In this document: one piece after another, positions 1 to 64,000 of the stretch
Layout of the letters: the number at the start of each line of letters is the position of its first letter
Numbering within the stretch: the stretch's first letter is position 1
DNA from: a virus
Length of the DNA stretch: 64,000 bases
Strand: one strand, 5' to 3'
IMG/VR virus record: IMGVR_UViG_3300032313_000664
Location: 1 to 64,000 of that record
Translations under genes and position numbers: made by a program
Notes under the pieces: model-generated
What the model was told of the DNA's origin: nothing
Database searches by the model: none
Seen by the model: only the letters and a program-made list of their open reading frames with translations

Positions 1-35
1 AGTAGGCTTTCGATTGTGTATAGTTTGGTAGCCAT
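1..35 (-). CDS. 5' part of small hypothetical protein (MATKLYTIESL...), runs off window
   Basis: ATG at 35, SD-like GAAAGAAGG upstream, directly downstream of promoter at 71-92. Confidence 0.6.
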   Translation of the reverse strand, partial: MATKLYTIESL

Positions 36-70
36 TGGCAGACCTTCTTTCGTTTGTTGTTATGTATGGA

Positions 71-92
71 ATTATACACGAACCCACTGACA
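71..92 (-). promoter_or_regulatory. PafBC/RecA-NDp-like promoter TGTCAG-N10-TATAAT
   Basis: minus strand reads TGTCAG tgggttcgtg TATAAT, upstream of SD and ATG at 35. Confidence 0.7.
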
Positions 93-140
93 TTTTCACA
101 TTACTAGCCAGTAAATCCAAATACTGAGACGCTCAAGTCG

Positions 141-156
141 TGTGATAAGCATCACA
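141..156. promoter_or_regulatory. CRP/GlxR-type palindrome
   Basis: TGTGA taagca TCACA, perfect TGTGA-N6-TCACA. Confidence 0.65.
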
Positions 157-175
157 CCGAAATGTCCGTTTTGTC

Positions 176-290
176 TGTCAAATCGACACGCCGTAAATTT
201 CAGGGTTTTTTATAACAAATCCGTAACGACACGCCCGACGCCGCCACCTCTTGTGGGCGCAGCTGCCGATTTGTCAAATCGACACGCCGT
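176..290. repeat. 19-bp perfect direct repeat TGTCAAATCGACACGCCGT (176-194, 272-290) plus GACACGCC core at 228-235
   Basis: read directly; core recurs at 1158-1165. Confidence 0.85.
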
Positions 291-298
291 TTATTTAT

Positions 299-314
299 TG
301 TGAGTTATGTCTCA
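299..314. promoter_or_regulatory. CRP/GlxR-type site, 1 mismatch
   Basis: TGTGA gttatg TCTCA. Confidence 0.45.
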
Positions 315-505
315 TCTTCTAATTCTGCTAAATAATCTTGGTGTTCTACTAAACCAATCGCAAACGCAACGGGATCGCAACACTCTAAGATTTCGGCGGG
401 AGTAAAAGTTGAGTAACCGATTTTTACAGTTGGATAAATGTCATTTAGTAAATCAATAAAACTTTCTTTGATTTCTAAATCTTTTTCAAATTGTGATTTA
501 TTCAT
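305..505 (-). CDS. acidic hypothetical protein, 66 aa
   Basis: ORF track; GGGGGA SD-like; last gene of coupled operon. Confidence 0.8.
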   Translation of the reverse strand: MNKSQFEKDLEIKESFIDLLNDIYPTVKIGYSTFTPAEILECCDPVAFAIGLVEHQDYLAELEDET

Positions 506-611
506 TTAGTCCCCCGTTTTTTATGTCTTTGATTACGGCGATTAGTAGCGGAATAGTTACTCCCGCTAATAGTAATTGGACGGCGGTAGTTAGTAGGCGA
601 TTAGTAGTCAT
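498..611 (-). CDS. 37-aa single-TM microprotein (MTTNRLLTTAVQLLLAGVTIPLLIAVIKDIKNGGLNE)
   Basis: hand translation; TAATG overlap with upstream ORF. Confidence 0.7.
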   Translation of the reverse strand: MTTNRLLTTAVQLLLAGVTIPLLIAVIKDIKNGGLNE

Positions 612-766
612 TACTTATTCTTCTTTCTCTTATAAATCTTATAAGCGATTAGTGCTAGGGCGGTGATAATAATAGTGTGCCAAGGTAGATAGATAGACCC
701 TAGAAAACTATCTAACTCAAATCCGTATTCGCTAGTTATGTATAAATCAAATCCGTTAGGTATCAT
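611..766 (-). CDS. 51-aa membrane microprotein with basic C-tail
   Basis: hand translation MIPNGFDLY...IIITALALIAYKIYKRKKNK; TAATG coupling at both ends. Confidence 0.7.
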   Translation of the reverse strand: MIPNGFDLYITSEYGFELDSFLGSIYLPWHTIIITALALIAYKIYKRKKNK

Positions 767-939
767 TATTCGTATGCCTCCCAATCTAGTGTTAGTGATT
801 TAGATAGTTCATCTTCATCATAATCGGTAGCGCCTATTTCTAAGCCCTCTGCTAGTGCCTTGTTATAGGCTTCTTCTTCATCTAGATAGACATAAGCGTC
901 TGCTATATCCGCTTGGATAGTATCCCATTTAGTCATCAT
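766..939 (-). CDS. 57-aa highly acidic microprotein
   Basis: MMTKWDTIQADIADAYVYLDEEEAY...DWEAYE; SD GAGG; TAATG coupling. Confidence 0.75.
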   Translation of the reverse strand: MMTKWDTIQADIADAYVYLDEEEAYNKALAEGLEIGATDYDEDELSKSLTLDWEAYE

Positions 940-1091
940 TACTTTACCTCTACTTCTCTAATGTTATAAGTGAAACCCTTACCGAGTTTATTTAGTTCAG
1001 CGATTACCGCTAAGATTTCTTCAGGCTTACTAGCCTTTTGATTTACGGCTAATAGTTGAGAGCCTTGCCATAGTGTATAAGTGATAGTCAT
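939..1091 (-). CDS. 50-aa hypothetical microprotein
   Basis: MTITYTLWQGSQLL...IREVEVK; SD-like GAAAGAAG; first gene after promoter 1127-1148. Confidence 0.75.
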   Translation of the reverse strand: MTITYTLWQGSQLLAVNQKASKPEEILAVIAELNKLGKGFTYNIREVEVK

Positions 1092-1126
1092 TATCTGTTC
1101 TTCTTTCGTTAGTAGTTATAGTAGGA

Positions 1127-1148
1127 ATTGTAGCGCATAGCGCCGACA
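1127..1148 (-). promoter_or_regulatory. PafBC/RecA-NDp-like promoter TGTCGG-N10-TACAAT
   Basis: minus strand TGTCGG cgctatgcgc TACAAT. Confidence 0.7.
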
Positions 1149-1166
1149 TTGTATAGCGACACGCCG

Positions 1167-1271
1167 TTAGGCGTTAGTGTGATTATGGTCACACACGGAC
1201 TCGATTTCGTGTCCGAACTCCTCTACGAGTTCCTCGTAGATTTCGTCCATATAATCAAGATAATCGTTCAT
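1167..1271 (-). CDS. 34-aa acidic microprotein (MNDYLDYMDEIYEELVEEFGHEIESVCDHNHTNA)
   Basis: hand translation; SD GGGAG; follows 1276-1464. Confidence 0.65.
   Translation of the reverse strand: MNDYLDYMDEIYEELVEEFGHEIESVCDHNHTNA
1178..1193. promoter_or_regulatory. CRP/GlxR-type palindrome
   Basis: TGTGA ttatgg TCACA, perfect consensus. Confidence 0.65.
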
Positions 1272-1275
1272 TAGA

Positions 1276-1464
1276 TTACTCCCAACTTCTAGTAGTGGCA
1301 ATTACTACACGCTTGCTAGGCTTGTAGTTAGGTAACTCGGTTAGAGTTACTGTATCTATAACTCTAGTCTGTGAGACTAGGTCTAGATACTCGTTAGCGT
1401 ATTCCTCGCTAGGAACTAGGAGGGTAGTAGAGCCTAAGCCTACTGTGTATTTTAGTGAAAACAT
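1276..1464 (-). CDS. hypothetical protein, 62 aa
   Basis: ORF track; SD GAAAGGA. Confidence 0.8.
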   Translation of the reverse strand: MFSLKYTVGLGSTTLLVPSEEYANEYLDLVSQTRVIDTVTLTELPNYKPSKRVVIATTRSWE

Positions 1465-1515
1465 TTTGTTTTCCTTTCTTTATCAAGAACCTTTCTTGAT
1501 TTTCTTTATAGTATA

Positions 1516-1537
1516 ACTCTAGCAGGGGGGTCTGACA
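1516..1537 (-). promoter_or_regulatory. PafBC/RecA-NDp-like promoter TGTCAG-N10-TAGAGT
   Basis: minus strand TGTCAG acccccctgc TAGAGT. Confidence 0.65.
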
Positions 1538-1585
1538 TTTATCAAGTCGCAACTCGGTCAAATCGGACATTTTAGAAAAGTAATT

Positions 1586-1601
1586 AGTGTTTTACATCAC
1601 A
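1586..1601. promoter_or_regulatory. degenerate CRP/GlxR-type site
   Basis: AGTGT tttaca TCACA; same distance to its promoter as site 141-156. Confidence 0.45.
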
Positions 1602-1706
1602 TTTAGCCTATTTATGGGCGCACTATCGGACAAATCGGACATCCCCAAAGGGGTGTATCGTACAAATTAAAAATATATTAACATTTTGTCAAAATTGAAA
1701 AAGCTA

Positions 1707-1736
1707 TTGACTTTCGAAAAAACTAAATGTTATACT
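1707..1736 (+). promoter_or_regulatory. sigma70/SigA-type promoter
   Basis: TTGACT-N18-TATACT with TGn extended -10. Confidence 0.65.
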
Positions 1737-1742
1737 TGGGAA

Positions 1743-1885
1743 GGTTTCGGGGGGTTACACTAAGGAACTCAATATGCCAAGTAATTCTTGGAAGTTGGAT
1801 CCAGACTCTCCTCTATCTTTCCAAAAAGATTTTTTAAATTTGGGGGGTAGGGGGGGTTTGCTAAAAAATCTAATTTCCAAGTAAT
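1743..1885 (+). ncRNA. candidate structured RNA containing G6-TA-G7 tract
   Basis: long GU-rich hairpin 1787-1881; alternative stem 1827-1836/1862-1871; downstream of promoter. Confidence 0.45.
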
Positions 1886-2008
1886 CAATTAAAAGCAAAT
1901 ACAAATATATAATATATATAAGCAATAGGCAATAGCCAAAAAATATTTTATTAACATTTGAATATATCTAATATTGCAGTTGACTAGAATATATAGTACA
2001 ATAGAGAT

Positions 2009-2119
2009 ATGAAATGCAACTTCTGCGATAATGAAAAATACGTCCAACGATTAAATTCGAGGGGGGCACTAGAGAACTTCTGTGTCGAATGCATTTCCAA
2101 ATTAAGGGTGGTATACTAA
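2009..2119 (+). CDS. 36-aa Zn-ribbon microprotein (CNFC...CVEC)
   Basis: hand translation; two CxxC. Confidence 0.65.
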   Translation: MKCNFCDNEKYVQRLNSRGALENFCVECISKLRVVY

Positions 2120-2123
2120 GATC

Positions 2124-2291
2124 ATGAATAACATATCAACTAACCTAGCTCCATGTGATGTATGCAATTTATCACACTGGGGAGTAACAATGGATGATCA
2201 AGGAATCTTGTCTCCATACTGCACATATTGCTCTGGGGATTATGCCCATACTAAAGAAGCAAGAAATGCTGCAGAAGGTATCAATCCATAA
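2124..2291 (+). CDS. 55-aa Zn-ribbon microprotein (CDVC...CTYC)
   Basis: hand translation; two CxxC. Confidence 0.65.
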   Translation: MNNISTNLAPCDVCNLSHWGVTMDDQGILSPYCTYCSGDYAHTKEARNAAEGINP

Positions 2292-2314
2292 TATTATAGT
2301 CGACTAGGATTATT

Positions 2315-2458
2315 ATGCATGATCATGAAAATATTGTTCTAGCCACAGGTTCAGGAATAACTGAGATGCAGCTAATGTGGATTTTAATGGGAGCAATGGC
2401 TATTCACCATATTTGGATGTGGTGGAAGATGAAAAAGAAAAATTGTAACTGCAAGTGA
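2315..2458 (+). CDS. 47-aa membrane microprotein
   Basis: MHDHENIVL...LMWILMGAMAIHHIWMWWKMKKKNCNCK; SD AGGA. Confidence 0.65.
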   Translation: MHDHENIVLATGSGITEMQLMWILMGAMAIHHIWMWWKMKKKNCNCK

Positions 2459-2532
2459 ACTGGTTACAAGCAACAATAATATTTGGACCTATATTGGTTC
2501 TATTAATAGCATTTTGGGATGATATAAAATGA
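2455..2532 (+). CDS. 25-aa membrane peptide
   Basis: GTG start in GTGA overlap; NWLQATIIFGPILVLLIAFWDDIK; ends in ATGA overlap. Confidence 0.5.
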   Translation: MNWLQATIIFGPILVLLIAFWDDIK

Positions 2533-2675
2533 AGAAGATCTATGCTTTAATTGCGTTAACTGCGACAGCAGTCTTCTCAGGTCTAGCTTTGTCTAAATTT
2601 TTAAATTGGGCGGGAAAGCAAGAAGATATCTTTGATTTTGACCTAAATGAAGATATAGACAATGAACAGTTCTAA
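2529..2675 (+). CDS. 48-aa signal-anchored peptide with acidic tail
   Basis: MKKIYALIALTATAVFSGLAL...DIDNEQF; ATGA coupling. Confidence 0.65.
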   Translation: MKKIYALIALTATAVFSGLALSKFLNWAGKQEDIFDFDLNEDIDNEQF

Positions 2676-2742
2676 ATCATTCCTATGGTCATTGCTAATC
2701 ATCCTTGGTGCATACTACTCATTGGTGTATATAACTCTATAG
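2662..2742 (+). CDS. 26-aa membrane peptide
   Basis: MNSSKSFLWSLLIILGAYYSLVYITL; overlaps previous stop. Confidence 0.45.
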   Translation: MNSSKSFLWSLLIILGAYYSLVYITL

Positions 2743-2963
2743 GGTAAAATCCCTAGCTTTTTCTCTCCCGCCCTTTTAAGGGTTCAAGTATCGGAGATAC
2801 CAAATATGACCCAGTAGGGCTTTAGAGGCCTCATAGAGGCTGTTTAAGGCATATTCTGCAAATGATCACATATGGGAAAGAGGGTGTTCTATTTTCGGCG
2901 CACTTTTTTCGCACTTTTTGCACTATATGTCCATATTGCCCGTATTATATAAATACTATCTAT

Positions 2964-3008
2964 AAAAAGAAAAAATCCCATTCAGAGGCGGATCCGAATG
3001 GGCTTTTC
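2964..3008. terminator. probable bidirectional intrinsic terminator
   Basis: CCCATTC/GAATGGG stem with A-tract left and T-tract right, between convergent genes. Confidence 0.55.
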
Positions 3009-3083
3009 TAGTGTATTACTACACATTATATAGGGAGACATGGTGGTGTCTCTAACCTACACATCTTTATTGTAGAATATGTT

Positions 3084-3395
3084 TTATTCTAAGTCAACTA
3101 CTTTCTCATCATTTTTTGATATGCTTTCTACAATGGCCTCAGCTGGAGGATAGCTAGTAATAAATCCATAAGGATCCTTGCTTGTCTCAGGATTGTTCCC
3201 CAGGTATTCAAGATACTCTGGAAGATTAGTAATTTCAGCCAAAAGAACCATAAGGTCTACGCATCTTTTATGGGTAAACATATGTGTAGTATGACACCTA
3301 TATGCTTCATCTACATTTGGGCAAACTTTAAGTATTTCCATAAGTCTAAAAACAATCTTATGGGCCATCTCCATTTGTTCTTGACTATAAGCCAT
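3084..3395 (-). CDS. hypothetical protein
   Basis: ORF track; overlaps upstream gene in operon. Confidence 0.75.
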   Translation of the reverse strand: MAYSQEQMEMAHKIVFRLMEILKVCPNVDEAYRCHTTHMFTHKRCVDLMVLLAEITNLPEYLEYLGNNPETSKDPYGFITSYPPAEAIVESISKNDEKVVDLE

Positions 3396-3630
3396 CTACT
3401 TCATCCTTTATCTCAATTGGAGTATATGCAGGTTCAGGCCCAAGCAAGAATCCTTTTTCGTGATATCCAACCATCTTTGATGTTTCTTCCCCTCCGACAA
3501 TTTTGTCAGCAATTAAAGAAAGAAGATCGTATATTCTATGCAGCATAATGTAGGTAACCATTGGAAGGTTCTCTTCAATAGTTCCAGCATCAGATATTAT
3601 AGCCCCATCAGGCAATTGTGATTCATCCAT
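3385..3630 (-). CDS. hypothetical protein
   Basis: ORF track; SD GGAGG. Confidence 0.8.
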   Translation of the reverse strand: MDESQLPDGAIISDAGTIEENLPMVTYIMLHRIYDLLSLIADKIVGGEETSKMVGYHEKGFLLGPEPAYTPIEIKDEVDGL

Positions 3631-3796
3631 TTTTATTTATCCCTCCATCAGTATTAGGGAAGATTACAGGCATCTTCCATTCGTATGTTTCAAATCCAGA
3701 AGACTCATATTGCATCTCTTCTGCCGCCGACGCACTTTCTGTTGCAATTTGTAGTCCTTGACCACAGCTACAATTTCCACATCCACATTCTGACAT
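3623..3796 (-). CDS. 57-aa protein with N-terminal CGCGNCSC motif
   Basis: hand translation MSECGCGNCSCGQGLQIA...; fills the gap, TAATG-coupled to 3796-4497. Confidence 0.7.
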   Translation of the reverse strand: MSECGCGNCSCGQGLQIATESASAAEEMQYESSGFETYEWKMPVIFPNTDGGINKNG

Positions 3797-4497
3797 TAGT
3801 TGTATTCCTTTCTGTTCCAGTATTTGTTTTTATACCAACCAATAATATGTTTTACCGACTCGCTACGTGCCAACTTTGCTTCAGACAAAAGATTAGTATT
3901 TCTTTCAAGTTTCCAAGGCTCTGATTTAATCGGTATAATTTGTGCAATAGGAGTGCCAGCTTTAATTATTCCTTCAAATCCCATTTGAAGAAGAAAAGGC
4001 ATTTTTCCACCATTCATTGGATAGTTTGCATCAACCACGCCAGACATTGTTCTAAATGGAAGATCATCTCTATTTAATGGATGAGTTATCAATAAGCTAT
4101 ATCCGTCTTCTACTTTTAGTATTTGTTTTGTGCTCCATGAAAAATGATTTGAGTGAAAGCCTTGAGGAATTGGTAATGTTGGCACCATTCCTTTGTCTCT
4201 TTCAATAACAAAATCTGTTTCTGTATAATCAGAGTCAAAAAAGTTCCAGCTTATTCTAGGGCCTCCTGGAGTTTGTTCAACAAGAAGATCTACAGGAGCT
4301 GGAATGTAATATCCAGTTAAAAAGGCATCCATAAAAGGAGCACAACTTTTTACTGTTATTGTAGATGGAGAAATGCTTAGCTTTCCTCCTGAAAACTTTT
4401 CTATTTTTTTAAACCAATCAGGAATTACATTTTTCATGTACCCTATTGGTTCAAATACTGGGTGATATAAATCGTATTCTAATTTTTTAGATTTCAT
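3796..4497 (-). CDS. DUF6065-like / dUTPase-fold-like protein, paralog 1
   Basis: KSCAPFMDA..GY, HPLNR, GIIKAGTPIAQIIP motifs shared with 17172 and 17818 genes. Confidence 0.6.
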   Translation of the reverse strand: MKSKKLEYDLYHPVFEPIGYMKNVIPDWFKKIEKFSGGKLSISPSTITVKSCAPFMDAFLTGYYIPAPVDLLVEQTPGGPRISWNFFDSDYTETDFVIERDKGMVPTLPIPQGFHSNHFSWSTKQILKVEDGYSLLITHPLNRDDLPFRTMSGVVDANYPMNGGKMPFLLQMGFEGIIKAGTPIAQIIPIKSEPWKLERNTNLLSEAKLARSESVKHIIGWYKNKYWNRKEYN

Positions 4498-4696
4498 TTT
4501 TAATCGCTTCTACTATTTTGCTGTAAACTTCTAATCCTATGTTGTTTCTATATTCACAAGACAAACAATATAAAAATATATTATTGTCTAAATCCATGTT
4601 AGATTGAAGAGAGCCCTGATCCATTGGACATTCAAGTCTAGGAACAAGGCCCTCTTCTGATAAGGCTATGTACTTAGATACATACTGTATCTGCAT
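4487..4696 (-). CDS. small Zn-binding protein
   Basis: CPMD...CLSC. Confidence 0.75.
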   Translation of the reverse strand: MQIQYVSKYIALSEEGLVPRLECPMDQGSLQSNMDLDNNIFLYCLSCEYRNNIGLEVYSKIVEAIKNEI

Positions 4697-4701
4697 TTGA
4701 C

Positions 4702-5253
4702 CTACTTTTTCTGATCAGTCGGGAATTGCAATAGCCATTCCTGCGCTTTTGGGGTCATACCCTTCCAAGCTGACCAATCAATACCGCCATTGGTCATATA
4801 ATACGTTATCTCTGCGTTTGTTACTGGGTCGAATAACTCTCTGTTACTCTTTAGGTCGAATTTCTCAAGTCTTTCAGGACCAAGATTTCCGATCATGTTG
4901 ATCTGGAATATTCCGTAGGAACTATCTCCAGTATTCTTATTCCCGTTATATGCAAGCGGTCTTCCGTTAGATTCACGCTTTGCTATTGACCAGGCTTTCT
5001 TAAGGCCTGACCCTTCGAATCCTACAGTCTCAAGTAATAGTTTTAACTCTTTGTCTGTAAGCATCTCAGATGGCTTGTAAATCTCTTTACTAAAACTATC
5101 TAAGACTTCTTGCATTAATTGGGCTTCAGTTTTCACTAAAGGTTTTACTACTAAGGCATTTGCAGGCTGTACAGGAAACAAAAATAATGTTATCATTACT
5201 ATTGTAACCAGGTTATGAGCCAAATCACTTACCTGTTGTTTTATTTTCTCCAT
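4702..5253 (-). CDS. lysozyme-like lytic transglycosylase with N-terminal signal/TM segment
   Basis: IAKRESNG catalytic Glu, SYGIFQIN, DPVTNA, WSAW; start moved to 5253 by SD GAGGAGG. Confidence 0.8.
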   Translation of the reverse strand: MEKIKQQVSDLAHNLVTIVMITLFLFPVQPANALVVKPLVKTEAQLMQEVLDSFSKEIYKPSEMLTDKELKLLLETVGFEGSGLKKAWSIAKRESNGRPLAYNGNKNTGDSSYGIFQINMIGNLGPERLEKFDLKSNRELFDPVTNAEITYYMTNGGIDWSAWKGMTPKAQEWLLQFPTDQKK

Positions 5254-5338
5254 TGGCATTTCCTCCTCTAGAGATAACGAACTATAATAATAACATTGAA
5301 TACCTAAGCCTGTCAAGCCAGTCAACCAGAAAGAAAAC

Positions 5339-6340
5339 ATGAAAATATCTTATTATACGATTAAAGCAGGGTTAAACCCAGCTGTTGGCTTTGGTTATGC
5401 TGGAAAGAATATAGTTAAATCATTAAATAATTTAGGTCATTATGTTACATATGCTGATCCTAAAGCAGATATCCAAATTAATTTTACACAACCGCAACAT
5501 TTTAAAATGCATAGAGGGCAGTATCAAATTGGGTATACTCCTTGGGAATCAACATCGATGAGACCAGATTGGGTTGAAAGATTTAATTATTGCGACGAAG
5601 TCTGGACAACATCAGATTGGTGTGCTCAAGTATTTAAAGATAATGGAATAACAAAACCAATATATGTTTACCCTCACGGCATTGAAGATTTTTGGAAACC
5701 AAAAAGAAGAGTGCTTAATGATGGCCAGCCAATAAAGTTCTTACATATTGGAGAACCTTCACCAAGAAAAGACGGACAATTAGCAGTAGATACTTTTGCT
5801 AAAATGTTTGGAAATAATCCTGACTATCAGCTTACCCTAAAATGTCATAATTCTAATACTACAAGAATGTATAATTCAAATAACGAATTTGTTACACCAG
5901 ATGCTATTTATTCAAATATAAAAATTATAACTGATGAGTATACAGAACAACAGCTTTTAAGTTTATATTATAGTCATCATGTTCTTTTGTATCCAACCTG
6001 GGGAGAAGGCTTTGGCTTTATTCCACTTCAAGGACTTGCAACAGGTATGCCTGTTATATCAACATACGACTGGTGTCATTATAAAAATTATTTAGGCCCG
6101 CTTAAATTAAAATCTAAACTAACGGATGAGACTTTACCAAAGTCTGTAGGAGATGACTATATTGGAAAAATGTTTAAGCCAGATGCAAAACATCTAGAAG
6201 ATCAAATGTATGAAGCAGTAATTAACTTTAAAGCTTATTCTGGTTATTATTTTGCTCAAGCAAATCAAATACATAAAGATTATAATTGGGATCAGTTGAC
6301 TAAGAATGCATTTGAAAGATTGTCTAAAAAGTTTTCCTAA
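5339..6340 (+). CDS. GT4 (GT-B) glycosyltransferase
   Basis: TPWEST, PRKD, EGFGFIPLQGLATGMPVI motifs. Confidence 0.9.
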   Translation: MKISYYTIKAGLNPAVGFGYAGKNIVKSLNNLGHYVTYADPKADIQINFTQPQHFKMHRGQYQIGYTPWESTSMRPDWVERFNYCDEVWTTSDWCAQVFKDNGITKPIYVYPHGIEDFWKPKRRVLNDGQPIKFLHIGEPSPRKDGQLAVDTFAKMFGNNPDYQLTLKCHNSNTTRMYNSNNEFVTPDAIYSNIKIITDEYTEQQLLSLYYSHHVLLYPTWGEGFGFIPLQGLATGMPVISTYDWCHYKNYLGPLKLKSKLTDETLPKSVGDDYIGKMFKPDAKHLEDQMYEAVINFKAYSGYYFAQANQIHKDYNWDQLTKNAFERLSKKFS

Positions 6341-6429
6341 CCCCTTCCCCTATAAAGCCTTCTTTGGTAGAATAGGATCTTCACACTAAATTTAAATTAA
6401 CCGCTAGGCGGAGAAACAGGTACTCTAAA

Positions 6430-8364
6430 ATGTCTAAGACTATTGCAAACCCATACGAAAATTTTATTGCGTTATCTCGATATGCAAGATGGATATCAGA
6501 AGATAATCGTCGTGAGACATGGGGAGAAACAGTAGATAGATATTTTAACTTCATGCTTGGTCATTTAGAAAAAAACCATAATTATATTCCAAATGAGAAG
6601 CTTGTTGCGGAATTAAAAGAGTTTGTCTTTGAACGAAATGTCATGCCATCAATGCGTTCTGTTATGACTTCAGGAGCAGCATTGGAAAGAGACAATGTAG
6701 CTGGATATAACTGTGCTTTCTTACCAGTTGATTCCCCACGTTCATTTGATGAGACAATGTATATCCTTATGTGCGGTACAGGTGTAGGATTCTCCGTTGA
6801 GTATAAGTACATCAATAAGCTTCCTGCCGTCCCAGAAACTTTAGAGAAGTCAACTACAGTAATTACAGTAGAAGATTCAAAGCAAGGTTGGGCTAAGGCA
6901 TACCGTGAGTTGCTAGCACTACTTTGGTCTGGACAAATTCCAGCAATTGATGTTTCTAAAGTGAGACCAGCAGGAGCAAGACTTAAGACAATGGGTGGAA
7001 GATCTTCAGGCCCACAGCCACTTATTAACTTGTTTGATTTTACAATTGCAAAGTTTAAGAATGCTACAGGAAGAAACCTAAAGCCAATCGAATGCCACGA
7101 CATTATGTGCAAGATTGGTGAAGTAGTTGTTGTAGGAGGAGTTCGTCGTTCAGCAATGATTTCTCTTTCTAATATTAATGATATTGAAATGGCACAGGCA
7201 AAGTCAGGTAACTGGTGGGAAGCAAGCCCACAACGTGCCTTGTCTAATAACTCTGTTGCGTATTCACGCAAGCCAGAGATGGAGCAGTTTATTGCAGAAT
7301 GGAAATCTCTATATGATTCAAAATCAGGAGAACGAGGCATATACAATGTGGCCGCAGCTCAAGCCCAAGCAGCCAAGTATGGAAGAAGAGATCCAGATAT
7401 ACACTATGGAACTAACCCGTGTTCAGAGATTATTCTACGTCCTTACCAGTTTTGTAATCTTTCAGAAGTCGTACTACGTGAAAATGATACAAAGAAAGAT
7501 ATTGAACGCAAAGTAGAACTAGCAACTATTCTTGGAACCTGGCAGTCTACTCTTACAGACTTTAAGTATCTACGTAAAATTTGGAAAGATAACACAGAAG
7601 AGGAACGCCTGCTAGGAGTTTCTTTGACTGGACAGTTTGGGCATAAGTTTATGTCAGGCAAACAAGATTTGGTTGCGCTAGAGTCATTTTTGATGACTCT
7701 TAGAGAAGCAGCAAGAGCAAAGAATAAAGAAGAGGCTGGGAGAATTGGGATTCCTGAGTCTGCCGCTATTACTTGTGTAAAGCCTTCTGGAACAGTATCT
7801 CAATTGGTCGGGGTATCTTCAGGAATGCATGCTTGGCATTCTCCATATTATATTAGAACTGTTCGTGGTTCAAAGGGAGATCCAATTTCTACCTTCCTTA
7901 AAGAGGTGGGGATTCCAGTAGAAGATGATGTAATGAAGCCAAACGATACATACGTATTTTCATTCCCAGTAAAGGCACCAGAAGGTGCAATTGTCAGAAA
8001 TGATCTAACAGCTACTGAGCACCTTAATATTTGGTTGGTTTACCAACGTGCATGGTGTGAGCATAAGCCTTCAATTACAGTTTCTGTAAAAGAAGATGAA
8101 TGGATGGAAGTTGGAGCTTGGGTATATAAGCATTTTGACGAGGTGTCTGGAATTTCATTCTTGCCACACTCAGATCACTCATACAAGCAGGCTCCTTATC
8201 AAGAAGTAGATAAGGCTGAATATGATGCACTTGTTGCAAAGATGCCTAAAGAAATTCGTTGGGAAGATTTGTCATTCTATGAAACAGAAGACGGCACATC
8301 TACTAATGCTACCCTTGCCTGCAGTTCAGACGGAAATTGTGAGCTAGTAGACATTTCTGCCTAA
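6430..8364 (+). CDS. nrdJ: class II (adenosylcobalamin-dependent) ribonucleotide reductase
   Basis: YNCAF, GGVRRSAMI, TNPCSEI, CNLSE, TCVKPSGT, C-terminal C..C; monomeric RTPR-like. Confidence 0.93.
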   Translation: MSKTIANPYENFIALSRYARWISEDNRRETWGETVDRYFNFMLGHLEKNHNYIPNEKLVAELKEFVFERNVMPSMRSVMTSGAALERDNVAGYNCAFLPVDSPRSFDETMYILMCGTGVGFSVEYKYINKLPAVPETLEKSTTVITVEDSKQGWAKAYRELLALLWSGQIPAIDVSKVRPAGARLKTMGGRSSGPQPLINLFDFTIAKFKNATGRNLKPIECHDIMCKIGEVVVVGGVRRSAMISLSNINDIEMAQAKSGNWWEASPQRALSNNSVAYSRKPEMEQFIAEWKSLYDSKSGERGIYNVAAAQAQAAKYGRRDPDIHYGTNPCSEIILRPYQFCNLSEVVLRENDTKKDIERKVELATILGTWQSTLTDFKYLRKIWKDNTEEERLLGVSLTGQFGHKFMSGKQDLVALESFLMTLREAARAKNKEEAGRIGIPESAAITCVKPSGTVSQLVGVSSGMHAWHSPYYIRTVRGSKGDPISTFLKEVGIPVEDDVMKPNDTYVFSFPVKAPEGAIVRNDLTATEHLNIWLVYQRAWCEHKPSITVSVKEDEWMEVGAWVYKHFDEVSGISFLPHSDHSYKQAPYQEVDKAEYDALVAKMPKEIRWEDLSFYETEDGTSTNATLACSSDGNCELVDISA

Positions 8365-8435
8365 TGTGGTAGAATTATAGTATTGGGGATATTCCCCAAA
8401 ATTCTGGGCACCCCGCCCAAAATGGAGATGATAAT

Positions 8436-8672
8436 ATGGCTAAATTCGATAAAGCGGATTTAAACAAAGATGGAAAGGTAACAATGACAGAACAAATTTT
8501 AGCAGCGCTTGGAACATATGCTCGTGCATTTCTTTCAGCAGCAATTGCTCTATATATGACTGGCAATACAAATCCAAGAGACCTTCTTCTAGGTGGCGTA
8601 GCAGCTGTTGCACCAGTAATCCTTAAGGCTCTAAGCCCAAGCAACAAGGAATTTGGATTCGTAGCAAAGTAA
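8436..8672 (+). CDS. holin-like 2-TM protein with N-terminal EF-hand-like loop
   Basis: two hydrophobic segments, C-terminal LSPxxxxFG; DLNKDGKVTMTE loop. Confidence 0.6.
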   Translation: MAKFDKADLNKDGKVTMTEQILAALGTYARAFLSAAIALYMTGNTNPRDLLLGGVAAVAPVILKALSPSNKEFGFVAK

Positions 8673-8688
8673 AAATTTAATATCGAAT

Positions 8689-8734
8689 TAGGGACTCTCC
8701 TGTGCTAAAATAAGTACAGGAGTTTTCCTATTTT
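8689..8734 (+). terminator. hairpin terminator with overlapping extended -10 (TGCTAAAAT)
   Basis: TAGGGA..CTCCTGTGCT/AGTACAGGAG..TTCCTA followed by T-run. Confidence 0.55.
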
Positions 8735-8743
8735 AGGAGAGAT

Positions 8744-9091
8744 ATGTCAGCGCAGAAAAATTTTGAAATTGACCAAAACACTACATTTTCATTTATTGTC
8801 GAGTACAAAGACAATGCTGGACTTCCAATTGCGCTAACCTCAGCATCTGCAAAAATGCAGGTTAGGGATACAAAAGGCGGATCTAAATTAGCATTTACAT
8901 TATCATCACCAACAAGCGGAATTGTTATAGATCAGCCAGCAGGCAAATTGACAGTAACAATGTCTCAAGCACAAACGAATAGTCTTTTTTATCCAAAATC
9001 TTCTTACGACATAATGGTCACAGATTCAAATGGAAATAGAACAAAGCTTCTTGAAGGATACATCACATTAAGTAGGTCGGTGACAATATGA
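8744..9091 (+). CDS. BppU/Ig-like virion structural protein
   Basis: IDQNTTF, MQVR, YDI..LLEG pattern typical of phage structural genes. Confidence 0.6.
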   Translation: MSAQKNFEIDQNTTFSFIVEYKDNAGLPIALTSASAKMQVRDTKGGSKLAFTLSSPTSGIVIDQPAGKLTVTMSQAQTNSLFYPKSSYDIMVTDSNGNRTKLLEGYITLSRSVTI

Positions 9092-9531
9092 GCAACGAAA
9101 GAGTAATAGTAACTGAAATTAAAAATGATGTAGTAATCTCTACATCTGGCCCCCAAGGCCCAAGAGGAAAAACAATCCTCAATGGAACAGGAGCCCCATC
9201 AAATGAAATTGGCCTAGAAGGCGATTTCTATTATGACAAAAACACCACTAGATTTTATGGTCCAAAGCTAAACAGTTTAACATGGGAAGGCTCAGCAAAT
9301 TACTTGCTAAGCACAATGACTCTGACCTACCCATGGATGCTAAATCAAGTAACAGGACCCGTAAATGGGGTTTATTCACTTCAAATAACTCACAACTTAG
9401 GATATAATCCAAACGTAACTATTAAAAATAGCGCAGGCGACTTATTAGAAACGGGAATAGACTATAATAGTATTAACCAGATAACACTGACAATGGCACA
9501 ACCATTTTCAGGGACAGCGTACCTGTCCTAA
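9088..9531 (+). CDS. virion fibre-associated protein
   Basis: GPQGPRG, GDFYYD, HNLGYNP motifs. Confidence 0.6.
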   Translation: MSNERVIVTEIKNDVVISTSGPQGPRGKTILNGTGAPSNEIGLEGDFYYDKNTTRFYGPKLNSLTWEGSANYLLSTMTLTYPWMLNQVTGPVNGVYSLQITHNLGYNPNVTIKNSAGDLLETGIDYNSINQITLTMAQPFSGTAYLS

Positions 9532-9544
9532 AGGAGAATAAAAA

Positions 9545-10933
9545 ATGGCAAGATTATTTGTAACCAACATTGACCTCAACAAGAATGAGCTGCTCAATGC
9601 ACGAATCCAGAATTTAAGTTCAGCACCATCAAATCCAGTATCGGGTCAAATTTACTATGACTCAACCAGTAATACAATGTATTACTATAACGGCCTTCCT
9701 TCTCCAAATGGCCCATGGATGCCGATGTCTGGATCTACAGAGGTCATTCAAGATGTAATTGGTTCAGCAATCGTAGGTGGCGTAGGTTTAACATCAACAT
9801 ATAACGACACTGCAGGCACAACAACAATTGATTTAGATAACACCGCAGTAACTGCTGGCTCATACGGATCCACAACAAAGATCCCAACATTTACAGTAGA
9901 TGCACAAGGTCGTTTAACTGCTGCAAGCGAAGCAGACGTAGCAACAAACCTTTCAATAGCAGGAGACACTGGAACAGATACAGTTAACCTATTAACTGAC
10001 ACACTAACTGTTGCTGGTGGAGAAGGAATTGACGTAGCTGTAACAAATAATACAGTTACAGTATCAGCAGAAGATGCAACTTCAACTAATAAGGGTGTAG
10101 CAAGCTTTGACGCAACAGACTTTACAGTAACATCAGGCGCAGTAACAATAAATGCTGAGCGTGTACAAGATATTGTATCTTCACAAATTGTTGCAGGCGA
10201 AGGCATTGATGTAACATACGATGATGCAGCAGGAACTCTAACAGTAGATGCAGAAATTGCAACAACTACAAATCGTGGTGTCGCTTCTTTTGCTACAGCA
10301 GATTTTACCGTAACAGACGGTGCAGTAAGTGTTAAGAATGTAAACCTTGGAACACAAACAACAGGAGATTATGTTGCTAATATTCAAGGTACAGCAAATG
10401 AAATAACAGTAAGCCCTACAACAGGAGAAGGCACAACAGTAACAATTGGTCTTCCAGATGATGTAAGCATTACTAACAACTTAACAGTAGGCGGAAACCT
10501 AAATGTAACTGGAACAATTAACTCAGTAAATACTACACAGGTAAACATAGTTGATAATAAAATTAATCTTAATACTGACTTTACAGGAGCACCCACAGCA
10601 GACGCTGGTATCCGTGTAGAGCGTGGCACAGGAGCAGATGTAGAAGTTCTGTGGAATGAAGCGGATGATCGCTGGACACTTACAAATAATGGTACAAATT
10701 ACCACGCAATTGCAAGAAAATATGCAGCAGACCTTCCAAATCCAGACACAGCAACATCCTTAGTAGTTACACATAATTTAGGAACAGATGATGTAACCGT
10801 TAATGTTTTTGAAACAGCAGGATCAAAAGCCTTGGTTGAAACAGACGTAGAGCGCACATCAGCAAATACAATTACATTAAGATTTGCAACAGCACCAGCA
10901 AGTGGAGCATACAGAGTCGTAATTACTGGTTAA
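9545..10933 (+). CDS. tail fibre / virion fibre protein
   Basis: Thr/Ala/Gly-rich beta repeats (GVASF x2), C-terminal HNLG domain. Confidence 0.7.
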   Translation: MARLFVTNIDLNKNELLNARIQNLSSAPSNPVSGQIYYDSTSNTMYYYNGLPSPNGPWMPMSGSTEVIQDVIGSAIVGGVGLTSTYNDTAGTTTIDLDNTAVTAGSYGSTTKIPTFTVDAQGRLTAASEADVATNLSIAGDTGTDTVNLLTDTLTVAGGEGIDVAVTNNTVTVSAEDATSTNKGVASFDATDFTVTSGAVTINAERVQDIVSSQIVAGEGIDVTYDDAAGTLTVDAEIATTTNRGVASFATADFTVTDGAVSVKNVNLGTQTTGDYVANIQGTANEITVSPTTGEGTTVTIGLPDDVSITNNLTVGGNLNVTGTINSVNTTQVNIVDNKINLNTDFTGAPTADAGIRVERGTGADVEVLWNEADDRWTLTNNGTNYHAIARKYAADLPNPDTATSLVVTHNLGTDDVTVNVFETAGSKALVETDVERTSANTITLRFATAPASGAYRVVITG

Positions 10934-10943
10934 GGAGATTTAA

Positions 10944-11249
10944 ATGTCTGTAAAAAGATTAGTTCCCCTTAATGCCGCAGAATTATCCGCAAACCCAGCA
11001 TCTGGCAGACCTGGCGACATATACTATAATACAGCAGCACAAGAATTACGTGTCTATACAGGAGTAGAGTGGATTGCTGTAGGATCAGCTTCTGAAACAT
11101 ATATATTAGAAAATCACATTCATACATATGATGGAGATATTCATACTGTATACGCAGGCGCATACAACCCAACCTTAACAATATTTGACGGTGGAACTTC
11201 ACAATCTCAATATGATGAAACTAAAGACATTGATGCAGGTTCATTATGA
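10944..11249 (+). CDS. small fibre adaptor protein
   Basis: GDIYYN..W motif, DGG/DAG C-terminus. Confidence 0.55.
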   Translation: MSVKRLVPLNAAELSANPASGRPGDIYYNTAAQELRVYTGVEWIAVGSASETYILENHIHTYDGDIHTVYAGAYNPTLTIFDGGTSQSQYDETKDIDAGSL

Positions 11250-12679
11250 CATATAGCTCAGTAAAACATAAAAGAGGAACATCTGCACAATGGGATGCCG
11301 CCACATATGTATTAAAAGATGGCGAAATTGGAATTGATAAAACTTTAAATAAAATTAAAGTTGGAAATGGCTCAGCTTTATGGGCAGCACTTCCTTTTAT
11401 AAATGTTTTGCCTAGCGAATTAACTGAACTTGCTCAAGATGCTGTAGAGTTAGCAATTACTGCTGGCACTGGAATAACAAAAACTTATAACGATACCGCA
11501 AATACAATTACTCTTGCGATAGATAGTACAATTGCAAATAAGACCTACGTAGACACCGCAGTCTCTGGATTAAGCAGTACATCCGCAACAACTTATATCC
11601 CATTAAGTTTATTGGGACAGGTTGATGGAGTAGCAGAACTAGACTCAGATGGTTTTGTTCCAGAGTCACAAATACCTGCTTCAATTGCAAGAGATACAGA
11701 AATCTCATCAGCTATAAGCGCCGAAGTAACAAATAGAAATACCGCAATTAGCACAGCAATATCAAATCTTGTTGATACAGCACCTGACGCTTTAAACACA
11801 TTAAATGAACTAGCAGCTGCAATAAATGACGATGCCTCATTTGCTTCAACAATTACTACAGCACTGGGAACTAAAGAACCAGCTCTTCCTTCGCAAACTG
11901 GAAACGCTGGTAAATTTTTAACTACAGACGGAACATCTAAATCTTGGTCTACGGTTGCACAATATACATTACCTGCTCAAACATCTAATAGCGGTAAATT
12001 TTTAACTACAGATGGCACAGTAGAATCTTGGGGAACAATTCCAGTTACATCAACAGCAACTGCAACTTCAAAAGGAACAGTGTATGGATTTAGTTCTGAT
12101 ACCGATGCTGGTTCAGCAAATGTTGCATATGGCTGGAGAGCAATGGCAAATGTTACCTCTGGAATAGATAATTTAGCAATTGGATTTCAAACTTTATATG
12201 GAAATACAACTGGTATTAACAATTTAGCTATTGGCAAATATGCATTGCTATCTCCTTCTTCGGCTTCAAACAATACTGCTATTGGAATGTGGACACTTCC
12301 TAATGTTACAGCGGGATCAGCAAATATTGCAATAGGCCCATTTGTTATGTATAACACTACAATTGGAAATGACAATGTTGCTATAGGAACCAATGCTTTA
12401 AATTATACAGATGGTGATGGAAATATTGGAATTGGGTCGTCTACAGGAGATGCTTTAACAACAGGTTCTAACAATATAATTATTGGAACATATGCAGATC
12501 CATCATCACCAACCATATCTAATGAAATTACCCTTGGTAATTCAAATATTACAAAATTTAGAATACCAGGACTTGCAGTAAACTGGACAACATCAGCTTA
12601 TGGAAGAGCTACTTATGCTTCCACCTCCGCACCTTCTGGTGGTGCTGACGGGGATGTTTGGCTAGTATATACTCCGTGA
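11246..12679 (+). CDS. tail fibre with Mtd_N/hyaluronidase-like N-terminus and YadA-like NxAxG repeats
   Basis: KRGT..W..L.DGEIG..KVGNG..W..LP; LNTLNELAAAI; NLAIG/NTAIG/NIAIG repeats. Confidence 0.75.
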   Translation: MTYSSVKHKRGTSAQWDAATYVLKDGEIGIDKTLNKIKVGNGSALWAALPFINVLPSELTELAQDAVELAITAGTGITKTYNDTANTITLAIDSTIANKTYVDTAVSGLSSTSATTYIPLSLLGQVDGVAELDSDGFVPESQIPASIARDTEISSAISAEVTNRNTAISTAISNLVDTAPDALNTLNELAAAINDDASFASTITTALGTKEPALPSQTGNAGKFLTTDGTSKSWSTVAQYTLPAQTSNSGKFLTTDGTVESWGTIPVTSTATATSKGTVYGFSSDTDAGSANVAYGWRAMANVTSGIDNLAIGFQTLYGNTTGINNLAIGKYALLSPSSASNNTAIGMWTLPNVTAGSANIAIGPFVMYNTTIGNDNVAIGTNALNYTDGDGNIGIGSSTGDALTTGSNNIIIGTYADPSSPTISNEITLGNSNITKFRIPGLAVNWTTSAYGRATYASTSAPSGGADGDVWLVYTP

Positions 12680-12683
12680 TAAT

Positions 12684-13616
12684 ATGACAAAACATATAAA
12701 AGTAAATGGAGTATGGAAAAACGTTTCTTCTCAATCTGTAAAGGTTGCTGGAGTTTGGAAAAATGTTACTCAAGAGTGGATAAAGATAAACGGCGTCTGG
12801 AAACAAGCCTATCAATATCTTGCACCATCATATACACTTTATTCAACATTTACATCTAGCGGTACATTTACAATGCCTTCTGGATACTCTCAAATTGCAG
12901 TAAAAGGAATTGGTGCAGGTGGCAATGGTGCAACTGGTGCAAATTCAGATGGTGGTTCTGGAGCAACTGGTGGAAGAGGCGGCGGCGGCGGTGGCGGATT
13001 TATTTTTAAAGATTATCCAGTAAACCCTGGAACTCAGTATTCAGTTAACATTGGATCTGCTGGACAAAATACAAGTTTTGGATCTTTAGCAACAGCAACA
13101 TCTGGTTCTTCATCTGGCGGTGGTGGAGTTTCAGCAAGCATTGCTTTAGAAGCTTCTAGCGGAGGTCCAGGTGGTGGAACTGGAGGTACAGGAGGAAGTT
13201 ATAGCTATAACTATGGAACTCCATCTGGCGGACAATCAGGAAATCCTGGTTCTAGCGGAACAACTTTAACTTCTTCTGCCGCTGGCGTAGGATCAATAAC
13301 ATTAGGCGGAGGCGGTGGCGGAGGCGGTGGCGGTGCAGTTGGAAGTACAAACGGTCCTGCCTCTGGAGGACAAGGAGGAAATCCTGGCTCTGGTGCTGGT
13401 CGTGGAGGAAATGGTGGAAGTGGTGCACAACCTGGATCTGGCGGAGGAACAAGTTCTGGTTCTGTAGGATCTGGTGCAACTTCCCGTGGTTCTGGTGGCG
13501 GTGGAGGTGGTGGAGGTTCTTTATCAAGAGATTCTGGAACTGGTGGAGGAACCGCAACACAAGGCGGAGCTGGTGGAGCAGGACAACCAGGTATAATTTA
13601 TGTATATGTTAGATAG
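12684..13616 (+). CDS. glycine-rich fibre tip protein
   Basis: three KVxGVWK repeats, Gly-rich body. Confidence 0.7.
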   Translation: MTKHIKVNGVWKNVSSQSVKVAGVWKNVTQEWIKINGVWKQAYQYLAPSYTLYSTFTSSGTFTMPSGYSQIAVKGIGAGGNGATGANSDGGSGATGGRGGGGGGGFIFKDYPVNPGTQYSVNIGSAGQNTSFGSLATATSGSSSGGGGVSASIALEASSGGPGGGTGGTGGSYSYNYGTPSGGQSGNPGSSGTTLTSSAAGVGSITLGGGGGGGGGGAVGSTNGPASGGQGGNPGSGAGRGGNGGSGAQPGSGGGTSSGSVGSGATSRGSGGGGGGGGSLSRDSGTGGGTATQGGAGGAGQPGIIYVYVR

Positions 13617-13627
13617 GGGGCAAAAAA

Positions 13628-14992
13628 ATGGCAGTTAGATTACAAGTAAGAAGAGACACCTCTACTAACTGGTCAACCAATAATCCAATATTACAAGTTG
13701 GAGAATTTGGCTTTGATATAACAGTAAATAGGTTTAAGGTTGGAATTGCTTCAGGAGAATCCTCTAGATGGAATGCTTTGCCATACTTAAATGTTATTCC
13801 AAGTGAATTATCAGAGCTTGCTCAGGATGCAGTCGAAGCGTCACTCACAGCTGGCACTGGAATAACAAAAACTTATAACGATACTGCAAATACAGTTACG
13901 CTTGCAGTAGATACGACCACAATTGCCAATAAAACTTATGTTGATACTGCAGTATCAGGATTAAGCAGCACATCCGCAACAACTTATATACCCCTTAGCC
14001 TTCTTGGAAATGCTGATGGTGTTGCAGAACTTGATGAAAATGGTTTTGTTCCAGATGCTCAAATCCCAGCAGGAATAACAAGAGATACAGAATTATCTTC
14101 AGCAATTACTACAGCAATTACTAATTTAATTGATGGATCTCCTGCAGCACTAGATACTCTAAATGAGTTAGCTGCCGCAATAAATGATGATTCATCATAT
14201 GCTGCAACAATTACTACAGCTTTAGGATTTAAAGCACCTCTTGCGTCTCCAGCCTTTACAGGCACGGTTACTGGTATAGACAAGACAATGGTTGGGTTAG
14301 CAAATGTTGATAATACAACTGATGCTCTTAAGCCAATATCTACTGCAACACAAAATGCGCTAGATTTAAAATTAAATTTATCAGAACCATCAATTGACTA
14401 CTACATCACTAATTCTGGGTCTGGGTCATACCTAGTAAATGGAGTATCCAACGCATTAATTTTTTTTGAAAAAGGAAAAAAATATAGAATTCATGTTAAT
14501 GCTACAGGACACCCATTTTGGATTCAAGCCGTATCTGGAGCTTACAATTTAGCAAACGTATATTCTTCTGGAATAACAAATAACGGAGCCCAATCAGGTC
14601 ACATTTTAGTAGAACTTCCTCAAGGCGCACCAGATAATTTATACTATGCTTGTGAATATCACTCATCTATGGCGGGATCAATTTCGGTACAGAGTGATGA
14701 TACTATAACAATAAATTCTAAATCTGCAAGCTACACCATTTCACCAATAGATTCTGGAAGACTTATTGAAATGTCTGCAGGCGGAACTTTAACAATAACT
14801 GACTCTGCTTCTTTTCCAGTTGGATTTACTGTAGATGTATTGCAAACAGGAGCTTCACAAGTTACTATAGCTGGAACTTCATTTACTCCTAATGCCACCC
14901 CTGGATTAAAATTACGTACTCAGTGGAGCAGCGCTACACTTATTAAACGAGCACTTAATTCTTGGGTTGTATTGGGTGATTTGAGCGCCTAG
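13628..14992 (+). CDS. tail fibre with Mtd_N N-terminus, cupredoxin-like module and GDLS adaptor C-terminus
   Basis: paralog of 11246 N-terminus; GHPF...YYACEYHSSM. Confidence 0.75.
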   Translation: MAVRLQVRRDTSTNWSTNNPILQVGEFGFDITVNRFKVGIASGESSRWNALPYLNVIPSELSELAQDAVEASLTAGTGITKTYNDTANTVTLAVDTTTIANKTYVDTAVSGLSSTSATTYIPLSLLGNADGVAELDENGFVPDAQIPAGITRDTELSSAITTAITNLIDGSPAALDTLNELAAAINDDSSYAATITTALGFKAPLASPAFTGTVTGIDKTMVGLANVDNTTDALKPISTATQNALDLKLNLSEPSIDYYITNSGSGSYLVNGVSNALIFFEKGKKYRIHVNATGHPFWIQAVSGAYNLANVYSSGITNNGAQSGHILVELPQGAPDNLYYACEYHSSMAGSISVQSDDTITINSKSASYTISPIDSGRLIEMSAGGTLTITDSASFPVGFTVDVLQTGASQVTIAGTSFTPNATPGLKLRTQWSSATLIKRALNSWVVLGDLSA

Positions 14993-15715
14993 ATGTTACG
15001 TCGCAAAGCGGGAAAATCCAAAAAGTCTACAGTAAGAAAAAATCAAGTTCCCAACTTATCTGGACTTACAAGGTCTCAAGCTCAAGCAGCATTAACAGCA
15101 GCGGGTTTTACTTATTCAGAATCTACAGTAACAACTAACTATTCTGCAGAAAACAATAAAATTAATTCTCAATCAATTTCTTCAGGATCTCTTAAAATAC
15201 TGGGAGATACTATTCCGTTTGTATATAACTCTTATGTGCCAATAACAGTACCCAACCTATCTGGTCTTTCACGGTCTGCGGCACAATCTGCAATCACAGC
15301 AGCAGGATTAGCTTACAGCGGAGAAAGCTCAACTGCATCAGGTTCCAGCGCTGGAAATAATGGGACTGTTTCATCTCAATCACCAGCATCAGGCTCACAA
15401 GTAGATGCAGGCACTTCTGTTTCTTACATTTATTATAATTATGTTGCACCATATTATGCTCCATATTATGCGCCTCCATACTATGAACCATATTATGCAC
15501 CACCTGTTTATCACGCACCACCTGTTTATCACGCACCAGCACCATTTCATCAGGTATACCATGAGCCTCCAGCAGGACCATACTATGCACCAGCACCATA
15601 TTATCAACCAACACAAAACTGCTCAGGATTCTATCGTGAATTTGGAAACCCTAACTGTGGTGGATATGCAGCGCTATACAACAATTGTGGACAGTTCTTG
15701 GGATGCGATGATTAA
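14993..15715 (+). CDS. two-PASTA-domain protein with Pro/Tyr-rich repeats and 4-Cys C-terminus
   Basis: VPNLSGL.RS.AQ.A.TAAG twice; YYAP/VYHAPP repeats. Confidence 0.75.
   Translation: MLRRKAGKSKKSTVRKNQVPNLSGLTRSQAQAALTAAGFTYSESTVTTNYSAENNKINSQSISSGSLKILGDTIPFVYNSYVPITVPNLSGLSRSAAQSAITAAGLAYSGESSTASGSSAGNNGTVSSQSPASGSQVDAGTSVSYIYYNYVAPYYAPYYAPPYYEPYYAPPVYHAPPVYHAPAPFHQVYHEPPAGPYYAPAPYYQPTQNCSGFYREFGNPNCGGYAALYNNCGQFLGCDD
15443..15610 (+). repeat. coding tandem repeats (YYAP / VYHAPP), including perfect 18-bp unit x2 at 15497-15532
   Basis: GCACCACCTGTTTATCAC tandem. Confidence 0.85.
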
Positions 15716-15763
15716 TTCATCAACATCTAGACAAAATCTTTTTAAAGGGGTATAATATATAAT

Positions 15764-16156
15764 ATGATAAAAAACTTTTTTGCCAACCTAGACGGAGATA
15801 AGATAAACTTTTTATCTATTGAGGTAAACCCCGATGGATCAGCTATAGACCCAGCACAAGATGACAAATGCTATGTTCTTTCAAATAATCCGACTGCTTT
15901 AAATATAACTTATTTAAATTATTTTCCAGCAAGAAGAAGTATTTGGGACGGGTCATCCTTTATTGCTCCAGAGGGCCAGGAGCATAAGTTACCATGCAAT
16001 CCAATAGATCTTTGTTTAGATGGATGTGAATCTATTGCGTTTTTAGTAGATAACGTTTATTACGGAGGAATAGGGCTTTGCGTAGGCGTTGCTAACAATG
16101 ATATGCTTATTGCTATTTTAAGTAGCAATCCTGTAATAACTTTCGAAATAGAGTAG
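15764..16156 (+). CDS. hypothetical protein (possible fibre chaperone)
   Basis: ORF track; W(D)G..F..P and LSSNP motifs; upstream GGGTATAAT. Confidence 0.7.
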   Translation: MIKNFFANLDGDKINFLSIEVNPDGSAIDPAQDDKCYVLSNNPTALNITYLNYFPARRSIWDGSSFIAPEGQEHKLPCNPIDLCLDGCESIAFLVDNVYYGGIGLCVGVANNDMLIAILSSNPVITFEIE

Positions 16157-16162
16157 GTGTAA

Positions 16163-17179
16163 ATGAATAGTAAAATATTTGTTTGCACTTCTGCTTACAA
16201 CGATACAGACATAGAGCTAACTCTAGAAACAGCTTATTTAAATGCCAGCAGTCCAACAGGTATATATTTTGGAATTGCTATGCAATATCCAGATATACAG
16301 AAACCAGACCTATCGTCATATAAAAATGTTAGAACAATTGACATATTAGATCCCCACCCGATTGGCACAAGCCCAAGCAGAGCAGTGGCGGCAAAATTAA
16401 TAAAAGATGAACATTATTTTTTATCAATAGATGCACACACAATATTTAAAAAGGACTGGGATAAAAACCTAATACAATATTTTTCTGAAATTAAAGAAAA
16501 ATATAAAAAACCAATTATTAGCACCTACAGCCCATACTGGTACAGAGATGAGCAAGGCTGTATATTTAATCAAAATAAAAAGTTGTCGTTTGAAGAGGAA
16601 ATGGAACAACACACTTTAAATTTTAAAATGGATGATGATTTTTTTCCAGGAAACTATACTATGCCAACCCCAACATGGGGCAAAAAGGTTACTTCTAGGT
16701 ATGAAGAGCATTATTTAATTGGAGCGCATCTTTTATTTGCTGAATCTTCTTATTTAGAAGAAGTTCCGTTTGACCCATACATTACTTATCATGAAGAAAA
16801 TACTACAGCTATGAGAGCATGGACAAGAGGGTACAGAATTTTTGCAATAGACAAGGACATATTGTGGACAAGAGAAATGTATCATGGAGTTGCTGATGCC
16901 GAGTCCTGGAGAAAAAAAATTGAAAGAAAAAGTTCAGACGGCTTTAGTTATGCAGACAAGATATCTCTTGGAGCGCTAAGATGTAAAGATATACTTTTAG
17001 GAAAAGAGTTAGGGCTATACGGATCTCCAAATATTAATTTATTAAAAGAATATGAAATTGCCGCTGGAGTAGATCATGAATCTATATATAAAAAAATATA
17101 TGATCGTGTAGAAGCAAGCTTAGATGTGAATACTCCAGCTAGATCTATGTACAATTTTGACAAGGCAAGAAATGCCTAA
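16163..17179 (+). CDS. GT60-like (Skp1 hydroxyproline GlcNAc-transferase-like) glycosyltransferase
   Basis: YFLSIDAHTIFKKDWD (DxH), VPFDP..EE..RAWTRGY. Confidence 0.75.
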   Translation: MNSKIFVCTSAYNDTDIELTLETAYLNASSPTGIYFGIAMQYPDIQKPDLSSYKNVRTIDILDPHPIGTSPSRAVAAKLIKDEHYFLSIDAHTIFKKDWDKNLIQYFSEIKEKYKKPIISTYSPYWYRDEQGCIFNQNKKLSFEEEMEQHTLNFKMDDDFFPGNYTMPTPTWGKKVTSRYEEHYLIGAHLLFAESSYLEEVPFDPYITYHEENTTAMRAWTRGYRIFAIDKDILWTREMYHGVADAESWRKKIERKSSDGFSYADKISLGALRCKDILLGKELGLYGSPNINLLKEYEIAAGVDHESIYKKIYDRVEASLDVNTPARSMYNFDKARNA

Positions 17180-17825
17180 GCTAAACTTTGTAACTTTATC
17201 TGATAATAGCAACTACCCTATACCAGCAATTAAAGCTCTTCCAGAATGGTATAAGTCTGCAAAAAAATATTTTAGCGATGGAGAAAGCACTTATAAAAAC
17301 TGCATTCCTTTTTTTGAGGGCATGTATTCAGGATATGTAATGCTTATGCCTTGCGACGTAGAATTTTACATTGATAATGATATACCCAGATTTAAAATAG
17401 ACAAGGAGTATAGTTTTTTTATATCTTCCAGGTCCCCGATGTCAGATTTTAAAACACCTTTCGGATATTACGATGATCATTTTGCCTGGAAGCCTCAGTG
17501 GGGGGTCGAGTCGCCAGAAGGGTACAATGTGTTGTATATGACTCCATTTAATGGATATGATGTTCCATTTCTTAATACATCAGGAATAATAAATAATGAT
17601 AAAACTTCTCACCCAGGAAACATACCGTTTTTCTTAAGAAAAGGTTTTTCTGGTATTATTAAAGCAGGAACTCCATTCTTACAGATAATACCTATTAAAA
17701 GAGAAAGTTGGGAATCAGGAAATAAAGTTCTTGATCCAGAAACTATAGATCATTTTAAGCCAGGAACCCCAAGAATACAAGATCATTACAAAAAGGCGAT
17801 ATGGGAAAGAACAAGATATGAATAA
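17172..17825 (+). CDS. DUF6065-like protein, paralog 2
   Basis: PEWYK, KNCIPF, GIIKAGTPFLQIIP. Confidence 0.6.
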   Translation: MPKLNFVTLSDNSNYPIPAIKALPEWYKSAKKYFSDGESTYKNCIPFFEGMYSGYVMLMPCDVEFYIDNDIPRFKIDKEYSFFISSRSPMSDFKTPFGYYDDHFAWKPQWGVESPEGYNVLYMTPFNGYDVPFLNTSGIINNDKTSHPGNIPFFLRKGFSGIIKAGTPFLQIIPIKRESWESGNKVLDPETIDHFKPGTPRIQDHYKKAIWERTRYE

Positions 17826-18507
17826 AATAAAGTTCTATGCGTGGGATGAAAAAGCTGAAGAAATTACATTGCCTCCTGTTCCTGCAATAAAAAATGTTCC
17901 AGACTACTGGAGGAAAAGCGAAAGGTTTGTGGGTTCAAAAGACTTAGAGCTTTTAAATAACGGAATGCCAAACCTAGGGCTAAAACACTGTATGCCATTT
18001 TTAGATGCAATAACTTCAGGCTATCACTACAGACTTCACTGTGATGTAGAATTTAAAATAATTAATGGCATTCCAAATGTTTTTTTTGATTCTGTTTTAA
18101 ATCCAGCATATCCAAGATCTAAAGATGATCTTCCAACCCCAGCTGGTTGTCACGACCAAGGATTTTTTTGGCAAATGTGGTGGGGCACAAGCCTACCAGA
18201 AGGCTGGTCTGCATTGGTAACTAGTCCATTAAATCGCCCAGATCTGCCATTTGTAGTAAACAGCGGAATAGTTGACTATGACAAGTATGTAGCGCCAGGA
18301 AATATTTCCTTTTATATTAAAAAAGATTTTGAAGGGGTCATAAAAGCAGGTACTCCTATTTTTCAAATAATACCAATTCGCAGAGAACCATGGGAGATGG
18401 AAATTGATCAGTCCCTAAGAGATATTGGCCATAGCAATTTTAAAAAAAAGGTAGAGAATGTTTATGGATATTACAAAAAAATATTAAGGCAAGATAAGCA
18501 ATATTAA
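17818..18507 (+). CDS. DUF6065-like protein, paralog 3
   Basis: KHCMPFLDA, SPLNR, GVIKAGTPIFQIIP. Confidence 0.6.
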   Translation: MNKIKFYAWDEKAEEITLPPVPAIKNVPDYWRKSERFVGSKDLELLNNGMPNLGLKHCMPFLDAITSGYHYRLHCDVEFKIINGIPNVFFDSVLNPAYPRSKDDLPTPAGCHDQGFFWQMWWGTSLPEGWSALVTSPLNRPDLPFVVNSGIVDYDKYVAPGNISFYIKKDFEGVIKAGTPIFQIIPIRREPWEMEIDQSLRDIGHSNFKKKVENVYGYYKKILRQDKQY

Positions 18508-18602
18508 TAATTTTTATAGTATAATTGTAAGTGTCAGTATAAAAAAATAAAATTAATCAGTTAAACAGCCGTTGCTTAACTTATTGTAAGAAAGGCTTTA
18601 AG

Positions 18603-18872
18603 ATGCCAAATGAAAAAAGCGCCTGGCAAAGATACAAAGAAAACTTAGGAGAGACCCGCCCATGGGACATAGTCAATCCAAACACCCAATGGGCTTCTGA
18701 AGAAGAGGCCAATAAGAGGTATAGCATCTGTAACACGTGCCCAGAACTTATAAGCCTTACAAAACAATGTAAAAAATGTGGTTGCTTTATGGCCGCAAAG
18801 ACTAAGATTGCCTCAGCGTCTTGCCCTATTGGTAAATGGGGCAAAGAAGAGATTCCTGAAGACATTATATAA
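18603..18872 (+). CDS. Cys-rich small protein (DUF6171-like)
   Basis: RYSICNTC...CKKCGCFM...CPIGKW. Confidence 0.7.
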   Translation: MPNEKSAWQRYKENLGETRPWDIVNPNTQWASEEEANKRYSICNTCPELISLTKQCKKCGCFMAAKTKIASASCPIGKWGKEEIPEDII

Positions 18873-18908
18873 AAGAACTATAATCTAGTAGGGGGTATAA
18901 TATAACAT

Positions 18909-21080
18909 ATGGCCATTCTATTCCCAATTACTCTAGATCAACTGGTAAACCCAACAGGTGCTGATTCTGTTCAACTTGTTTCACATGCCGCACAGCACTC
19001 AAATGCCAACGACGCAATTGAAGCCTTAGAGGCCAAAGTTGGAGTCAATAACTCTACAGATGTTACAAGCATAGACTATAAGGTTCGGGATTTAATATCT
19101 AAGATTTATACCAATGAGATGGCGCAAGATACAATTGCCGCCGCATTGGCAGCAGGAACTCATACTAATATAACTGTCGGATACGACGACGTTGCAAACT
19201 CATTAAGCTTAACAGCAACCTATGACGATGAAGAGGTCATGGATGCAATTGCTACATCCCTAACGGCTGGCACAGGAATTACAAAAGTTTATGATGATGT
19301 TGCAAACACAATTACAATTTCAGTAGATACCACAGTTATAGCAACAAAAACATATGTAGATGCAGCGGTGTCAGGTTTTGGGAATACAGCAGCTAACACC
19401 TATGTTCCGCTCTCCCTGCTTGGAAATGCAGACGGTGTTGCAGAGCTTGACGAAGCTGGATTTGTACCTGCATCTCAATTAAACATAGATGAAAAAATTC
19501 AAGATGTAGCAGCAAAGCTAATCACAGACGGAACCCACTATAACATTACCGTCTCATATAATGATACTAATGCAACATTAAGTTTAAGTGCAAATTATGA
19601 TGATGAAGAGGTAATGGACGCAATTGCCACATCTCTAACGGCGGGCAATGGAATAACAAAAACTTATGACGATGTTGCTAATACAATAACCTTAGCAGTA
19701 GACACATCGGTAATGGCAAATAAAACATACGTTGATACCGCAATATCTAATCTTGTTGATGCAGCCCCAGGTCTGTTGGACACCCTAAATGAAATTGCTG
19801 CAGCCATCGGCGATGATGCAAATTTTGTAACAACTATAACTACTGCTTTAGCTACTAAGCTAAATATAACTACTGCAGCCAGTACATATCTTTCAATAGC
19901 TGATGCCCCAGAAACCATATCTGATACAGCAGGAGCAATGTTTGCTCACGCAGGGCATACAAATGTAACCGCAACATATGATGATACTACAAATAAAATT
20001 AACCTTGCTGTTACAGCACAACTAACTCAAGAACAAGCACAAGACTATATAGCTCCATTATTTACACACGGATTAAATCCTAACATAACAGCAACATACG
20101 ATGATACAAATAATCGGCTTATTCTTGAAACAATTATTCCACCTTCAAAGGCTATTATGTCCGCCTCTGCTCCAGCTTCTCCAGCAGACGGAACTTTCTG
20201 GTTTGATACAGATGAATATAGAAGCGGTAACACATGGGCACTGAAGGTTTGGCAGGCATCAACATCATCTTGGCAATATGTTTCTTCAGATCTTTCTTTG
20301 TCCACAACAAATACATGGACATCTAAGAATACTTATACTAATGGTGTAATTATTGGATTAGACTCTCCGCCTGAGTCTCCAGTACATGGACAAATTTATT
20401 ATAACAAACCTTTAGATAAGTTAAAGGTTTGGGACGGACTTCTTTGGCAAGACATTCAAGGCTCTGGCGGAGGCGGAGGCGGATTAACTTTAATTCCAAC
20501 AGACGTAACTGCACCACCAAGCACATTCTTTGTTGGCTTAATTGCACCGCCAACTGGAGCAACGGCAAATGGTGACCTGTGGATTGATGTTGATGATATT
20601 GATACTCCATTTAATCAATTTTACACAGGTGGAGTTTCTCCAGATCCAGCTCAATATGAATTTTGGGTTGACAATGTTGAGCCAATTCAAGAATTAATTT
20701 ATAGCGCAAATGAACCAAGCACACCGTCCTACCCTGGAGAGCTTTGGATTGATACAGATGATTACGACGGTGCAATTGTAGAATTTGGTGCCACTGCGCC
20801 TAATCCAAATAACGTTCAGCTGTGGGTAGACATAAATGAAAATGAGTCTCCAAGTTTTTATAAAGATTTAACATTTACTAATTATGCAACAGTTGCAGAT
20901 TTTCCACAAAATGCACCAAATGGGTTTGTTGCCTCAGACGCATCAAGCGGTCTGGCATACGTGAGAAGCCAGGGTCAATGGTTAGCAATAGTAACTGCAT
21001 CTAATATAAACAGTATTATTTCTTCAAACTCAACAATATTTGAAGATTTAAAAGCTTTAGCCTGGATGGGATTTGAATAA
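18909..21080 (+). CDS. virion fibre/hub protein with YDD stalk repeats and W(I/V)D repeats
   Basis: repeats shared with 11246 and 13628; GDLWID/EFWVD/GELWID. Confidence 0.7.
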   Translation: MAILFPITLDQLVNPTGADSVQLVSHAAQHSNANDAIEALEAKVGVNNSTDVTSIDYKVRDLISKIYTNEMAQDTIAAALAAGTHTNITVGYDDVANSLSLTATYDDEEVMDAIATSLTAGTGITKVYDDVANTITISVDTTVIATKTYVDAAVSGFGNTAANTYVPLSLLGNADGVAELDEAGFVPASQLNIDEKIQDVAAKLITDGTHYNITVSYNDTNATLSLSANYDDEEVMDAIATSLTAGNGITKTYDDVANTITLAVDTSVMANKTYVDTAISNLVDAAPGLLDTLNEIAAAIGDDANFVTTITTALATKLNITTAASTYLSIADAPETISDTAGAMFAHAGHTNVTATYDDTTNKINLAVTAQLTQEQAQDYIAPLFTHGLNPNITATYDDTNNRLILETIIPPSKAIMSASAPASPADGTFWFDTDEYRSGNTWALKVWQASTSSWQYVSSDLSLSTTNTWTSKNTYTNGVIIGLDSPPESPVHGQIYYNKPLDKLKVWDGLLWQDIQGSGGGGGGLTLIPTDVTAPPSTFFVGLIAPPTGATANGDLWIDVDDIDTPFNQFYTGGVSPDPAQYEFWVDNVEPIQELIYSANEPSTPSYPGELWIDTDDYDGAIVEFGATAPNPNNVQLWVDINENESPSFYKDLTFTNYATVADFPQNAPNGFVASDASSGLAYVRSQGQWLAIVTASNINSIISSNSTIFEDLKALAWMGFE

Positions 21081-21116
21081 GCATTCTGGTATACTTTAGG
21101 ATAGGAGGGTCATAAT

Positions 21117-21737
21117 ATGTCATTAAAAAGATGGAACGGTACAGCGTGGGTAACCGTCGCTGGTTCAAGACCAGGACCCCAAGGTGCAACAGGACCGACA
21201 GGTGCAGCGGCAACTATTTCTGTAGGAACAGTAACAACTGTTGCAGCAGGAACATCAGCAGCAATTACAAACGGCGGAACATCATCTGCTGCAATATTAA
21301 ATTTTCAAATTCCAGCGGGACCAACAGGTGCAGCAGGATCAGCGGGAGCACAAGGTGTGGCGGGACAAAGAGGTTCTTATACATTTACAGGAATTGCTAA
21401 TCCAACAGGATCAAATCCAGCAAGCAAGCTAGGGCTCGACACATATTTAAACACAACAAGCGGAGACTACTTCCAATATAATTCTACAAACTCTACATGG
21501 GTACTTCAAGGAAACTTAAAGGGCCCAGTAGGAACAGCTGGTACACAAGGTATCACTGGCCCAACTGGAGCAACTGGTCCAGCGGGAGAAACAGCAGTAC
21601 AAAATGTAATAACAGAGCTAGAAAGCTGGAAGGCAGACCAGATACTAAATCTTGGTGTATACTATCCAAAGTACGAGTTCTTAACAAATATGTCACAAAA
21701 CAATGCAACACTTTTAGCAACAAGCATGATATTCTAG
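21117..21737 (+). CDS. collagen-like fibre protein
   Basis: Gly-X-Y runs; KRWNGTAW N-terminus. Confidence 0.75.
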   Translation: MSLKRWNGTAWVTVAGSRPGPQGATGPTGAAATISVGTVTTVAAGTSAAITNGGTSSAAILNFQIPAGPTGAAGSAGAQGVAGQRGSYTFTGIANPTGSNPASKLGLDTYLNTTSGDYFQYNSTNSTWVLQGNLKGPVGTAGTQGITGPTGATGPAGETAVQNVITELESWKADQILNLGVYYPKYEFLTNMSQNNATLLATSMIF

Positions 21738-21749
21738 GAGAAAAAAACT

Positions 21750-24700
21750 ATGGCAAGAAAAATTTTAAACCTAACAGGAATTGAGTTTGCACCACTAACA
21801 GGAACTCTAAAGCTTCCTCAACTCGTTCGCAGAGAAAAGCTTCTATTAATTACAAATACAACAGCGAATAAGATTGTTTATAATTTTGCAGACCCAGCAC
21901 TTGGCCTATACAGCTTTAACCTAGATACAGATACAGACCAATCACACGGAAGTACAACGCTTGTTTTAAAGTACAATACAGCAAATATGTTGCCAACAGA
22001 CAACTTCCAAATTGTCTACGATGAGAATAATGAAAGATTTGAGCCAGCAGACTATATGGTAGATGCTGTAGGAAAGCTTCGTACAGCAAACCCTACATCT
22101 CTTATTGATACTGACTTTGAATATGGTATTCAGAACTCCAAGTGGGAAACACTTACAATGATTCAAAACTACCCAGGTTTCTTTGGAAGATCATCTGGAG
22201 GAAATGCACTAGATCTATTACAAGTTGTAGGTAACAATGCATTCCCACTTTCAACTGTTACAGTGACAACAAATTCCCCACACGGAATTAGCTCAGGAGA
22301 TGTTATTTCTGTTCAAGAAACAACATCAGATGCAGCAGATGGAACATTCTTAGCTACTCCGCTTACTTCTACTACATTTTCCTATGTTGCAAAAGGCAGA
22401 GTTAACGGAAACGTACTAGATGGAACTCTAACATCTATTTACGGCGGAGGCATTTTTGACAATGCTCACATTATGGGCGGAATTACTGGACAGCTAGGAT
22501 CATTTTCTGCAGTATCAGATCAAGCAACTCCATCAAGAATTACAATTGTTTCTCCAAAACCACACGGACTTCTTCCAGGTACACCAATTCTTATTACACA
22601 AAAAGAAGGAAGCAATTTCTACGGAAGCTTTTTTATTGATACAGTAGATACACCAAATTCAATGTCCTTCATGGCATCTGGACAAATTCTTAACCCAATT
22701 AATACAAATGATCAAGGAGTTTATGCAAAGCCAGAAGGCTATGTAAACCATAGACCACATGATGGCGGAGTTATTCTTTCAACAGGCAATAACGTATGTG
22801 GAACTCAAACAATGCGTCAGACACGTAGATACTTTAGATATCAGTCAGGTAAATCAATTCAATTCTCAACAGGAACAAAGTTTACACCAACATTCCAGGT
22901 AGAATATATCGCTGCAACAGGCATTGTGCCAGGATCTCAACAGATTACAGTAACAACAAATGCTTCTCACAATTTACAACCAGGAGCTTATGTAAAGATT
23001 GATGGTGTTGAAGTTTCAGGTTCATATAATCCATTTAACGGAATTCACCTTGTAACATCAATTATTGACGCTACAACATTTAAGTATATTGTGGTATTTA
23101 CAAATACATTATCAGCAATTGACCAAATTCCAGGCGGAGTAAATGTATTCTGCACAGCTTACATCTGGAAAGGTGCATCAACAAGAGCTGGTTTATATTC
23201 AGAGCAAGATGGATTCTTCTTTGAATATGACGGACAAGGAATCTTTGTTTGCCGCCAATGGGCAACAAACACCCTAAGAGGAAATATTTCAGTAATAAAG
23301 TATAACTCAACCGTTACAGGAACGGATACAATATTTAGAAAGCAACTTGTTTCAGGAGACAAGATTGTAATTCGTGGCCAAACCTATAGAGTTCTTCAAA
23401 TTGCATCAGATACATCTATGACAATTGCTCCAGCATATCGTGGTGCATCTCAATCAAGCGTTAAGGTGCGTAAGGTTCAAATTATTAAGGTTAAGCAGTC
23501 GGACTGGAATCTTGATAAATTTGATGGAACTGGTCCTTCAGGGCACAAGTTTGATCCATCAAAGATGCAGATGACTTACATTGATTACTCATGGTATGGC
23601 GCTGGAACCATTAGATATGGATTTAGAGGCCAAGGCGGAAAGATCACATGGTGTCATGAAATTTCAAACAACAATACTAATTATGCAGCGTATCAGAGAT
23701 CAGGTAACCTACCTGCAAGATACGAAGCAATCAACGAGCCTACTAAGTTCTCAAAGCTAGTTGCAGGCGGAACAGCAGTAAGAGGCTCAAATCTTCTTCC
23801 ACAAGATACAATTATGTATGTTGATAACGTAGACTACTGGCCAGCAGACGGCTACATTAGAATTCAAGATGAAAACTATGTAGAAATTGCAAAGTACACG
23901 TCTATTGGAGCATATAACCAAACGGCAAAAGGTTATGCTATGAATCTTATTCGTAGACAGCCTTATGTAACATACTATTCAGGTCAAGCGTATAGCTTAA
24001 ATGGAACATATGTTGCAGCAACTTTTAGACCAGACGCAACAATCCCTGGTGGTTCAGGTTCTGCTCAGGTTTCAGTTCAAGTTATTTCTCAAGAATGTGC
24101 TCCAGTTATGAGCCACTGGGGATCTTCAGTAATTATGGACGGAGGCTTCGATGATGATGCTTCCTTTATCTTTACAGCTGGTATGCAGCGTTACTTGCAG
24201 GTTGGTGGTTCTGGATCTGTTTCAGCAACTATTGTTTCTAGAGTAAGAGCATCTGGTGTTGCAACAATTACAACTTCAGCTCCTCACTCTTTGCTTGCAG
24301 GATATAATGCAACTATATCAGGTGTAGACGATGTTTCTGTAATTACATACAAGCAGTTACAAAACAATACAGCAACCTTGACAACTTCTGTTGCACACAA
24401 GCACAGATCTGGACAAACAATTACAGTTACAGGTGTAGACGGTGTGTTTAATGGAACTTGGACAGTTACTGGTGTTACTTCAAACACAGTTTTGTTTGCT
24501 AGAACATCAAGCAATATTCCATTCCAATCAGCAGGAACCGCTGGAAGAATAACTTCATCAAGTTATTATAACGGAACATTCCTAGTTTCTCTAGTTACTG
24601 CAAATACAATTTCTTATCCAATTCCACAGGCTGACGAAGTTTCATCAGCAGTTAGCCCTAACGGAGCCGTGGTTCAGACATTTGGAGCCACACAACAGGC

Positions 24701-25235
24701 ACGTCCTCTAATTTCACTTAGAGTAGCACCTTCAGTCGATAATGGTACAGGACGTAATTTTGGTCTTCGTGAACTATCAAACAATATGCAGCTGAAGCTT
24801 TACAGTATTAACTTGCTAGCACAAGGACAGTTCCTTGTGGAAGGAATTCTAAATGCACAGTCTCTAAACGGTGTAAATGTTCCAACTGCTTGGGCAACCG
24901 ATAGAGTAGGATCAGGATCCCTAGCACAAATTATTTATCACGACGGAACTGGAGTCCCTGGATCACCAGTTCTTTCTCCTACAAATACAGTTTCTGGAGG
25001 AGATCGTGTGTTTGCTTTCTATACAGATAACGGTGGAGGTACAAACTACTCCGTAACACGTATTGATCTTACAAAAGCAAGAGACCTAGGAAACTCTATT
25101 CTAAATGGAGATGGCAGCACAGCTGCACCAGGCTTCCCTAATGCACCAGATATCCTTACAATCGTTGCTACAAATCTTGGCTCTTCAGCAGCCAACATTT
25201 CAGCAGTGCTTGCATGGACGGAAGCGCAGGCCTAA
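21750..25235 (+). CDS. large virion structural protein (1161 aa)
   Basis: IDTDFEYG, RQTRRYFRYQSGK, DYSWYGAG; repeated T..PHG beta modules. Confidence 0.7.
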   Translation: MARKILNLTGIEFAPLTGTLKLPQLVRREKLLLITNTTANKIVYNFADPALGLYSFNLDTDTDQSHGSTTLVLKYNTANMLPTDNFQIVYDENNERFEPADYMVDAVGKLRTANPTSLIDTDFEYGIQNSKWETLTMIQNYPGFFGRSSGGNALDLLQVVGNNAFPLSTVTVTTNSPHGISSGDVISVQETTSDAADGTFLATPLTSTTFSYVAKGRVNGNVLDGTLTSIYGGGIFDNAHIMGGITGQLGSFSAVSDQATPSRITIVSPKPHGLLPGTPILITQKEGSNFYGSFFIDTVDTPNSMSFMASGQILNPINTNDQGVYAKPEGYVNHRPHDGGVILSTGNNVCGTQTMRQTRRYFRYQSGKSIQFSTGTKFTPTFQVEYIAATGIVPGSQQITVTTNASHNLQPGAYVKIDGVEVSGSYNPFNGIHLVTSIIDATTFKYIVVFTNTLSAIDQIPGGVNVFCTAYIWKGASTRAGLYSEQDGFFFEYDGQGIFVCRQWATNTLRGNISVIKYNSTVTGTDTIFRKQLVSGDKIVIRGQTYRVLQIASDTSMTIAPAYRGASQSSVKVRKVQIIKVKQSDWNLDKFDGTGPSGHKFDPSKMQMTYIDYSWYGAGTIRYGFRGQGGKITWCHEISNNNTNYAAYQRSGNLPARYEAINEPTKFSKLVAGGTAVRGSNLLPQDTIMYVDNVDYWPADGYIRIQDENYVEIAKYTSIGAYNQTAKGYAMNLIRRQPYVTYYSGQAYSLNGTYVAATFRPDATIPGGSGSAQVSVQVISQECAPVMSHWGSSVIMDGGFDDDASFIFTAGMQRYLQVGGSGSVSATIVSRVRASGVATITTSAPHSLLAGYNATISGVDDVSVITYKQLQNNTATLTTSVAHKHRSGQTITVTGVDGVFNGTWTVTGVTSNTVLFARTSSNIPFQSAGTAGRITSSSYYNGTFLVSLVTANTISYPIPQADEVSSAVSPNGAVVQTFGATQQARPLISLRVAPSVDNGTGRNFGLRELSNNMQLKLYSINLLAQGQFLVEGILNAQSLNGVNVPTAWATDRVGSGSLAQIIYHDGTGVPGSPVLSPTNTVSGGDRVFAFYTDNGGGTNYSVTRIDLTKARDLGNSILNGDGSTAAPGFPNAPDILTIVATNLGSSAANISAVLAWTEAQA

Positions 25236-25238
25236 AAA

Positions 25239-25904
25239 ATGCCAGACTACTCATCATTATCTACGCAAATAAGTCAATTTAAAACAGCAGCTTCTGCTTT
25301 AATGACAAGCGATGCGCTTAATGCCAATGAACTACAGTTAGTCGGAGCGGCATTAAATGCAATAGGTAATACTTTAGGTGTTGCTGATATTAATAACTCT
25401 GTTGTTGATGGAGTTGCAACAATTAATGCGGCAAAAGATGCAGCACTTACAGCATTTAATGGCGGCACTAATGGAACAAGATTAACAGAAGCAGAATCAG
25501 ACATATCTGTTCTTGAAGGAAAAGTTACAAACATTGAAGGCTTTGTTTCTACAAATGGAGCTCAATATACAACACTTCAATCTACTGTAGCAGCACTTCA
25601 AGCATCTTTATCTACAGTTCCAGCAGTCTGGAAAATAGTTTCAACAGCATATACAGCTCTTAATAATGATAGATTATTAGTACAACCAACTTCAGGATTG
25701 GTTATAACATTGCCACAAAGTCCTAGCACAGGATTTACAGTTGAGCTTCTAGATGCAAATGGAACTGCGGCAACAACTAACTTTACAATTGCAAGAAATT
25801 CACAACCGATACAAGGAGTTGCACAAAACCTTGTATTTAACGTAAGTGGTGCCTATATCAGATTAATCTATGTAGATGCAACAAGAGGATGGGTAAGAGC
25901 ATAA
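25239..25904 (+). CDS. fibre protein (coiled-coil N-terminus, LIYVDATRGW C-terminus)
   Basis: paralog of 31897 N-terminus. Confidence 0.65.
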   Translation: MPDYSSLSTQISQFKTAASALMTSDALNANELQLVGAALNAIGNTLGVADINNSVVDGVATINAAKDAALTAFNGGTNGTRLTEAESDISVLEGKVTNIEGFVSTNGAQYTTLQSTVAALQASLSTVPAVWKIVSTAYTALNNDRLLVQPTSGLVITLPQSPSTGFTVELLDANGTAATTNFTIARNSQPIQGVAQNLVFNVSGAYIRLIYVDATRGWVRA

Positions 25905-26281
25905 TGGCAAATTTAAGCGAAGTTTTAGCAGAAACATCAGTAAAGACAAACCTTGATCTACAGACGTATCGGACTGGAAGAAGAGATTTAGGAACAGTAA
26001 ATGGTGCAGTTAACCTTGATCTGTCTCTTTCAAATGACTTTACCGCAACAGTAAATGCAAATACTACATTTACAATTACAAATTGCCCAACCACTGGAGT
26101 TGTAGGTTTTTCTTTACAGCTAATTGGCGGCGGAGCATATACAATAACATTTGCAAATGGAAAATACCCATCCGCAACAGCACCAGCTTTAACATCAGGT
26201 GGAATTGATGTTATAACATTTATCACTTATGATAATGGAGCAAACTGGCGTGGAACTCTAGCAATGAAGGACTCAAGATAA
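25904..26281 (+). CDS. fibre adaptor protein
   Basis: TAATG-coupled start; paralog of 35055. Confidence 0.65.
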   Translation: MANLSEVLAETSVKTNLDLQTYRTGRRDLGTVNGAVNLDLSLSNDFTATVNANTTFTITNCPTTGVVGFSLQLIGGGAYTITFANGKYPSATAPALTSGGIDVITFITYDNGANWRGTLAMKDSR

Positions 26282-26781
26282 TGTACGCACAAGTTATAGA
26301 CGAAGAAATTGTAAGAATCATTGATGAGCAGTCTTTAAGAGAGATGTACTCATCTACACATTTCCCAGCAACAATAACTCAGGCATCCTTAGAAGGATTT
26401 GATAACTGGTACGTTGTAGAAGATTCTTCAGAGTTTCCAGAATACAACAAGGCATCTGAAAAGTTAGAGTTTACAAGAGTATTTAATGGCACATCAGTTG
26501 TAGGTCAATACGTAGTTGTTGATCTTTCAAATGCAGAAAAGGCGGCAGCAAAAGAAGCAAGAACTAGCGAAGTTAGATACCACAGAGATAATACATTAAA
26601 CTCAACAGACTATCTAATGACATCAGATATATTTAATTCTTTTTCTGCAGCAGATCAGCAAAAGATCATTAATTACAGACAAGCACTAAGAGATTTGACA
26701 GATCAGGCAGACCCATTTAATATCACATGGCCAGTCCTTGGAATAGAGTCAATTAATTTAAAGTATAAAGTAGAGATCTAA
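26281..26781 (+). CDS. tail fibre assembly chaperone
   Basis: YRQALRDL...WP motif. Confidence 0.75.
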   Translation: MYAQVIDEEIVRIIDEQSLREMYSSTHFPATITQASLEGFDNWYVVEDSSEFPEYNKASEKLEFTRVFNGTSVVGQYVVVDLSNAEKAAAKEARTSEVRYHRDNTLNSTDYLMTSDIFNSFSAADQQKIINYRQALRDLTDQADPFNITWPVLGIESINLKYKVEI

Positions 26782-27696
26782 ATGCCATTTCCACCAGCCA
26801 GATACTCAACAGCTTCAGGAGTAAAATCTTTCTTTTTAAGACAGGTTATTACAAAGGGCTACGTTCTTGCTGGTTATAGAAACGGTCAGCCATGGACAAG
26901 CGTTAATGAAGTAACACACTCAACTGATACAACAATTGATTTGGGCGGTCCATTAAATAACTCTACTTCTTATCCAGGCGGGATGTGCGATGACACATTT
27001 GCATATGTTCTTAAGGCAAATAATACAGTTGGTGGAAACAGCAGCCAAACAAACAAATATAATATGAGAACAAATGTATCAGTAATTGGCCCATCTGCCC
27101 CATACAATGTGGGAAATGCTGGAACAATTATGCATAAAGAGCAAACAACTGCATGGGGTAAGCCTGCTGATGGAAATGCAGCACTTATGAGATTTAATTT
27201 TGCAACACAATCGTGGCTAAGTTCAATTGGCGCAGCCTATGGAAATAACGGCGAAACAATGTCAGCTTTTTATCATGAAACAAAAGGATATCACTACGGC
27301 GATAACAATGGGCTTAAGCTTACTTTTGCAACAGAAACTCAAGCATCTTCACCAATGAATGGTGCTCATGGACAACAAAAAGCAATTTCTTCAAAGTTAT
27401 CACACCTGTATGCAGGAAATGAAGGTAGCTACAATGGAGGCTACAACCTTAGAAGATTTAGTGTTGCTACAGAAACAAATGTAGGAAACGTAGCAAAGCC
27501 AATTGGAAACTGTGGAGAAGAAGATTTTGATATGGGGCAAAACTGGCAGTATATGCTAGGTAATTATAATGGTGAGCAAAACAATAGATCTTGGAGATTT
27601 AACTATGCTACAGACTCTGGCTATGAAGGCGGAGGAACAATGCAATCTAAGGGAGTTCCAGGCAGAAGTTCTGCCTACTCAGCACAACGTTCTTAA
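26782..27696 (+). CDS. repeat (beta-propeller-like) fibre tip protein
   Basis: about 40-aa repeats R(F/L)xFATET; GYVLAGY. Confidence 0.55.
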   Translation: MPFPPARYSTASGVKSFFLRQVITKGYVLAGYRNGQPWTSVNEVTHSTDTTIDLGGPLNNSTSYPGGMCDDTFAYVLKANNTVGGNSSQTNKYNMRTNVSVIGPSAPYNVGNAGTIMHKEQTTAWGKPADGNAALMRFNFATQSWLSSIGAAYGNNGETMSAFYHETKGYHYGDNNGLKLTFATETQASSPMNGAHGQQKAISSKLSHLYAGNEGSYNGGYNLRRFSVATETNVGNVAKPIGNCGEEDFDMGQNWQYMLGNYNGEQNNRSWRFNYATDSGYEGGGTMQSKGVPGRSSAYSAQRS

Positions 27697-27711
27697 CAGA
27701 TAGGCAATAAA

Positions 27712-28440
27712 ATGAGATATATAAACGACCTAACATCGGATGTTTCTGGCTACACAAAATCACAAAAAGACATCCTTCTTTATGCTACCAATAGACATTG
27801 GGGTGTTCCAACATTTAAAATAGATAATTTTGTTGGTGGGGCTCAATTTACACCATTTGGAAAGTTAAGACAACTCTTGCTAGAACTTGGCGCAAGAGAA
27901 AACATGATTGTTGAGCAAGAGCTGAAGATTGAGAGAACCAAACTAGAGATTGAGCTAGAGAAAGAAAGAATAACTTTAACTAACTCTCCAACTGAAATAA
28001 AGATTCATGAGCTTAATATTAAAGAAAAAGAAAGAACTCTTTTAAATCAAAAAAATGGAGTTAGCTCAGTCTATGAAGAGCGAGATAAGTACATGGTGCT
28101 TATAGACAAGTTTAATAATTCAGAAGAAGGCAAGTTGCCAGATGGAAGATTTATTATGGATATAATCGGCAACTACGAAGAAGAAGAAAGACTAGAAGCA
28201 GAGCTTTGGGGAATTAGACTAGGTGCTCAAGCAGCCTACGATTTAATGTTTTATGGCAGAGTCAATGGCGGAAATATGGAAGCTATTGATCAGCTACCAA
28301 AAGAAGTTAGAGAAATAGCTCTTGAAACTGCAGTAGCCAAAGCAATAGAGACAAACAAGCACCTAGACGCTCTTCAAATTGAAACAAGAAAAAGACTAGA
28401 GCTGTCTGACTCAGAGCAAGGACTTTGGGAAGAAGTTTAA
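27712..28440 (+). CDS. coiled-coil hypothetical protein
   Basis: E/K-rich heptads; GRVNGGNM motif. Confidence 0.7.
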   Translation: MRYINDLTSDVSGYTKSQKDILLYATNRHWGVPTFKIDNFVGGAQFTPFGKLRQLLLELGARENMIVEQELKIERTKLEIELEKERITLTNSPTEIKIHELNIKEKERTLLNQKNGVSSVYEERDKYMVLIDKFNNSEEGKLPDGRFIMDIIGNYEEEERLEAELWGIRLGAQAAYDLMFYGRVNGGNMEAIDQLPKEVREIALETAVAKAIETNKHLDALQIETRKRLELSDSEQGLWEEV

Positions 28441-28997
28441 TGATATATTTTTTGTTTGACCCCGTAGATAAAACGGAGAAAAATAATTACATCCAGCATA
28501 TTGGTGAATGGAACAATTTGTTCATAGGGGCAGTAGATGAAAGCCAGATGCTGTATATGAACCTTCCAAGAATGACGGTGGTAACAAAAGAAGTTGCTCT
28601 TGCGTATAAGTTTGTTGGAAAGTATAAAGGCTATATAAAGCTTAGACCAAATACTTTGCATCTATCACAATTAGAGGGCAAGCCATTTGAGCAGGTAGAG
28701 GGTAAGTTTAAGTATACCTTGACTGAAGAAGATAAACAAAATGCATGCCTTTTCCAAAAAGCTGCAATGATATTTATGCTAGAAAAATACTATTCAAATA
28801 AACTTTTGTTATTAAAATCTACACCAGAGTTTTTAAAACAGGACGACTTTCAATGTGAAAAGTTTCATTTAAATAAAAAGAATGAAATCTATCAAAAAAT
28901 TATCTCTTGCCAAGATTGGGTAGAAGCTGGTATACTATTAAATAATCATTTTGGCGTTCATTATGATGCGGATACTTTATCAAAAATAGATTTGTAG
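28440..28997 (+). CDS. hypothetical protein
   Basis: TAATG-coupled start. Confidence 0.75.
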   Translation: MIYFLFDPVDKTEKNNYIQHIGEWNNLFIGAVDESQMLYMNLPRMTVVTKEVALAYKFVGKYKGYIKLRPNTLHLSQLEGKPFEQVEGKFKYTLTEEDKQNACLFQKAAMIFMLEKYYSNKLLLLKSTPEFLKQDDFQCEKFHLNKKNEIYQKIISCQDWVEAGILLNNHFGVHYDADTLSKIDL

Positions 28998-29002
28998 GAT
29001 AA

Positions 29003-30649
29003 ATGTTTAGCGTACCATTAAACCCAAAGCTAAATGAGAATCAGATAAATGAATTTATTTCTTTCTTAAAAGACTATAAAGACTACATATATGATTTTTA
29101 TTTTACCTGTAGGGTTGCCCCATTTAATCAAGACGCCATGGGCGATATTTTTCAGGGTGGAAAAGAAGACCATGACTATTTAATTGATCTTGCATTACAT
29201 ATTCAGCAAGAGACAGGTGTGCTTGCCTCCGCCGTATTTAACAACACAGAAGTTAGACCAGATCAACAAAACCTAGATCTATTTATTAAAAACTTTTTGC
29301 CAGTGTATGAAATGGGAATTAGGTCTGCTACGATACCCCATACTCATTGGATGGCAACGGGCCAAATTAAAAAAGCATTCCCAGAGCTATTTGTAAAGAA
29401 TACTATCCTTAGAAATGTTTCAGAACCAAGGGATATAGAAAAGCTAGCCAAAGCTGGATTTGACTATGTCAACCTTGATCGTGACCTAATGCGTGATCAT
29501 GCAAAGCTAAAGCTTTTTAAAAAGGCAAAGACGCAGTTTGGTGTAAAATTATCACTGCTTGCTAATGAGGGTTGCTACGGCGGATGCATAATGATGGATG
29601 AACATTATCAGTTTAATAATACCCGCACAGATGGACCTCAGTATTTTAATGACCCAATAAGCAGGGTTTCCTGCCCAAAGTGGGATCATGAAGATTTTGC
29701 GGTATCTTTAAAAACAGCTAATTTCCCACCATGGCGTGAGGATTGGCAGGAGTTCCTAGATGATCTTGGTATTGATGTTATTAAGATGCACGGTAGAGAG
29801 TCGCATACAAGACTTAAAGAGACTATGGATATAATCAGGAGGTATGCCAATAATGAAGAAATTCTATTTGACAGCTTTAATGATTTTATTGAGGAAACTA
29901 ATATGGTTGACAAACCAATTACCATCTGGCGCAATAAGATCAAAAATTGTAAATTTGATTGCTGGGATTGTGGTTATTGTGACAAGATAATGGCTGCCAA
30001 ATATGGCAACCATATAAATCCAAAGGTTTCCTTTGTGGCACAGGAATTAGTTAATTCTGTCAATGATCCAATTGAGATTAATATTCCAGGACTAACATCT
30101 ACTAGAGTCCAGTCATTAATAAATGGTTTAGCAAAGAACTCTTCTAAGTACCTTGAGATTGGTTCTTATCAGGGCGCTACAGCCTCTGCCGCCTTGATGG
30201 GCAATAGACTAGATGCATACTTTGTGGACATGTGGCAGGAGGCCCCACAAGCCGTTAGAGAAGGTTGGGATATTCCAACTACAAATACCCTTGAGGAATT
30301 TAAAAACAATATAGCTCCTTATAAAGGTAATAATAAAATATTTATATCTAACTCAGATATGTTCAAGGTTAATTTGTCAAAAATGTCAGATATTGATTTA
30401 TTCTTTTATGACGGTCCTCATGATTTTGAATCAACAAAGAATGCCGTAAAATACTACTCTCCAGTATTTGCAGATCAAGCAATTTTAATATTTGATGACG
30501 CAAACTGGACGGAAGTTGTAAAAGGTGCTCATAAAGGAATAATTGAATCTGGATTAAAAATATTGTATAGTAAGAAGATATTAAATTCATTAGAGTCTGA
30601 TGCAGACTGGTGGAACGGCTTATACATAGTTGTTGTAAGCAAAGAATAG
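29003..30649 (+). CDS. U32-family (Fe-S) domain fused to class I SAM methyltransferase (Methyltransf_24-like)
   Basis: NLDRD, LANEGCYGGC, IKMHGRE, CKFDCWDCGYC; YLEIGSYQG, FYDGPH, IFDD. Confidence 0.7.
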   Translation: MFSVPLNPKLNENQINEFISFLKDYKDYIYDFYFTCRVAPFNQDAMGDIFQGGKEDHDYLIDLALHIQQETGVLASAVFNNTEVRPDQQNLDLFIKNFLPVYEMGIRSATIPHTHWMATGQIKKAFPELFVKNTILRNVSEPRDIEKLAKAGFDYVNLDRDLMRDHAKLKLFKKAKTQFGVKLSLLANEGCYGGCIMMDEHYQFNNTRTDGPQYFNDPISRVSCPKWDHEDFAVSLKTANFPPWREDWQEFLDDLGIDVIKMHGRESHTRLKETMDIIRRYANNEEILFDSFNDFIEETNMVDKPITIWRNKIKNCKFDCWDCGYCDKIMAAKYGNHINPKVSFVAQELVNSVNDPIEINIPGLTSTRVQSLINGLAKNSSKYLEIGSYQGATASAALMGNRLDAYFVDMWQEAPQAVREGWDIPTTNTLEEFKNNIAPYKGNNKIFISNSDMFKVNLSKMSDIDLFFYDGPHDFESTKNAVKYYSPVFADQAILIFDDANWTEVVKGAHKGIIESGLKILYSKKILNSLESDADWWNGLYIVVVSKE

Positions 30650-30650
30650 A

Positions 30651-30823
30651 TTTTGTATCATATACGGATTCGAGCATATAAAAGACCGTATTTTGCTACA
30701 AAGGCACACGTGCCTATTATATTTGTACGTCTTAATGACACGAATTAAGACCTCAAAGATGCTAGCGCTTGTGTTTATATAGGTATCTAAATTAGATTCT
30801 ATAAATACTGAAAGGTTATAAAG
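30651..30823 (+). promoter_or_regulatory. structured intergenic leader upstream of transporter
   Basis: stems ATACGG/CCGTAT, AGGCA/TGCCT, GTCTTAAT/ATTAAGAC, ATCTAA/TTAGAT. Confidence 0.4.
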
Positions 30824-31774
30824 ATGGAAATTACACCCTCTTTGTTTTTAAATAATCAGCAGTTCTTAATACTGCTAGCGTCAGTAATGGCATTGGCCTT
30901 TGCTGCAAAGAAAACCCAGGTGTTCCTGCCCTTTTACAGCTGGATTGCCAAAAATGTTAAATCTAAAAGAGCAGTAGTTGCTCTTATTTCTCTGTTCTCT
31001 GGCGTACTGCCGATTTCAGGTCGTGTCGCTGTTTCGGCTGGTGCACTAGATACAATTGCCCCAGAAGATCAAAAGAAGCGTAAAAATTACGGAATCATTG
31101 ATTACCTTTCTACGCATCATTTCTACTTTTGGTCACCACTAGAAGCAACAGTTCTTCTCCCAATGGCGGCACTAAGTATTAGTTACTGGGAGTTGATGAG
31201 CAGAGTTTGGCCACTTATTGCTACAGCATTAATAGTAATCCTTTTCTATATATTTAAGATTTTAAAGGAAGATGATATTGAAATTAATATCCCAGACAAG
31301 CCTTTAAAGAAAAGAGATAAGCAGCCATGGCAACTTGAGGCAGATGCAAAGCGTGATCGAAAGCAACTGCTTGATTATGCAAGAGTAATTCTATTTACTG
31401 GAATTGTTATTATCCTGAGCAATATTGTAAAGGCTAATTTTGATACAATAAATGCATGGGTAGAAAATGCCCATAAAAATAATCTATTAATCTTAGTTGC
31501 TTTTGCTGGATTCTTGGCAAGTTTTGCCTTGGGAAGTTCTAGCAAGTTTGCTGGATTTGTCGTCCTCTCAGTAGGAGTATTTGGCATAGAAACTTTGCCA
31601 CTATTCTTTGCAGTCGACTACGCAGGATATATGCTGTCTCCAGCACATAAGTGTTTAGTTGTAGGTAAGAGCTACTTTAGAACCCCTCTCAAGGATTACT
31701 ATAAGGCAATTTTTGCTTTGGTGATTCCAGTGGTTCTAATGGGTATAACTTTGTACTACGGCGGGACCCTCTAA
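30824..31774 (+). CDS. multi-pass membrane transporter, DUF401 / ion-transporter-superfamily-like
   Basis: about 9-10 hydrophobic segments; GVLPISG, HHFYFWSPLE, YMLSPAHKCL. Confidence 0.65.
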   Translation: MEITPSLFLNNQQFLILLASVMALAFAAKKTQVFLPFYSWIAKNVKSKRAVVALISLFSGVLPISGRVAVSAGALDTIAPEDQKKRKNYGIIDYLSTHHFYFWSPLEATVLLPMAALSISYWELMSRVWPLIATALIVILFYIFKILKEDDIEINIPDKPLKKRDKQPWQLEADAKRDRKQLLDYARVILFTGIVIILSNIVKANFDTINAWVENAHKNNLLILVAFAGFLASFALGSSSKFAGFVVLSVGVFGIETLPLFFAVDYAGYMLSPAHKCLVVGKSYFRTPLKDYYKAIFALVIPVVLMGITLYYGGTL

Positions 31775-31785
31775 AAACCTATTGT

Positions 31786-31820
31786 CCCCACTGGCTTCTA
31801 GAAGGCCAGTGGGGTATAAT
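31786..31820 (+). terminator. 10-bp GC hairpin abutting a TATAAT
   Basis: CCCCACTGGC/GCCAGTGGGG then TATAAT at 31815-31820. Confidence 0.55.
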
Positions 31821-31896
31821 AAGTTAGGCAAAGGTAGATAATACTACCTTTGATAATAAATATTTATGATATACTTTTAGGTATAGGAGATACAAC

Positions 31897-32229
31897 ATGC
31901 CAGATTATGCAAGTTTAACAGCCCAAGTAGAATTATTCAAGACCAAGGTGGGAGCCCTCAGCGGATCAACACTTGGAGCACAAGAATTGGTTTATCTAGC
32001 CAAAGCTATTGAATCAATGGGAAATCTTTTGGGAGTCAACGACGTTTTGGCAGCTACAAATACAAAGCTAAATGATATCTCAACTGCAGTAACAGGTGCC
32101 GTAACAACTGTTTCAAGCGCAGGAAGCACACAAGTAGCAGCAGTAGCTGCAGCAGGAGCAACACAGGTAGCAGCTGTTGCGAATGAATTAAATAACTTTA
32201 CAATCTATCAGAATATGGGAGTAATATAA
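31897..32229 (+). CDS. short fibre/adaptor protein
   Basis: MPDYASL..QV..FKT paralog of 25239. Confidence 0.7.
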   Translation: MPDYASLTAQVELFKTKVGALSGSTLGAQELVYLAKAIESMGNLLGVNDVLAATNTKLNDISTAVTGAVTTVSSAGSTQVAAVAAAGATQVAAVANELNNFTIYQNMGVI

Positions 32230-32230
32230 A

Positions 32231-32551
32231 ATGCCAACAACAGTCAGTTTACCAGCACGTTTTTACGCAGGAACACTTACAAACAACGAAACAGGAGTTT
32301 GGACAGTACCAGCAGCAGAAACAGATGTTATCACATCAATCACAGTTCAAAACATTACACTTGCAGCACAAACATTTAACGTAAAAATGGCAGGAACATT
32401 CTTGGCCTATCAGCTAAGCCTTCCACCACAAACTTTTATGACATTAGATATTAAGCAAGTTCTTAACACAGCAGAAAGCATTCTCGTAACAGCGTCAAAT
32501 AATAACGCAGTCACAATGTTTATCTCTGGCGTAAAAATAACATCATCATAA
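32231..32551 (+). CDS. small virion structural protein
   Basis: P.RF..G...L...ESI...ISGV; homologous to N-terminus of 36687. Confidence 0.65.
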   Translation: MPTTVSLPARFYAGTLTNNETGVWTVPAAETDVITSITVQNITLAAQTFNVKMAGTFLAYQLSLPPQTFMTLDIKQVLNTAESILVTASNNNAVTMFISGVKITSS

Positions 32552-32567
32552 TTTAAAGGAGTAAAAA

Positions 32568-33563
32568 ATGTCACAAGTTTCCAACACTACAAGTTCCATT
32601 TATTTGCCAGGACTAACTACAACAATTAATGCTGCCGTAACACAGGGATTGCAAACTGGTATTACAGCACAAGCTATTGCAGCAGGTGGAGTAAGCTCAA
32701 TGTACATGCCTCTTGAAGAAAGAATTTATTCATCAGGCACATGGACAAGACCAGCAAATTCAGGACCAGTTATTAAAATGATTCTTGTTGGCGGAGGAGG
32801 TTCAGGCGGAGTTGGAGTTTCATGGTCCCACAGCGGAGCAGGTGGTGGTGGCGCAGGACAACTTGTTGAAAGATGGCTAGACATTTCTTCAGTACCAATT
32901 GGATCAACTATTTCAGTAACTATCGGAGCAGGTGGCGCAGCAGTAGGTGGAAATGCAAACGGAAATAATGGAGGAAACTCTTCATTCGGTGTTAACGGAC
33001 AACCATTTTATTTAATTGCATACGGCGGTGGCGGTGGCGGTTACCCAGATGGTACAGGTAACAATGGCAACAGCGGAAGCATGGGTCCAGGATACAATAA
33101 TCAAAATGGTGGAGGATCTGGTGGCGGTGGCGGATCTAACTACAACTGGCAATACGGCGCAGGCGGAGGCGGAGGCGGATCATCTAGCGCAGGAATGCCA
33201 GCAAGAAATACAACATCAAGCAATGGAACTGGAAGCGCAGGGCGACCAGGAGGATTTGGTTGGGGTCCTGGAGCATCAGGCGGAGCAACTGGAACTAACC
33301 ACAGCTGGACATCATGGATTGGAATGGGCGGAGGCGGCGGTAATGGTCAATACGGAATTGCAGGCGGCGGAGGCGGAGGCGGAGGAGTAGGCGGAGGAGG
33401 ATCTTGTGGTGGTGGCGCAGGAGGATCCCCAGTAACAGATAACAATGGTGGATCAGGAATGGACGGAACAGGTTCAGGTGGTGGTGGAAATTCACACACA
33501 GGTGGTGTCGGTCAAAAAGGAGGTTCTGGCGTAGCTATTATTACATACTACGTTAAGGCATAA
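32568..33563 (+). CDS. glycine-rich fibre protein
   Basis: WTRPANS, LVGGGG, poly-Gly. Confidence 0.75.
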   Translation: MSQVSNTTSSIYLPGLTTTINAAVTQGLQTGITAQAIAAGGVSSMYMPLEERIYSSGTWTRPANSGPVIKMILVGGGGSGGVGVSWSHSGAGGGGAGQLVERWLDISSVPIGSTISVTIGAGGAAVGGNANGNNGGNSSFGVNGQPFYLIAYGGGGGGYPDGTGNNGNSGSMGPGYNNQNGGGSGGGGGSNYNWQYGAGGGGGGSSSAGMPARNTTSSNGTGSAGRPGGFGWGPGASGGATGTNHSWTSWIGMGGGGGNGQYGIAGGGGGGGGVGGGGSCGGGAGGSPVTDNNGGSGMDGTGSGGGGNSHTGGVGQKGGSGVAIITYYVKA

Positions 33564-33565
33564 TT

Positions 33566-33847
33566 ATGAGAGACTACGTATTTATTAATGAAGATGGTAC
33601 AGTAAAAAACATACTGAACCTAGTTGGACCAGAAGCAATTGAAGCAAATGATGATTTAAAAGATTTGCTTTGGTTTGATTACACTGACTGGGACTATGAC
33701 GATAAGCCAGGTCCACAATGGACATACAACAAAGAAACAGAAGTGTGGACTAAATATGTTCCATTTAATTCTGCACCAATCCCAGAAGATATTATTGAAG
33801 CAATTGCAGCATCAGTTGAAGCTGAACCAATAGAGGGTGATATCTAA
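33566..33847 (+). CDS. small acidic fibre-associated protein
   Basis: PGPQWTY motif; follows Gly-rich gene. Confidence 0.65.
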   Translation: MRDYVFINEDGTVKNILNLVGPEAIEANDDLKDLLWFDYTDWDYDDKPGPQWTYNKETEVWTKYVPFNSAPIPEDIIEAIAASVEAEPIEGDI

Positions 33848-34092
33848 TGTCAAGAATATGGGCACTATTAGTAGATAATGTTATTGGAAATGTAATCATT
33901 GCAGAAGAAGATTTTATTGAATCTCATCCAGATTTTTCAGGATTGGGTCGGATTGACATTACAGACTATGATCCACAACCAGGAATTATGTGGATACTAG
34001 AGGATAATAAATTTAAAGCACCAGAATCAGTAAGACCAAAACCAGAACACGTAGTACCAGAAAATAATCTTGAAATCGAGGTAAAGGCATAA
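33847..34092 (+). CDS. small acidic fibre-associated protein
   Basis: PGIMW..F..P motif; TAATG coupling. Confidence 0.65.
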   Translation: MSRIWALLVDNVIGNVIIAEEDFIESHPDFSGLGRIDITDYDPQPGIMWILEDNKFKAPESVRPKPEHVVPENNLEIEVKA

Positions 34093-35027
34093 TGGCAACA
34101 TATGGAACAATTAATCAAATATACGTACCAGGACTAGATACTCAAATTTTAGCATCAACAACAGCTCTTTCAACATCTATTGCTATTCCATTAATTGCAG
34201 CAAACCTTTCAGGTTTTTATAATGCGTATGAAGTTAGTATTTTAAGCGGTGGGTCATGGACACGTCCAGCAAACAGCGCACCACAAATTAACGTAACGCT
34301 TGTTGGCGGAGGCGGAGGCGGTGGATGCACCAACTATAGCGCAAACCACGGCGGTGGTGGAGCAGGACAACTATTAAGAAGAACTCTTGATATTTCATCA
34401 GTTCCAATAGGATCAGGAATTTCAATCGGTATTGCTAATGGCGGAACATGTAATGCACAAGGAGGAAACTCAACATTTGGAACTTCAGGACAGCCATTCT
34501 ATATGATTGCATACGGTGGAGGTTCAACACAGGGTAATGGACAATCAGGTTCAAATGGACCAGGGGCTAACAATAGAACTGGAATCGGATCTGGCGGTGG
34601 CGGACAAGGAGAATGGATTAACTCATGGGGCGCTGGCGGTGGCGGTGGTGGAGCAGGCGGAGCAGGCATGCAAGGCAACGTTCACTTTACAAGCTCTGGA
34701 GGATACTCTGGATACTTTGGAGGATCAAGAAACTCATCAGAAGGTTCATCAGGCGGAGGACCAGGTTCTTCCAATGGAAATGACTCTGGTAACAGAAGCC
34801 AAGGAGGACAGGGCGGTAATGGTCTATACGGACTAGCAGGTGGCGGAGGAGGCGCAGCAAGAGGCGTTGGTGGCGGAGGATCTTGTGGCGGAGGTCAAGG
34901 ACACGGAGACCACATTGGAACTCCAAGAGCAGACGCTATGCCAAACTCAGGATCTGGCGGTGGCGGTGGTGGAGCAAACACTGGTGGTTCAGGAATCTGC
35001 AAGATTATCTATTGGGTAAAAGCTTAA
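34092..35027 (+). CDS. glycine-rich fibre protein, paralog of 32568
   Basis: shared WTRPANS, LDISSVPIGS, GQPFY.IAYGGG, Y.VKA end. Confidence 0.75.
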   Translation: MATYGTINQIYVPGLDTQILASTTALSTSIAIPLIAANLSGFYNAYEVSILSGGSWTRPANSAPQINVTLVGGGGGGGCTNYSANHGGGGAGQLLRRTLDISSVPIGSGISIGIANGGTCNAQGGNSTFGTSGQPFYMIAYGGGSTQGNGQSGSNGPGANNRTGIGSGGGGQGEWINSWGAGGGGGGAGGAGMQGNVHFTSSGGYSGYFGGSRNSSEGSSGGGPGSSNGNDSGNRSQGGQGGNGLYGLAGGGGGAARGVGGGGSCGGGQGHGDHIGTPRADAMPNSGSGGGGGGANTGGSGICKIIYWVKA

Positions 35028-35054
35028 TAATTAAAGAAATAAAAGGAGAATAAA

Positions 35055-35492
35055 ATGCCAGTATCAATGACCCCACAAGCTGTTACACCATCTTTGTGGA
35101 CATACACATACCTTCAGGCCCCAATTAATGGCCAAGGGTTTACATACTTTAACATTCCAGTTGAATTTTCTGATAAAGGAACAATCAATGCTGGAGGAAC
35201 AGCATCATGCGATTTAGCTGCAGCTGGTGTATTTAAGATGATTGCAAACGGTAACATGACAGTAGCTTTCACAAACTATCCAGGAACAGCAAAGGCTGCT
35301 TTTTGGCAAGTTGAGATTAAAGCTGGCGGATCATATACAATTACATGGCCAGGAGTTGTTAAGTGGGATGGTGGCGGAGCTGCAAACGTAGCACCACTCC
35401 TATCAACAAATACAACACTCTTGAACTTCTACACAAAAGACGGTGGAACAACTGTCTACGGCGGATACGCATTCGCTGATTTATACGTATAA
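35055..35492 (+). CDS. fibre adaptor protein, paralog of 25904
   Basis: GG.YTIT, AP.L, T.D.G motifs. Confidence 0.65.
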   Translation: MPVSMTPQAVTPSLWTYTYLQAPINGQGFTYFNIPVEFSDKGTINAGGTASCDLAAAGVFKMIANGNMTVAFTNYPGTAKAAFWQVEIKAGGSYTITWPGVVKWDGGGAANVAPLLSTNTTLLNFYTKDGGTTVYGGYAFADLYV

Positions 35493-35510
35493 TAATTAAA
35501 AGGGGGATCC

Positions 35511-35954
35511 ATGTACGCAATAGTTACAAATAATGAAGTTACAAATATTGGTGAAATAACAGTATTGTTTCCAAATACTTCATTCCCATCTAATGGCGAC
35601 TACGGAGACTTCCTAGAAGAAAATAACGTATACCCAGTTATAACTGATTTGGAGTATGATTCCAACACTGAAAGATTAGTTCCATGCACACCATATGTTA
35701 GAGCTGGTAAGGTTTATAATGTAGAAGTACAGCCAATCTCTGAAGAAGATCAAAAAGATATTTTGCTGGCGCATATCGATTTTGAATTAATTTCTACAGA
35801 AGGTCTTGAAACCAAATCAGATTTGTCTGCTAAAGACAAGCAGGCTTGGGTTAAGTACAGAGAAAAGCTAAACTTATTAAAAGAATATTCAAATGTATCA
35901 GAGATTACTTGGCCAGAAAAGCCTGTAGTCTATGGTGGAACAGAGGAAAACTAA
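35511..35954 (+). CDS. tail fibre assembly chaperone, paralog of 26281
   Basis: MYA.V, YREKL, ITWPEKP. Confidence 0.7.
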   Translation: MYAIVTNNEVTNIGEITVLFPNTSFPSNGDYGDFLEENNVYPVITDLEYDSNTERLVPCTPYVRAGKVYNVEVQPISEEDQKDILLAHIDFELISTEGLETKSDLSAKDKQAWVKYREKLNLLKEYSNVSEITWPEKPVVYGGTEEN

Positions 35955-36671
35955 TTGCTACCTAATCAGCGTTCAAATTTTCGTAGAGCTAGATTTACAA
36001 CAACAGGTCTACGTCTACATCTAGACGCAGCATTGCCTGGTACAGTAATTAGAGACGGATCTGATTTTGTTTCCGCTTGGAACGACAAGTCTGGTGCAGG
36101 TCGGCACATGGTTCAAGCAACACAGGCAAATAAGCCACAATTTCTTGCTACTGGTCTAGGTGGACTAGGAGCCCTTCAGTTTGACGGAACAGATGACTTT
36201 ATGACATTCTCAGATCAAACACTAGCATATATCGCTGGAAGATCTTTTACAGTTTTTTATGTGGCTTCAAAACCAGCAAATACTAATACCTGGATTTTTG
36301 GCGGAACTAATACTGGAACAAGAACAAATTTTTTTGCAGGTAACTTAACAGCAAATACACATAGATCAGGATTTTATAATGACGACCAAGGTTCTATAGT
36401 TACAGCCGCAGCATCGGGAACAACAGAGATTTACACAATTGTTTATGATTCATCAAATAACCAAAGAACTATAAGAAGAAATAGAGTAGAAGTTTCACGT
36501 GCCGTAACAGGCGGATCAGTAGCTTCAATGACGGGACAAGCAATTGGCAGATATGTTTCATCCTATGGAAACTTTAAAATTGGAGAATTCTTAATTTACG
36601 ATAGAGCTTTGCAGTTCTCAGAACAAGAAACTGTTGAAAAAGATCTAATATCTAAGTGGTCTATAGTCTAA
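35955..36671 (+). CDS. concanavalin A/LamG-like lectin-fold protein
   Basis: LHLDA, WNDKSG, FDGTDD, IGEFLIYDRAL; TTG start. Confidence 0.75.
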   Translation: MLPNQRSNFRRARFTTTGLRLHLDAALPGTVIRDGSDFVSAWNDKSGAGRHMVQATQANKPQFLATGLGGLGALQFDGTDDFMTFSDQTLAYIAGRSFTVFYVASKPANTNTWIFGGTNTGTRTNFFAGNLTANTHRSGFYNDDQGSIVTAAASGTTEIYTIVYDSSNNQRTIRRNRVEVSRAVTGGSVASMTGQAIGRYVSSYGNFKIGEFLIYDRALQFSEQETVEKDLISKWSIV

Positions 36672-36686
36672 GGGAGGAAGTAAAGT

Positions 36687-39086
36687 ATGTCATATGCTCC
36701 AATTAGATTTGCAGGACCTTCATTAATTCCAGCATCTCCAGCCAAAATATACACGGCTGTATCTACAATAATTATTAAAGAATTTACTGTAACAAACTTC
36801 AGTGGTTCAACATTGCCATTTAGCATATTTTTGCTTGGAGAAAATGGCGATCAGGTTATTAACCTATACGGAGTAAATAGATCAAGCCTAGACCCATATA
36901 CACTTTATGGAAATGTTAACGTAGCAAATAACACAACTCTTAAGCTAGAGCACTCATTAATTTTAAATGCTGGAGAATCAATTGCAGCAGTTACAACAAC
37001 ACCAAATTGCTACTCATTAACAATATCTGGAGTAGATCTTTCAGGAACACTCTCTGGCGGAGGATCAACAGGCGGAACCACAGGAGCTTCAGGGGCAGGG
37101 TATTCTGATGTAACATCAATAACAACAAACCCAGTAACTACAGGCTCAAAAGTATTTTATGTAAACAATAGCGGTGCCTATACAGCGGGACAACGTGTTC
37201 GTGTAATTAATCCACTTGCACTAACAACATACGTTGAAGGAACTATTACGCAAGTTGTAAAGAATGTCAGCATTACAGTAGCTGTTGATGCAACAAATGG
37301 AACAGGAACATACTCTGAATGGGTATTTGCCGTTACTGGAAATCCAGGAACGTCTGGAACTTCAGGATCAAATGGTGCAACAGGTGCTACGGGTGCTACG
37401 GGAGTAGGTGCCACAGGCGCAACAGGAGCAACTGGCCCAACTGGAGCCAATGGAACATCTTTGACTTCGCAGGGAACAGTTCCAAATGTTGCTTCGCTAC
37501 CAACAACAAATGTATTTGTAGGTGCAACATATTTAGTGACAGATACTCAAGAAATGTATGTTTGGAATGGAACAGCGTTTTCAAATGCTGGTGTTTATAG
37601 GGGGCCTATCGGAGCAACTGGACCAGTAGGTGCCACAGGCGCAACAGGAGCAACTGGTCCAACTGGCGCAGCTGGAAGATCTATTAATATTAAAGGAACA
37701 AAAGCAAATATTGCTGCACTACCATCTTCAGGAAATACGTCTGGAGATTCATGGATTGTATTAACTGATTTACATCTTTATGTTTGGGACGGAGCAACTT
37801 GGCTAGATGCTGGGCAGTTCCAAGGCCCAACAGGTGCAACTGGACCAGCAACTATTTCAGTAGGTACAGTTTCTACAACTGGCCCAGCTGGGACACCTTC
37901 AGTAACAAATTCAGGAACATCATCGGTTGCAGTATTTGATTTTATTTTACAGCAAGGCCCAACTGGAATTACTGGTCCAACTGGAACTTCTGGCTCTGTT
38001 CAAATAGGAACAGTTGGATCCACTGGACCAACTGGAAATGCGTCTGTAACAAATTCAGGAACAGTAAATGCTGCAACGTTAGATTTTGTTTTAAAGCAGG
38101 GCCCAACAGGGCCTACAGGCCCAGCGGGACCTACAACAATAACTATAGGTACAGTATCTGCAACTGGCCCAACAGGAGTTCCTACAATAACAAATGTTGG
38201 AACAACAACTGATTTAATTTTAAATTTTGCATTACAACAAGGACCAGCAGGACTAACAGGTGCTACTGGCCCAACGGGTGCAGCAAGCACTGTAGTTGGA
38301 CCAACAGGACCAACAGGTTCAACTGGCCCAACAGGAGCTAACGGACAAGCTGGAGCCGATGGAAGCTCAGTTAGAATTTTAGGATCATATCCAACCGAAG
38401 CAGCGCTAAACGCTGCTAAACCATCAGGAAACATTTTAGGAGATGGTTATCTAGTTGCTGGAAATCTATTTGTATGGACTGGAACAGTTTGGACAGATGC
38501 TGGAAACATTCAGGGTCCAACAGGACCAACAGGTGTAGCGGGCCCAACAGGTGCAACAGGTGCAACGGGTGCAGTAGGTCCAACAGGAGCTAACGGATCT
38601 AGCATTCAAGGCCCAACAGGTGCAACAGGTGCAACAGGTTCTACAGGCGCAACAGGCGCAACAGGTGCTACAGGAGTAGGATCCCCAGGTGCAGCAGGAC
38701 CAACAGGACCAACAGGAGCAGACGGACCTGCAGGAGGACCAACAGGACCAACGGGACCAGCAGGTATAAGTATCACTGCTAATTATATTGTCACAAGTCC
38801 AGCAGGCGGCAGTTATAGTATAGACGGAGCTTCAGGAAATCCAACATTGACTTTATTAAGAGGACATACATATGTCTTTACGGTAAACGCCCAAGGACAC
38901 CCATTCTGGTTTCAAACAACTAGCGGTGCATACAACTCAGCAAATACTTTTGCTACTGGTGTAACAAACGGGGGAGACGATGTAGGAGGAATTACATTTA
39001 CTGTTCCACTTAGTGCGCCAAACAATTTGTATTACATTTGCCAATTCCATGCAAGTATGAACGGAATCATTAACATAATCGGTTAA
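36687..39086 (+). CDS. collagen-like (GPT/GAT) fibre with C-terminal cupredoxin-like module
   Basis: long Gly-X-Thr runs; GHPFW...YYICQFHASM. Confidence 0.8.
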   Translation: MSYAPIRFAGPSLIPASPAKIYTAVSTIIIKEFTVTNFSGSTLPFSIFLLGENGDQVINLYGVNRSSLDPYTLYGNVNVANNTTLKLEHSLILNAGESIAAVTTTPNCYSLTISGVDLSGTLSGGGSTGGTTGASGAGYSDVTSITTNPVTTGSKVFYVNNSGAYTAGQRVRVINPLALTTYVEGTITQVVKNVSITVAVDATNGTGTYSEWVFAVTGNPGTSGTSGSNGATGATGATGVGATGATGATGPTGANGTSLTSQGTVPNVASLPTTNVFVGATYLVTDTQEMYVWNGTAFSNAGVYRGPIGATGPVGATGATGATGPTGAAGRSINIKGTKANIAALPSSGNTSGDSWIVLTDLHLYVWDGATWLDAGQFQGPTGATGPATISVGTVSTTGPAGTPSVTNSGTSSVAVFDFILQQGPTGITGPTGTSGSVQIGTVGSTGPTGNASVTNSGTVNAATLDFVLKQGPTGPTGPAGPTTITIGTVSATGPTGVPTITNVGTTTDLILNFALQQGPAGLTGATGPTGAASTVVGPTGPTGSTGPTGANGQAGADGSSVRILGSYPTEAALNAAKPSGNILGDGYLVAGNLFVWTGTVWTDAGNIQGPTGPTGVAGPTGATGATGAVGPTGANGSSIQGPTGATGATGSTGATGATGATGVGSPGAAGPTGPTGADGPAGGPTGPTGPAGISITANYIVTSPAGGSYSIDGASGNPTLTLLRGHTYVFTVNAQGHPFWFQTTSGAYNSANTFATGVTNGGDDVGGITFTVPLSAPNNLYYICQFHASMNGIINIIG

Positions 39087-39112
39087 TGTTTATAGCTAAA
39101 GCAAGGAAATAA

Positions 39113-40174
39113 ATGAAAATAGCAGTATATACAATTGCTTTGAATGAAGAGCAATTTGTTAAGCGTTGGTACGAGTCTGCACAAGATGCAGATTATTTGT
39201 TGATTGCAGATACAGGGTCAACTGATAAAACAAAAGAAATAGCATTAAATCTAGGCATAGAAGTTTATTCTATATCCGTGGCCCCCTGGCGATTTGATGA
39301 TGCTAGAAATGCAGCTCTTGCACTAATACCGTCTGATATAGATTACTGCATATCTTTAGACATGGATGAGGTGTTGTCAGAAGGATGGAGAGAAGAATTA
39401 GAAAAACTTCCTTCTTCGGTAACAAGGCCAATACATAGACTAGTTACTTCATTTGATGAAGATGGGAAACCAGGTGTAGAATTTGATGCACTAAGAATTC
39501 ATTCAAGACATGGTCATAGATGGAAATACCCAATACATGAATCTGTTGCATTTTACGGAATAGATGAAGTAAGACAAAATGTTGATATTAAGATATACCA
39601 CTACCCAGATAATAATAAATCAAGAGGGCAATATCTTCCGTTGTTAGCAATGGCGGCACAAGAAGATCCTACAAGCGACAGGTGTGCACATTATTATGCA
39701 AGAGAGCTTTTCTATTATGCCAGATATGAAGAAGCAGCAATTGAGTTTAAAAGGCATCTAGAATTACCTTCGGCTTTCTGGAAGCCAGAGAGATGTGAGT
39801 CTATGAGGTATATTGCAAGGTGTGAGCCAAACAACAAAGAGTACTGGCTCAGGCTGGCTATTGCAGAATGCCCAGAAAGAAGAGAGCCTTTTGTAGATCT
39901 TGCTCAATATTTTTATGAGCTTCAAGAATGGGATAGAGTAAAAGAATATTCAGAGCTTGCCTTAAATATAAAAGAAAAATTTCTAGGATATTTCTGCGAA
40001 GCAGATGCCTGGGGATGGAAGCCACACGACCTATTAGCGCTGGCTAACTTTAATTTAGGACTAGACGAAGAGGCACTACTTCATGGTAAAATTGCATTAG
40101 ATCTTAATAATGATGACAGGCTAAAAAAGAATGTAGAGTTCTATCAGCTAGCTCTGTCAAATACTGGAGAATAA
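39113..40174 (+). CDS. GT2 glycosyltransferase with C-terminal TPR repeats
   Basis: IALNEE, ADTGSTD, FDDARN, LDMDE, IHE; helical repeats. Confidence 0.85.
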   Translation: MKIAVYTIALNEEQFVKRWYESAQDADYLLIADTGSTDKTKEIALNLGIEVYSISVAPWRFDDARNAALALIPSDIDYCISLDMDEVLSEGWREELEKLPSSVTRPIHRLVTSFDEDGKPGVEFDALRIHSRHGHRWKYPIHESVAFYGIDEVRQNVDIKIYHYPDNNKSRGQYLPLLAMAAQEDPTSDRCAHYYARELFYYARYEEAAIEFKRHLELPSAFWKPERCESMRYIARCEPNNKEYWLRLAIAECPERREPFVDLAQYFYELQEWDRVKEYSELALNIKEKFLGYFCEADAWGWKPHDLLALANFNLGLDEEALLHGKIALDLNNDDRLKKNVEFYQLALSNTGE

Positions 40175-41934
40175 TGTCATACAGATTAAAGGTAATAAAA
40201 GATAGCCCAATCGGGTTTTGGATGCTTGACGAATCTTCGAGTAGCTCAGTAGCCATGGACTATTCAGGCTGCAATAACAATGGTGCTTATACTGGATCTC
40301 CTGCTACAAATATTTTGCCACTTGTTCCAGGCGGGGGATCAGGAACAAAGATTACAAACCTATCCTATATAACTTTCCCTATAACAAATAACTATTACAC
40401 AACAACCTCCACTCCAGGAATGGCAACAAAGTATTCCTCAGATAACGACTTTACAGTAGAGTGCTGGATTAATCAATCAATTGAGTCTACTTCAAAAACA
40501 ACATTATTTGCAGACGATACCAGCAAGATCGGTCTCTACTGGGATAGAGGAGATATTGTATTTAGGGTTTCTCAGGATGATGAAATAAGATACCCAGTAA
40601 CGTATTCAAAAAGATCAATGCACATAGTTGGAGTGTATTCAATTTCTTCAATTTCCTTATATGTTGACGCAAGGCTCGTGGCAACAAAATCTTTATCCCC
40701 TGACTTTAAATTTACAAATACATTAATTGCATTTACAGCGGGGCCAACATCGAATGTATCAGACTCATTTATAATTGATGCTCCAGCAATATACAGATAT
40801 TCTATTTCTCCACAATCAATACTAAGCCATTTCAATGCAGGAAGCGTTTCATCTTCTGCAATACAAATTGTTGCTCCAGATCAAGGTATATTGTTTTCAG
40901 GCACAGACGCATCTATTAGAGCTCAATTCCAATACTCATATCCTATCAATAGAAGATGGACGGAATTCCTAGACGAAAATACATACTATGATGAAGCGGC
41001 AGGATATATTTCATTTTATAAGACCGATACCCCTGTAGCTAAAACATTTATCATAGAAGACTTCTTTATGGTTCCAAGCGGGATCCCGTATGTAACCTCA
41101 AAGGTTGAGTGGAGAAATGATTTAAATATATCTGTTGAGTCAAGCGTAGATGGATTGGCATGGCAAAATTGTACAAATGGAATGCCATTACCTCAATATA
41201 CAAAAGATGGATTTAGCACAACAGGTCTAGTCTATTTAAAGATAACCATGACAACTTCAGATGCTAGTAAATATCTTCCAAGACTTGCATATTTTGCAGT
41301 AAGCTTTTATACAAATAAAGATGTATATGCAGATAACTTTGGATACAAGATATCATCTCCAGCTGAATACTATATTGGATCATTAAATTACCCAGTTCTT
41401 TCAAGACATTATGATAATGGAATAAGAACAAAGGCAGGGTCTGGATTTAACCTGTCCGCCTCCTCACCTGTTAACTCTACAGAAATGCTCTTCACGCCCT
41501 CTACAAGCGCCGCTAACACCCTAATCTATTTACCTGCGGCTGAAGGTGTGCCAGAAACAAAGTATGCCTGGAACGGCTCTGGGACGGTCTCAAAGGCAAA
41601 CATCCTATCAATATTTATAAACGGAGTTGACAGAACATCGGCAACGAACATAAGCTCGTTTTTAGTAGAAGAAGAACTTCATCATATAGTAATTAACTTT
41701 ACTGCACCAATTTTAGGTGATATACAGTTTAACTATTTAGTATCTGGCGGGCCAACATCCCTATATAATAATATTGCCGTATACCCAAATAGCTTTACTC
41801 AGCAACTTGTAAACACCCACTACGGTTTATATATAGGAAAGGCTTCTGTATCTGTTTCAGATCCGTCCATATCTGTGACAGAAAAACCATTCAGGGCATA
41901 CAATAACGACTGGATTGTGTTACAAAGTATATAA
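40174..41934 (+). CDS. LamG-domain minor structural protein
   Basis: PIGFWMLDE, FTVECWI, IDAPAIYRY. Confidence 0.65.
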   Translation: MSYRLKVIKDSPIGFWMLDESSSSSVAMDYSGCNNNGAYTGSPATNILPLVPGGGSGTKITNLSYITFPITNNYYTTTSTPGMATKYSSDNDFTVECWINQSIESTSKTTLFADDTSKIGLYWDRGDIVFRVSQDDEIRYPVTYSKRSMHIVGVYSISSISLYVDARLVATKSLSPDFKFTNTLIAFTAGPTSNVSDSFIIDAPAIYRYSISPQSILSHFNAGSVSSSAIQIVAPDQGILFSGTDASIRAQFQYSYPINRRWTEFLDENTYYDEAAGYISFYKTDTPVAKTFIIEDFFMVPSGIPYVTSKVEWRNDLNISVESSVDGLAWQNCTNGMPLPQYTKDGFSTTGLVYLKITMTTSDASKYLPRLAYFAVSFYTNKDVYADNFGYKISSPAEYYIGSLNYPVLSRHYDNGIRTKAGSGFNLSASSPVNSTEMLFTPSTSAANTLIYLPAAEGVPETKYAWNGSGTVSKANILSIFINGVDRTSATNISSFLVEEELHHIVINFTAPILGDIQFNYLVSGGPTSLYNNIAVYPNSFTQQLVNTHYGLYIGKASVSVSDPSISVTEKPFRAYNNDWIVLQSI

Positions 41935-41997
41935 TTCTGTCACAACAGTTGACAAAAAGCTGGACTTGAGTAGACAATAATGGTAAAATAAAGTCCT

Positions 41998-42339
41998 ATG
42001 GATATCAATAATACTAAATACAAGGTTCTTGATGAAGAGAGCACCCTAGGCATATATGTCTGGGAGATGCCTGACGGCAGATGGATTGGAGACGACGATG
42101 GGAATTTTCTTTCAGTCACGTCAAAAAAAGGCAATAGATCCAGAATCGATGCTTTGGCTAGAGAAGTTCGCACATTCGGTATATATGAAGGCGGGCCTAA
42201 ATTTCTTTCTGCAAGAAGAAAAATTGATGACGAAGAATTTGAATACCAAAAACAAAGACTTAACTGGGGATTAATTCCAGACCCTATGGATATTGGTAAC
42301 TATAAAGATGAAATGAAAAAGATGGGTGGCATGAAATGA
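41998..42339 (+). CDS. conserved hypothetical protein preceding portal
   Basis: ORF track; upstream TGGTAAAAT extended -10. Confidence 0.8.
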   Translation: MDINNTKYKVLDEESTLGIYVWEMPDGRWIGDDDGNFLSVTSKKGNRSRIDALAREVRTFGIYEGGPKFLSARRKIDDEEFEYQKQRLNWGLIPDPMDIGNYKDEMKKMGGMK

Positions 42340-43907
42340 TTGAGGTTCAAGAAGAAGACGGAAATACAATTGATATATCTAACACAGCCGACTGGTTTTC
42401 TTTTAAAAAAGAGCAGCCAACAAGTGACCCATTTGCAATAAGCGGAGATGACCTAAAAAAAGTAAGAGGCTTAGGAACAGCATTTAAAAGAAAAATTAAC
42501 CGAGAGTTTTCAAAAGCTTTTACAGGAATTGAAGGCGTAGGCACACAACAAAATCTTCTTGCACAGGCTATTAGTGGCTATGCAATGTTTGACCTTATTG
42601 AGCCACCATACAACCAAGAATATCTATCGAAAATTTATGAAGTGTCAACATATAACTATGCAGCAATTAATGCAAAGGTTGCAAACATTGTTGGGCTAGG
42701 ATACGATTTTGTTGAAACAAAAAAGACAAATGATGCATTTGATTCAATAACAGATGAGAAGCAATTAGAAAGAGCCCGCAAAAAGCTTAACAGGTTGCGC
42801 CAAGACCTACACGAATGGTTGGATACAACAAATGAAGAAGATACCTTTACTCAAACATTAATTAAGGTGTACACAGATTTAGAGGCAACAGGAAATGGCT
42901 ATATTGAAATAGGCAGAACTACAGGCGGAAACATCGGATACATTGGGCATATTCCTGCAAAGACAATGCGTGTACGTAGACTAAGAGATGGCTTTGTTCA
43001 ATTGCTTTACGGCAAGGCAGTCTTCTTTAATAATTTCGGAGACACAGAAACAGAGAATCCAATTGCTGGACAAGAAGATCGACCAAATGAAATTATACAT
43101 TTAAAGAAGTACACACCAATGAACAACTACTACGGCATACCAGATATTGTGGCTGCTCAGGTTGCTCTAACTGGCAATGAATTTTCTGGAAGATATAACC
43201 TAGATTACTTTGAAAATAAGGCGGTCCCAAGATATATTATTACAGTAAAGGGAGCAAAGCTTTCACCAGAGTCAGAAAGAAAGCTGCTTGAATTTTTCCA
43301 GGTGGGGTTAAAGGGCAAAAACCATAGATCTCTATATGTCCCACTTCCATCAGATACCCCTGACTCAAAAGTTGAATTTAAGATGGAGCCAATTGAAGCT
43401 GGAAACCAAGAAGGCTCATTTGAGAAATATCGTAAATCAAATAGAGATGAAATTTTGCTAGCCCACCGTGTTCCAATTAATAAAATAGGAACACCAGAGG
43501 GAGTTAATTTGGCTGTTGCTCGTGACGCAGATAAGACATTTAAAGAGCAAGTCTGTAGACCCGCCCAGATGATTCTGGAAAAGAAAATTAATAATATATT
43601 CGGCGAGAAGACAGACGCATTGCTTTTAAAGTTTAATGAATTAACATTGACTGACGAAGATACCCAGTCTAAAATTGACGAAAGATATTTAAGAATGCAG
43701 GTCATTACCCCTAATGAAGTTAGAATTAGAAAAGGCATGATTCCAATTGATGGCGGAGATAAGGTCGTAGACCTTCAAGCCCAAGCAGCAGAAATTAGAG
43801 CCCAAGCTGGGAACACCAGACAAAGGTCTCAAGATCGCCAAGCAAATTCCCCAGATGTTTCTGGAGAAGGAAGAAATGCTAAAGGCGACGGCAGACAAGT
43901 TGACTAA
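42336..43907 (+). CDS. portal protein
   Basis: TGNGYIEI, EIIH.K, YYGIP, HRVP, ITPNEVR. Confidence 0.9.
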   Translation: MIEVQEEDGNTIDISNTADWFSFKKEQPTSDPFAISGDDLKKVRGLGTAFKRKINREFSKAFTGIEGVGTQQNLLAQAISGYAMFDLIEPPYNQEYLSKIYEVSTYNYAAINAKVANIVGLGYDFVETKKTNDAFDSITDEKQLERARKKLNRLRQDLHEWLDTTNEEDTFTQTLIKVYTDLEATGNGYIEIGRTTGGNIGYIGHIPAKTMRVRRLRDGFVQLLYGKAVFFNNFGDTETENPIAGQEDRPNEIIHLKKYTPMNNYYGIPDIVAAQVALTGNEFSGRYNLDYFENKAVPRYIITVKGAKLSPESERKLLEFFQVGLKGKNHRSLYVPLPSDTPDSKVEFKMEPIEAGNQEGSFEKYRKSNRDEILLAHRVPINKIGTPEGVNLAVARDADKTFKEQVCRPAQMILEKKINNIFGEKTDALLLKFNELTLTDEDTQSKIDERYLRMQVITPNEVRIRKGMIPIDGGDKVVDLQAQAAEIRAQAGNTRQRSQDRQANSPDVSGEGRNAKGDGRQVD

Positions 43908-43924
43908 CCCCACTCAACTGTTAT

Positions 43925-43953
43925 TTGCCTTTTTATCTATAAGTCGCTAAAAT
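43925..43953 (+). promoter_or_regulatory. SigA-type promoter TTGCCT-N17-TAAAAT (likely leaderless transcript)
   Basis: ATG 7 nt after -10; same hexamers at 49570-49599. Confidence 0.55.
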
Positions 43954-43960
43954 TAAGCAT

Positions 43961-45301
43961 ATGAATATTGAAAAGTCTTTGTGGTCCAGTCATGGCGACA
44001 ACATCAGTCTATCGGTTCCCTTTACAAAGGTTAACCGTGAAAAAAGAACGGTGTCAGGATTCGCTACATTAGATAATGTTGATCAGACAGGCGACGTTGT
44101 CACAGCAGAAGCAAGCCTAAAAGCTTTTGAAGGCTTTAGAGGAAATCTTCGTGAGATGCATAACTCAACAGCAGTTGGCAAGGTTGTTTCATTTAAGCCA
44201 GAAACATACTACGATCCAAAATCAAAAGAATTTTATAACGGTGTATATGTAGATGCATATATCTCAAAAGGCGCACAGGACACTTGGGAAAAAGTTTTAG
44301 ACGGAACCCTATCTGGATTCTCAATCGGCGGTAAGATTAATGAGTCAGACAATGAAGTCAATAAGGCAAATGGCAAGACAGTAAGATTTATTAAGGATTA
44401 CGATTTGATTGAATTGTCAATTGTAGATTCTCCAGCAAATGAACTTTGCAATGTTCTGTCTATTCAAAAGGTAAACGGCCAATTGATATTTAAAGGAATT
44501 GCAACTGAAGTAGTAACAGAAAATATTTTTTATTGTGAAGAAAGCAATTCTGTTTTTATCTCAACAGAAAAAACATATGACTCTCCAGTATCTGGAAAGC
44601 CAGCACAACTAATTGGTTGGGTTGAGAGCTCAGATGTTAACAAGTCAAAAGAGATTGATAAGATTCTTGATGCATATAAGCATTCAAGATTTACGTTGCC
44701 TGATACACAAATAGCAAAACAGGCAAACGCAGAAGGAGGTAATGAAGTGTCAGAAAATACAGAAAACGTAGTTGTTGAAGATGCAGCTGTTGAAGCAGCA
44801 CCAGAAGCAACCGTAGAAGAGACAACAGAAGTTGCAGCAGATGCAGCACCTGCAGTCGAAGATGCTCCTGCAGAAGATGCAGTAGCGGAAGACACAGCTG
44901 CCGAGACTCTGGAAAAAGTAGCCGACGTATCAGAAGATAAGGTTGAAGAACCTGATTTTGCAAAGATGTTAGGCGACCTAAAGGGCTTTTTCTCAGAAAC
45001 TCTAAATAAGGCATCAGAAGTTAATGCAGCACAAGTAACAACAATCCAAGAGACTGTTGAAGCTTTCAGCAAGAGCGTAGACGCTAGAATTTCAGAGTTG
45101 GCAGAACAACACACAGTGCTATCAAGTGCTGTAAAAGATATCAAGAGCACGATTGATGGTGTACAAAAGCGTGTCGATGCAGTAGAGTCCGAGACTGCAA
45201 TTAAGAAGTCTTCTGATCTTGGCCGATCAGAGGAAGTAACAATCAAGAAATCTAAATGGAACGGTTCTTTCCTCGGTTCCGTGAACGAAATATTTAACTA
45301 A
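43961..45301 (+). CDS. prohead protease fused to scaffold-like acidic/coiled-coil region
   Basis: REMH, GFSIGG, ELSIVDSPAN; possible internal GTG start after GGAGG near 44747. Confidence 0.85.
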   Translation: MNIEKSLWSSHGDNISLSVPFTKVNREKRTVSGFATLDNVDQTGDVVTAEASLKAFEGFRGNLREMHNSTAVGKVVSFKPETYYDPKSKEFYNGVYVDAYISKGAQDTWEKVLDGTLSGFSIGGKINESDNEVNKANGKTVRFIKDYDLIELSIVDSPANELCNVLSIQKVNGQLIFKGIATEVVTENIFYCEESNSVFISTEKTYDSPVSGKPAQLIGWVESSDVNKSKEIDKILDAYKHSRFTLPDTQIAKQANAEGGNEVSENTENVVVEDAAVEAAPEATVEETTEVAADAAPAVEDAPAEDAVAEDTAAETLEKVADVSEDKVEEPDFAKMLGDLKGFFSETLNKASEVNAAQVTTIQETVEAFSKSVDARISELAEQHTVLSSAVKDIKSTIDGVQKRVDAVESETAIKKSSDLGRSEEVTIKKSKWNGSFLGSVNEIFN

Positions 45302-45316
45302 GGTAGGTATAATAAT

Positions 45317-46366
45317 ATGAGCAATGAACTATTAGAAAAAGCAGCCGCAGCTGGTGCAACAGTATCAACTGGATTTGGCTCAACAACTGGTGGAACAGGA
45401 GTACACAGAGCTTCCGAAAACGGAAACGGTGGACTACTTAACCCAGAACAATCTGCTCGCTTCCTAGACTATATGTTCGACGCAACCGTAATCGGTAAGG
45501 TTGCCCGCACAGTTAGACTTAAGGCAGACACAGCAGAGATTGACCGTATGTCAATCGGCGAGAAGCTTATGCGTCTCGCATCAGAAGGAGAAAACACTGG
45601 AGAAAACAGTGCAGTAACTTTCTCAAAGATCTCTTTGACAACAAAGAAGCTTCGTATGGACTGGGAGCTTTCAACAGAGTCTCTAGAAGACAACATTGAA
45701 GGTGCAGACCTAGAAGATCACATTGCCCGCTTGATGGCAACACAAGCAGGAAATGACATCGAAGATGTTATCCTTAACGGAAACACATCACTTTCTTCAG
45801 ACGCACTTTACAAGTCATTTGATGGCGTTGTAAAGAAGGCAAAGACACACGGACGTGTTGTCGATGCAAACGGCGCTGGAGTTTCTCGTGAAGTATTCAA
45901 CAAGGCACTTAAGGCTATGCCACGTAAGTACAAGCAACGTCGTGGAGACCTTCGCTTCCTTGCTGGATCAAACTTGATTCAGGACTTCCTATATGCTAAC
46001 AGCATTGGAACAAACCAAACAATTCCACAAGATATCGCTTCAAGCGTTATCCGTGGTGGAGTTGCACCACTAGGTGGACCTGCAGGATATGTGGCACCAT
46101 TCGCATTCGGTATTCCGATTGTTGAAGTTCCACTTCTTCCAGAGACACAAGCTGGAGATTACTCAGGACAAACTGGTTCACACGGAGATATCCACTTGAC
46201 ATTCCCAAATAACGTAGTTATTGGTATCAAGCGTGATGTAACTGTTTACCGTTTCTTCTGGCCACGTAAGGACTCAATCGAGTACACAATGTACACACGT
46301 GTTGGCGTCCAAATCGAACAAGCTGACGCTTGGGTAGTCGTAAAGAACGTTAAGGTTGCTTCTTAA
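45317..46366 (+). CDS. major capsid protein (HK97 fold)
   Basis: GGLLNPEQ, ESLEDNIE, GIPIVEVP; position after protease. Confidence 0.9.
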   Translation: MSNELLEKAAAAGATVSTGFGSTTGGTGVHRASENGNGGLLNPEQSARFLDYMFDATVIGKVARTVRLKADTAEIDRMSIGEKLMRLASEGENTGENSAVTFSKISLTTKKLRMDWELSTESLEDNIEGADLEDHIARLMATQAGNDIEDVILNGNTSLSSDALYKSFDGVVKKAKTHGRVVDANGAGVSREVFNKALKAMPRKYKQRRGDLRFLAGSNLIQDFLYANSIGTNQTIPQDIASSVIRGGVAPLGGPAGYVAPFAFGIPIVEVPLLPETQAGDYSGQTGSHGDIHLTFPNNVVIGIKRDVTVYRFFWPRKDSIEYTMYTRVGVQIEQADAWVVVKNVKVAS

Positions 46367-46381
46367 TTAGAATTAACCCAA

Positions 46382-46418
46382 GAAAGGCCCCCAATTAATT
46401 TTGGGGGCTTTTCATTTT
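46382..46418 (+). terminator. intrinsic terminator after capsid gene
   Basis: GAAAGGCCCCCAA/TTGGGGGCTTTTC plus T-run. Confidence 0.8.
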
Positions 46419-46462
46419 AATTTAACAATGCTATAATTGAAGAACCTAACAAAGGAGAATAT

Positions 46463-46870
46463 ATGTCATTTGAGACATTAAAAGTTGCAGAACTCAGAAA
46501 GATTGCAGAAGACTTTGCAGTCGATACTGATGGAATTAAAAATAAGGCAGACATTATTGCCACTCTTGCCGAAGAGGGCGTTACCTGGTCTGTATACCAA
46601 AAGACAATTAAAGATGTTGAAGAAGCGGCTGAAGAGTTTGCTGAGACAGAAGAAATTCTTCCTCGATTTGATCCAAAGTCGGATAAGCCAGAAGATACAG
46701 TTCTAGTTAGAATGACTAGAGAGAATTACAGATACGATATAGTTGGTTATACGTTTACAAAAGAGCACCCTTTTGTTGCAATGACAGAAGAAGATGCTCA
46801 GAAAATTTTTGACAAGGAGGAAGGTTTCCGCATAGCAACCCCTAAAGAAGTTCAGGATTACTACGCTTAA
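46463..46870 (+). CDS. hypothetical protein with Rho_N-like N-terminus
   Basis: LKVAELRKIA..KADII. Confidence 0.65.
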   Translation: MSFETLKVAELRKIAEDFAVDTDGIKNKADIIATLAEEGVTWSVYQKTIKDVEEAAEEFAETEEILPRFDPKSDKPEDTVLVRMTRENYRYDIVGYTFTKEHPFVAMTEEDAQKIFDKEEGFRIATPKEVQDYYA

Positions 46871-46880
46871 CCTTTATTAA

Positions 46881-47861
46881 ATGGAGATATTAGTAGGTAC
46901 AAACTCGCCAGTAAAGCACAAGGTTTATTGGAAAGGCTCTCCAAAAGATGCTGATGCCCTTCCTGTTGTTCGGGTATATGACATAACAGAGGACCCAGCA
47001 ATAACTCCTGCTATTAACCCAGGTACACTTATTACAACACTTACTCCAACAAAGTTGGAAACAGACATAGGTGTTTACGAAGTGTACCCTCCACACTCAT
47101 TAACAAATAGAAATAAACAACTTAATCTTGTATGGCAATATTCAGTCGAAGGAACTGCTATTACAAAAGAGCATAAGCTTTTTGTAGTTACTCCGTATGT
47201 TGATATTACACAAGCAGGAGACGTTTTGAAATTAGGCTCTGACCCGTCTGATCCAAACTATAAGTCTTATTTTGAAATTGCTGAAGCTGAAAGATATGCC
47301 AGAAAGATAATTGAAAACTACACTGGCCAAGTATTTAGCTTGTATGACGATGTGCATACTGTGTACGGGGCAGGAGCAGATGTTTTGCCGCTACCATTTA
47401 AACTAGCAGACATACACGAATTGTATGAGAATGACATACTACTTTTAGATAACATTAATAATATAAATAACTGGAACTATGACACCATCATATCCGAGAG
47501 TGGATTTGGAATAAGAGTTAACAAGGCTACCATGCTAGACAATACTGTTTATGTAGCAAATGGAATGGTTCCCCCATCAATTAATTACTCTACAGGTGGA
47601 GCATTTGGAAAAGACTCAGTATACAGAGTTGCTGGTAGATATGGATGGGAACGTGTTCCTGACGAAGTAGAGCTTGCAGCAATTGAACTCATGAAGGATT
47701 ATTTCTCAAAAGACAAGGTCTGGAGAGACAAGTACATGAAGAGCATATCAACATTTGACTGGAAGTTTGAATACAATGCAGAGACCTACAGAGGGACTGG
47801 CAATGTATATGTCGATCAAATTCTGCTACCTTATATCATTAATCAGATGGTAGTAATATAA
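46881..47861 (+). CDS. head-to-tail adaptor
   Basis: IIENYTGQ, YGW..VPDEV, TGN..VD..L.PY; position. Confidence 0.7.
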   Translation: MEILVGTNSPVKHKVYWKGSPKDADALPVVRVYDITEDPAITPAINPGTLITTLTPTKLETDIGVYEVYPPHSLTNRNKQLNLVWQYSVEGTAITKEHKLFVVTPYVDITQAGDVLKLGSDPSDPNYKSYFEIAEAERYARKIIENYTGQVFSLYDDVHTVYGAGADVLPLPFKLADIHELYENDILLLDNINNINNWNYDTIISESGFGIRVNKATMLDNTVYVANGMVPPSINYSTGGAFGKDSVYRVAGRYGWERVPDEVELAAIELMKDYFSKDKVWRDKYMKSISTFDWKFEYNAETYRGTGNVYVDQILLPYIINQMVVI

Positions 47862-48289
47862 TGTTTAACATCATAGATTCAGTTTTGACTATGAAGATGG
47901 ATGTCTACAAGCAAGTTGATTACCAAGATCCAGACACTGGTGCGCTTAAAAGAGAATGGCAATATGACAGAACAATGTCTTGTCATGCTAAAGGAGTTAT
48001 ATCAAACTCTGCATCTACTAGAACAGGTGATAAGCAAGTTATTTCAAATAGGTACACCAATGATCAAATTTTACAATTAAGAACAACCGACAAGGTTTCA
48101 TTGCGTGAAAAGATTACAAATATATCTGATTCATCGGGCAAAACTATCTGGGTGGAAGCAAATTTTCCAACAGACACCGCAACTGTTTTTGAAGTAATGG
48201 GGTCAACACCAATGACAGACCCATTTGGAACAGTGGTAGGATATAACACATCTGTAAAGAGATCGGAGAACCAGACGATTGGATACTAG
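47861..48289 (+). CDS. head closure/stopper protein
   Basis: size and position. Confidence 0.6.
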   Translation: MFNIIDSVLTMKMDVYKQVDYQDPDTGALKREWQYDRTMSCHAKGVISNSASTRTGDKQVISNRYTNDQILQLRTTDKVSLREKITNISDSSGKTIWVEANFPTDTATVFEVMGSTPMTDPFGTVVGYNTSVKRSENQTIGY

Positions 48290-49073
48290 TGCCGTATTAG
48301 TTAAAGCAGCCAGTGGGTTACAAAAAAACATGGGCGGAACTAAAGGCGCAGTTTTGCAGGATAGCACAGTTGCTCAAATATCAGCAGCTATATATTATCA
48401 GGCATCAGTTATCTCAAAGGTTACAACTAATAAACAATTTCAATCAAAATTTCAAAGCATACTATTTAATCAAATAAAAAAAGACTTTGGAAATTATGTA
48501 GACTCTCAGTCCAGAACAAACCCTAAAACATTACACCATGTTTATGAATGGAAAAAGGTTGGAACCCCTTCAGCAAGACTGTTTGATTTAAAAGTAGTAG
48601 GAACTGACGGTCTTTCTTTTAAGATCTCTTCTGAATTTAAACCTTCTAAATCTATGGTCCCAACAAATTTTGGTAAGGCAAGGCATGTGTTTACAAACAA
48701 AGCTTCCGTCATGGAGGCGGGAATGCCATTAGTAATAAGACCTAAGAATGCAGAAAGACTTGTGTTCGAGATGGATGGGGTCGTTATTAGAATGCCTAAA
48801 GGTATGCCTGTAACAGTTAAAAAGCCAGGAGGCGGCAAGGCAACTGGCAGGTACAAGATAGCCTATGCTCAATTCTTTACTGGCAACCTAGTAAACCTAT
48901 CAATTAAGAATTCAAAATTTCAACAAATATTTAATTCATCTATTACCAAAGCAATGAAATTACCAGTAGATGTTAAAAAAGTTAAATACTCTTTTTCACC
49001 AAATACATTAAATATGCAGGCTGGCTCAGCACTAGCAGCAGCTTTTGGAGGTTCAGATGCCAACGGATTATAA
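48279..49073 (+). CDS. neck/tail completion protein
   Basis: basic; LHHVYEW; TTG start; position. Confidence 0.55.
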   Translation: MDTSAVLVKAASGLQKNMGGTKGAVLQDSTVAQISAAIYYQASVISKVTTNKQFQSKFQSILFNQIKKDFGNYVDSQSRTNPKTLHHVYEWKKVGTPSARLFDLKVVGTDGLSFKISSEFKPSKSMVPTNFGKARHVFTNKASVMEAGMPLVIRPKNAERLVFEMDGVVIRMPKGMPVTVKKPGGGKATGRYKIAYAQFFTGNLVNLSIKNSKFQQIFNSSITKAMKLPVDVKKVKYSFSPNTLNMQAGSALAAAFGGSDANGL

Positions 49074-49569
49074 TTATGATGTAATGCTTGATCTACGCAA
49101 GCACATATGGAGCCAATTAAAGTCTAATAGTTTATTTGAGGCTTCAGATTATTACAGTGATAATTTAGGAGAAGAGCTAATTCCTATTATCCCAGTACAG
49201 CAACAACCAGAAATGAATCAATTTTTGAGCGGTAAGAAGCATATAGTATATGACAAGATAGGAATGTCTTACGAGGATAACTGGGTAATATGCTGTGAGC
49301 AAATCCTATTTACAATATACTCAACAGACGTATCTGAGATTAATCAAATAAGAAATTTAATGATGGATTTATATAGAAGAATGGATGAGTCAGCAAGGGA
49401 TGCAAACCTGTATTCGGGCATATCTCAGAAGTTTAAGTTCTATAGCATATTTGTTGCAGACATATCCCCTACAGCCCCTTCAGAGGAGCTAGCAGGCTTC
49501 CTGTCAACCGATGTAGTGCTTGAGGTAAAATACGCAAGGCACGTGGATTCAAACGGCAGATTCCTCTAG
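49057..49569 (+). CDS. tail terminator-like protein
   Basis: SD GGAGG before ATG 49057; precedes tail tube gene. Confidence 0.6.
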   Translation: MPTDYNYDVMLDLRKHIWSQLKSNSLFEASDYYSDNLGEELIPIIPVQQQPEMNQFLSGKKHIVYDKIGMSYEDNWVICCEQILFTIYSTDVSEINQIRNLMMDLYRRMDESARDANLYSGISQKFKFYSIFVADISPTAPSEELAGFLSTDVVLEVKYARHVDSNGRFL

Positions 49570-49685
49570 TTTGCCTTTTAGGGCATTATACACTAAAATT
49601 AGATTTAGAGGAAAGGCCTAGCCAGCCAAGATTTCAAAAAAGTTTAACAATATATATATATTTTTAAAACAGGAGGTAAGACACA

Positions 49686-50372
49686 ATGGCATTTAACTCA
49701 GCCAAAAATATTCTTGTGGGAGCTTCACCGCTTTACATCTCGAATTCAGATTCAACTGTAACAGGTTATGTTGAAAACCAAGAGCCAGGAGTTGCAAAGA
49801 CTGCAACAGCTGGAAAGAAGGACGGTGTTCCAGCATTTAACGCTGCAACATCATACCGTACAACTCTTGACGCAGCACAAGCTGTAACAGACAATGCTTA
49901 CCGTAACGTAGGGTTTACAAACAATGGTCTTCAGATCACTTACAACCCAACTTACGATTCAGTAACTGTTGACCAGTTACTTGATACAGCAAAGCTTTTC
50001 AAGTCTGCGATGGAAGTTATGATCGCAACAGAAATGGCAGAAGGAACACTAGAGAACGTTCTAGTGGTTTTCGGACAAGGACAAGGAACTCTTACAAACG
50101 CAGGTAAGACACTTGGACTAGAAGCAGGTTCTCTTGGTATTGCACCAACAGAGCGCCAGCTAGTAGCAATTGGACAAGCTCCAACTGACACTTCAGCCAC
50201 AACAGAGCGTATTTACTATGCACGTCGTGTATTGTCTGTACAACAGTCACAATTCTCACTTGCACGTAATACACCAACATCATTCCCAGTAACATTCCGT
50301 TTGCTTCCAGACGCAGGTTACACAGGTTCAGAATACGGTAAGATTATTGACCGTACTTGGACACCAGCTTAA
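49686..50372 (+). CDS. major tail (tube) protein
   Basis: NILVG, VGFTNNG, VDQLLD, FRLLPD; strong SD and terminator. Confidence 0.8.
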   Translation: MAFNSAKNILVGASPLYISNSDSTVTGYVENQEPGVAKTATAGKKDGVPAFNAATSYRTTLDAAQAVTDNAYRNVGFTNNGLQITYNPTYDSVTVDQLLDTAKLFKSAMEVMIATEMAEGTLENVLVVFGQGQGTLTNAGKTLGLEAGSLGIAPTERQLVAIGQAPTDTSATTERIYYARRVLSVQQSQFSLARNTPTSFPVTFRLLPDAGYTGSEYGKIIDRTWTPA

Positions 50373-50386
50373 TTAAAATTAAGTAG

Positions 50387-50416
50387 ATAAAGCCCCCATT
50401 TATGGGGGCTTTATTG
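50387..50416 (+). terminator. intrinsic terminator
   Basis: ATAAAGCCCCCAT/ATGGGGGCTTTAT. Confidence 0.8.
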
Positions 50417-50472
50417 TTGTGCTGGTAAATGCTTTATGTTATAATAATTAAGACGATCCTAGGAGGATTAAA

Positions 50473-50805
50473 TTGGCAAATACAGTATATAGTGTAGAAG
50501 AGATTACACTGCAAGACGGCTCAACAGTTAAGCTAAAGCCACTAAGCATCAAAGAGCTTAGAGATTTTATGAAGGCTCTACAGGGTGCGGCAGACTCAAC
50601 ATCAGAAACCGAAACACTAAATGTTTTGATTGATGCAGTAGCAGTAGCACTAAAAAAGCAACTACCAGATTTGGTAGCAGATAGAGATGCATTAGAAGAT
50701 GCACTTGATGTACCCACAATAAATCGCATCCTTGAAGTATGCGGTGGGATTAAGATGGATGACCCAAACCTACTAGCGGCAGCGGTTCTGGCTGGTCAGA
50801 ACTAG
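50473..50805 (+). CDS. tail assembly chaperone (G-like)
   Basis: between tail tube and tape measure; TTG start with AGGAGG. Confidence 0.8.
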   Translation: MANTVYSVEEITLQDGSTVKLKPLSIKELRDFMKALQGAADSTSETETLNVLIDAVAVALKKQLPDLVADRDALEDALDVPTINRILEVCGGIKMDDPNLLAAAVLAGQN

Positions 50806-51143
50806 ATCTAGCCGCTTTAGAGGGTGAAGTATTTCTTCTGGGAAACTGGAAGAATTATGAAGAACTAGAAGAAAGTCTTTCAATGCCAGAGCTAATACAA
50901 ACATTGAAATCCTTTAAGAAGCAAAAAGCAGAAGATAGAAAATTTGCAGCAGGACTTAAAGGCATAGAAATAAATATTGATGAAGACGAAGAAGAAGTTC
51001 AAGAAGGAAAAACCTTTGAAGATATTCAAAGAAAAGCATTAGGTATTAATGCATCAGGTGATGATATACTTTCATTACAAGGTCCATTAGCAGCAAGTGC
51101 AGGATTTGGAATCGGAGCTGGTTTAGGTTATTCAAAGGAGTAA
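50763..51143 (+). CDS. tail assembly chaperone -1 frameshift extension (GT-like)
   Basis: slippery C CCA AAC at 50763-50769; -1 frame open from there to 51143. Confidence 0.75.
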   Translation, partial: PKPTSGSGSGWSELDLAALEGEVFLLGNWKNYEELEESLSMPELIQTLKSFKKQKAEDRKFAAGLKGIEINIDEDEEEVQEGKTFEDIQRKALGINASGDDILSLQGPLAASAGFGIGAGLGYSKE

Positions 51144-51154
51144 TGTATAGATAA

Positions 51155-54100
51155 ATGGCTGATGAAAATATTGTAACTAATATAGTTGCCAATGCTGATT
51201 TTTCAGGTCTTATTGCAGATGTCAATAAGGTCACAGCCTCACTATCTAAACTACAAGCTCAGTTAATTGCTTCAGACGCAAAGCTTGCAAATCAAGTTGC
51301 GGTAATGAACAGATCCTTCTCAGAAAATTTGAGAAGAACTGGGCAGTTTTCTACACACTTTGTTACACTAACTTCAGATACTGAAAAGTTTGGTAAGAGT
51401 CTTGATGGCGGAAAGCTTAAGCTACGAGACTACTTTAGAACGTTTCAAGAACATACAAAAACTTCAGGCGGAATCGTTAGAGATCTTGCTAAGCAACAAG
51501 TAGCACTACAAAATGCCATCATACAACCCTTGGGTAAAAACGCCCAAGGGCTTATGCAGTTTAACGTACAGGTTCCACAAGGTCTAGATAATATAAAAAA
51601 CAAAACAGCCATAGCAAGACAAGAGCTTCAGATATTAAATAAGGTTGTTCAAGATGGCGGAGTTCAGCTTATTAACTGGGGTAAGAACACTCAGTGGGCA
51701 GGACGTCAGCTAACAGTAGGATTAACAGTACCACTAGCGGCATTTGGTAAAGCAGCAGCAGATGCATTTAGAATGGCAGACGCAGAGTTGGTAAGACTTA
51801 CAAAGGTTTATGGCGGAGTAGCAGCAACATCCTCAGCAGAATTATCTAAAATAAGAACTGAAGTTTCAGCAACCGCTAAAGAAATTTCAAAAGCTTATGG
51901 AGTTTCATTTAAAGATACAATTACACTTGCAGCAGATATAGCAGCAACAGGTAAACAAGGCGATGAGCTTTTGTCTTCAGTCAAAGAAACAAGCAGACTT
52001 GCAGTTCTTGGTGAAGTAGATAGACAAGAAGCCATGAAGGCCACACTGGCAATTCAAACAACATTTAAACAAAACACTGATCAACTTTCTGAGTCGATTA
52101 ACTTCCTTAACTCAGTTGAAAACCAAACATCAACAACTCTTAATGACTTAGTAGAAGCAATTCCAAAAGCTGGTCCAGTTATTCAAGGATTAGGCGGAAG
52201 CGTACAAGACTTAGCGTTGTATTTAACTGCAATGAAGGAAGGTGGAATTAATGCTTCAGAAGGAGCCAACGCTCTTAAATCAGCACTAGCATCTTTAATT
52301 AATCCTACAAAAGTAGCAAAAGAAAAGTTTTTTGAAATGGGAATTGATCTCGGTGGAATTGTAACAAAAAATGCTGGAAATTTAACAGGAACAATAATGG
52401 CTCTTCAGGCCGCACTAGATAGCCTAGACCCACTACAAAAGCAACAGGCAATTGAGCAGTTGTTTGGTAAGTTCCAGTTCTCTAGACTTAATGCTTTGTT
52501 TGCAAACTTAGGCAAGCAAGGAAGCCAGACTCTTCAGGTAATGGATTTAATGAAAGCAAGTTCTCAAGAGCTAGCCCAAGTTGCTGACCGAGAATTATCA
52601 ATGGTAACAGAATCTGCTTCTGGAAAGTACAGAAGAGCAATAGAGGGATTAAAGGCAGACCTAGCTGGAATAGGAGAAGAGTTCCTTAAGGTACAAACAT
52701 TCTTTATCAATGTTGTAGACGGAATTATTGATTTTACAACCAAACTTCCAAAGCCTATTAAGCAGATCTTAACTTTTGCTGGTGGATTAACCGCAGTAAT
52801 CGGTCCAGTTATTATGTTGACTGGTGTTCTCGCTAACTTCTTTGGCTACGTTATAAAAGGAGTTTCTCACTTTAAAGCCTTGTTTAAAGGTGGAGAAGGC
52901 TGGAAGATGCTTACTCCAGAAATTCTTGCTGCACAAAAAGCAGGAAGCCTTGTTGAAAAAACATTTTACAGTGATGCACAAGCGGCAACAGTATTAAAAA
53001 CAGCAATTGAAGGCTTAGTAGCAGAGTTTACTGTATTGCAATCTAAGGCTCAGTCAGGGGCAATATCAGTTGCTCCAGCATTAAATAATTTTGTAAGCGG
53101 GGTTACTGGAAGAGTAGTTAATCCAAACCATCCAATGCTAAGCCCAACAGACACAAGATCAATGTCTCACATGAATCCAGTTGGTGGGATGACGGCAGAT
53201 CAAAAGACTGGCCAAACAATATTTGGAGTAGTACCTGGAGCACCAAGAGTTAATCAGACAATAGGTAATAACCCACAGATTTATGCAAATGCAGATTTAC
53301 CAGAAGTACAGGGTCTTACAAGAATTGGAAAAGCTTCAACTGGAGTAGTTGCAGCCGAAGCTGCTAAGTGGCATGCAATGACAGGCGCATTAGCAATGCA
53401 ATCAGAAACAGAAATAAAAGCATTGAAAACAGAAGTTTCCAGAACAGGATTAATTACACACGAGCTTTCTGCTTCGTATCAAGCTTTGTTGCCAGAAATG
53501 ACAAAGCTAACACAACGAGCAGCCCTTGAGTCAGCAGAAATTGTTGCTCAATTACAAGCAAGTAAAATAACAATAGATCAAGCAAGAGCAAAAATTATTG
53601 CATTGAATGCACAAATTGAAGCTGCTATGGGAGCTGCTGCTACAGATATTGCAGGACAGCAAGGAAGATCTATTGCCTTAACGTCTGTTCCTTTGCTAAG
53701 TCAACCAGTGGTAGACAGAGCTGGTAAATCAAATATGAAAGAGCTTGCTCGTCCAGGAAGAACAAGAGGTCTTCTTAATAAAATTGCAGGAGGCCTCGGA
53801 GTTAAAACTTTTGGCGCACCGTATAGCATTGAAACAACAATGCCAAAGAAGTTTCATACGGGAGGCACAGTCAGTGGTCCAGGAACTGGAACATCTGATT
53901 CAATTCCTGCAATGGTTTCTAATGGAGAGTTTATTGTTAAAGCGGGATCAGTAAATGCAGAAACCCTTCCAATTCTTCAAGCAATAAATGATAACCCAGA
54001 CAATACAAGACCATTCCTATCTGCCTTTATGACACATCAAGGAACTGAAATAAATCAAGGTCTTGAAGGTAAAGCAAAAGGAAAAGTGGTACCAACTGGA

Positions 54101-57100
54101 ATATCGATTGCAAATGATATGCAGAACCTTCATTCTCGTGGCCTGCACCCAATGGGCGTTTTTTATGATCAAGGAACAAGATTAGGTTACGATAAGAATG
54201 AATTAAAAATTGCACTTAACGGTGCACACGAAGAACTGCAAAGAACTTTTTCTGCAAAAGGATCTGCTACAATTAATAAGCTATATTACGACAAAGTGGC
54301 TTCATCTACTATACTTAAATACTTAAAAGATGTTAAAAGATTAAGTCCAGCAATAGGCAGACAAGTTTCTATGGCAGAAGAACTTATGTTCTTAGGTCAT
54401 CAAAGACTATCTTCAGGTAAAGGTTTTGAAAAAGGAACAATGCGTCAAGTTGGATTTGATGGCGTCAAGCTACCCAGAGAAATTATCGGCACTGGAAGTG
54501 GATTCTCTAAAGATTCAAATCAAAGACATTTTAATTTAATACAAGACCTATACGACGAAGAACCTTCAAATAAGTATACAGGTAAGTTAGGTAAGGGCAA
54601 TACTATATCTCAAGTATTTAAAACTCAAAAAGGTCATATGGGTGTGGCACGACCAATTTCAAAAATGAATTTCTTAATGAGCATGGTAAAAAACAAACTA
54701 AGTCGTGCACCACTTGCGCCAGACCCAAGATCAATTGCTTTGAATCAAAAATGGAGAAGAGGATACAAAGACGGCGGATTAGTTGGATACAAGAACGGCG
54801 GTATGGTTGGAGGAATGGATATCCCACGCTTTCATGATGGCGGCTTTGTTTCTGGATTTCAATCTCAAGCTAGCAAGGGGTTTGTTGGACAAGGAATGCT
54901 AAAGCGCCCTGAAGGCGGCGGAATGGGCATCGGTGCTCAAATGGGAATGATGATGGGCGGATCAATGCTAGGACAATCTATAGGCGGCAACGTTGGCACT
55001 GGAATAACAATGGCTGCAAATATTCTCCCATGGCTTCCCCTACAAAAAATTATGCCATTAATTGGCAAGCTAATGACAAACCTAAGAACACTTTCTGGAA
55101 TAGCAAATATTGCTGGTAAAGCAATGGGTCTATTATTTAGAGTTGGTCCAGTTGGTGCAGTTGTTACTGCAGTTGGACTTGCTGTATTTGCTTATAAGAA
55201 GTGGCGCAAAGAAGTAGAAGAAACTCAAAGAGAACATGTAATGCTAAACGGCATTACTGAAAAGGGTGCTAAAGAAGCAGGAATTAGCTACAAGAATGTA
55301 GCAAACTCAATTAAGGATGTAAGAGAGCAGTTTAAGCTTCAACAACAACAAGGTATATCCGCATACGAATCAATGACTGGTTCTGGAGTACAAGGGCTTA
55401 CATTAACAATTGCACAACTAAAAGAATTAAAGAAAACTGCAAAAGATACTATGCCAGAGTTAGTCGGAACTTTTAATAGCATAGATACAAGCAAGGTAAA
55501 TGATCTTGCTGCAAACCTAAAGGCACAATTTGTATCTGCAGGTATGTCTGCACAAGATGCAACAAATAAAATTTATGCAATCATAGAAGCATCAAATAAG
55601 GCTGGCGCAGGACTTGGTGCTATAACTAGCACAGGATTTACTGCAATAACAGACAAGGGAAGCGCTGCTTCTGCTATCGTTAAAAATTTAATTGATAGTC
55701 TTGCAGATATTGAAAATGTTGATCCAAAAGCATTTGCATCAAATATTGATACCGTTATATCAAGCCTAGATGCAGCAACTGCTGCACTTGTAGGAACAAA
55801 AGATGCACAAGGAAATACAATTGATGAATCTATGGCAATGACAATGCAATGGGAAAAGCTTGTCAAACTTGGTGCCGACTATACTCAATTAGGAGAAAAA
55901 GCTCTTGCTAACCTAAAGAAAGAAAGACCTGAACTTGCTGCAATATTAAAGAGCACAGATACTGTTGCAGGAATGTATGCCAAGTGGAGAGTACTTTTGG
56001 CTGGAGTTAATATTGATCTTAAGAATATAACATCTCAACAAGCAATGGGAATTGCAGCTTATCAGCAAGCACTTTCTATGGCAGCATCTGCTTCAACATC
56101 AAATGAAAACACAAAAGGCGCATTGGGCACAGCTAATAAAGCAACAAAAGATTTAACAGATAGCATTAAAAAAGGCGAGAATGCAATAAAGAAGTATTCA
56201 AATACTGAAGCTGGATTAAGCAAGGCCAGAATAAAAGCATATCAGGATGAAATTAAAGCTATCCGTGATCGTGCTGATGCAAAGAAGAAAGCCCTAAGAG
56301 ACACTGTAGAAACTGAAAACACTGAGCTTGAGCTACAAAAGCTTAAGTTAGAAGCCCAAGCCGCACTAGCACGTGGAGACAGAGATGCTTATGAAGCTGC
56401 AAACATTGCAATTGCTCAGCTTACGAAAGAAACTCAGTTAAAGAAGGCTGAAGATAAAATTGATGCTAATGCTAAAAAAGAAGAAGCAAAAATTCAAGCC
56501 ATTCTTGATGCAGATCAAGCAAAGAAAGATGCAGCAGCAGATGCAGTTACTAAGGCACAAAATACAGGCGCTTCAGCGACACAAACACTTGGAGAAATAA
56601 ATAGCATTAAGTCGTTGCTTGCCCAGCTGGCAATAGATCAAATTGAAAACGATAAGCTTAAAGACCCAACTAAAAAAGCAGATGGTCAAAAAGCTCTAGA
56701 CGGAAGACTTCAAACTATAATTGGATCACTTGAAAAAGCTTCAGATGCTGTTCAAAAAGCATTCCCAGAATATGTTGATGCAAAAACAAATAAAGGAATT
56801 CCTACAAAAATTTATGGAATGCCTGGAGGTGAAGGTGCTCGAACTGGAGCTGGTGGAGCATTTGATAAGCTTGTTGCAGAAGTTGCAACAGGCGCAGAAA
56901 AGAATTTTAATAAATTATCTTCAGAAATTAGAGGCGGGGCATCACTTGGAGATGTTGTTAAAGCAATGGGCGGGACAGTAAGCAAGAGTAAAAAAATTGA
57001 GCAAGCAGATGTTACTGCTGCAATAAAAGCACAGCCTGGAGGTAGCAGTTCAGGATACCTTAAAGATCAAACAAAGGATGACGGTTCTCTTGAAGAGGGA

Positions 57101-57574
57101 GTGAGAAACGCTATCATACAAAAGTATGGGTTTAAAGATGGAGATTCATTTGAATTCCAGGGCAAGACATATAATGTAAAGAAGAAGGCCTGGTACAACG
57201 GTAAAGGCAACGAAGCTGTTCTTGTAAAGAAGTGGGGCGGCGGTGCCGTAGTTGCTGGACAAACCTACGGTGTAAATGATAGAATTAACTCATTGGGAGT
57301 ACAGCAAGAAGGCTTTATGCCGTTTACTCCAAAGGTAAGCGGAATAATTTATCCAAATGTTGATACTATGCCAAAGTATAATATCCATAGCGGAGAAGTA
57401 ACTGGAATGCGTGGCGGAGTAAACAGTTCTTACAATAACAATTCATACTCAATTAACATTGCGCTTAATGGAACCAACGTGACAGCAGACGATGTAATGA
57501 GAAGATTTAAGACAGAGATGGCTTTGGTTCATGCAAAAGAAGGAAGATCTAGATCAGTTGGGGGACAAGTTTAA
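51155..57574 (+). CDS. tape measure protein (TP901-type core)
   Basis: 2139 aa, Ala/Gly-rich helical; GPGTGTSDSIPAMVSNGEF. Confidence 0.92.
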   Translation: MADENIVTNIVANADFSGLIADVNKVTASLSKLQAQLIASDAKLANQVAVMNRSFSENLRRTGQFSTHFVTLTSDTEKFGKSLDGGKLKLRDYFRTFQEHTKTSGGIVRDLAKQQVALQNAIIQPLGKNAQGLMQFNVQVPQGLDNIKNKTAIARQELQILNKVVQDGGVQLINWGKNTQWAGRQLTVGLTVPLAAFGKAAADAFRMADAELVRLTKVYGGVAATSSAELSKIRTEVSATAKEISKAYGVSFKDTITLAADIAATGKQGDELLSSVKETSRLAVLGEVDRQEAMKATLAIQTTFKQNTDQLSESINFLNSVENQTSTTLNDLVEAIPKAGPVIQGLGGSVQDLALYLTAMKEGGINASEGANALKSALASLINPTKVAKEKFFEMGIDLGGIVTKNAGNLTGTIMALQAALDSLDPLQKQQAIEQLFGKFQFSRLNALFANLGKQGSQTLQVMDLMKASSQELAQVADRELSMVTESASGKYRRAIEGLKADLAGIGEEFLKVQTFFINVVDGIIDFTTKLPKPIKQILTFAGGLTAVIGPVIMLTGVLANFFGYVIKGVSHFKALFKGGEGWKMLTPEILAAQKAGSLVEKTFYSDAQAATVLKTAIEGLVAEFTVLQSKAQSGAISVAPALNNFVSGVTGRVVNPNHPMLSPTDTRSMSHMNPVGGMTADQKTGQTIFGVVPGAPRVNQTIGNNPQIYANADLPEVQGLTRIGKASTGVVAAEAAKWHAMTGALAMQSETEIKALKTEVSRTGLITHELSASYQALLPEMTKLTQRAALESAEIVAQLQASKITIDQARAKIIALNAQIEAAMGAAATDIAGQQGRSIALTSVPLLSQPVVDRAGKSNMKELARPGRTRGLLNKIAGGLGVKTFGAPYSIETTMPKKFHTGGTVSGPGTGTSDSIPAMVSNGEFIVKAGSVNAETLPILQAINDNPDNTRPFLSAFMTHQGTEINQGLEGKAKGKVVPTGISIANDMQNLHSRGLHPMGVFYDQGTRLGYDKNELKIALNGAHEELQRTFSAKGSATINKLYYDKVASSTILKYLKDVKRLSPAIGRQVSMAEELMFLGHQRLSSGKGFEKGTMRQVGFDGVKLPREIIGTGSGFSKDSNQRHFNLIQDLYDEEPSNKYTGKLGKGNTISQVFKTQKGHMGVARPISKMNFLMSMVKNKLSRAPLAPDPRSIALNQKWRRGYKDGGLVGYKNGGMVGGMDIPRFHDGGFVSGFQSQASKGFVGQGMLKRPEGGGMGIGAQMGMMMGGSMLGQSIGGNVGTGITMAANILPWLPLQKIMPLIGKLMTNLRTLSGIANIAGKAMGLLFRVGPVGAVVTAVGLAVFAYKKWRKEVEETQREHVMLNGITEKGAKEAGISYKNVANSIKDVREQFKLQQQQGISAYESMTGSGVQGLTLTIAQLKELKKTAKDTMPELVGTFNSIDTSKVNDLAANLKAQFVSAGMSAQDATNKIYAIIEASNKAGAGLGAITSTGFTAITDKGSAASAIVKNLIDSLADIENVDPKAFASNIDTVISSLDAATAALVGTKDAQGNTIDESMAMTMQWEKLVKLGADYTQLGEKALANLKKERPELAAILKSTDTVAGMYAKWRVLLAGVNIDLKNITSQQAMGIAAYQQALSMAASASTSNENTKGALGTANKATKDLTDSIKKGENAIKKYSNTEAGLSKARIKAYQDEIKAIRDRADAKKKALRDTVETENTELELQKLKLEAQAALARGDRDAYEAANIAIAQLTKETQLKKAEDKIDANAKKEEAKIQAILDADQAKKDAAADAVTKAQNTGASATQTLGEINSIKSLLAQLAIDQIENDKLKDPTKKADGQKALDGRLQTIIGSLEKASDAVQKAFPEYVDAKTNKGIPTKIYGMPGGEGARTGAGGAFDKLVAEVATGAEKNFNKLSSEIRGGASLGDVVKAMGGTVSKSKKIEQADVTAAIKAQPGGSSSGYLKDQTKDDGSLEEGVRNAIIQKYGFKDGDSFEFQGKTYNVKKKAWYNGKGNEAVLVKKWGGGAVVAGQTYGVNDRINSLGVQQEGFMPFTPKVSGIIYPNVDTMPKYNIHSGEVTGMRGGVNSSYNNNSYSINIALNGTNVTADDVMRRFKTEMALVHAKEGRSRSVGGQV

Positions 57575-58044
57575 TGCCATTAACATTACCAAGAGGTTCA
57601 ATCTTTAGCATAGAGGCTAAGGATCTTTTAGCAACTCCCGCAGGAACTGTAAATCAATTTAATAAGGTTACTGAGCATAACCGTACAGACTTTAGCATTA
57701 ATGTTGAAAGAATTGAAAAAGTAGTAAGAACATCAAACGGAACTTTAAGAAAGAATTTTATTAAAGATAAGCGCAAGTTCTCAACATCCTGGGACATGCT
57801 TCCATCATATAGAACTCTAACCGTGGACGGTGCATGGGGAGCAGAAGACTTAAGATCATTCTACCTAGGAGAACAAGGACAGGGTAGTTTTAAAATTAGA
57901 TTAAACATAGCAAAAAATGGAGTCTCACAAGAGTCATCTGGATATGAAGAGTATACGGTTGTTATTACAGACTGCAGCTTTGCAATTGCCAAAAGAGGCT
58001 TACAGCCCCACTGGAACGTATCCCTGAGCATGGATGAAGTCTAA
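57574..58044 (+). CDS. distal tail-like protein
   Basis: position after tape measure; NGTLRK, W..LPS. Confidence 0.65.
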   Translation: MPLTLPRGSIFSIEAKDLLATPAGTVNQFNKVTEHNRTDFSINVERIEKVVRTSNGTLRKNFIKDKRKFSTSWDMLPSYRTLTVDGAWGAEDLRSFYLGEQGQGSFKIRLNIAKNGVSQESSGYEEYTVVITDCSFAIAKRGLQPHWNVSLSMDEV

Positions 58045-59912
58045 TGCCAGTATATGCAAGCCCTGCAGCCAAAACAAAGCTTGAGCAAAGCACAAACCTA
58101 AATTTAAATATAGGTTGTACTATTGAGTACAACATGAATAGACTTGTAGATAACATTGTTGTTACTGGTGCAGATATTGTTAAGCCAGACGGAAGTAAGC
58201 CTTTTAAAAAGTTATTCCCCGTAGATTCAATCATCAAGGCTAACCGACCAATTGGAGCGGGAGTTAAATATGGAATCACAGGAGATATTGGGTCTGGAAC
58301 ATATAGAGATCCAAGAGCTAGTACATACCCGTTAGACTATAGAACATACTACCCAGGAGCAGACACATATTACAAGTACTGGCTAAGCGCAGTTAGCACG
58401 GGTGTAGATTTAACCATTACATATCCAAAAGCAGTATTAACAAATAAAGTAGTTGCAAGATTTGAGATATCACATTCAACTCCAGGAACCTGGAACATAC
58501 TTTTAAATGGATCATCTGTTGCACAAGGAACAAGTTCACAGATAAAAGCATTCGGTGCTGGAACATATGATGCTGGAACTTTGACTATTTATTATAATGG
58601 AACTGCATGGGTAACTACAGAGCCAGCAGTGCTAGGTGCTCCAGTAAGCATAACCACATTAAAGATAACCACTGCAGGAGTTGCAGGTAAGTACATTGGT
58701 GTTATTGAGCTTTGTCCTAAATGGGTAGTTGATATATCAGATGCCATTACAGATATGTCTATCTCAAAAGAGTCATCTACAAGCTCAGAAGATATCCTAC
58801 CAATCGGAAAGGTTTCAGCAAACTCTTTATCTTTAGGTCTTGTATCCTACGAAACCACACGTAAAATAATTTCCTTTGATAAAACATTTACTTTTGATGC
58901 CTCTAAGATTTATCTATACAAGCAGATTGAATTAAACCCATACTACAAGTTATATAATTCTGACCAAACTTATGAAAAAATTAATCAAGGTGTGTTCTAT
59001 CTAGACAACTGGTCTTCCTCAGAATATGGAGAGATATCTTTAACGGCACTTGATGGAGCAAAAATTTTGCAAGAAGTAATTGCACCAAGTATTATTTGTG
59101 AAGGATATTCAACAACTGCAATATTAAGAAGACTGCTTGATACGGTAGGTTTTACAAACTATAAATTTAATATGTCTGCAACAGACACTTCAATATTTAC
59201 TCCAAAGTTCTGGTGGACAGATGACAGTAAGCCAGTGTGGAATGCCATACAAGAGCTTTGCCGAGACTCTCAAATGACAGCTATCTTTGATGAAAATAAT
59301 GTGCTTCAATTTTACACAAGAGACTACATGTTCTCTTCAGCAAAATCCGTAGACTGGTCATTTAGATATAATGCAGATGGATCAAATCTGCCTAACATAA
59401 TTTCTTTTTCTAAAAACGAGTTAGCAAGTGCAAATCAGGTTAAGGTCTTATGGAATAGCGTAACTACTTCAGAGTTTACTGGAAACTCTCAGCCACTGTG
59501 GAAGTCTGGCAACACTTCAATGGGAGCCCTATCACTTGATCAAGATCTCCCAGCGTCTATTGGGGAAGGCGGATATATCAATCTTTCTCCAATTACAGTA
59601 AATAGCTACGAAAGCAAAAGAGTTCTATACGAGTATAACGGATACCTTGTAATTGATTCAGAAATTATAGAGTATGATGCAATTCAATATGAATATGTTT
59701 ATAATGGTGTCAAGACGCAAGTGTGGATAACAACTGAATCAGATGTATTAAAATATTTAGGTCTGTCAAATGTTGGTTCTGCAAACTATCAGCCTACAGG
59801 AAAATATAGAATTAAAACAAGAGGTGCATTTAATACAACCGTTGCAAATCATTATGCTGCGGCGTCTACTATATTAAATTCATGGAGTGGATATGAGGTG
59901 AAGTGGGTATAA
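58044..59912 (+). CDS. minor tail / tail-tip hub protein
   Basis: GVFYLDNW, AIFDENNVLQF; position. Confidence 0.65.
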   Translation: MPVYASPAAKTKLEQSTNLNLNIGCTIEYNMNRLVDNIVVTGADIVKPDGSKPFKKLFPVDSIIKANRPIGAGVKYGITGDIGSGTYRDPRASTYPLDYRTYYPGADTYYKYWLSAVSTGVDLTITYPKAVLTNKVVARFEISHSTPGTWNILLNGSSVAQGTSSQIKAFGAGTYDAGTLTIYYNGTAWVTTEPAVLGAPVSITTLKITTAGVAGKYIGVIELCPKWVVDISDAITDMSISKESSTSSEDILPIGKVSANSLSLGLVSYETTRKIISFDKTFTFDASKIYLYKQIELNPYYKLYNSDQTYEKINQGVFYLDNWSSSEYGEISLTALDGAKILQEVIAPSIICEGYSTTAILRRLLDTVGFTNYKFNMSATDTSIFTPKFWWTDDSKPVWNAIQELCRDSQMTAIFDENNVLQFYTRDYMFSSAKSVDWSFRYNADGSNLPNIISFSKNELASANQVKVLWNSVTTSEFTGNSQPLWKSGNTSMGALSLDQDLPASIGEGGYINLSPITVNSYESKRVLYEYNGYLVIDSEIIEYDAIQYEYVYNGVKTQVWITTESDVLKYLGLSNVGSANYQPTGKYRIKTRGAFNTTVANHYAAASTILNSWSGYEVKWV

Positions 59913-61723
59913 TGGCAGGCGCATACGATTACTGGAGTAGTTCATTTTTACCAATACCAACCCCAGCACCAGGGACTCTAGTCATACCTTGGATCTCAAT
60001 TCAGACAACATCTACAACAAGAGCAGTTATAACTTTAGGTACTCCAACGCAAACTCCAGGAAGCTACGCTGGGTCAGCAGCAAGCACTGGTAATTTTAAT
60101 GATCCAGATTTTACATTTACAACATCAAGCGGAGTTCATGTCCGTGAAAATTTAACTCCAGGTGCAAAATATACAGTTAGAGCACGTGCATACACAGGAG
60201 CAAATGCTACTGGAACAGCAGGTCCTTATATTACTGAAAGTTTTACTATGCCTTCATCATATAACCCCCTTACTGGAATTGTTTCAACAGCTACGCCAGT
60301 TACAACACCGCCAGTGTCAACTGGGTCAAAAGTTAATACAACAACGCTTTCGGGCATTGCTGCAGCAAGTGGAACTAATGTAGCTCTAGACAGCACCGCA
60401 GCAGCAGATACTGGATCAGATGAAGTCGCTGGACCAGTACAATACGTAACAGGATCCTCATCGGCAACTAGCGGAAATAGACAAGTTGAAAAATCTTTAT
60501 TTAGAGTTACAAATAATTCAAAAGATCCTGCTGAATTTTCAATAGCAGCAAAGAATTTTGAAATTTCAACATCTTATTCGCACTATACCTTTGGAACAGG
60601 GATGTTTTTTCAAAGCAGTATTTCTGATGTAAACGCATCGGGTGGTATGGGATTTTTTACAGATTTATTAGGAATGTCAGGATATTACGTTCTTATGCAA
60701 ACAACTTCTAACATGAATAAAACTGATGATAAAGAAGTAAAAATTATAAAAGTAGTTAATGGTAGAGTTAAAAAGCTTAATGACAGTCAAAAGGGTATTT
60801 CAAAAACCCTTACTGGAATCTTAGGCGCAACATCTTATAAAGTAGACATAAAGGTAAAATGCGACACTGGGGTAAGAGTAATTGATGTTTATATTAACAA
60901 CTTTAAAATAACAGCAACAGATGTTACATCTGCTACAAGTACAGACCCTTTAGATAAGGTTCTTCCTATAACACCCAATGTATCTATGTGTGCCACTACA
61001 GGATCAGCATATTATGATTATGTTTATGCTATGCCTCTTGAGGAAGCTCAATATAACTCAGGAGTGTTGCAAAATGTATATAATGGTCAATTTAATGATA
61101 CGATGCTAAGCTTTTTATACGGAGAAAAGGTTTTAAATAATTTTAATAAAACAAATCTTACAAATGGAAAGCTAGAAGAGTTTGGCACAGTTGCTAGAGA
61201 ACTTAGAAAAGTTAGTATTAAGTATGAGTCTAGGCCAGGATATCCCCTCTACCCAAGCTTAGGAATAAATAAATTTGTCAACGTACTAGGGTCCAGACTT
61301 ACGTCGTTTGGTGCGGAGGTTTACCTAGTAAATAACGCTGGAACCTGGGTACCTTTAGATGACTCATCACTGCACTCATTTAGTGTTATTGGTAACTACG
61401 TAGTTACATCTGGTCAACATGAGTATACAGACAAAACTGTAAATGAGTATTCAAACCCAGAACCAGTAATATTTCAGTCCTCTTGGATACAAAAAGAAGA
61501 TGATGCCAAAGCAGTGTCTAACTGGATTAAGACGTTATGGTCAAAGCAGCAGTCTGTTATAAATATGCAGGTATTCGGAAACCCGCTTGTCTCAGTTGGA
61601 GACATTATAACAATTAATTATCCTTCAAATGGGCTTGACGGAACGCAGAAATTTGTTGTTATGAATGTAAGTAATTCATTTATGGATGGATTGGAGACAT
61701 CAATTACAGCTAGGACATTGTAG
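59912..61723 (+). CDS. minor tail protein with FN3-like insert
   Basis: LTPGAKYTVRARA; GNPLVSVGDII. Confidence 0.65.
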   Translation: MAGAYDYWSSSFLPIPTPAPGTLVIPWISIQTTSTTRAVITLGTPTQTPGSYAGSAASTGNFNDPDFTFTTSSGVHVRENLTPGAKYTVRARAYTGANATGTAGPYITESFTMPSSYNPLTGIVSTATPVTTPPVSTGSKVNTTTLSGIAAASGTNVALDSTAAADTGSDEVAGPVQYVTGSSSATSGNRQVEKSLFRVTNNSKDPAEFSIAAKNFEISTSYSHYTFGTGMFFQSSISDVNASGGMGFFTDLLGMSGYYVLMQTTSNMNKTDDKEVKIIKVVNGRVKKLNDSQKGISKTLTGILGATSYKVDIKVKCDTGVRVIDVYINNFKITATDVTSATSTDPLDKVLPITPNVSMCATTGSAYYDYVYAMPLEEAQYNSGVLQNVYNGQFNDTMLSFLYGEKVLNNFNKTNLTNGKLEEFGTVARELRKVSIKYESRPGYPLYPSLGINKFVNVLGSRLTSFGAEVYLVNNAGTWVPLDDSSLHSFSVIGNYVVTSGQHEYTDKTVNEYSNPEPVIFQSSWIQKEDDAKAVSNWIKTLWSKQQSVINMQVFGNPLVSVGDIITINYPSNGLDGTQKFVVMNVSNSFMDGLETSITARTL

Positions 61724-61746
61724 TCTGTAAATGGTATAATAAAAAT

Positions 61747-62145
61747 ATGGTAACTAAAAGAGTATCTACAACCAGCGTCACGGCAGACGCACCCATTGCT
61801 CTATACTCAAACTCTCCAGAAAACAGTGATTTGGGGCCAAACTATAAAAAAGTAATACCTGGTAATACAATTGGAGCAATGTATCTTTCTTCAGGAGATA
61901 TTAATTATAACGAAGTAGATGGCACCACAGTTGTTGTAGAGGAAGCAGCCGCAGCTGCAGCCGCAGCAGATGGAACAAAACCTACAGAGGCTCCAGGGGC
62001 TCCATCTCTTTCAGACATACAGGTTGTATCAAAAGAAGTTGTATATGATGCAGCAGGTAATCCATCAGTTCAGGTGGTATTTAAAATTAAAAATTCAAGT
62101 GGTCAAAAGCTAAAGGCCATCAATTCAAGAGTGGAGCTATTATGA
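61747..62145 (+). CDS. small minor tail protein
   Basis: ORF track; TGGTATAAT upstream. Confidence 0.65.
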   Translation: MVTKRVSTTSVTADAPIALYSNSPENSDLGPNYKKVIPGNTIGAMYLSSGDINYNEVDGTTVVVEEAAAAAAAADGTKPTEAPGAPSLSDIQVVSKEVVYDAAGNPSVQVVFKIKNSSGQKLKAINSRVELL

Positions 62146-63227
62146 TAACAAAGTTTGGAAAAAGATTTTTAACAAGCCACCTAGCAGGTTTAGTTGATTT
62201 TACAACAAAAGACCTAGCACTAGGAATAGGAAGCTCTGCTGTAAATCAATTTGGAAATGATACCAGACTAGAATTTGAGTTTTATAGACTGCCAGCAACA
62301 TTGAGCAGCATTGATATTAGGTCTGCAGACATAACAGGTCTTTCCTCTACAGGATCAGCTGTAACTTATACTGCACAAAATAATTTCAGCCCAGGACAGA
62401 CAGTTAAAATAACAGGAGTCGTTCCCACACAATATAATGTTTCATCAGCAGTAGTTACATCTGCATCAAATTCCCAATTTACAATTGCATCTTCTTCAAC
62501 TGGGAATTACACATCTGGCGGATACGCTTCTTCTTATTCAGCAATATTTTCTGCAACTATACCGCAGGATATCTCAGGTGTAATATCTGAAATTGGTTTG
62601 TATCCAGGAGCAAGAAAATCTACTAATAGTTTTGATAGTCAATTTATAACTTCATTTGATAATAATTTAAATTGGACAGACGGGTCATTTAATCCTGAAA
62701 CAACTTTTAATTCAGAATCATTTCAATCTAAAATCGGAGAGAATATGATTGGCATTAGGGCGTTTGCAAGTGAATCAAAAGAGTACACCAATTCACAAAC
62801 ATTCTATGACATATCGGGATATAGCGTAAATGATAGTATAGCAATTGCATACAAGAAAATGGATACAAACTTATCAAAAATTAGAGTAAAGTTTTATAGC
62901 TCTGATTCCTCATATTGTTGGGTTGATTTTACCCCAGAGTCTGGAACTGGAGATAAGATAACATCATTAACCTTAAATAATTTATTTAGCAACACAACGG
63001 CAACTCCACCAGATCTTACTTCTATTGTTAAGGTTGGAGTAGAAGTCACGGCAGGATCTGGCGGAAATACAATTGTATACTTAGACAGCATTAGAATTAA
63101 TGACGAAGACACCTTTGACCCATACTTTGGCTTAATTAGTAGATCAGTTCTAACTGGAGCAGACATCTTAACAAAAGTTTCTGGAAGACAAGTAGATATA
63201 GAATATAAGCTAGCGCTGGAGTTTTAA
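62142..63227 (+). CDS. minor tail/baseplate protein
   Basis: MITKFGKR, LEFEFYR, ISEIGLY. Confidence 0.65.
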   Translation: MITKFGKRFLTSHLAGLVDFTTKDLALGIGSSAVNQFGNDTRLEFEFYRLPATLSSIDIRSADITGLSSTGSAVTYTAQNNFSPGQTVKITGVVPTQYNVSSAVVTSASNSQFTIASSSTGNYTSGGYASSYSAIFSATIPQDISGVISEIGLYPGARKSTNSFDSQFITSFDNNLNWTDGSFNPETTFNSESFQSKIGENMIGIRAFASESKEYTNSQTFYDISGYSVNDSIAIAYKKMDTNLSKIRVKFYSSDSSYCWVDFTPESGTGDKITSLTLNNLFSNTTATPPDLTSIVKVGVEVTAGSGGNTIVYLDSIRINDEDTFDPYFGLISRSVLTGADILTKVSGRQVDIEYKLALEF

Positions 63228-64000
63228 ATGTCAGATGCATTAAAAGACCTAGCCATTGTTCCAGTAACTAGTAGTGATACTAATTACTTTCTTCGTAAAG
63301 TAACTGGATTAAAAATTGACAAGACTTATTCATTTAAGTTTCAGTGGGTTTTTGAAGATGATACTAAAAGCGATTGGTCTCCAGGGTATCAAATAAATAC
63401 ACCAACAGAAAACGTGCCTGGGGCACCTTCAGTAACGGTACCTGCAACAGCAATAGGAAACATACCAGTAACACTTTCTGTTTTCCCACCAAATACAAAG
63501 CGTGTAGATATATATATTATAGGCGGAGTGTACGGTACGGGCAAAGTAGCAGATAGTTTTCTGAGCGCTGGAACAAAAAATATTTCAGTAGCAGCAGGAG
63601 TTTATCAGGTAAGCTTAATAGCAGTAACCCCTTCTGGAATTAATGGAGATCCAACTAATACATTTACAATTACCATATCTAATGTTGTAACGGAGGACAC
63701 GGTTGCACCAGATCCAATTTCTGCAGGAGTTGTAACTGGAGGAGTTCATCCACAAGATTCTAGCGGTCAATTAGGATATTTAAACGTTGCTGTAACTAAT
63801 GCAACGATACCCGCAGACTTTGCTGGATATATCGTAAAGATAGTCAGCAGCACAAATACTTGGACTCAAACATTTAATAGCTCAACAGCGTTATCTAATT
63901 TATATATAACTGGTGGGCTATTTGTTGGTCAATCATATACATTATCTGTAGCCACAACTGACGGTAAAAATATATCTAGCTATGTTAACTGCACACCAGC
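63228..64000 (+). CDS. FN3-containing tail fibre, truncated by window end (MSDALKDL...)
   Basis: ATG directly after previous stop; frame appears open to the end; GLKIDKTYSFKFQW..SDWS. Confidence 0.75.
   Translation, partial: MSDALKDLAIVPVTSSDTNYFLRKVTGLKIDKTYSFKFQWVFEDDTKSDWSPGYQINTPTENVPGAPSVTVPATAIGNIPVTLSVFPPNTKRVDIYIIGGVYGTGKVADSFLSAGTKNISVAAGVYQVSLIAVTPSGINGDPTNTFTITISNVVTEDTVAPDPISAGVVTGGVHPQDSSGQLGYLNVAVTNATIPADFAGYIVKIVSSTNTWTQTFNSSTALSNLYITGGLFVGQSYTLSVATTDGKNISSYVNCTP

What the first reader, a model, noticed from the sequence alone, without database searches (positions are those of the whole stretch)
71..1537. Phage leftward promoters match the host PafBC (RecA-NDp) DNA-damage consensus
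Seen: all three promoters in front of the leftward microprotein operons read TGTC(A/G)G-N10-TAnnnT with exact 10-nt spacing. They are TGTCAG..TATAAT (92-71), TGTCGG..TACAAT (1148-1127) and TGTCAG..TAGAGT (1537-1516), each followed by SD and ATG. I did not see this element at the structural-gene promoters. Established: TGTCGG-N10-TA-N3-T is the actinobacterial RecA-NDp motif, used by the ssDNA-activated WYL-domain activator PafBC through sigma adaptation. Inference: the phage wires these putative early genes into the host LexA-independent DNA-damage response. ssDNA from processing of the incoming genome, or from host stress, would then switch on takeover or anti-defence genes.
Basis: partly seen in the sequence, partly recalled or inferred. 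Interest (0 to 1): 0.85.

Follow-up and report, generated by a model that had tools for sequence, protein, structure and literature searches.

The report
Phage promoters copying host PafBC boxes
An uncultured lake phage of actinobacteria drives a block of tiny genes from promoters built like the ones its likely hosts use, through the DNA-damage alarm protein PafBC, to switch on recA, so it probably borrows that host switch, though nothing has been tested at the bench.

Summary
The three sites (92-71, 1148-1127, 1537-1516, minus strand) are the surviving edge of a promoter array cut off by the contig end.

In relatives the motif TGTCRG-N10-TAnnnT occurs 66 times on the gene strand and 2 on the other. 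Other spacings give 0-3. Four complete and one 85%-complete relative carry 15-24 co-oriented copies, nearly all in a block of about 10-15 kb.

The motif equals the published PafBC consensus (PMC8635444). I found the same motif upstream of recA in 61 of 80 actinobacterial genomes, and in 28 of 30 from the order of a Candidatus Planktophila genome. PafB is present in 61 of 61 genomes of that order.

The phages encode no WYL protein, sigma region 2 or integrase. Cultured Streptomyces-phage relatives lack the array.

Dependence on PafBC, early timing and the ssDNA trigger remain inferences. This scan noted the same thing before on other DNA: 258 notes in at least 194 genomes. My three searches found no paper linking PafBC to phage promoters.

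The parts
1516..1537 (-). Promoter P3: TGTCAG at 1537-1532, 10-nt spacer, TAGAGT at 1521-1516; TG two bases upstream of the -10
   Evidence: matrix score 30.4 bits
1276..1464 (-). Small ORF, 62 aa, first gene behind P3 (ATG at 1464); no family hit
1167..1271 (-). Small ORF, 34 aa (ATG at 1271); it holds a perfect CRP-type palindrome at 1178-1193
1127..1148 (-). Promoter P2: TGTCGG at 1148-1143, 10-nt spacer, TACAAT at 1132-1127; the identical site occurs in relatives L015 and L017
   Evidence: 23.7 bits
939..1091 (-). Small ORF, 50 aa, first gene behind P2
766..939 (-). Small acidic ORF, 57 aa
611..766 (-). Small ORF, 51 aa from the ATG at 766, hydrophobic C-terminal half
498..611 (-). Small hydrophobic ORF, 37 aa
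305..505 (-). Small ORF, 66 aa; matches PHROG families 37123, 9396 and 9294, all of unknown function
   Evidence: E 2.7e-9
223..247 (-). Terminator-like hairpin closing the P2 unit
71..92 (-). Promoter P1: TGTCAG at 92-87, 10-nt spacer, TATAAT at 76-71; the orthologous site in L008 differs only in the spacer
   Evidence: 29.4 bits
1..35 (-). Start of the next small gene (ATG at 35), cut by the contig end. In relative L008 it is 69 aa, and at least five more promoters of the same kind follow

Best explanation
The three sites are working promoters. They are the remnant of an array of roughly 15-20 in the complete phage. They belong to the PafBC-dependent (RecA-NDp) class: host RNA polymerase with the housekeeping sigma reads the -10 box, and the host PafB-PafC heterodimer, once loaded with single-stranded DNA, sits between sigma region 4 and the TGTCRG box at about -26 and stands in for the missing -35 contact. 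Each promoter drives one to three tiny genes through a short leader of about 25 nt and a strong SD. The phage thereby couples one whole block of small genes, on the strand opposite to its structural and replication genes, to the host's ssDNA alarm.

Shown: the motif, its fixed geometry, strand, position and conservation; the same box at recA in likely hosts; PafBC in those hosts; no phage WYL or sigma gene.

Inferred: that PafBC actually binds and is required; that the block is early; that the ssDNA comes from infection (processed genome ends, phage nucleases or replication); and that the host is a member of Candidatus Nanopelagicales.
For: (1) Geometry. Spacing N10 gives 66 gene-strand matches against 2 on the other strand, and other spacings give 0-3. 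In five relatives of 104-112 kb the counts by strand are 15/1, 16/0, 1/19, 0/19 and 24/0, against 0-3 for the backwards-read control. Nearly all lie in one block of about 10-15 kb. That block is on the strand opposite to the portal gene in 5 of 5, as it is here.

(2) Identity with the published consensus tGTCgg(N10)tA(N3)T, with the upstream box at -23 to -28, an invariant GTC and no -35. In 54 unique phage promoters TGTC and the final G are invariant, and no column from -12 to -4 exceeds 0.39 bits.

(3) My own host data. 61 of 80 actinobacterial recA loci carry the motif within 400 nt upstream on the coding strand. Spacings 8, 9, 11 and 12 and the reverse strand give 0.

(4) Likely host lineage. 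The phage comes from freshwater and lake metagenomes. A Candidatus Planktophila genome (order Candidatus Nanopelagicales) has adjacent PafB-like and PafC-like genes: E 3e-34 to 7p5x_AY and 9fnd_X, and E 4.5e-25 to 7p5x_AX. The two arginines that read the GTC triplet are kept, within an identical RMFERDK stretch. PafB is found in 61 of 61 genomes of that order, and the motif lies upstream of recA in 28 of 30.

(5) Shared details that the search pattern does not demand. Counting the T of TGTC as position 0, positions 6-9 are mostly T, G, G, C in phage and hosts alike. TG at positions 13-14 occurs in 36 of 53 phage promoters and 15 of 21 unique recA promoters of that order, but in 0 of 53 from other actinobacteria. 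Scored against the phage matrix, the spacers of that order reach 1.91 against a null of -6.81 +/- 3.49; 8 of 5000 column permutations reach this value.

(6) No phage factor was found. WYL: 0 in this contig and 0 of 5 relatives. Sigma region 2: 0 of 5.

(7) The motif is not the host's ordinary promoter. There are only 3-16 matches per 1.0-1.8 Mb host genome, no more than the control.

(8) Weak: contigs from RNA libraries of four studies cover the block. Contigs cannot show starts or strand, and DNA can be present in such libraries.
Against: There is no experiment and no mapped transcription start.

The phage -10 boxes are near-consensus (mostly TAtAAT or TACAAT), and 36 of 53 have TG upstream. 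Such promoters may fire without any activator.

About half the promoters show a weak T-n-G-A-A-A bias where a -35 would lie, and P3 can also be read as TTGATA-18-TAGAGT.

The base before TGTC is A in 43 of 53 phage promoters but T in 20 of 21 recA promoters of the candidate host order. The host -10 is mostly TACCTT.

The whole-site matrix score of the host promoters was not significant per sequence (z 1.25 and 0.73).

The host recA promoters are orthologues of one another, so the spacer match rests on few independent sequences.

The Streptomyces phages BillNye and Yaboi (portal 58% identical) have 0 and 1 match, although Streptomyces recA carries the box.

A phage that needs an ssDNA-activated factor for its first genes would be taking a risk.

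The host is inferred. No host-derived gene was found, and the phage G+C of 38.7% is well below the 47-52% of the recA loci.

Dozens of small phage proteins have no known fold, and one of them could read the box.
Confidence: 0.6

Rival explanations
1. A phage-encoded factor of unrecognised fold, possibly carried in the virion or made from an earlier promoter, reads the TGTCRG box in the manner of T4 MotA/AsiA. On this view the likeness to the host PafBC box is convergence or competition for the same site.
For: Most genes of the block have no family hit. A 48-aa HTH protein (contig 82494-82640) gives sub-threshold sigma region 4 and HTH hits. Relatives infecting PafBC-positive Streptomyces lack the array, so the trait follows the phage clade.
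Against: No WYL, sigma region 2 or single-subunit polymerase gene was found in this contig or in four complete relatives (the control for one search did not ring, so that result is uninformative). The match to the host box extends to spacer positions and to the TG typical of one host order, which a foreign factor would not need. The first promoter to fire needs a factor that is already in the cell.
Confidence: 0.15
2. They are ordinary constitutive promoters of the extended -10 type, read by the SigA holoenzyme alone. The TGTCRG box then serves another purpose, for instance as a decoy that soaks up PafBC, a repressor site or a recombination signal.
For: The -10 boxes are near-consensus, and TG sits upstream in 36 of 53. 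The phage block holds 16-20 boxes in a block of about 10-15 kb, against 3-5 pattern matches in a whole 1.0 Mb host genome. Strain variants diverge right next to P2 (loose ends at 1107-1124 and 1155).
Against: The box is invariant while the TG is not. Its distance to the -10 is fixed to the nucleotide, 66 matches against 0-3 at other spacings, which points to a protein contacting both DNA and polymerase. A pure decoy or recombination site would not need that register.
Confidence: 0.15
3. The array is a damage-induced switch of a temperate phage, so that prophage induction runs through PafBC instead of LexA and RecA.
For: PafBC answers to DNA damage. Many temperate phages tie induction to the host damage response (general knowledge).
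Against: No tyrosine integrase (0 of 5) and no serine recombinase (0 of 6). The backbone is related to virulent Stanwilliamsviridae of 127-131 kb. The phage has its own replication genes: DnaB, primase and RecA by family search, plus a 1089-aa ORF that I read by eye as a DnaE-type polymerase.
Confidence: 0.03
4. The three sites are chance matches to a loose pattern.
For: 4 window matches against 1.15 expected, and 4 of 100 shuffles reach 4.
Against: Strand, position, spacing and conservation across relatives.
Confidence: 0.01

Closest known systems
PafBC-dependent (RecA-NDp, recA P1-type) promoters of Mycobacterium and other Actinobacteria, read by sigma adaptation (PMC8635444, PMC11804915; passages read)
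   Same: The same box, the same 10-nt distance to a SigA-type -10, and no conserved -35. The same box sits at recA in the candidate hosts, which encode PafB and PafC.
   Different: These promoters are on a virulent phage, in an array of 15-20 driving tiny genes of unknown function. Their -10 boxes are stronger than the host's and often carry an upstream TG. Dependence on PafBC is not shown.
T4 middle promoters (MotA box plus -10; sigma appropriation by AsiA and MotA), as contrasted in PMC8635444
   Same: A phage regulon whose promoters replace the -35 with another box, read by a protein that bridges DNA and sigma region 4.
   Different: In T4 the factors are encoded by the phage and remodel sigma. 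Here no phage factor was found, and the box is that of a host activator.
Host-takeover arrays of small early genes with many promoters, such as the SPO1 terminal redundancy and T5 pre-early genes (recalled, not looked up)
   Same: A dense run of promoters, each driving one to three very small genes, on one arm of a large virulent phage genome.
   Different: Those use standard housekeeping promoters with a -35.
Phage genes controlled by the host SOS repressor LexA (recalled, not looked up)
   Same: A phage plugs its genes into a host DNA-damage regulator.
   Different: LexA is a repressor and those cases are mostly temperate phages. Here the regulator would be an activator and the phage has no integrase.

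Membership tests
PafBC-dependent (RecA-NDp) promoter class | Upstream box tGTCgg with an invariant GTC at about -23 to -28 | tested here: met
   TGTC and the final G are invariant in 54 unique phage promoters. The definition comes from PMC8635444.
PafBC-dependent (RecA-NDp) promoter class | Exactly 10 nt between the box and a SigA-type -10 (TAnnnT) | tested here: met
   66 matches at N10 against 0-3 at N6-9 and N11-14. The same exclusivity holds at host recA: 61 of 80 at N10, 0 at other spacings.
PafBC-dependent (RecA-NDp) promoter class | No conserved -35 element | tested here: met
   Information is at most 0.39 bits per column from -12 to -4. Individual promoters such as P3 can still be read with a 5-of-6 -35.
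PafBC-dependent (RecA-NDp) promoter class | The host encodes the PafB-PafC heterodimer with the DNA-reading arginines | tested here: inconclusive
   Met for the candidate host order: 61 of 61 genomes have PafB, a Planktophila genome has the adjacent PafB and PafC pair, and R46 and R50 are kept. The host itself is inferred, not shown.
PafBC-dependent (RecA-NDp) promoter class | PafBC binds, and transcription depends on PafBC plus ssDNA or DNA damage | not testable with these tools
   Needs in vitro transcription, pull-down assays or a pafBC mutant.
Stanwilliamsviridae-like actinophage | Structural genes related to cultured members | tested here: met
   Portal 58-59% identical over 94-100% of its length to Streptomyces phages BillNye, Yaboi and others. 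Only the portal was compared. Family rank was not assessed.
T4-type sigma appropriation | A phage-encoded activator and co-activator | not tested
   The MotA and AsiA families were not searched. The WYL and sigma region 2 searches were negative.

The most novel reading that the evidence does not exclude
A virulent phage runs a whole regulon on a host sigma-adaptation activator. PafBC, loaded with ssDNA made during infection, would act as the phage's timer. At the same time the 15-20 strong boxes per genome copy would outnumber the handful in a 1.0-1.8 Mb host genome and draw PafBC away from the host damage regulon. This would be the first phage use of sigma adaptation, and a phage-borne sponge for a DNA-damage regulator in one of the most abundant freshwater bacterial groups.
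Probability: 0.35. Interest if true: 0.85.

Novelty: new variant of a known kind. Interest (0 to 1): 0.7.

Why it matters
PafBC and sigma adaptation are known only as a host stress response. A phage promoter class of the same build would show that viruses exploit this route.

It would give a natural set of about a hundred promoter variants for dissecting what PafBC reads.

It would offer a sequence signature for assigning hosts to uncultured actinophages whose hosts lack CRISPR. The Nanopelagicales are reported to lack it (PMC10202952, text read).

The host order can now be grown and has yielded phage isolates (same paper), so the idea can be tested.

Tried and rejected
Identity and host.
- Megablast of 8 kb against cultured phages found no match.
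- No tRNA genes.
- WhiB gave only a sub-threshold hit inside a nuclease gene.
- The DUF401 transporter's look-alikes in the Atlas are viral clusters.
- The PASTA protein found no relative in genome contigs. It is only 25-34% identical to proteins of the candidate host order, with a match in 46 of 61 genomes. That gives no host signal.
- The phage RecA search returned only close phage relatives: the 120 best of 4230 matches, all 90% identical or more. In the PDB it is no closer to mycobacterial than to E. coli RecA.
- Cluster look-up of 10 RecA representatives gave one name, from Bacteroidales.

Statistics against my reading.
- The window count alone is weak.
- Whole-site matrix scores of host promoters were not significant per sequence: z 1.25 for the candidate order and 0.73 for other actinobacteria.
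- Host genomes hold no more pattern matches than the backwards control.
- Four matches clustered in one host contig (G007:C15) do not precede known repair genes. The genes there are phosphatase-like, deacetylase-like, a MoxR-VWA pair and a small zinc-ribbon ORF.
- Sigma-70-type sites are not enriched in bases 1-6500: 29 against 24.3 +/- 4.8.

Coverage of relatives.
- 13 of the 20 loci show no motif. They reach only 0-3.2 kb beyond the 233-aa gene, whereas the first hit lies 1.4-3.1 kb beyond it in the seven loci with hits.
- Three related contigs (G001-G003) have 0-2 matches. They end 0.4-1.8 kb beyond that gene, before the block.

RNA.
- The bins with little or no cover (1601-2200 and 5401-6000) are not used as evidence.
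- Contigs show no starts, ends or strand.

Other.
- The RNA_pol family search found nothing, but its control rang nowhere, so it is uninformative.
- Structure prediction and complex prediction were not used.
The PafBC regulon tables of the cited papers, which might list prophage genes, were not seen.
Full report
What is in the window. Read on the minus strand, bases 1-1537 hold three intergenic sites of the form TGTCRG, 10 nt, TAnnnT, at 92-71, 1148-1127 and 1537-1516. Each is followed by a purine-rich SD and an ATG, at 35, 1091 and 1464. Behind them lie seven complete small ORFs of 34-66 aa and the start of an eighth, which the contig end cuts off. None has a Pfam hit among those tested. Only the 66-aa one matches PHROG families, all of unknown function. 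A terminator-like hairpin at 247-223 closes the middle unit.

The window is bases 1-64000 of an 89,838-nt IMG/VR contig with 38.7% G+C, estimated 83% complete.

Is it more than chance? The window count alone is weak: 4 matches against 1.15 +/- 1.16 expected. The relatives settle it.

Twenty related viral contigs were found through the 233-aa protein at 3796-4497, at 82-91% identity. Seven of them reach far enough downstream and carry 2-15 copies each, all on the gene strand. The other 13 end 0-3.2 kb beyond that gene.

Over 303,329 nt, spacing N10 gives 66 gene-strand and 2 other-strand matches, while spacings 6-9 and 11-14 give 0-3 each.

Five further relatives of 104-112 kb, four of them 100% complete and with portals 59-86% identical to this one, carry 15/1, 16/0, 1/19, 0/19 and 24/0 matches by strand. 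The last count includes four copies repeated in the terminal repeat. The backwards control gives 0-3. Nearly all matches lie in one block of about 10-15 kb. That block is on the strand opposite to the portal gene in 5 of 5, as it is here.

A weight matrix trained on the first set finds 15, 18 and 16 sites on the gene strand and none on the other in three loci that were not used for training. In this contig it finds only the three reported sites plus one weak intragenic hit.

Of 102 unique promoters, 93 are followed by an SD, a start codon and an ORF of at least 25 codons, at a median of 31 nt after the -10.

In relative L008 the orthologue of P1 is followed by at least five more such promoters. 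The window therefore shows only the edge of the array.

What the motif looks like. In 54 unique promoters TGTC and the final G are invariant. The fifth base is A in 37 and G in 17. Counting the T of TGTC as position 0, the next bases lean to T, then G or C, then G or C. Positions 13-14 are mostly T and G. The -10 is mostly TAtAAT or TACAAT. No column where a -35 would lie exceeds 0.39 bits.

Comparison with what is known. Passages of PMC8635444 give the in vivo PafBC consensus as tGTCgg(N10)tA(N3)T. The 3' part is the SigA -10, the 5' part lies at -23 to -28, there is no -35, and the GTC triplet is read by PafB residues R46 and R50.

Is the host an actinobacterium with PafBC? The portal is 58-59% identical to those of Streptomyces phages of the family Stanwilliamsviridae. 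The DNA recurs in freshwater and lake metagenomes; the listed runs come from 12 studies. The phage group is abundant there: the 120 best RecA matches are all 90% identical or more, on contigs of up to 112,751 nt.

To reach host genomes I picked an actinobacterial-type RecA from the representative search. P0224 scores 615 bits against chain 1ubc and 477 against the E. coli-type chains. That 1ubc and 1g18 are mycobacterial RecA is my recollection. With P0224 I fetched 80 recA loci, all from Actinomycetota by their record titles.

61 of the 80 carry the motif within 400 nt upstream of recA on the coding strand. The same stretches give 0 matches at spacings 8, 9, 11 and 12 and 0 on the reverse strand.

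One locus is from an uncultured Candidatus Planktophila, order Candidatus Nanopelagicales. Its genome has two adjacent WYL genes. These match PafB and PafC of the mycobacterial complex and the two halves of the fused Arthrobacter PafBC. The PafB-like protein keeps both DNA-reading arginines within an identical RMFERDK stretch.

In 61 genomes drawn evenly from that order, PafB is found in 61. Of the 30 recA loci fetched, 28 have exactly one motif copy, 225-290 nt upstream of recA. In most it is directly followed by a palindrome of the kind I recall as the actinobacterial LexA box.

Does the phage copy that lineage's box? Columns that the pattern does not fix also agree. T, G, G, C at positions 6-9 is the majority in the phage, in the candidate order and in other actinobacteria. 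A at position 4 is the majority in the phage (68%) and the candidate order (81%), while other actinobacteria prefer G (58%). TG at positions 13-14 is found in 36 of 53 phage promoters and 15 of 21 unique recA promoters of the order, but in 0 of 53 from other actinobacteria.

Scoring only the 10-nt spacer with the phage matrix gives 1.91 for the order against a null of -6.81 +/- 3.49; 8 of 5000 column permutations reach it. For other actinobacteria it gives -4.06 against -7.20 +/- 2.10, reached by 337 of 5000.

Several caveats apply. The host sequences are orthologues of one promoter. The whole-site score per sequence was not significant. The base before TGTC differs: A in the phage, T in hosts. 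The host -10 is mostly TACCTT.

Rivals. A phage-encoded reader is not excluded, but none was found. WYL gives 0 in this contig and 0 of 5 relatives. Sigma region 2 gives 0 of 5. The only sigma-related signal is a sub-threshold region 4 or HTH match in a 48-aa ORF.

The larger genes of the block in relatives belong to the GP88 and DUF932 families, not to regulators.

The temperate-phage reading is unlikely: no tyrosine integrase in 0 of 5 and no serine recombinase in 0 of 6.

The box is not the host's everyday promoter. There are 3-16 matches per host genome, no more than the control.

The strongest rival is that the near-consensus -10 boxes with an upstream TG fire without help, and that the box adds regulation or merely binds PafBC.

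Against a universal strategy, the cultured Streptomyces relatives have 0 and 1 match, although Streptomyces recA carries the box.

Expression. Contigs from four RNA libraries of four studies cover the block and the lysozyme-like gene at 4702-5340. This is weak. Contigs cannot show starts or strand, and DNA may be present in such libraries.

Novelty. Three full-text searches were run: RecA-NDp with phage; PafBC with 'phage promoters'; and PafBC with actinophage, mycobacteriophage or prophage induction. The first gave 5 papers, none about phage promoters to judge by their listings. The second gave 0 papers. In the third, none of the 15 listed papers contains the word PafBC.

Within this scan the same reading was reached before on other DNA: 258 notes in at least 194 genomes. 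I treated those notes as leads and ran the tests above myself.

Verdict. The promoters are real and are members, by sequence, of the PafBC class. Their dependence on host PafBC is the best-supported mechanism (about 0.6) but is untested.

Noticed in passing
window 141-156 and 1178-1193: The only two perfect matches in the 64-kb window to the CRP/GlxR-type palindrome TGTGA-N6-TCACA both lie in this 1.5-kb block, upstream of P1 and P2. Their distances to the promoters differ: the palindrome centres are 56.5 and 37.5 nt from the T of TGTC. With up to 2 mismatches the window total is below chance: 25 against 35 expected.
   Followed up: partly
window about 290-265, 192-165 and 1168-1150 (minus strand): A repeated word of the form ACGGCGTGTCG, twice continued by an inverted repeat TGTC-N5-GACA, sits upstream of P1 and P2. 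Related words (TGTCCGATTTG) lie upstream of P3. These could be operator sites.
   Followed up: no
window 1538-2123: The divergent gap between the block and the rightward genes carries several runs of six to seven C on the minus strand and a good rightward sigma-70-type promoter at 1707-1736.
   Followed up: no
window 5287-5316 (minus strand): A near-perfect housekeeping-type promoter (TTGACA, 18 nt, TATTAT, with TG) lies in front of the lysozyme-like gene (SLT_3 domain, 4702-5340). The phage therefore uses both promoter classes. RNA-library contigs are deepest over this gene.
   Followed up: partly
window 1107-1124 and 1155: Contigs of related strains break away from this sequence right beside P2 (loose ends). 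This suggests that gene cassettes are exchanged at the conserved promoter and leader sequences.
   Followed up: no
window 18532-18553 (+): A fourth strict match to the pattern lies in an intergenic gap before the 723-aa gene. Its spacer is A-rich and it scores under 12 bits with the promoter matrix, so it is probably chance.
   Followed up: yes
contig 79062-80066, 80878-81669, 81931-82497 and 87022-87429 (L003): The phage encodes its own RecA, a PD-(D/E)XK/Cas4-like nuclease, RuvC and a staphylococcal-type nuclease. Phage recombination and DNA breakdown could supply the ssDNA that activates PafBC.
   Followed up: no
L119-L147 (recA loci of the order of G004): In most of these genomes the PafBC-type recA promoter is followed at once by a palindrome of the kind recalled as the actinobacterial LexA box. 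Activator and repressor sites would then abut.
   Followed up: no
L229 (G007:C15:3000-19000): A freshwater actinobacterial genome has four copies of the motif within 13 kb. They stand in front of a phosphatase-like gene, a deacetylase-family gene, a MoxR-type ATPase with a VWA-metallopeptidase partner, and a small zinc-ribbon ORF, beside a NERD-domain protein. This may be a PafBC-controlled stress or defence island.
   Followed up: partly
L009:14376-15095 and L015:18275-19282: The largest genes inside the promoter block of relatives belong to the GP88 (PF17338) and DUF932 families.
   Followed up: no

Follow-up and report, generated by a model that had tools for sequence, protein, structure and literature searches.

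A structured RNA gene or leader of ~140-220 nt is most probably encoded in this phage contig. It belongs to a hitherto undescribed family of RNAs from lake phages that are uncultured, low in GC and distantly related to the Streptomyces Stanwilliamsviridae. It displays what is generally expected of a structured non-coding RNA: a promoter of its own, a strand-specific fold, compensatory changes and no conserved open reading frame (ORF), while its core helix varies on one side only. A first-pass annotation of the same DNA had offered a novel non-coding RNA as its fallback reading. That reading gained ground, as promoter, plus-strand hairpin and G tracts recur in 68 relatives, with compensatory changes and no Rfam match. 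Positions refer to the window, the whole stretch of 64,000 nucleotides that was analysed, taken from a contig of 89,838 bases. Features are listed in Table 1, and all coordinates of the first-pass annotation check out.

Table 1. Features of the RNA locus in window coordinates
Feature	Position	Strand	Details
A/T-rich box ATATTAACATTT	1675-1686	+	~21 nt upstream of the -35 hexamer; UP-element-like; invariant in alignment A1
Promoter, sigma-70/SigA-type	1707-1736	+	TTGACT 1707-1712, 18-nt spacer, TG-extended TATACT 1731-1736
RNA as modelled	1743-1892	+	predicted start ~G1743, 6-7 nt past the -10; begins GGUUU
Unit A	1749-1785	+	first G run 1749-1754, then ~30 nt ending in variable word CCAAGTAAT (1777-1785)
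Segment 2, outer-stem 5' arm	1787-1800	+	from the minimum-energy fold; complementary to the unit B word; its CTTGG part also to the unit A word
C/U-rich strand, inner-helix 5' arm	1802-1825	+	pairs with the G tracts
Apical loop	1826-1838	+	contains the Fold B 5' arm 1827-1836
G6-TA-G7, inner-helix purine strand	1842-1856	+	G6 1842-1847, TA, G7 1850-1856
Unit B	1850-1885	+	third G run, then ~30 nt ending in word CCAAGTAAT (1877-1885)
Outer-stem 3' arm	1868-1881	+	inside unit B
AT-rich tract	1885-1975		83.5% AT vs genome mean 61.3%; 0.02% of the contig's 91-nt windows reach it

Promoter and predicted transcript at the divergent early junction

The locus is a strand switch, at which minus-strand ORFs end (1464/1570) and plus-strand ORFs start (2009). 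Throughout the family the RNA occupies the same divergent early junction, between leftward and rightward early gene blocks. The window holds no tRNA genes. The promoter was placed correctly by the first-pass annotation and is near consensus, with 10 of 12 matches and a TG ahead of the -10 in the promoter scan; the scan as a whole did not rise above chance (29 sites vs 24.3 +/- 4.8 in shuffles). It is conserved in relatives, being kept in 8/8 sequences of alignment A1 and in 58 of the 67 family members with enough upstream DNA, with an 18-nt spacer in every case. The box ATATTAACATTT may act as an UP-like element. A pattern search for it gave three matches in the window vs 1.54 expected, including a second copy at 1948-1959, and the box owes its significance to its conservation rather than to these counts.

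Transcription probably starts at about 1743; in 56 of 58 family promoters GGUUU comes 6-7 nt after the -10. The covariance model of the RNA (R1) matches 1740-1892 at 112.7 bits and finds no second match in the contig. RNA-library (metatranscriptome) contigs from two studies span 1764-1915 and 1767-1959 at depths of 3.4 and 9.6, so that those over the hairpin extend into the AT-rich tract; strand, ends and level are not readable from such contigs, and DNA may occur in RNA libraries. Shares were small in all 11 RNA runs (0.05-0.11). When four RNA runs were compared, one (X1) gave no cover in 1601-2000 and another (X3) only a depth of 5 in 1801-2000. A terminator scan found no terminator-like site in 1740-2000, the tail behind the hairpin holding only 4-5 U in 9 nt. 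The locus does not fit an intrinsic terminator or an attenuator with leader peptide, which would have a G+C-rich hairpin ahead of a U tract and a short ORF that is conserved.

These data bear on a cis-acting role, in which the rightward early transcripts would carry the RNA as their 5' leader and the RNA would control read-through. Either the C/U strand would be a Rho-loading (rut-like) site masked by the G tracts, or the hairpin and its U-rich tail would form an attenuator, with units A and B as nut-like sites for one phage-specific factor. We find such a leader rather unlikely. The position of the RNA, immediately past the early promoter with small early genes to follow, suits it, and among 65 loci the next plausible ORF lies a median of 127 nt past unit B, with a sigma-70-like promoter between the two in only 7. 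The RNA-library contigs run past the hairpin, and the presence of two co-varying site copies in one phage is the pattern of lambdoid nutL/nutR. Furthermore, the type B relatives have the promoter and G tracts without the C/U strand or hairpin, and in those such as L025 an mRNA begins with the G tracts, its Shine-Dalgarno sequence and ATG following ~55 nt downstream. However, another promoter-like region, which has its own copy of the upstream box, stands between the RNA and the first ORF (1948-2008), downstream genes vary among relatives, and the short U tail is not flagged by the terminator scan. Nor would a terminator or a rut mask need total invariance of the G runs.

Invariant G tracts are paired in a strand-specific hairpin

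The G6-TA-G7 motif lies exactly where the first-pass annotation had put it. Five of the six plus-strand runs of at least six G in the whole contig fall within 1525-2066. Across the family the two tracts are separated by TA (47/68), AAA (14/68) or A (7/68), and the runs measure 6+6, 6+7, 7+7 or 6+8.

The minimum-energy fold is Fold A, consisting of an outer stem (1784-1800/1868-1885) and an inner helix (1802-1825/1839-1860). Folding of the plus strand of 1742-1985 yields -57.1 kcal/mol (z = -3.74), a value equalled by 0/200 shuffles, whereas the minus strand gives z = -0.50, with 59/200 shuffles as good. This bears out the proposal that Fold A works on the plus strand only, the hairpin 1784-1885 burying G6-TA-G7 against a strand made of C and U alone. 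The inner helix is found in 68/68 sequences, with 10-16 pairs in each (419 C-G, 327 U-G, 87 U-A and 47 A-U), and its mean minimum free energy is -20.2 kcal/mol on the plus strand vs -8.3 kcal/mol on the reverse complement.

Covariation across relatives, put forward as a check on the structure, gave a divided answer: compensatory changes occur in the outer stem and beside the G tract, and none is strict in the core helix. In alignment A2, 92.3% of the inner-helix cells are paired, and shuffling leaves 92.3%. Counted formally, 12 of the 13 inner-helix pairs change on a single side, hence the lack of strict covariation in the core. The G side is invariant and its pyrimidine-only partner drifts between C and U, a drift that is tolerable only in a single strand with G-U (or G-T) pairing. 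Since the core lacks strict covariation, something other than pairing could explain why the C/U strand is conserved. At three pairs preceding the G tract, where 23 different hexamers occur, there are two-sided changes between A-U and U-A, and 3.7 of 5 positions are paired there vs 2.2 in shuffles. MAFFT with RNAalifold (50 and 22 sequences) recovered the core helix alone because the linker and the apical region misalign, and consensus folds of the 5' module alone and of the 3' module alone gave nothing useful. A 5':3' closing helix was considered and discarded, as it displays no covariation (own pairs -12.0 vs foreign pairs -11.4 kcal/mol).

The first-pass annotation had further proposed a two-state RNA, in which Fold B (1827-1836/1862-1871) frees the G tracts. 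Fold B does exist here, with ten perfect pairs, and it is incompatible with Fold A because its 5' arm sits in the Fold A apical loop. The two-state gate is unsupported, since Fold B is not conserved: ten pairs form in 2/68 members, seven or eight in 13, and only 4-5, the shuffle level, in 44/68. Its mean duplex energy is -2.2 kcal/mol vs -1.5 +/- 1.4 kcal/mol in shuffles.

That a small protein or leader peptide is encoded across the G tracts, by ORF 1774-1884 or by shorter ORFs of the MGG(K/R)GG type, is hardly credible. The 36-codon ORF 1774-1884, suggested earlier as a possible leader peptide, is present and preceded by AAGGA seven nt upstream, and some ATG-started ORF reads through both G tracts in 34/68 members. 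The other 34/68 have no such ORF, and the remaining ORFs start at at least six places and in all three phases (26, 6 and 6 ORFs). Moreover, the ATG at 1774 is ACA or ATA in the five closest relatives holding the segment, indels are not multiples of three, and the shared residues MYQ and GGxGG follow from conserved nucleotides that are read in different frames. As a conserved feature the leader peptide is refuted.

Two flanking modules change together between lineages

Units A and B are direct repeats of ~37 nt that change together between lineages. Their similarity within one RNA scores 8.35 vs 5.59 between RNAs, and 0 of 2000 permutations reach 8.35. Alignments of the units reveal that fixed A-specific and B-specific differences persist beside the shared word. 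Segment 2 is inserted in 41 family members, where its pairing energy is -10.6 kcal/mol with the unit B of the same RNA vs -6.3 kcal/mol with the unit B of other word classes; CCAAG/CUUGG, for instance, becomes CCGAG/UUCGG in L178. The inserted segment is missing from 27/68 members, and units A and B co-vary there too. Co-variation without a visible partner in these 27 is a structural puzzle that none of the explanations offered here fits. No consistent antisense copy of the shared word was found within each locus, and genome-wide its counts are near expectation, without enrichment.

Could the modules instead be DNA sites, operators or iterons, that bind one phage protein around a G-rich spacer, the fold being incidental? 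Direct repeats that change together between lineages are expected from co-evolution with a DNA-binding protein, and contigs of several assemblies break near the element. We nevertheless judge this very improbable, in view of the strand-specific G-U helix kept in 68/68 members, the compensatory changes of the outer stem and the fixed differences between the units beside their shared word. In addition, the two modules stand 75-102 nt apart with no helical phasing, for which RNA modules are a better fit than DNA sites.

A ToxI-like type III antitoxin or a CRISPR-like array was also considered for the repeats and set aside: near-identical copies of ~36 nt would be expected in tandem, next to a toxin or cas gene, and here there are two imperfect copies separated by a hairpin. 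No conserved neighbouring nuclease-type gene was found among the 68 loci.

Three architectures at one genomic slot

The family comprises 68 distinct versions from low-GC IMG/VR phage contigs. It is near-universal in a widespread group of ~100-kb lake phages, whose closest cultured relatives infect Actinobacteria, and one and the same genomic slot holds it in three architectures. The large variant has its G runs shortened to G4, with A-U pairs in their place, and retains the helix; relatives with this variant carry a canonical hairpin and U7 terminator ahead of the G runs. Together with the type B relatives and the form described here, they share one order and nothing else: promoter, purine/G tract, A/T-rich DNA.

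The RNA resembles no catalogued family. Against Rfam 15, positions 1-6000 gave two chance matches at E<=1, both elsewhere, and positions 1700-2000 at E<=10 gave mir-3552 as best match, with 16.7 bits vs a gathering score of 120; a search with the large variant of relatives gave no credible match. Likewise, blastn of 1500-2300 against 50,697 phage records returned no match. In 185,579 species genomes a strict 5'-motif pattern, which misses divergent members, occurred at 8 places, 0/8 of them with the G tracts or the RNA context. Model R1 matched 0/3 cultured Streptomyces phage records, in a search run without a positive control. No description of the G-tract strings or of freshwater actinophage RNA motifs was found in the literature searched, a limited collection without supplementary files.

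The AT-rich tract and a possible transcription-primed origin

The first-pass annotation had singled out the very AT-rich stretch behind the hairpin, and it is indeed the most AT-rich of the contig. The tract may serve for DNA unwinding, belong to the next promoter as its UP region, or be transcribed as the RNA's tail. The annotation had read the whole locus as a candidate R-loop replication origin. In such a transcription-primed origin the RNA would remain attached to its template, in an R-loop or in a hybrid G-quadruplex formed at G6-N-G6/7, and prime replication in the AT tract, and the C/U strand would gate priming by holding the G tracts in the RNA hairpin.

We consider an origin of this kind unlikely. 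Phage T4 oriF/oriG and the T7 primary origin consist of a promoter followed by an unwinding element. In this window a promoter likewise reads into non-coding DNA with an A/T-rich tract downstream, and an invariant G tract lies shortly beyond that strong promoter, at a divergent transcription junction. The element is single copy in 6/6 near-complete relatives (G-tract pattern search), as in this contig (model R1), and the sole feature common to the three architectures is the order promoter, purine/G tract, A/T-rich DNA. The linker variant G6-A-G7 has the same form as mitochondrial CSB II, and the phage group encodes a DnaB-like helicase, a primase, an SSB, a DNA polymerase and a UvsX-like recombinase. 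The AT-rich tract, which ranks among the top 0.02% of windows in the contig, comes immediately afterwards, and 20 of 52 relatives have the AT peak of their locus beside the G tract. Yet the tract is not universal in the family: one large clade is only moderately AT-rich at this position (69-76%), with 1-15% of the windows of each locus more AT-rich. GC skew, proposed as a test for an origin, is uninformative here, as the cumulative skew follows gene orientation, and it has no turning point at the element. In the relative G001 the replication genes are at 99-109 kb and 1-3 kb, whereas the element is at 42 kb. The large variant, with its G4 runs only and its terminator ahead, fits poorly, and priming offers no evident use for an outer stem under selection or for the co-varying modules. 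Finally, an iteron-type origin would have at least three phased repeats of 17-22 bp beside the AT tract, unlike the two ~37-nt repeats found here with their unphased spacing.

The more specific idea of a bacterial-virus counterpart of CSB II, in which an early G6-N-G6/7 R-loop or hybrid quadruplex with the non-template strand primes phage replication in the AT tract and the C/U strand, as a gate in the RNA, determines if the G tracts fold back or remain on the DNA, seems to us improbable. If true, a gated primer would bring the CSB II mechanism into phage biology.

A proposed model for an RNA acting in trans

We favour an RNA that is read by host RNA polymerase from the strong, TG-extended early promoter at the junction of leftward and rightward genes. 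Its 5' module, unit A, opens with a G5-6 run. The inner helix of a long hairpin then sets a C/U-only strand against G6-N(1-3)-G6/7, with G-C and G-U pairs about equal in number, and the 3' module, unit B, is the co-evolving direct repeat of unit A. In the lineage of this phage an extra segment pairs with unit B and closes the hairpin. The two co-varying modules would provide lineage-specific contacts to the same partner, be it RNA or protein. Tentatively, the RNA may pair in trans with a C-rich partner RNA, whether as a decoy or as a regulator; the invariant G tracts would form its working surface and the C/U strand a removable cover. As a whole, combining the identity of the RNA with its trans mode, this is the best explanation we can offer, and we give it slightly less than even weight.

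Several observations sit uneasily with it, among them the one-sided changes of the core helix, the lack of a terminator-like site and the 27 members without the inserted segment. The pairing of the G tracts in a helix of -20 kcal/mol is awkward for a decoy, and the type B relatives manage without C/U strand or hairpin.

A trans target in the phage's own genome was sought as well. An 18-bp match at ~70,038 (-27.1 kcal/mol) was not reproduced in G001 and is treated as chance, because that relative displays a continuum of matches up to -25.5 kcal/mol.

To our knowledge, a role has been established for few of the small RNAs that phages encode, and phages of freshwater Actinobacteria have yielded almost none. 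With its strong promoter, its split invariant G tracts under a C/U strand and its two co-evolving modules, the family is easily recognised and makes a convenient entry point for studying how uncultured phages take over their hosts early on. Were it to act as a decoy for 6C or another C-rich RNA of the host, it would represent an RNA-level device of host takeover in Actinobacteria.

Comparison with known systems

The mitochondrial LSP/CSB II region has a similar layout, in which two G runs on the RNA-like strand, with 1-2 bases between them, lie ~100 nt beyond a promoter. CSB II has its counterparts in the G6-TA-G7 of this phage and the G6-A-G7 of relatives such as L022. The phage element differs in its promoter of bacterial sigma-70 type; CSB II has no known C/U strand, whereas here a conserved RNA hairpin holds the G tracts and two co-varying modules flank them.

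ColE1 RNA II, T4 oriF/oriG and the T7 primary origin likewise send a promoter-driven, structured non-coding transcript into A/T-rich DNA, and a G run of the ColE1 RNA contributes to the persistence of its hybrid. The phage locus departs from them in having no antisense partner of the RNA I type, no sequence similarity and an AT tract that is not universal.

Poly-G in the leader of Bacillus subtilis pyrG pairs with the C/U-rich strand of a terminator, the G run being added by reiterative transcription at the 5' end. Both RNAs set a G homopolymer against a mixed C/U strand through G-C and G-U pairs, which in pyrG remodels the leader RNA. The G run of the phage is encoded, and no terminator is evident here.

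The P1 c4 and P4 CI immunity RNAs and the lambdoid nut sites place two similar copies on an early transcript together with a third, complementary segment. Units A and B and segment 2 behave in the same way, changing together between phage lineages. They share no sequence or structural similarity with those systems, and 27/68 members do without the complementary third segment.

The actinobacterial 6C sRNA is reported to have C-rich loops that need no chaperone to bind stretches rich in G, AGGGGGG for example (PMC6486639). Unlike the targets of 6C, the phage RNA keeps its G runs mostly paired, and a sponge role would be hypothetical. It does offer two or three G runs, and the 6C loops, according to the same study, bind single-stranded runs of six G (PMC6486639).

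A candidate G-tract RNA locus and its predicted fold

The element, a candidate structured RNA, sits in a ~540-base gap between small minus-strand ORFs ending at 1464 and 1570 and small plus-strand ORFs starting from 2009. Its source is an IMG/VR contig of 89,838 bases (bases 1-64000 forming the window), classed as linear, with a completeness estimate of 83%. The window has a G+C of ~38% and lacks tRNA genes; its encoded products include a ribonucleotide reductase, a portal, a head protease and tail proteins. The portal is 58% identical to portals of Streptomyces phages (Stanwilliamsviridae).

We re-examined the sequence and found every feature at the position reported in the first-pass annotation. 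The promoter, with TG before its -10, scores 10 of 12 matches; taken as a whole, a promoter scan shows no excess of sites over chance (29, versus 24.3 +/- 4.8). Five of the contig's six plus-strand runs of at least six G lie within 1525-2066, and the A/T-rich stretch downstream is 83.5% AT, a level that 0.02% of windows reach. Folding of 1742-1985 as plus-strand RNA gave -57.1 kcal/mol (z = -3.74), equalled by 0/200 shuffles, versus z = -0.50 for the minus strand. The long hairpin proposed earlier, which hides the G tracts against a C/U strand, is specific to the plus strand, and it is also the minimum-energy fold. Its proposed alternative, Fold B, does form ten perfect pairs in the window but is not conserved: ten pairs occur in only 2 of 68 family members, 7-8 in 13, and 4-5, which is the shuffle level, in 44, and the fold is absent from the closest relatives (86% identical). 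Likewise, the 36-codon ORF does not hold up as a leader peptide. Among relatives holding the segment, the five closest have ACA or ATA in place of its ATG, no ATG-started ORF runs through the G tracts in 34/68 members, and the ORFs of the remaining members use at least six different start positions and all three phases.

Features of the locus and of related loci
Feature	Location	Strand	Remarks
Half-sites CAAATCG(G)ACA	179-188; 275-284		repeated in left arm of window
Conserved box CTATCGGACAAATCGGACA	1621-1641; 1559-1569		exact copies in 49 viral contigs
Promoter	1707-1736	+	TTGACT-N18-TATACT
Candidate RNA	~1743-1892	+
Unit A	1749-1785	+	direct repeat
36-codon ORF	1774-1884	+
Fold A	1784-1800/1868-1885 plus 1802-1825/1839-1860	+	minimum-energy fold
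Inserted segment	1787-1800	+
C/U strand	1802-1825	+	faces G tracts
Fold B	1827-1836/1862-1871	+
Split G tract	1842-1856	+	G6-TA-G7
Unit B	1850-1885	+	direct repeat
A/T-rich stretch	1885-1975
AGTYGACTRR	1978-1987; 2298-2307; 6294-6303; 43898-43907
First rightward ORFs	2009-2119; 2124-2291	+	36 and 55 residues; paired CxxC motifs (zinc-ribbon-like)
ORF of 212 aa	4702-5340 (region 4600-5300)	-
Large variant	L026:2960-3320; same slot in L028, L029, L034, L038, L039, L041, L055, L062, L064, L065, L069, L070		behind same promoter
Type B	L025, L043-L045, L047-L049, L052, L056, L063, L066; L199:1400-1700		consensus promoter, 6 nt, G6-TC-G6, A/T-rich tract
tRNA gene in or near the slot	L030, L031, L043 (downstream of box); L034:9687-9761		some relatives
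Assembly starts or stops within a few hundred bases of element	G002 (element at 450), L096, L150, L168

Three architectures in one slot

A search from the adjacent 2OG-oxygenase-like gene retrieved 20 related loci, with eight sequences alignable over the gap; the conserved box just upstream gave 49 loci, and a degenerate G-tract pattern gave further ones. After sorting, 68 distinct sequences have the architecture in common; their contigs all have 32-42% G+C and a shared set of neighbouring genes. Architectures were counted in the 49 loci found through the box, which sample the slot without bias. Of these, 21 have the full form (type A) and 11 the short form (type B), which lacks the C/U strand. 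Thirteen hold a large variant, an RNA of ~260 nt that has 5' and 3' modules in common with type A, and has only G4-UAUA-G4; its inserted domain includes a GGUUCAACC hairpin and another hairpin followed by seven U. In one locus the type B copy lies elsewhere in its genome, and in three no form of the element occurs in the locus DNA examined. The relative in which type B sits at a different genomic position is 104 kb long.

Exactly one split G tract is present in 6/6 near-complete relatives (91-100% complete), and R1, a covariance model of the RNA, finds one copy in the source contig and none in three cultured Streptomyces phage relatives. The public phage collection holds no DNA similar to the locus, the large variant has no credible match in Rfam, and the element is not described in the literature searched. 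When 185,579 species genomes were scanned with a strict 5'-motif pattern, eight places matched, none of them this RNA. Contig ends near the element (see table) may reflect a hypervariable junction or poor assembly of G runs.

Pairing and repeat modules

The split G tract is paired with the upstream pyrimidine strand in 68/68 sequences, by 10-16 pairs (median 13; in total 419 C-G, 327 U-G, 87 U-A and 47 A-U), at a mean energy of -20.2 kcal/mol; the reverse complement reaches -8.3. By formal covariation count 92.3% of cells are paired, a figure that shuffling leaves unchanged because the G side never varies; sliding the partner strand by one column lowers pairing to 82-84%. Since changes are one-sided (in 12 of 13 pairs) and shuffles give the same figure, the core is consistent with a helix without proving one. 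What argues for this putative inner helix is that the strand opposite the G tract is free of purines, its positions drifting from C to U or back.

Two-sided changes do occur beside the G tract and in the outer stem. Three pairs directly before the G tract alternate between A-U and U-A (e.g. 35 vs 25 at one position). The hexamers found there are of 23 kinds, with 3.7 of 5 positions paired, versus 2.2 in shuffles. The linker covaries loosely, with UA opposite UA, A opposite U, and AAA opposite UUU in some members. The outer stem of the window's lineage is supported across word classes. In the 41 members that have the inserted segment, pairing of this segment with unit B of the same RNA gives -10.6 kcal/mol, versus -6.3 with units of a foreign class, and CCAAG/CUUGG changes to CCGAG/UUCGG and to CAGAU/AUCUG. 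Together, the promoter, the plus-strand helix and the two-sided changes across the family, with no match in Rfam 15, make it likely that the element is a functional RNA, the novel ncRNA that had been listed as one option.

Units A and B are direct repeats of ~37 nt that come after the first and the third G run, respectively; they lie 75-102 nt apart without helical phasing. Unit A is nearer to unit B of its own RNA than to those of other RNAs (8.35 vs 5.59; 0/2000 permutations reach it). Simple gene conversion is an unlikely cause, as differences fixed in A or in B are retained. Both units end in a word that varies by lineage (CCAAGU, CCAGAU, CCAGGU, CUAAGU, GGAAAU and others). The inserted segment, where present, is complementary to this word; for the 27 members lacking it, no word partner was found in RNA, locus or genome. 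The contig's best complement to unit B, an 18-bp run (-27.1 kcal/mol) at ~70,021-70,060, beyond the window in a 267-codon open frame, is probably a chance match because the relative G001 has no equivalent.

Promoter conservation and hints of transcription

TTGAC(T/C/A)-N18-TA(T/C)A(C/A)T with TG occurs in 58 of the 67 members having enough upstream DNA, always with an 18-nt spacer. The distance from the -10 end to a conserved GGUUU is 6-7 nt in 56/58, so the RNA most likely starts at ~G1743. Small parts of 1400-5400 appear in 11 freshwater RNA runs. Among four runs examined, one covers 1764-1915 with a 151-nt contig (depth 9.6, with 2 differences) and another covers 1767-1959 with a 260-nt contig; a third has no cover over the element and the fourth low cover. 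Such contigs do not reveal strand or ends, and DNA may be present in RNA libraries; the contigs give a weak hint that transcripts continue past the hairpin.

Elsewhere, summed contig depth in 4/4 lake metatranscriptomes peaks far above all else at the 212-aa minus-strand ORF (up to ~750), although contig depth cannot rank genes. AGTYGACTRR occurs four times in the window against 0.83 expected (3/100 shuffles reach four), and in 29/65 loci it separates the RNA from the next ORF. In relatives it often stands directly before small early genes and in some cases overlaps the ribosome-binding site of the gene. Starts homologous to those of the first rightward ORFs come after the RNA in several relatives.

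Possible modes of action

The first-pass annotation proposed here a conformationally gated primer RNA or candidate R-loop replication origin. The element is single-copy, promoter, G tract and extreme AT follow one another in the window, the locus AT maximum adjoins the element in 20/52 relatives, and type B copies consist of little beyond promoter, G tract and A/T-rich tract. However, AT is only moderate there in one clade, and the large variant has shorter G runs preceded by a terminator (hairpin plus U7). GC skew, suggested earlier as a check, follows gene direction. The replication genes of G001, a complete relative (helicase, primase, SSB, polymerase and UvsX-like), are located at 99-109 kb and at 1-3 kb, with the element at 42 kb. 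Neither set of points is decisive for or against an origin.

We tentatively favour a trans-acting RNA, because the G side stays invariant opposite a drifting strand, because type B exposes the same G tracts, and because the C-rich loops of 6C, a conserved sRNA of Actinobacteria, bind G6 stretches without a chaperone (PMC6486639, PMC6789036). The invariant G tracts would form the working surface of such an RNA, and the C/U strand would be a cover over them. A cis-acting leader and a gated primer are serious but less likely alternatives. The element can be compared with ColE1 RNA II, CSB II, the T4/T7 origins, the pyrG leader, nut sites, P1 c4, P4 CI and ToxI.
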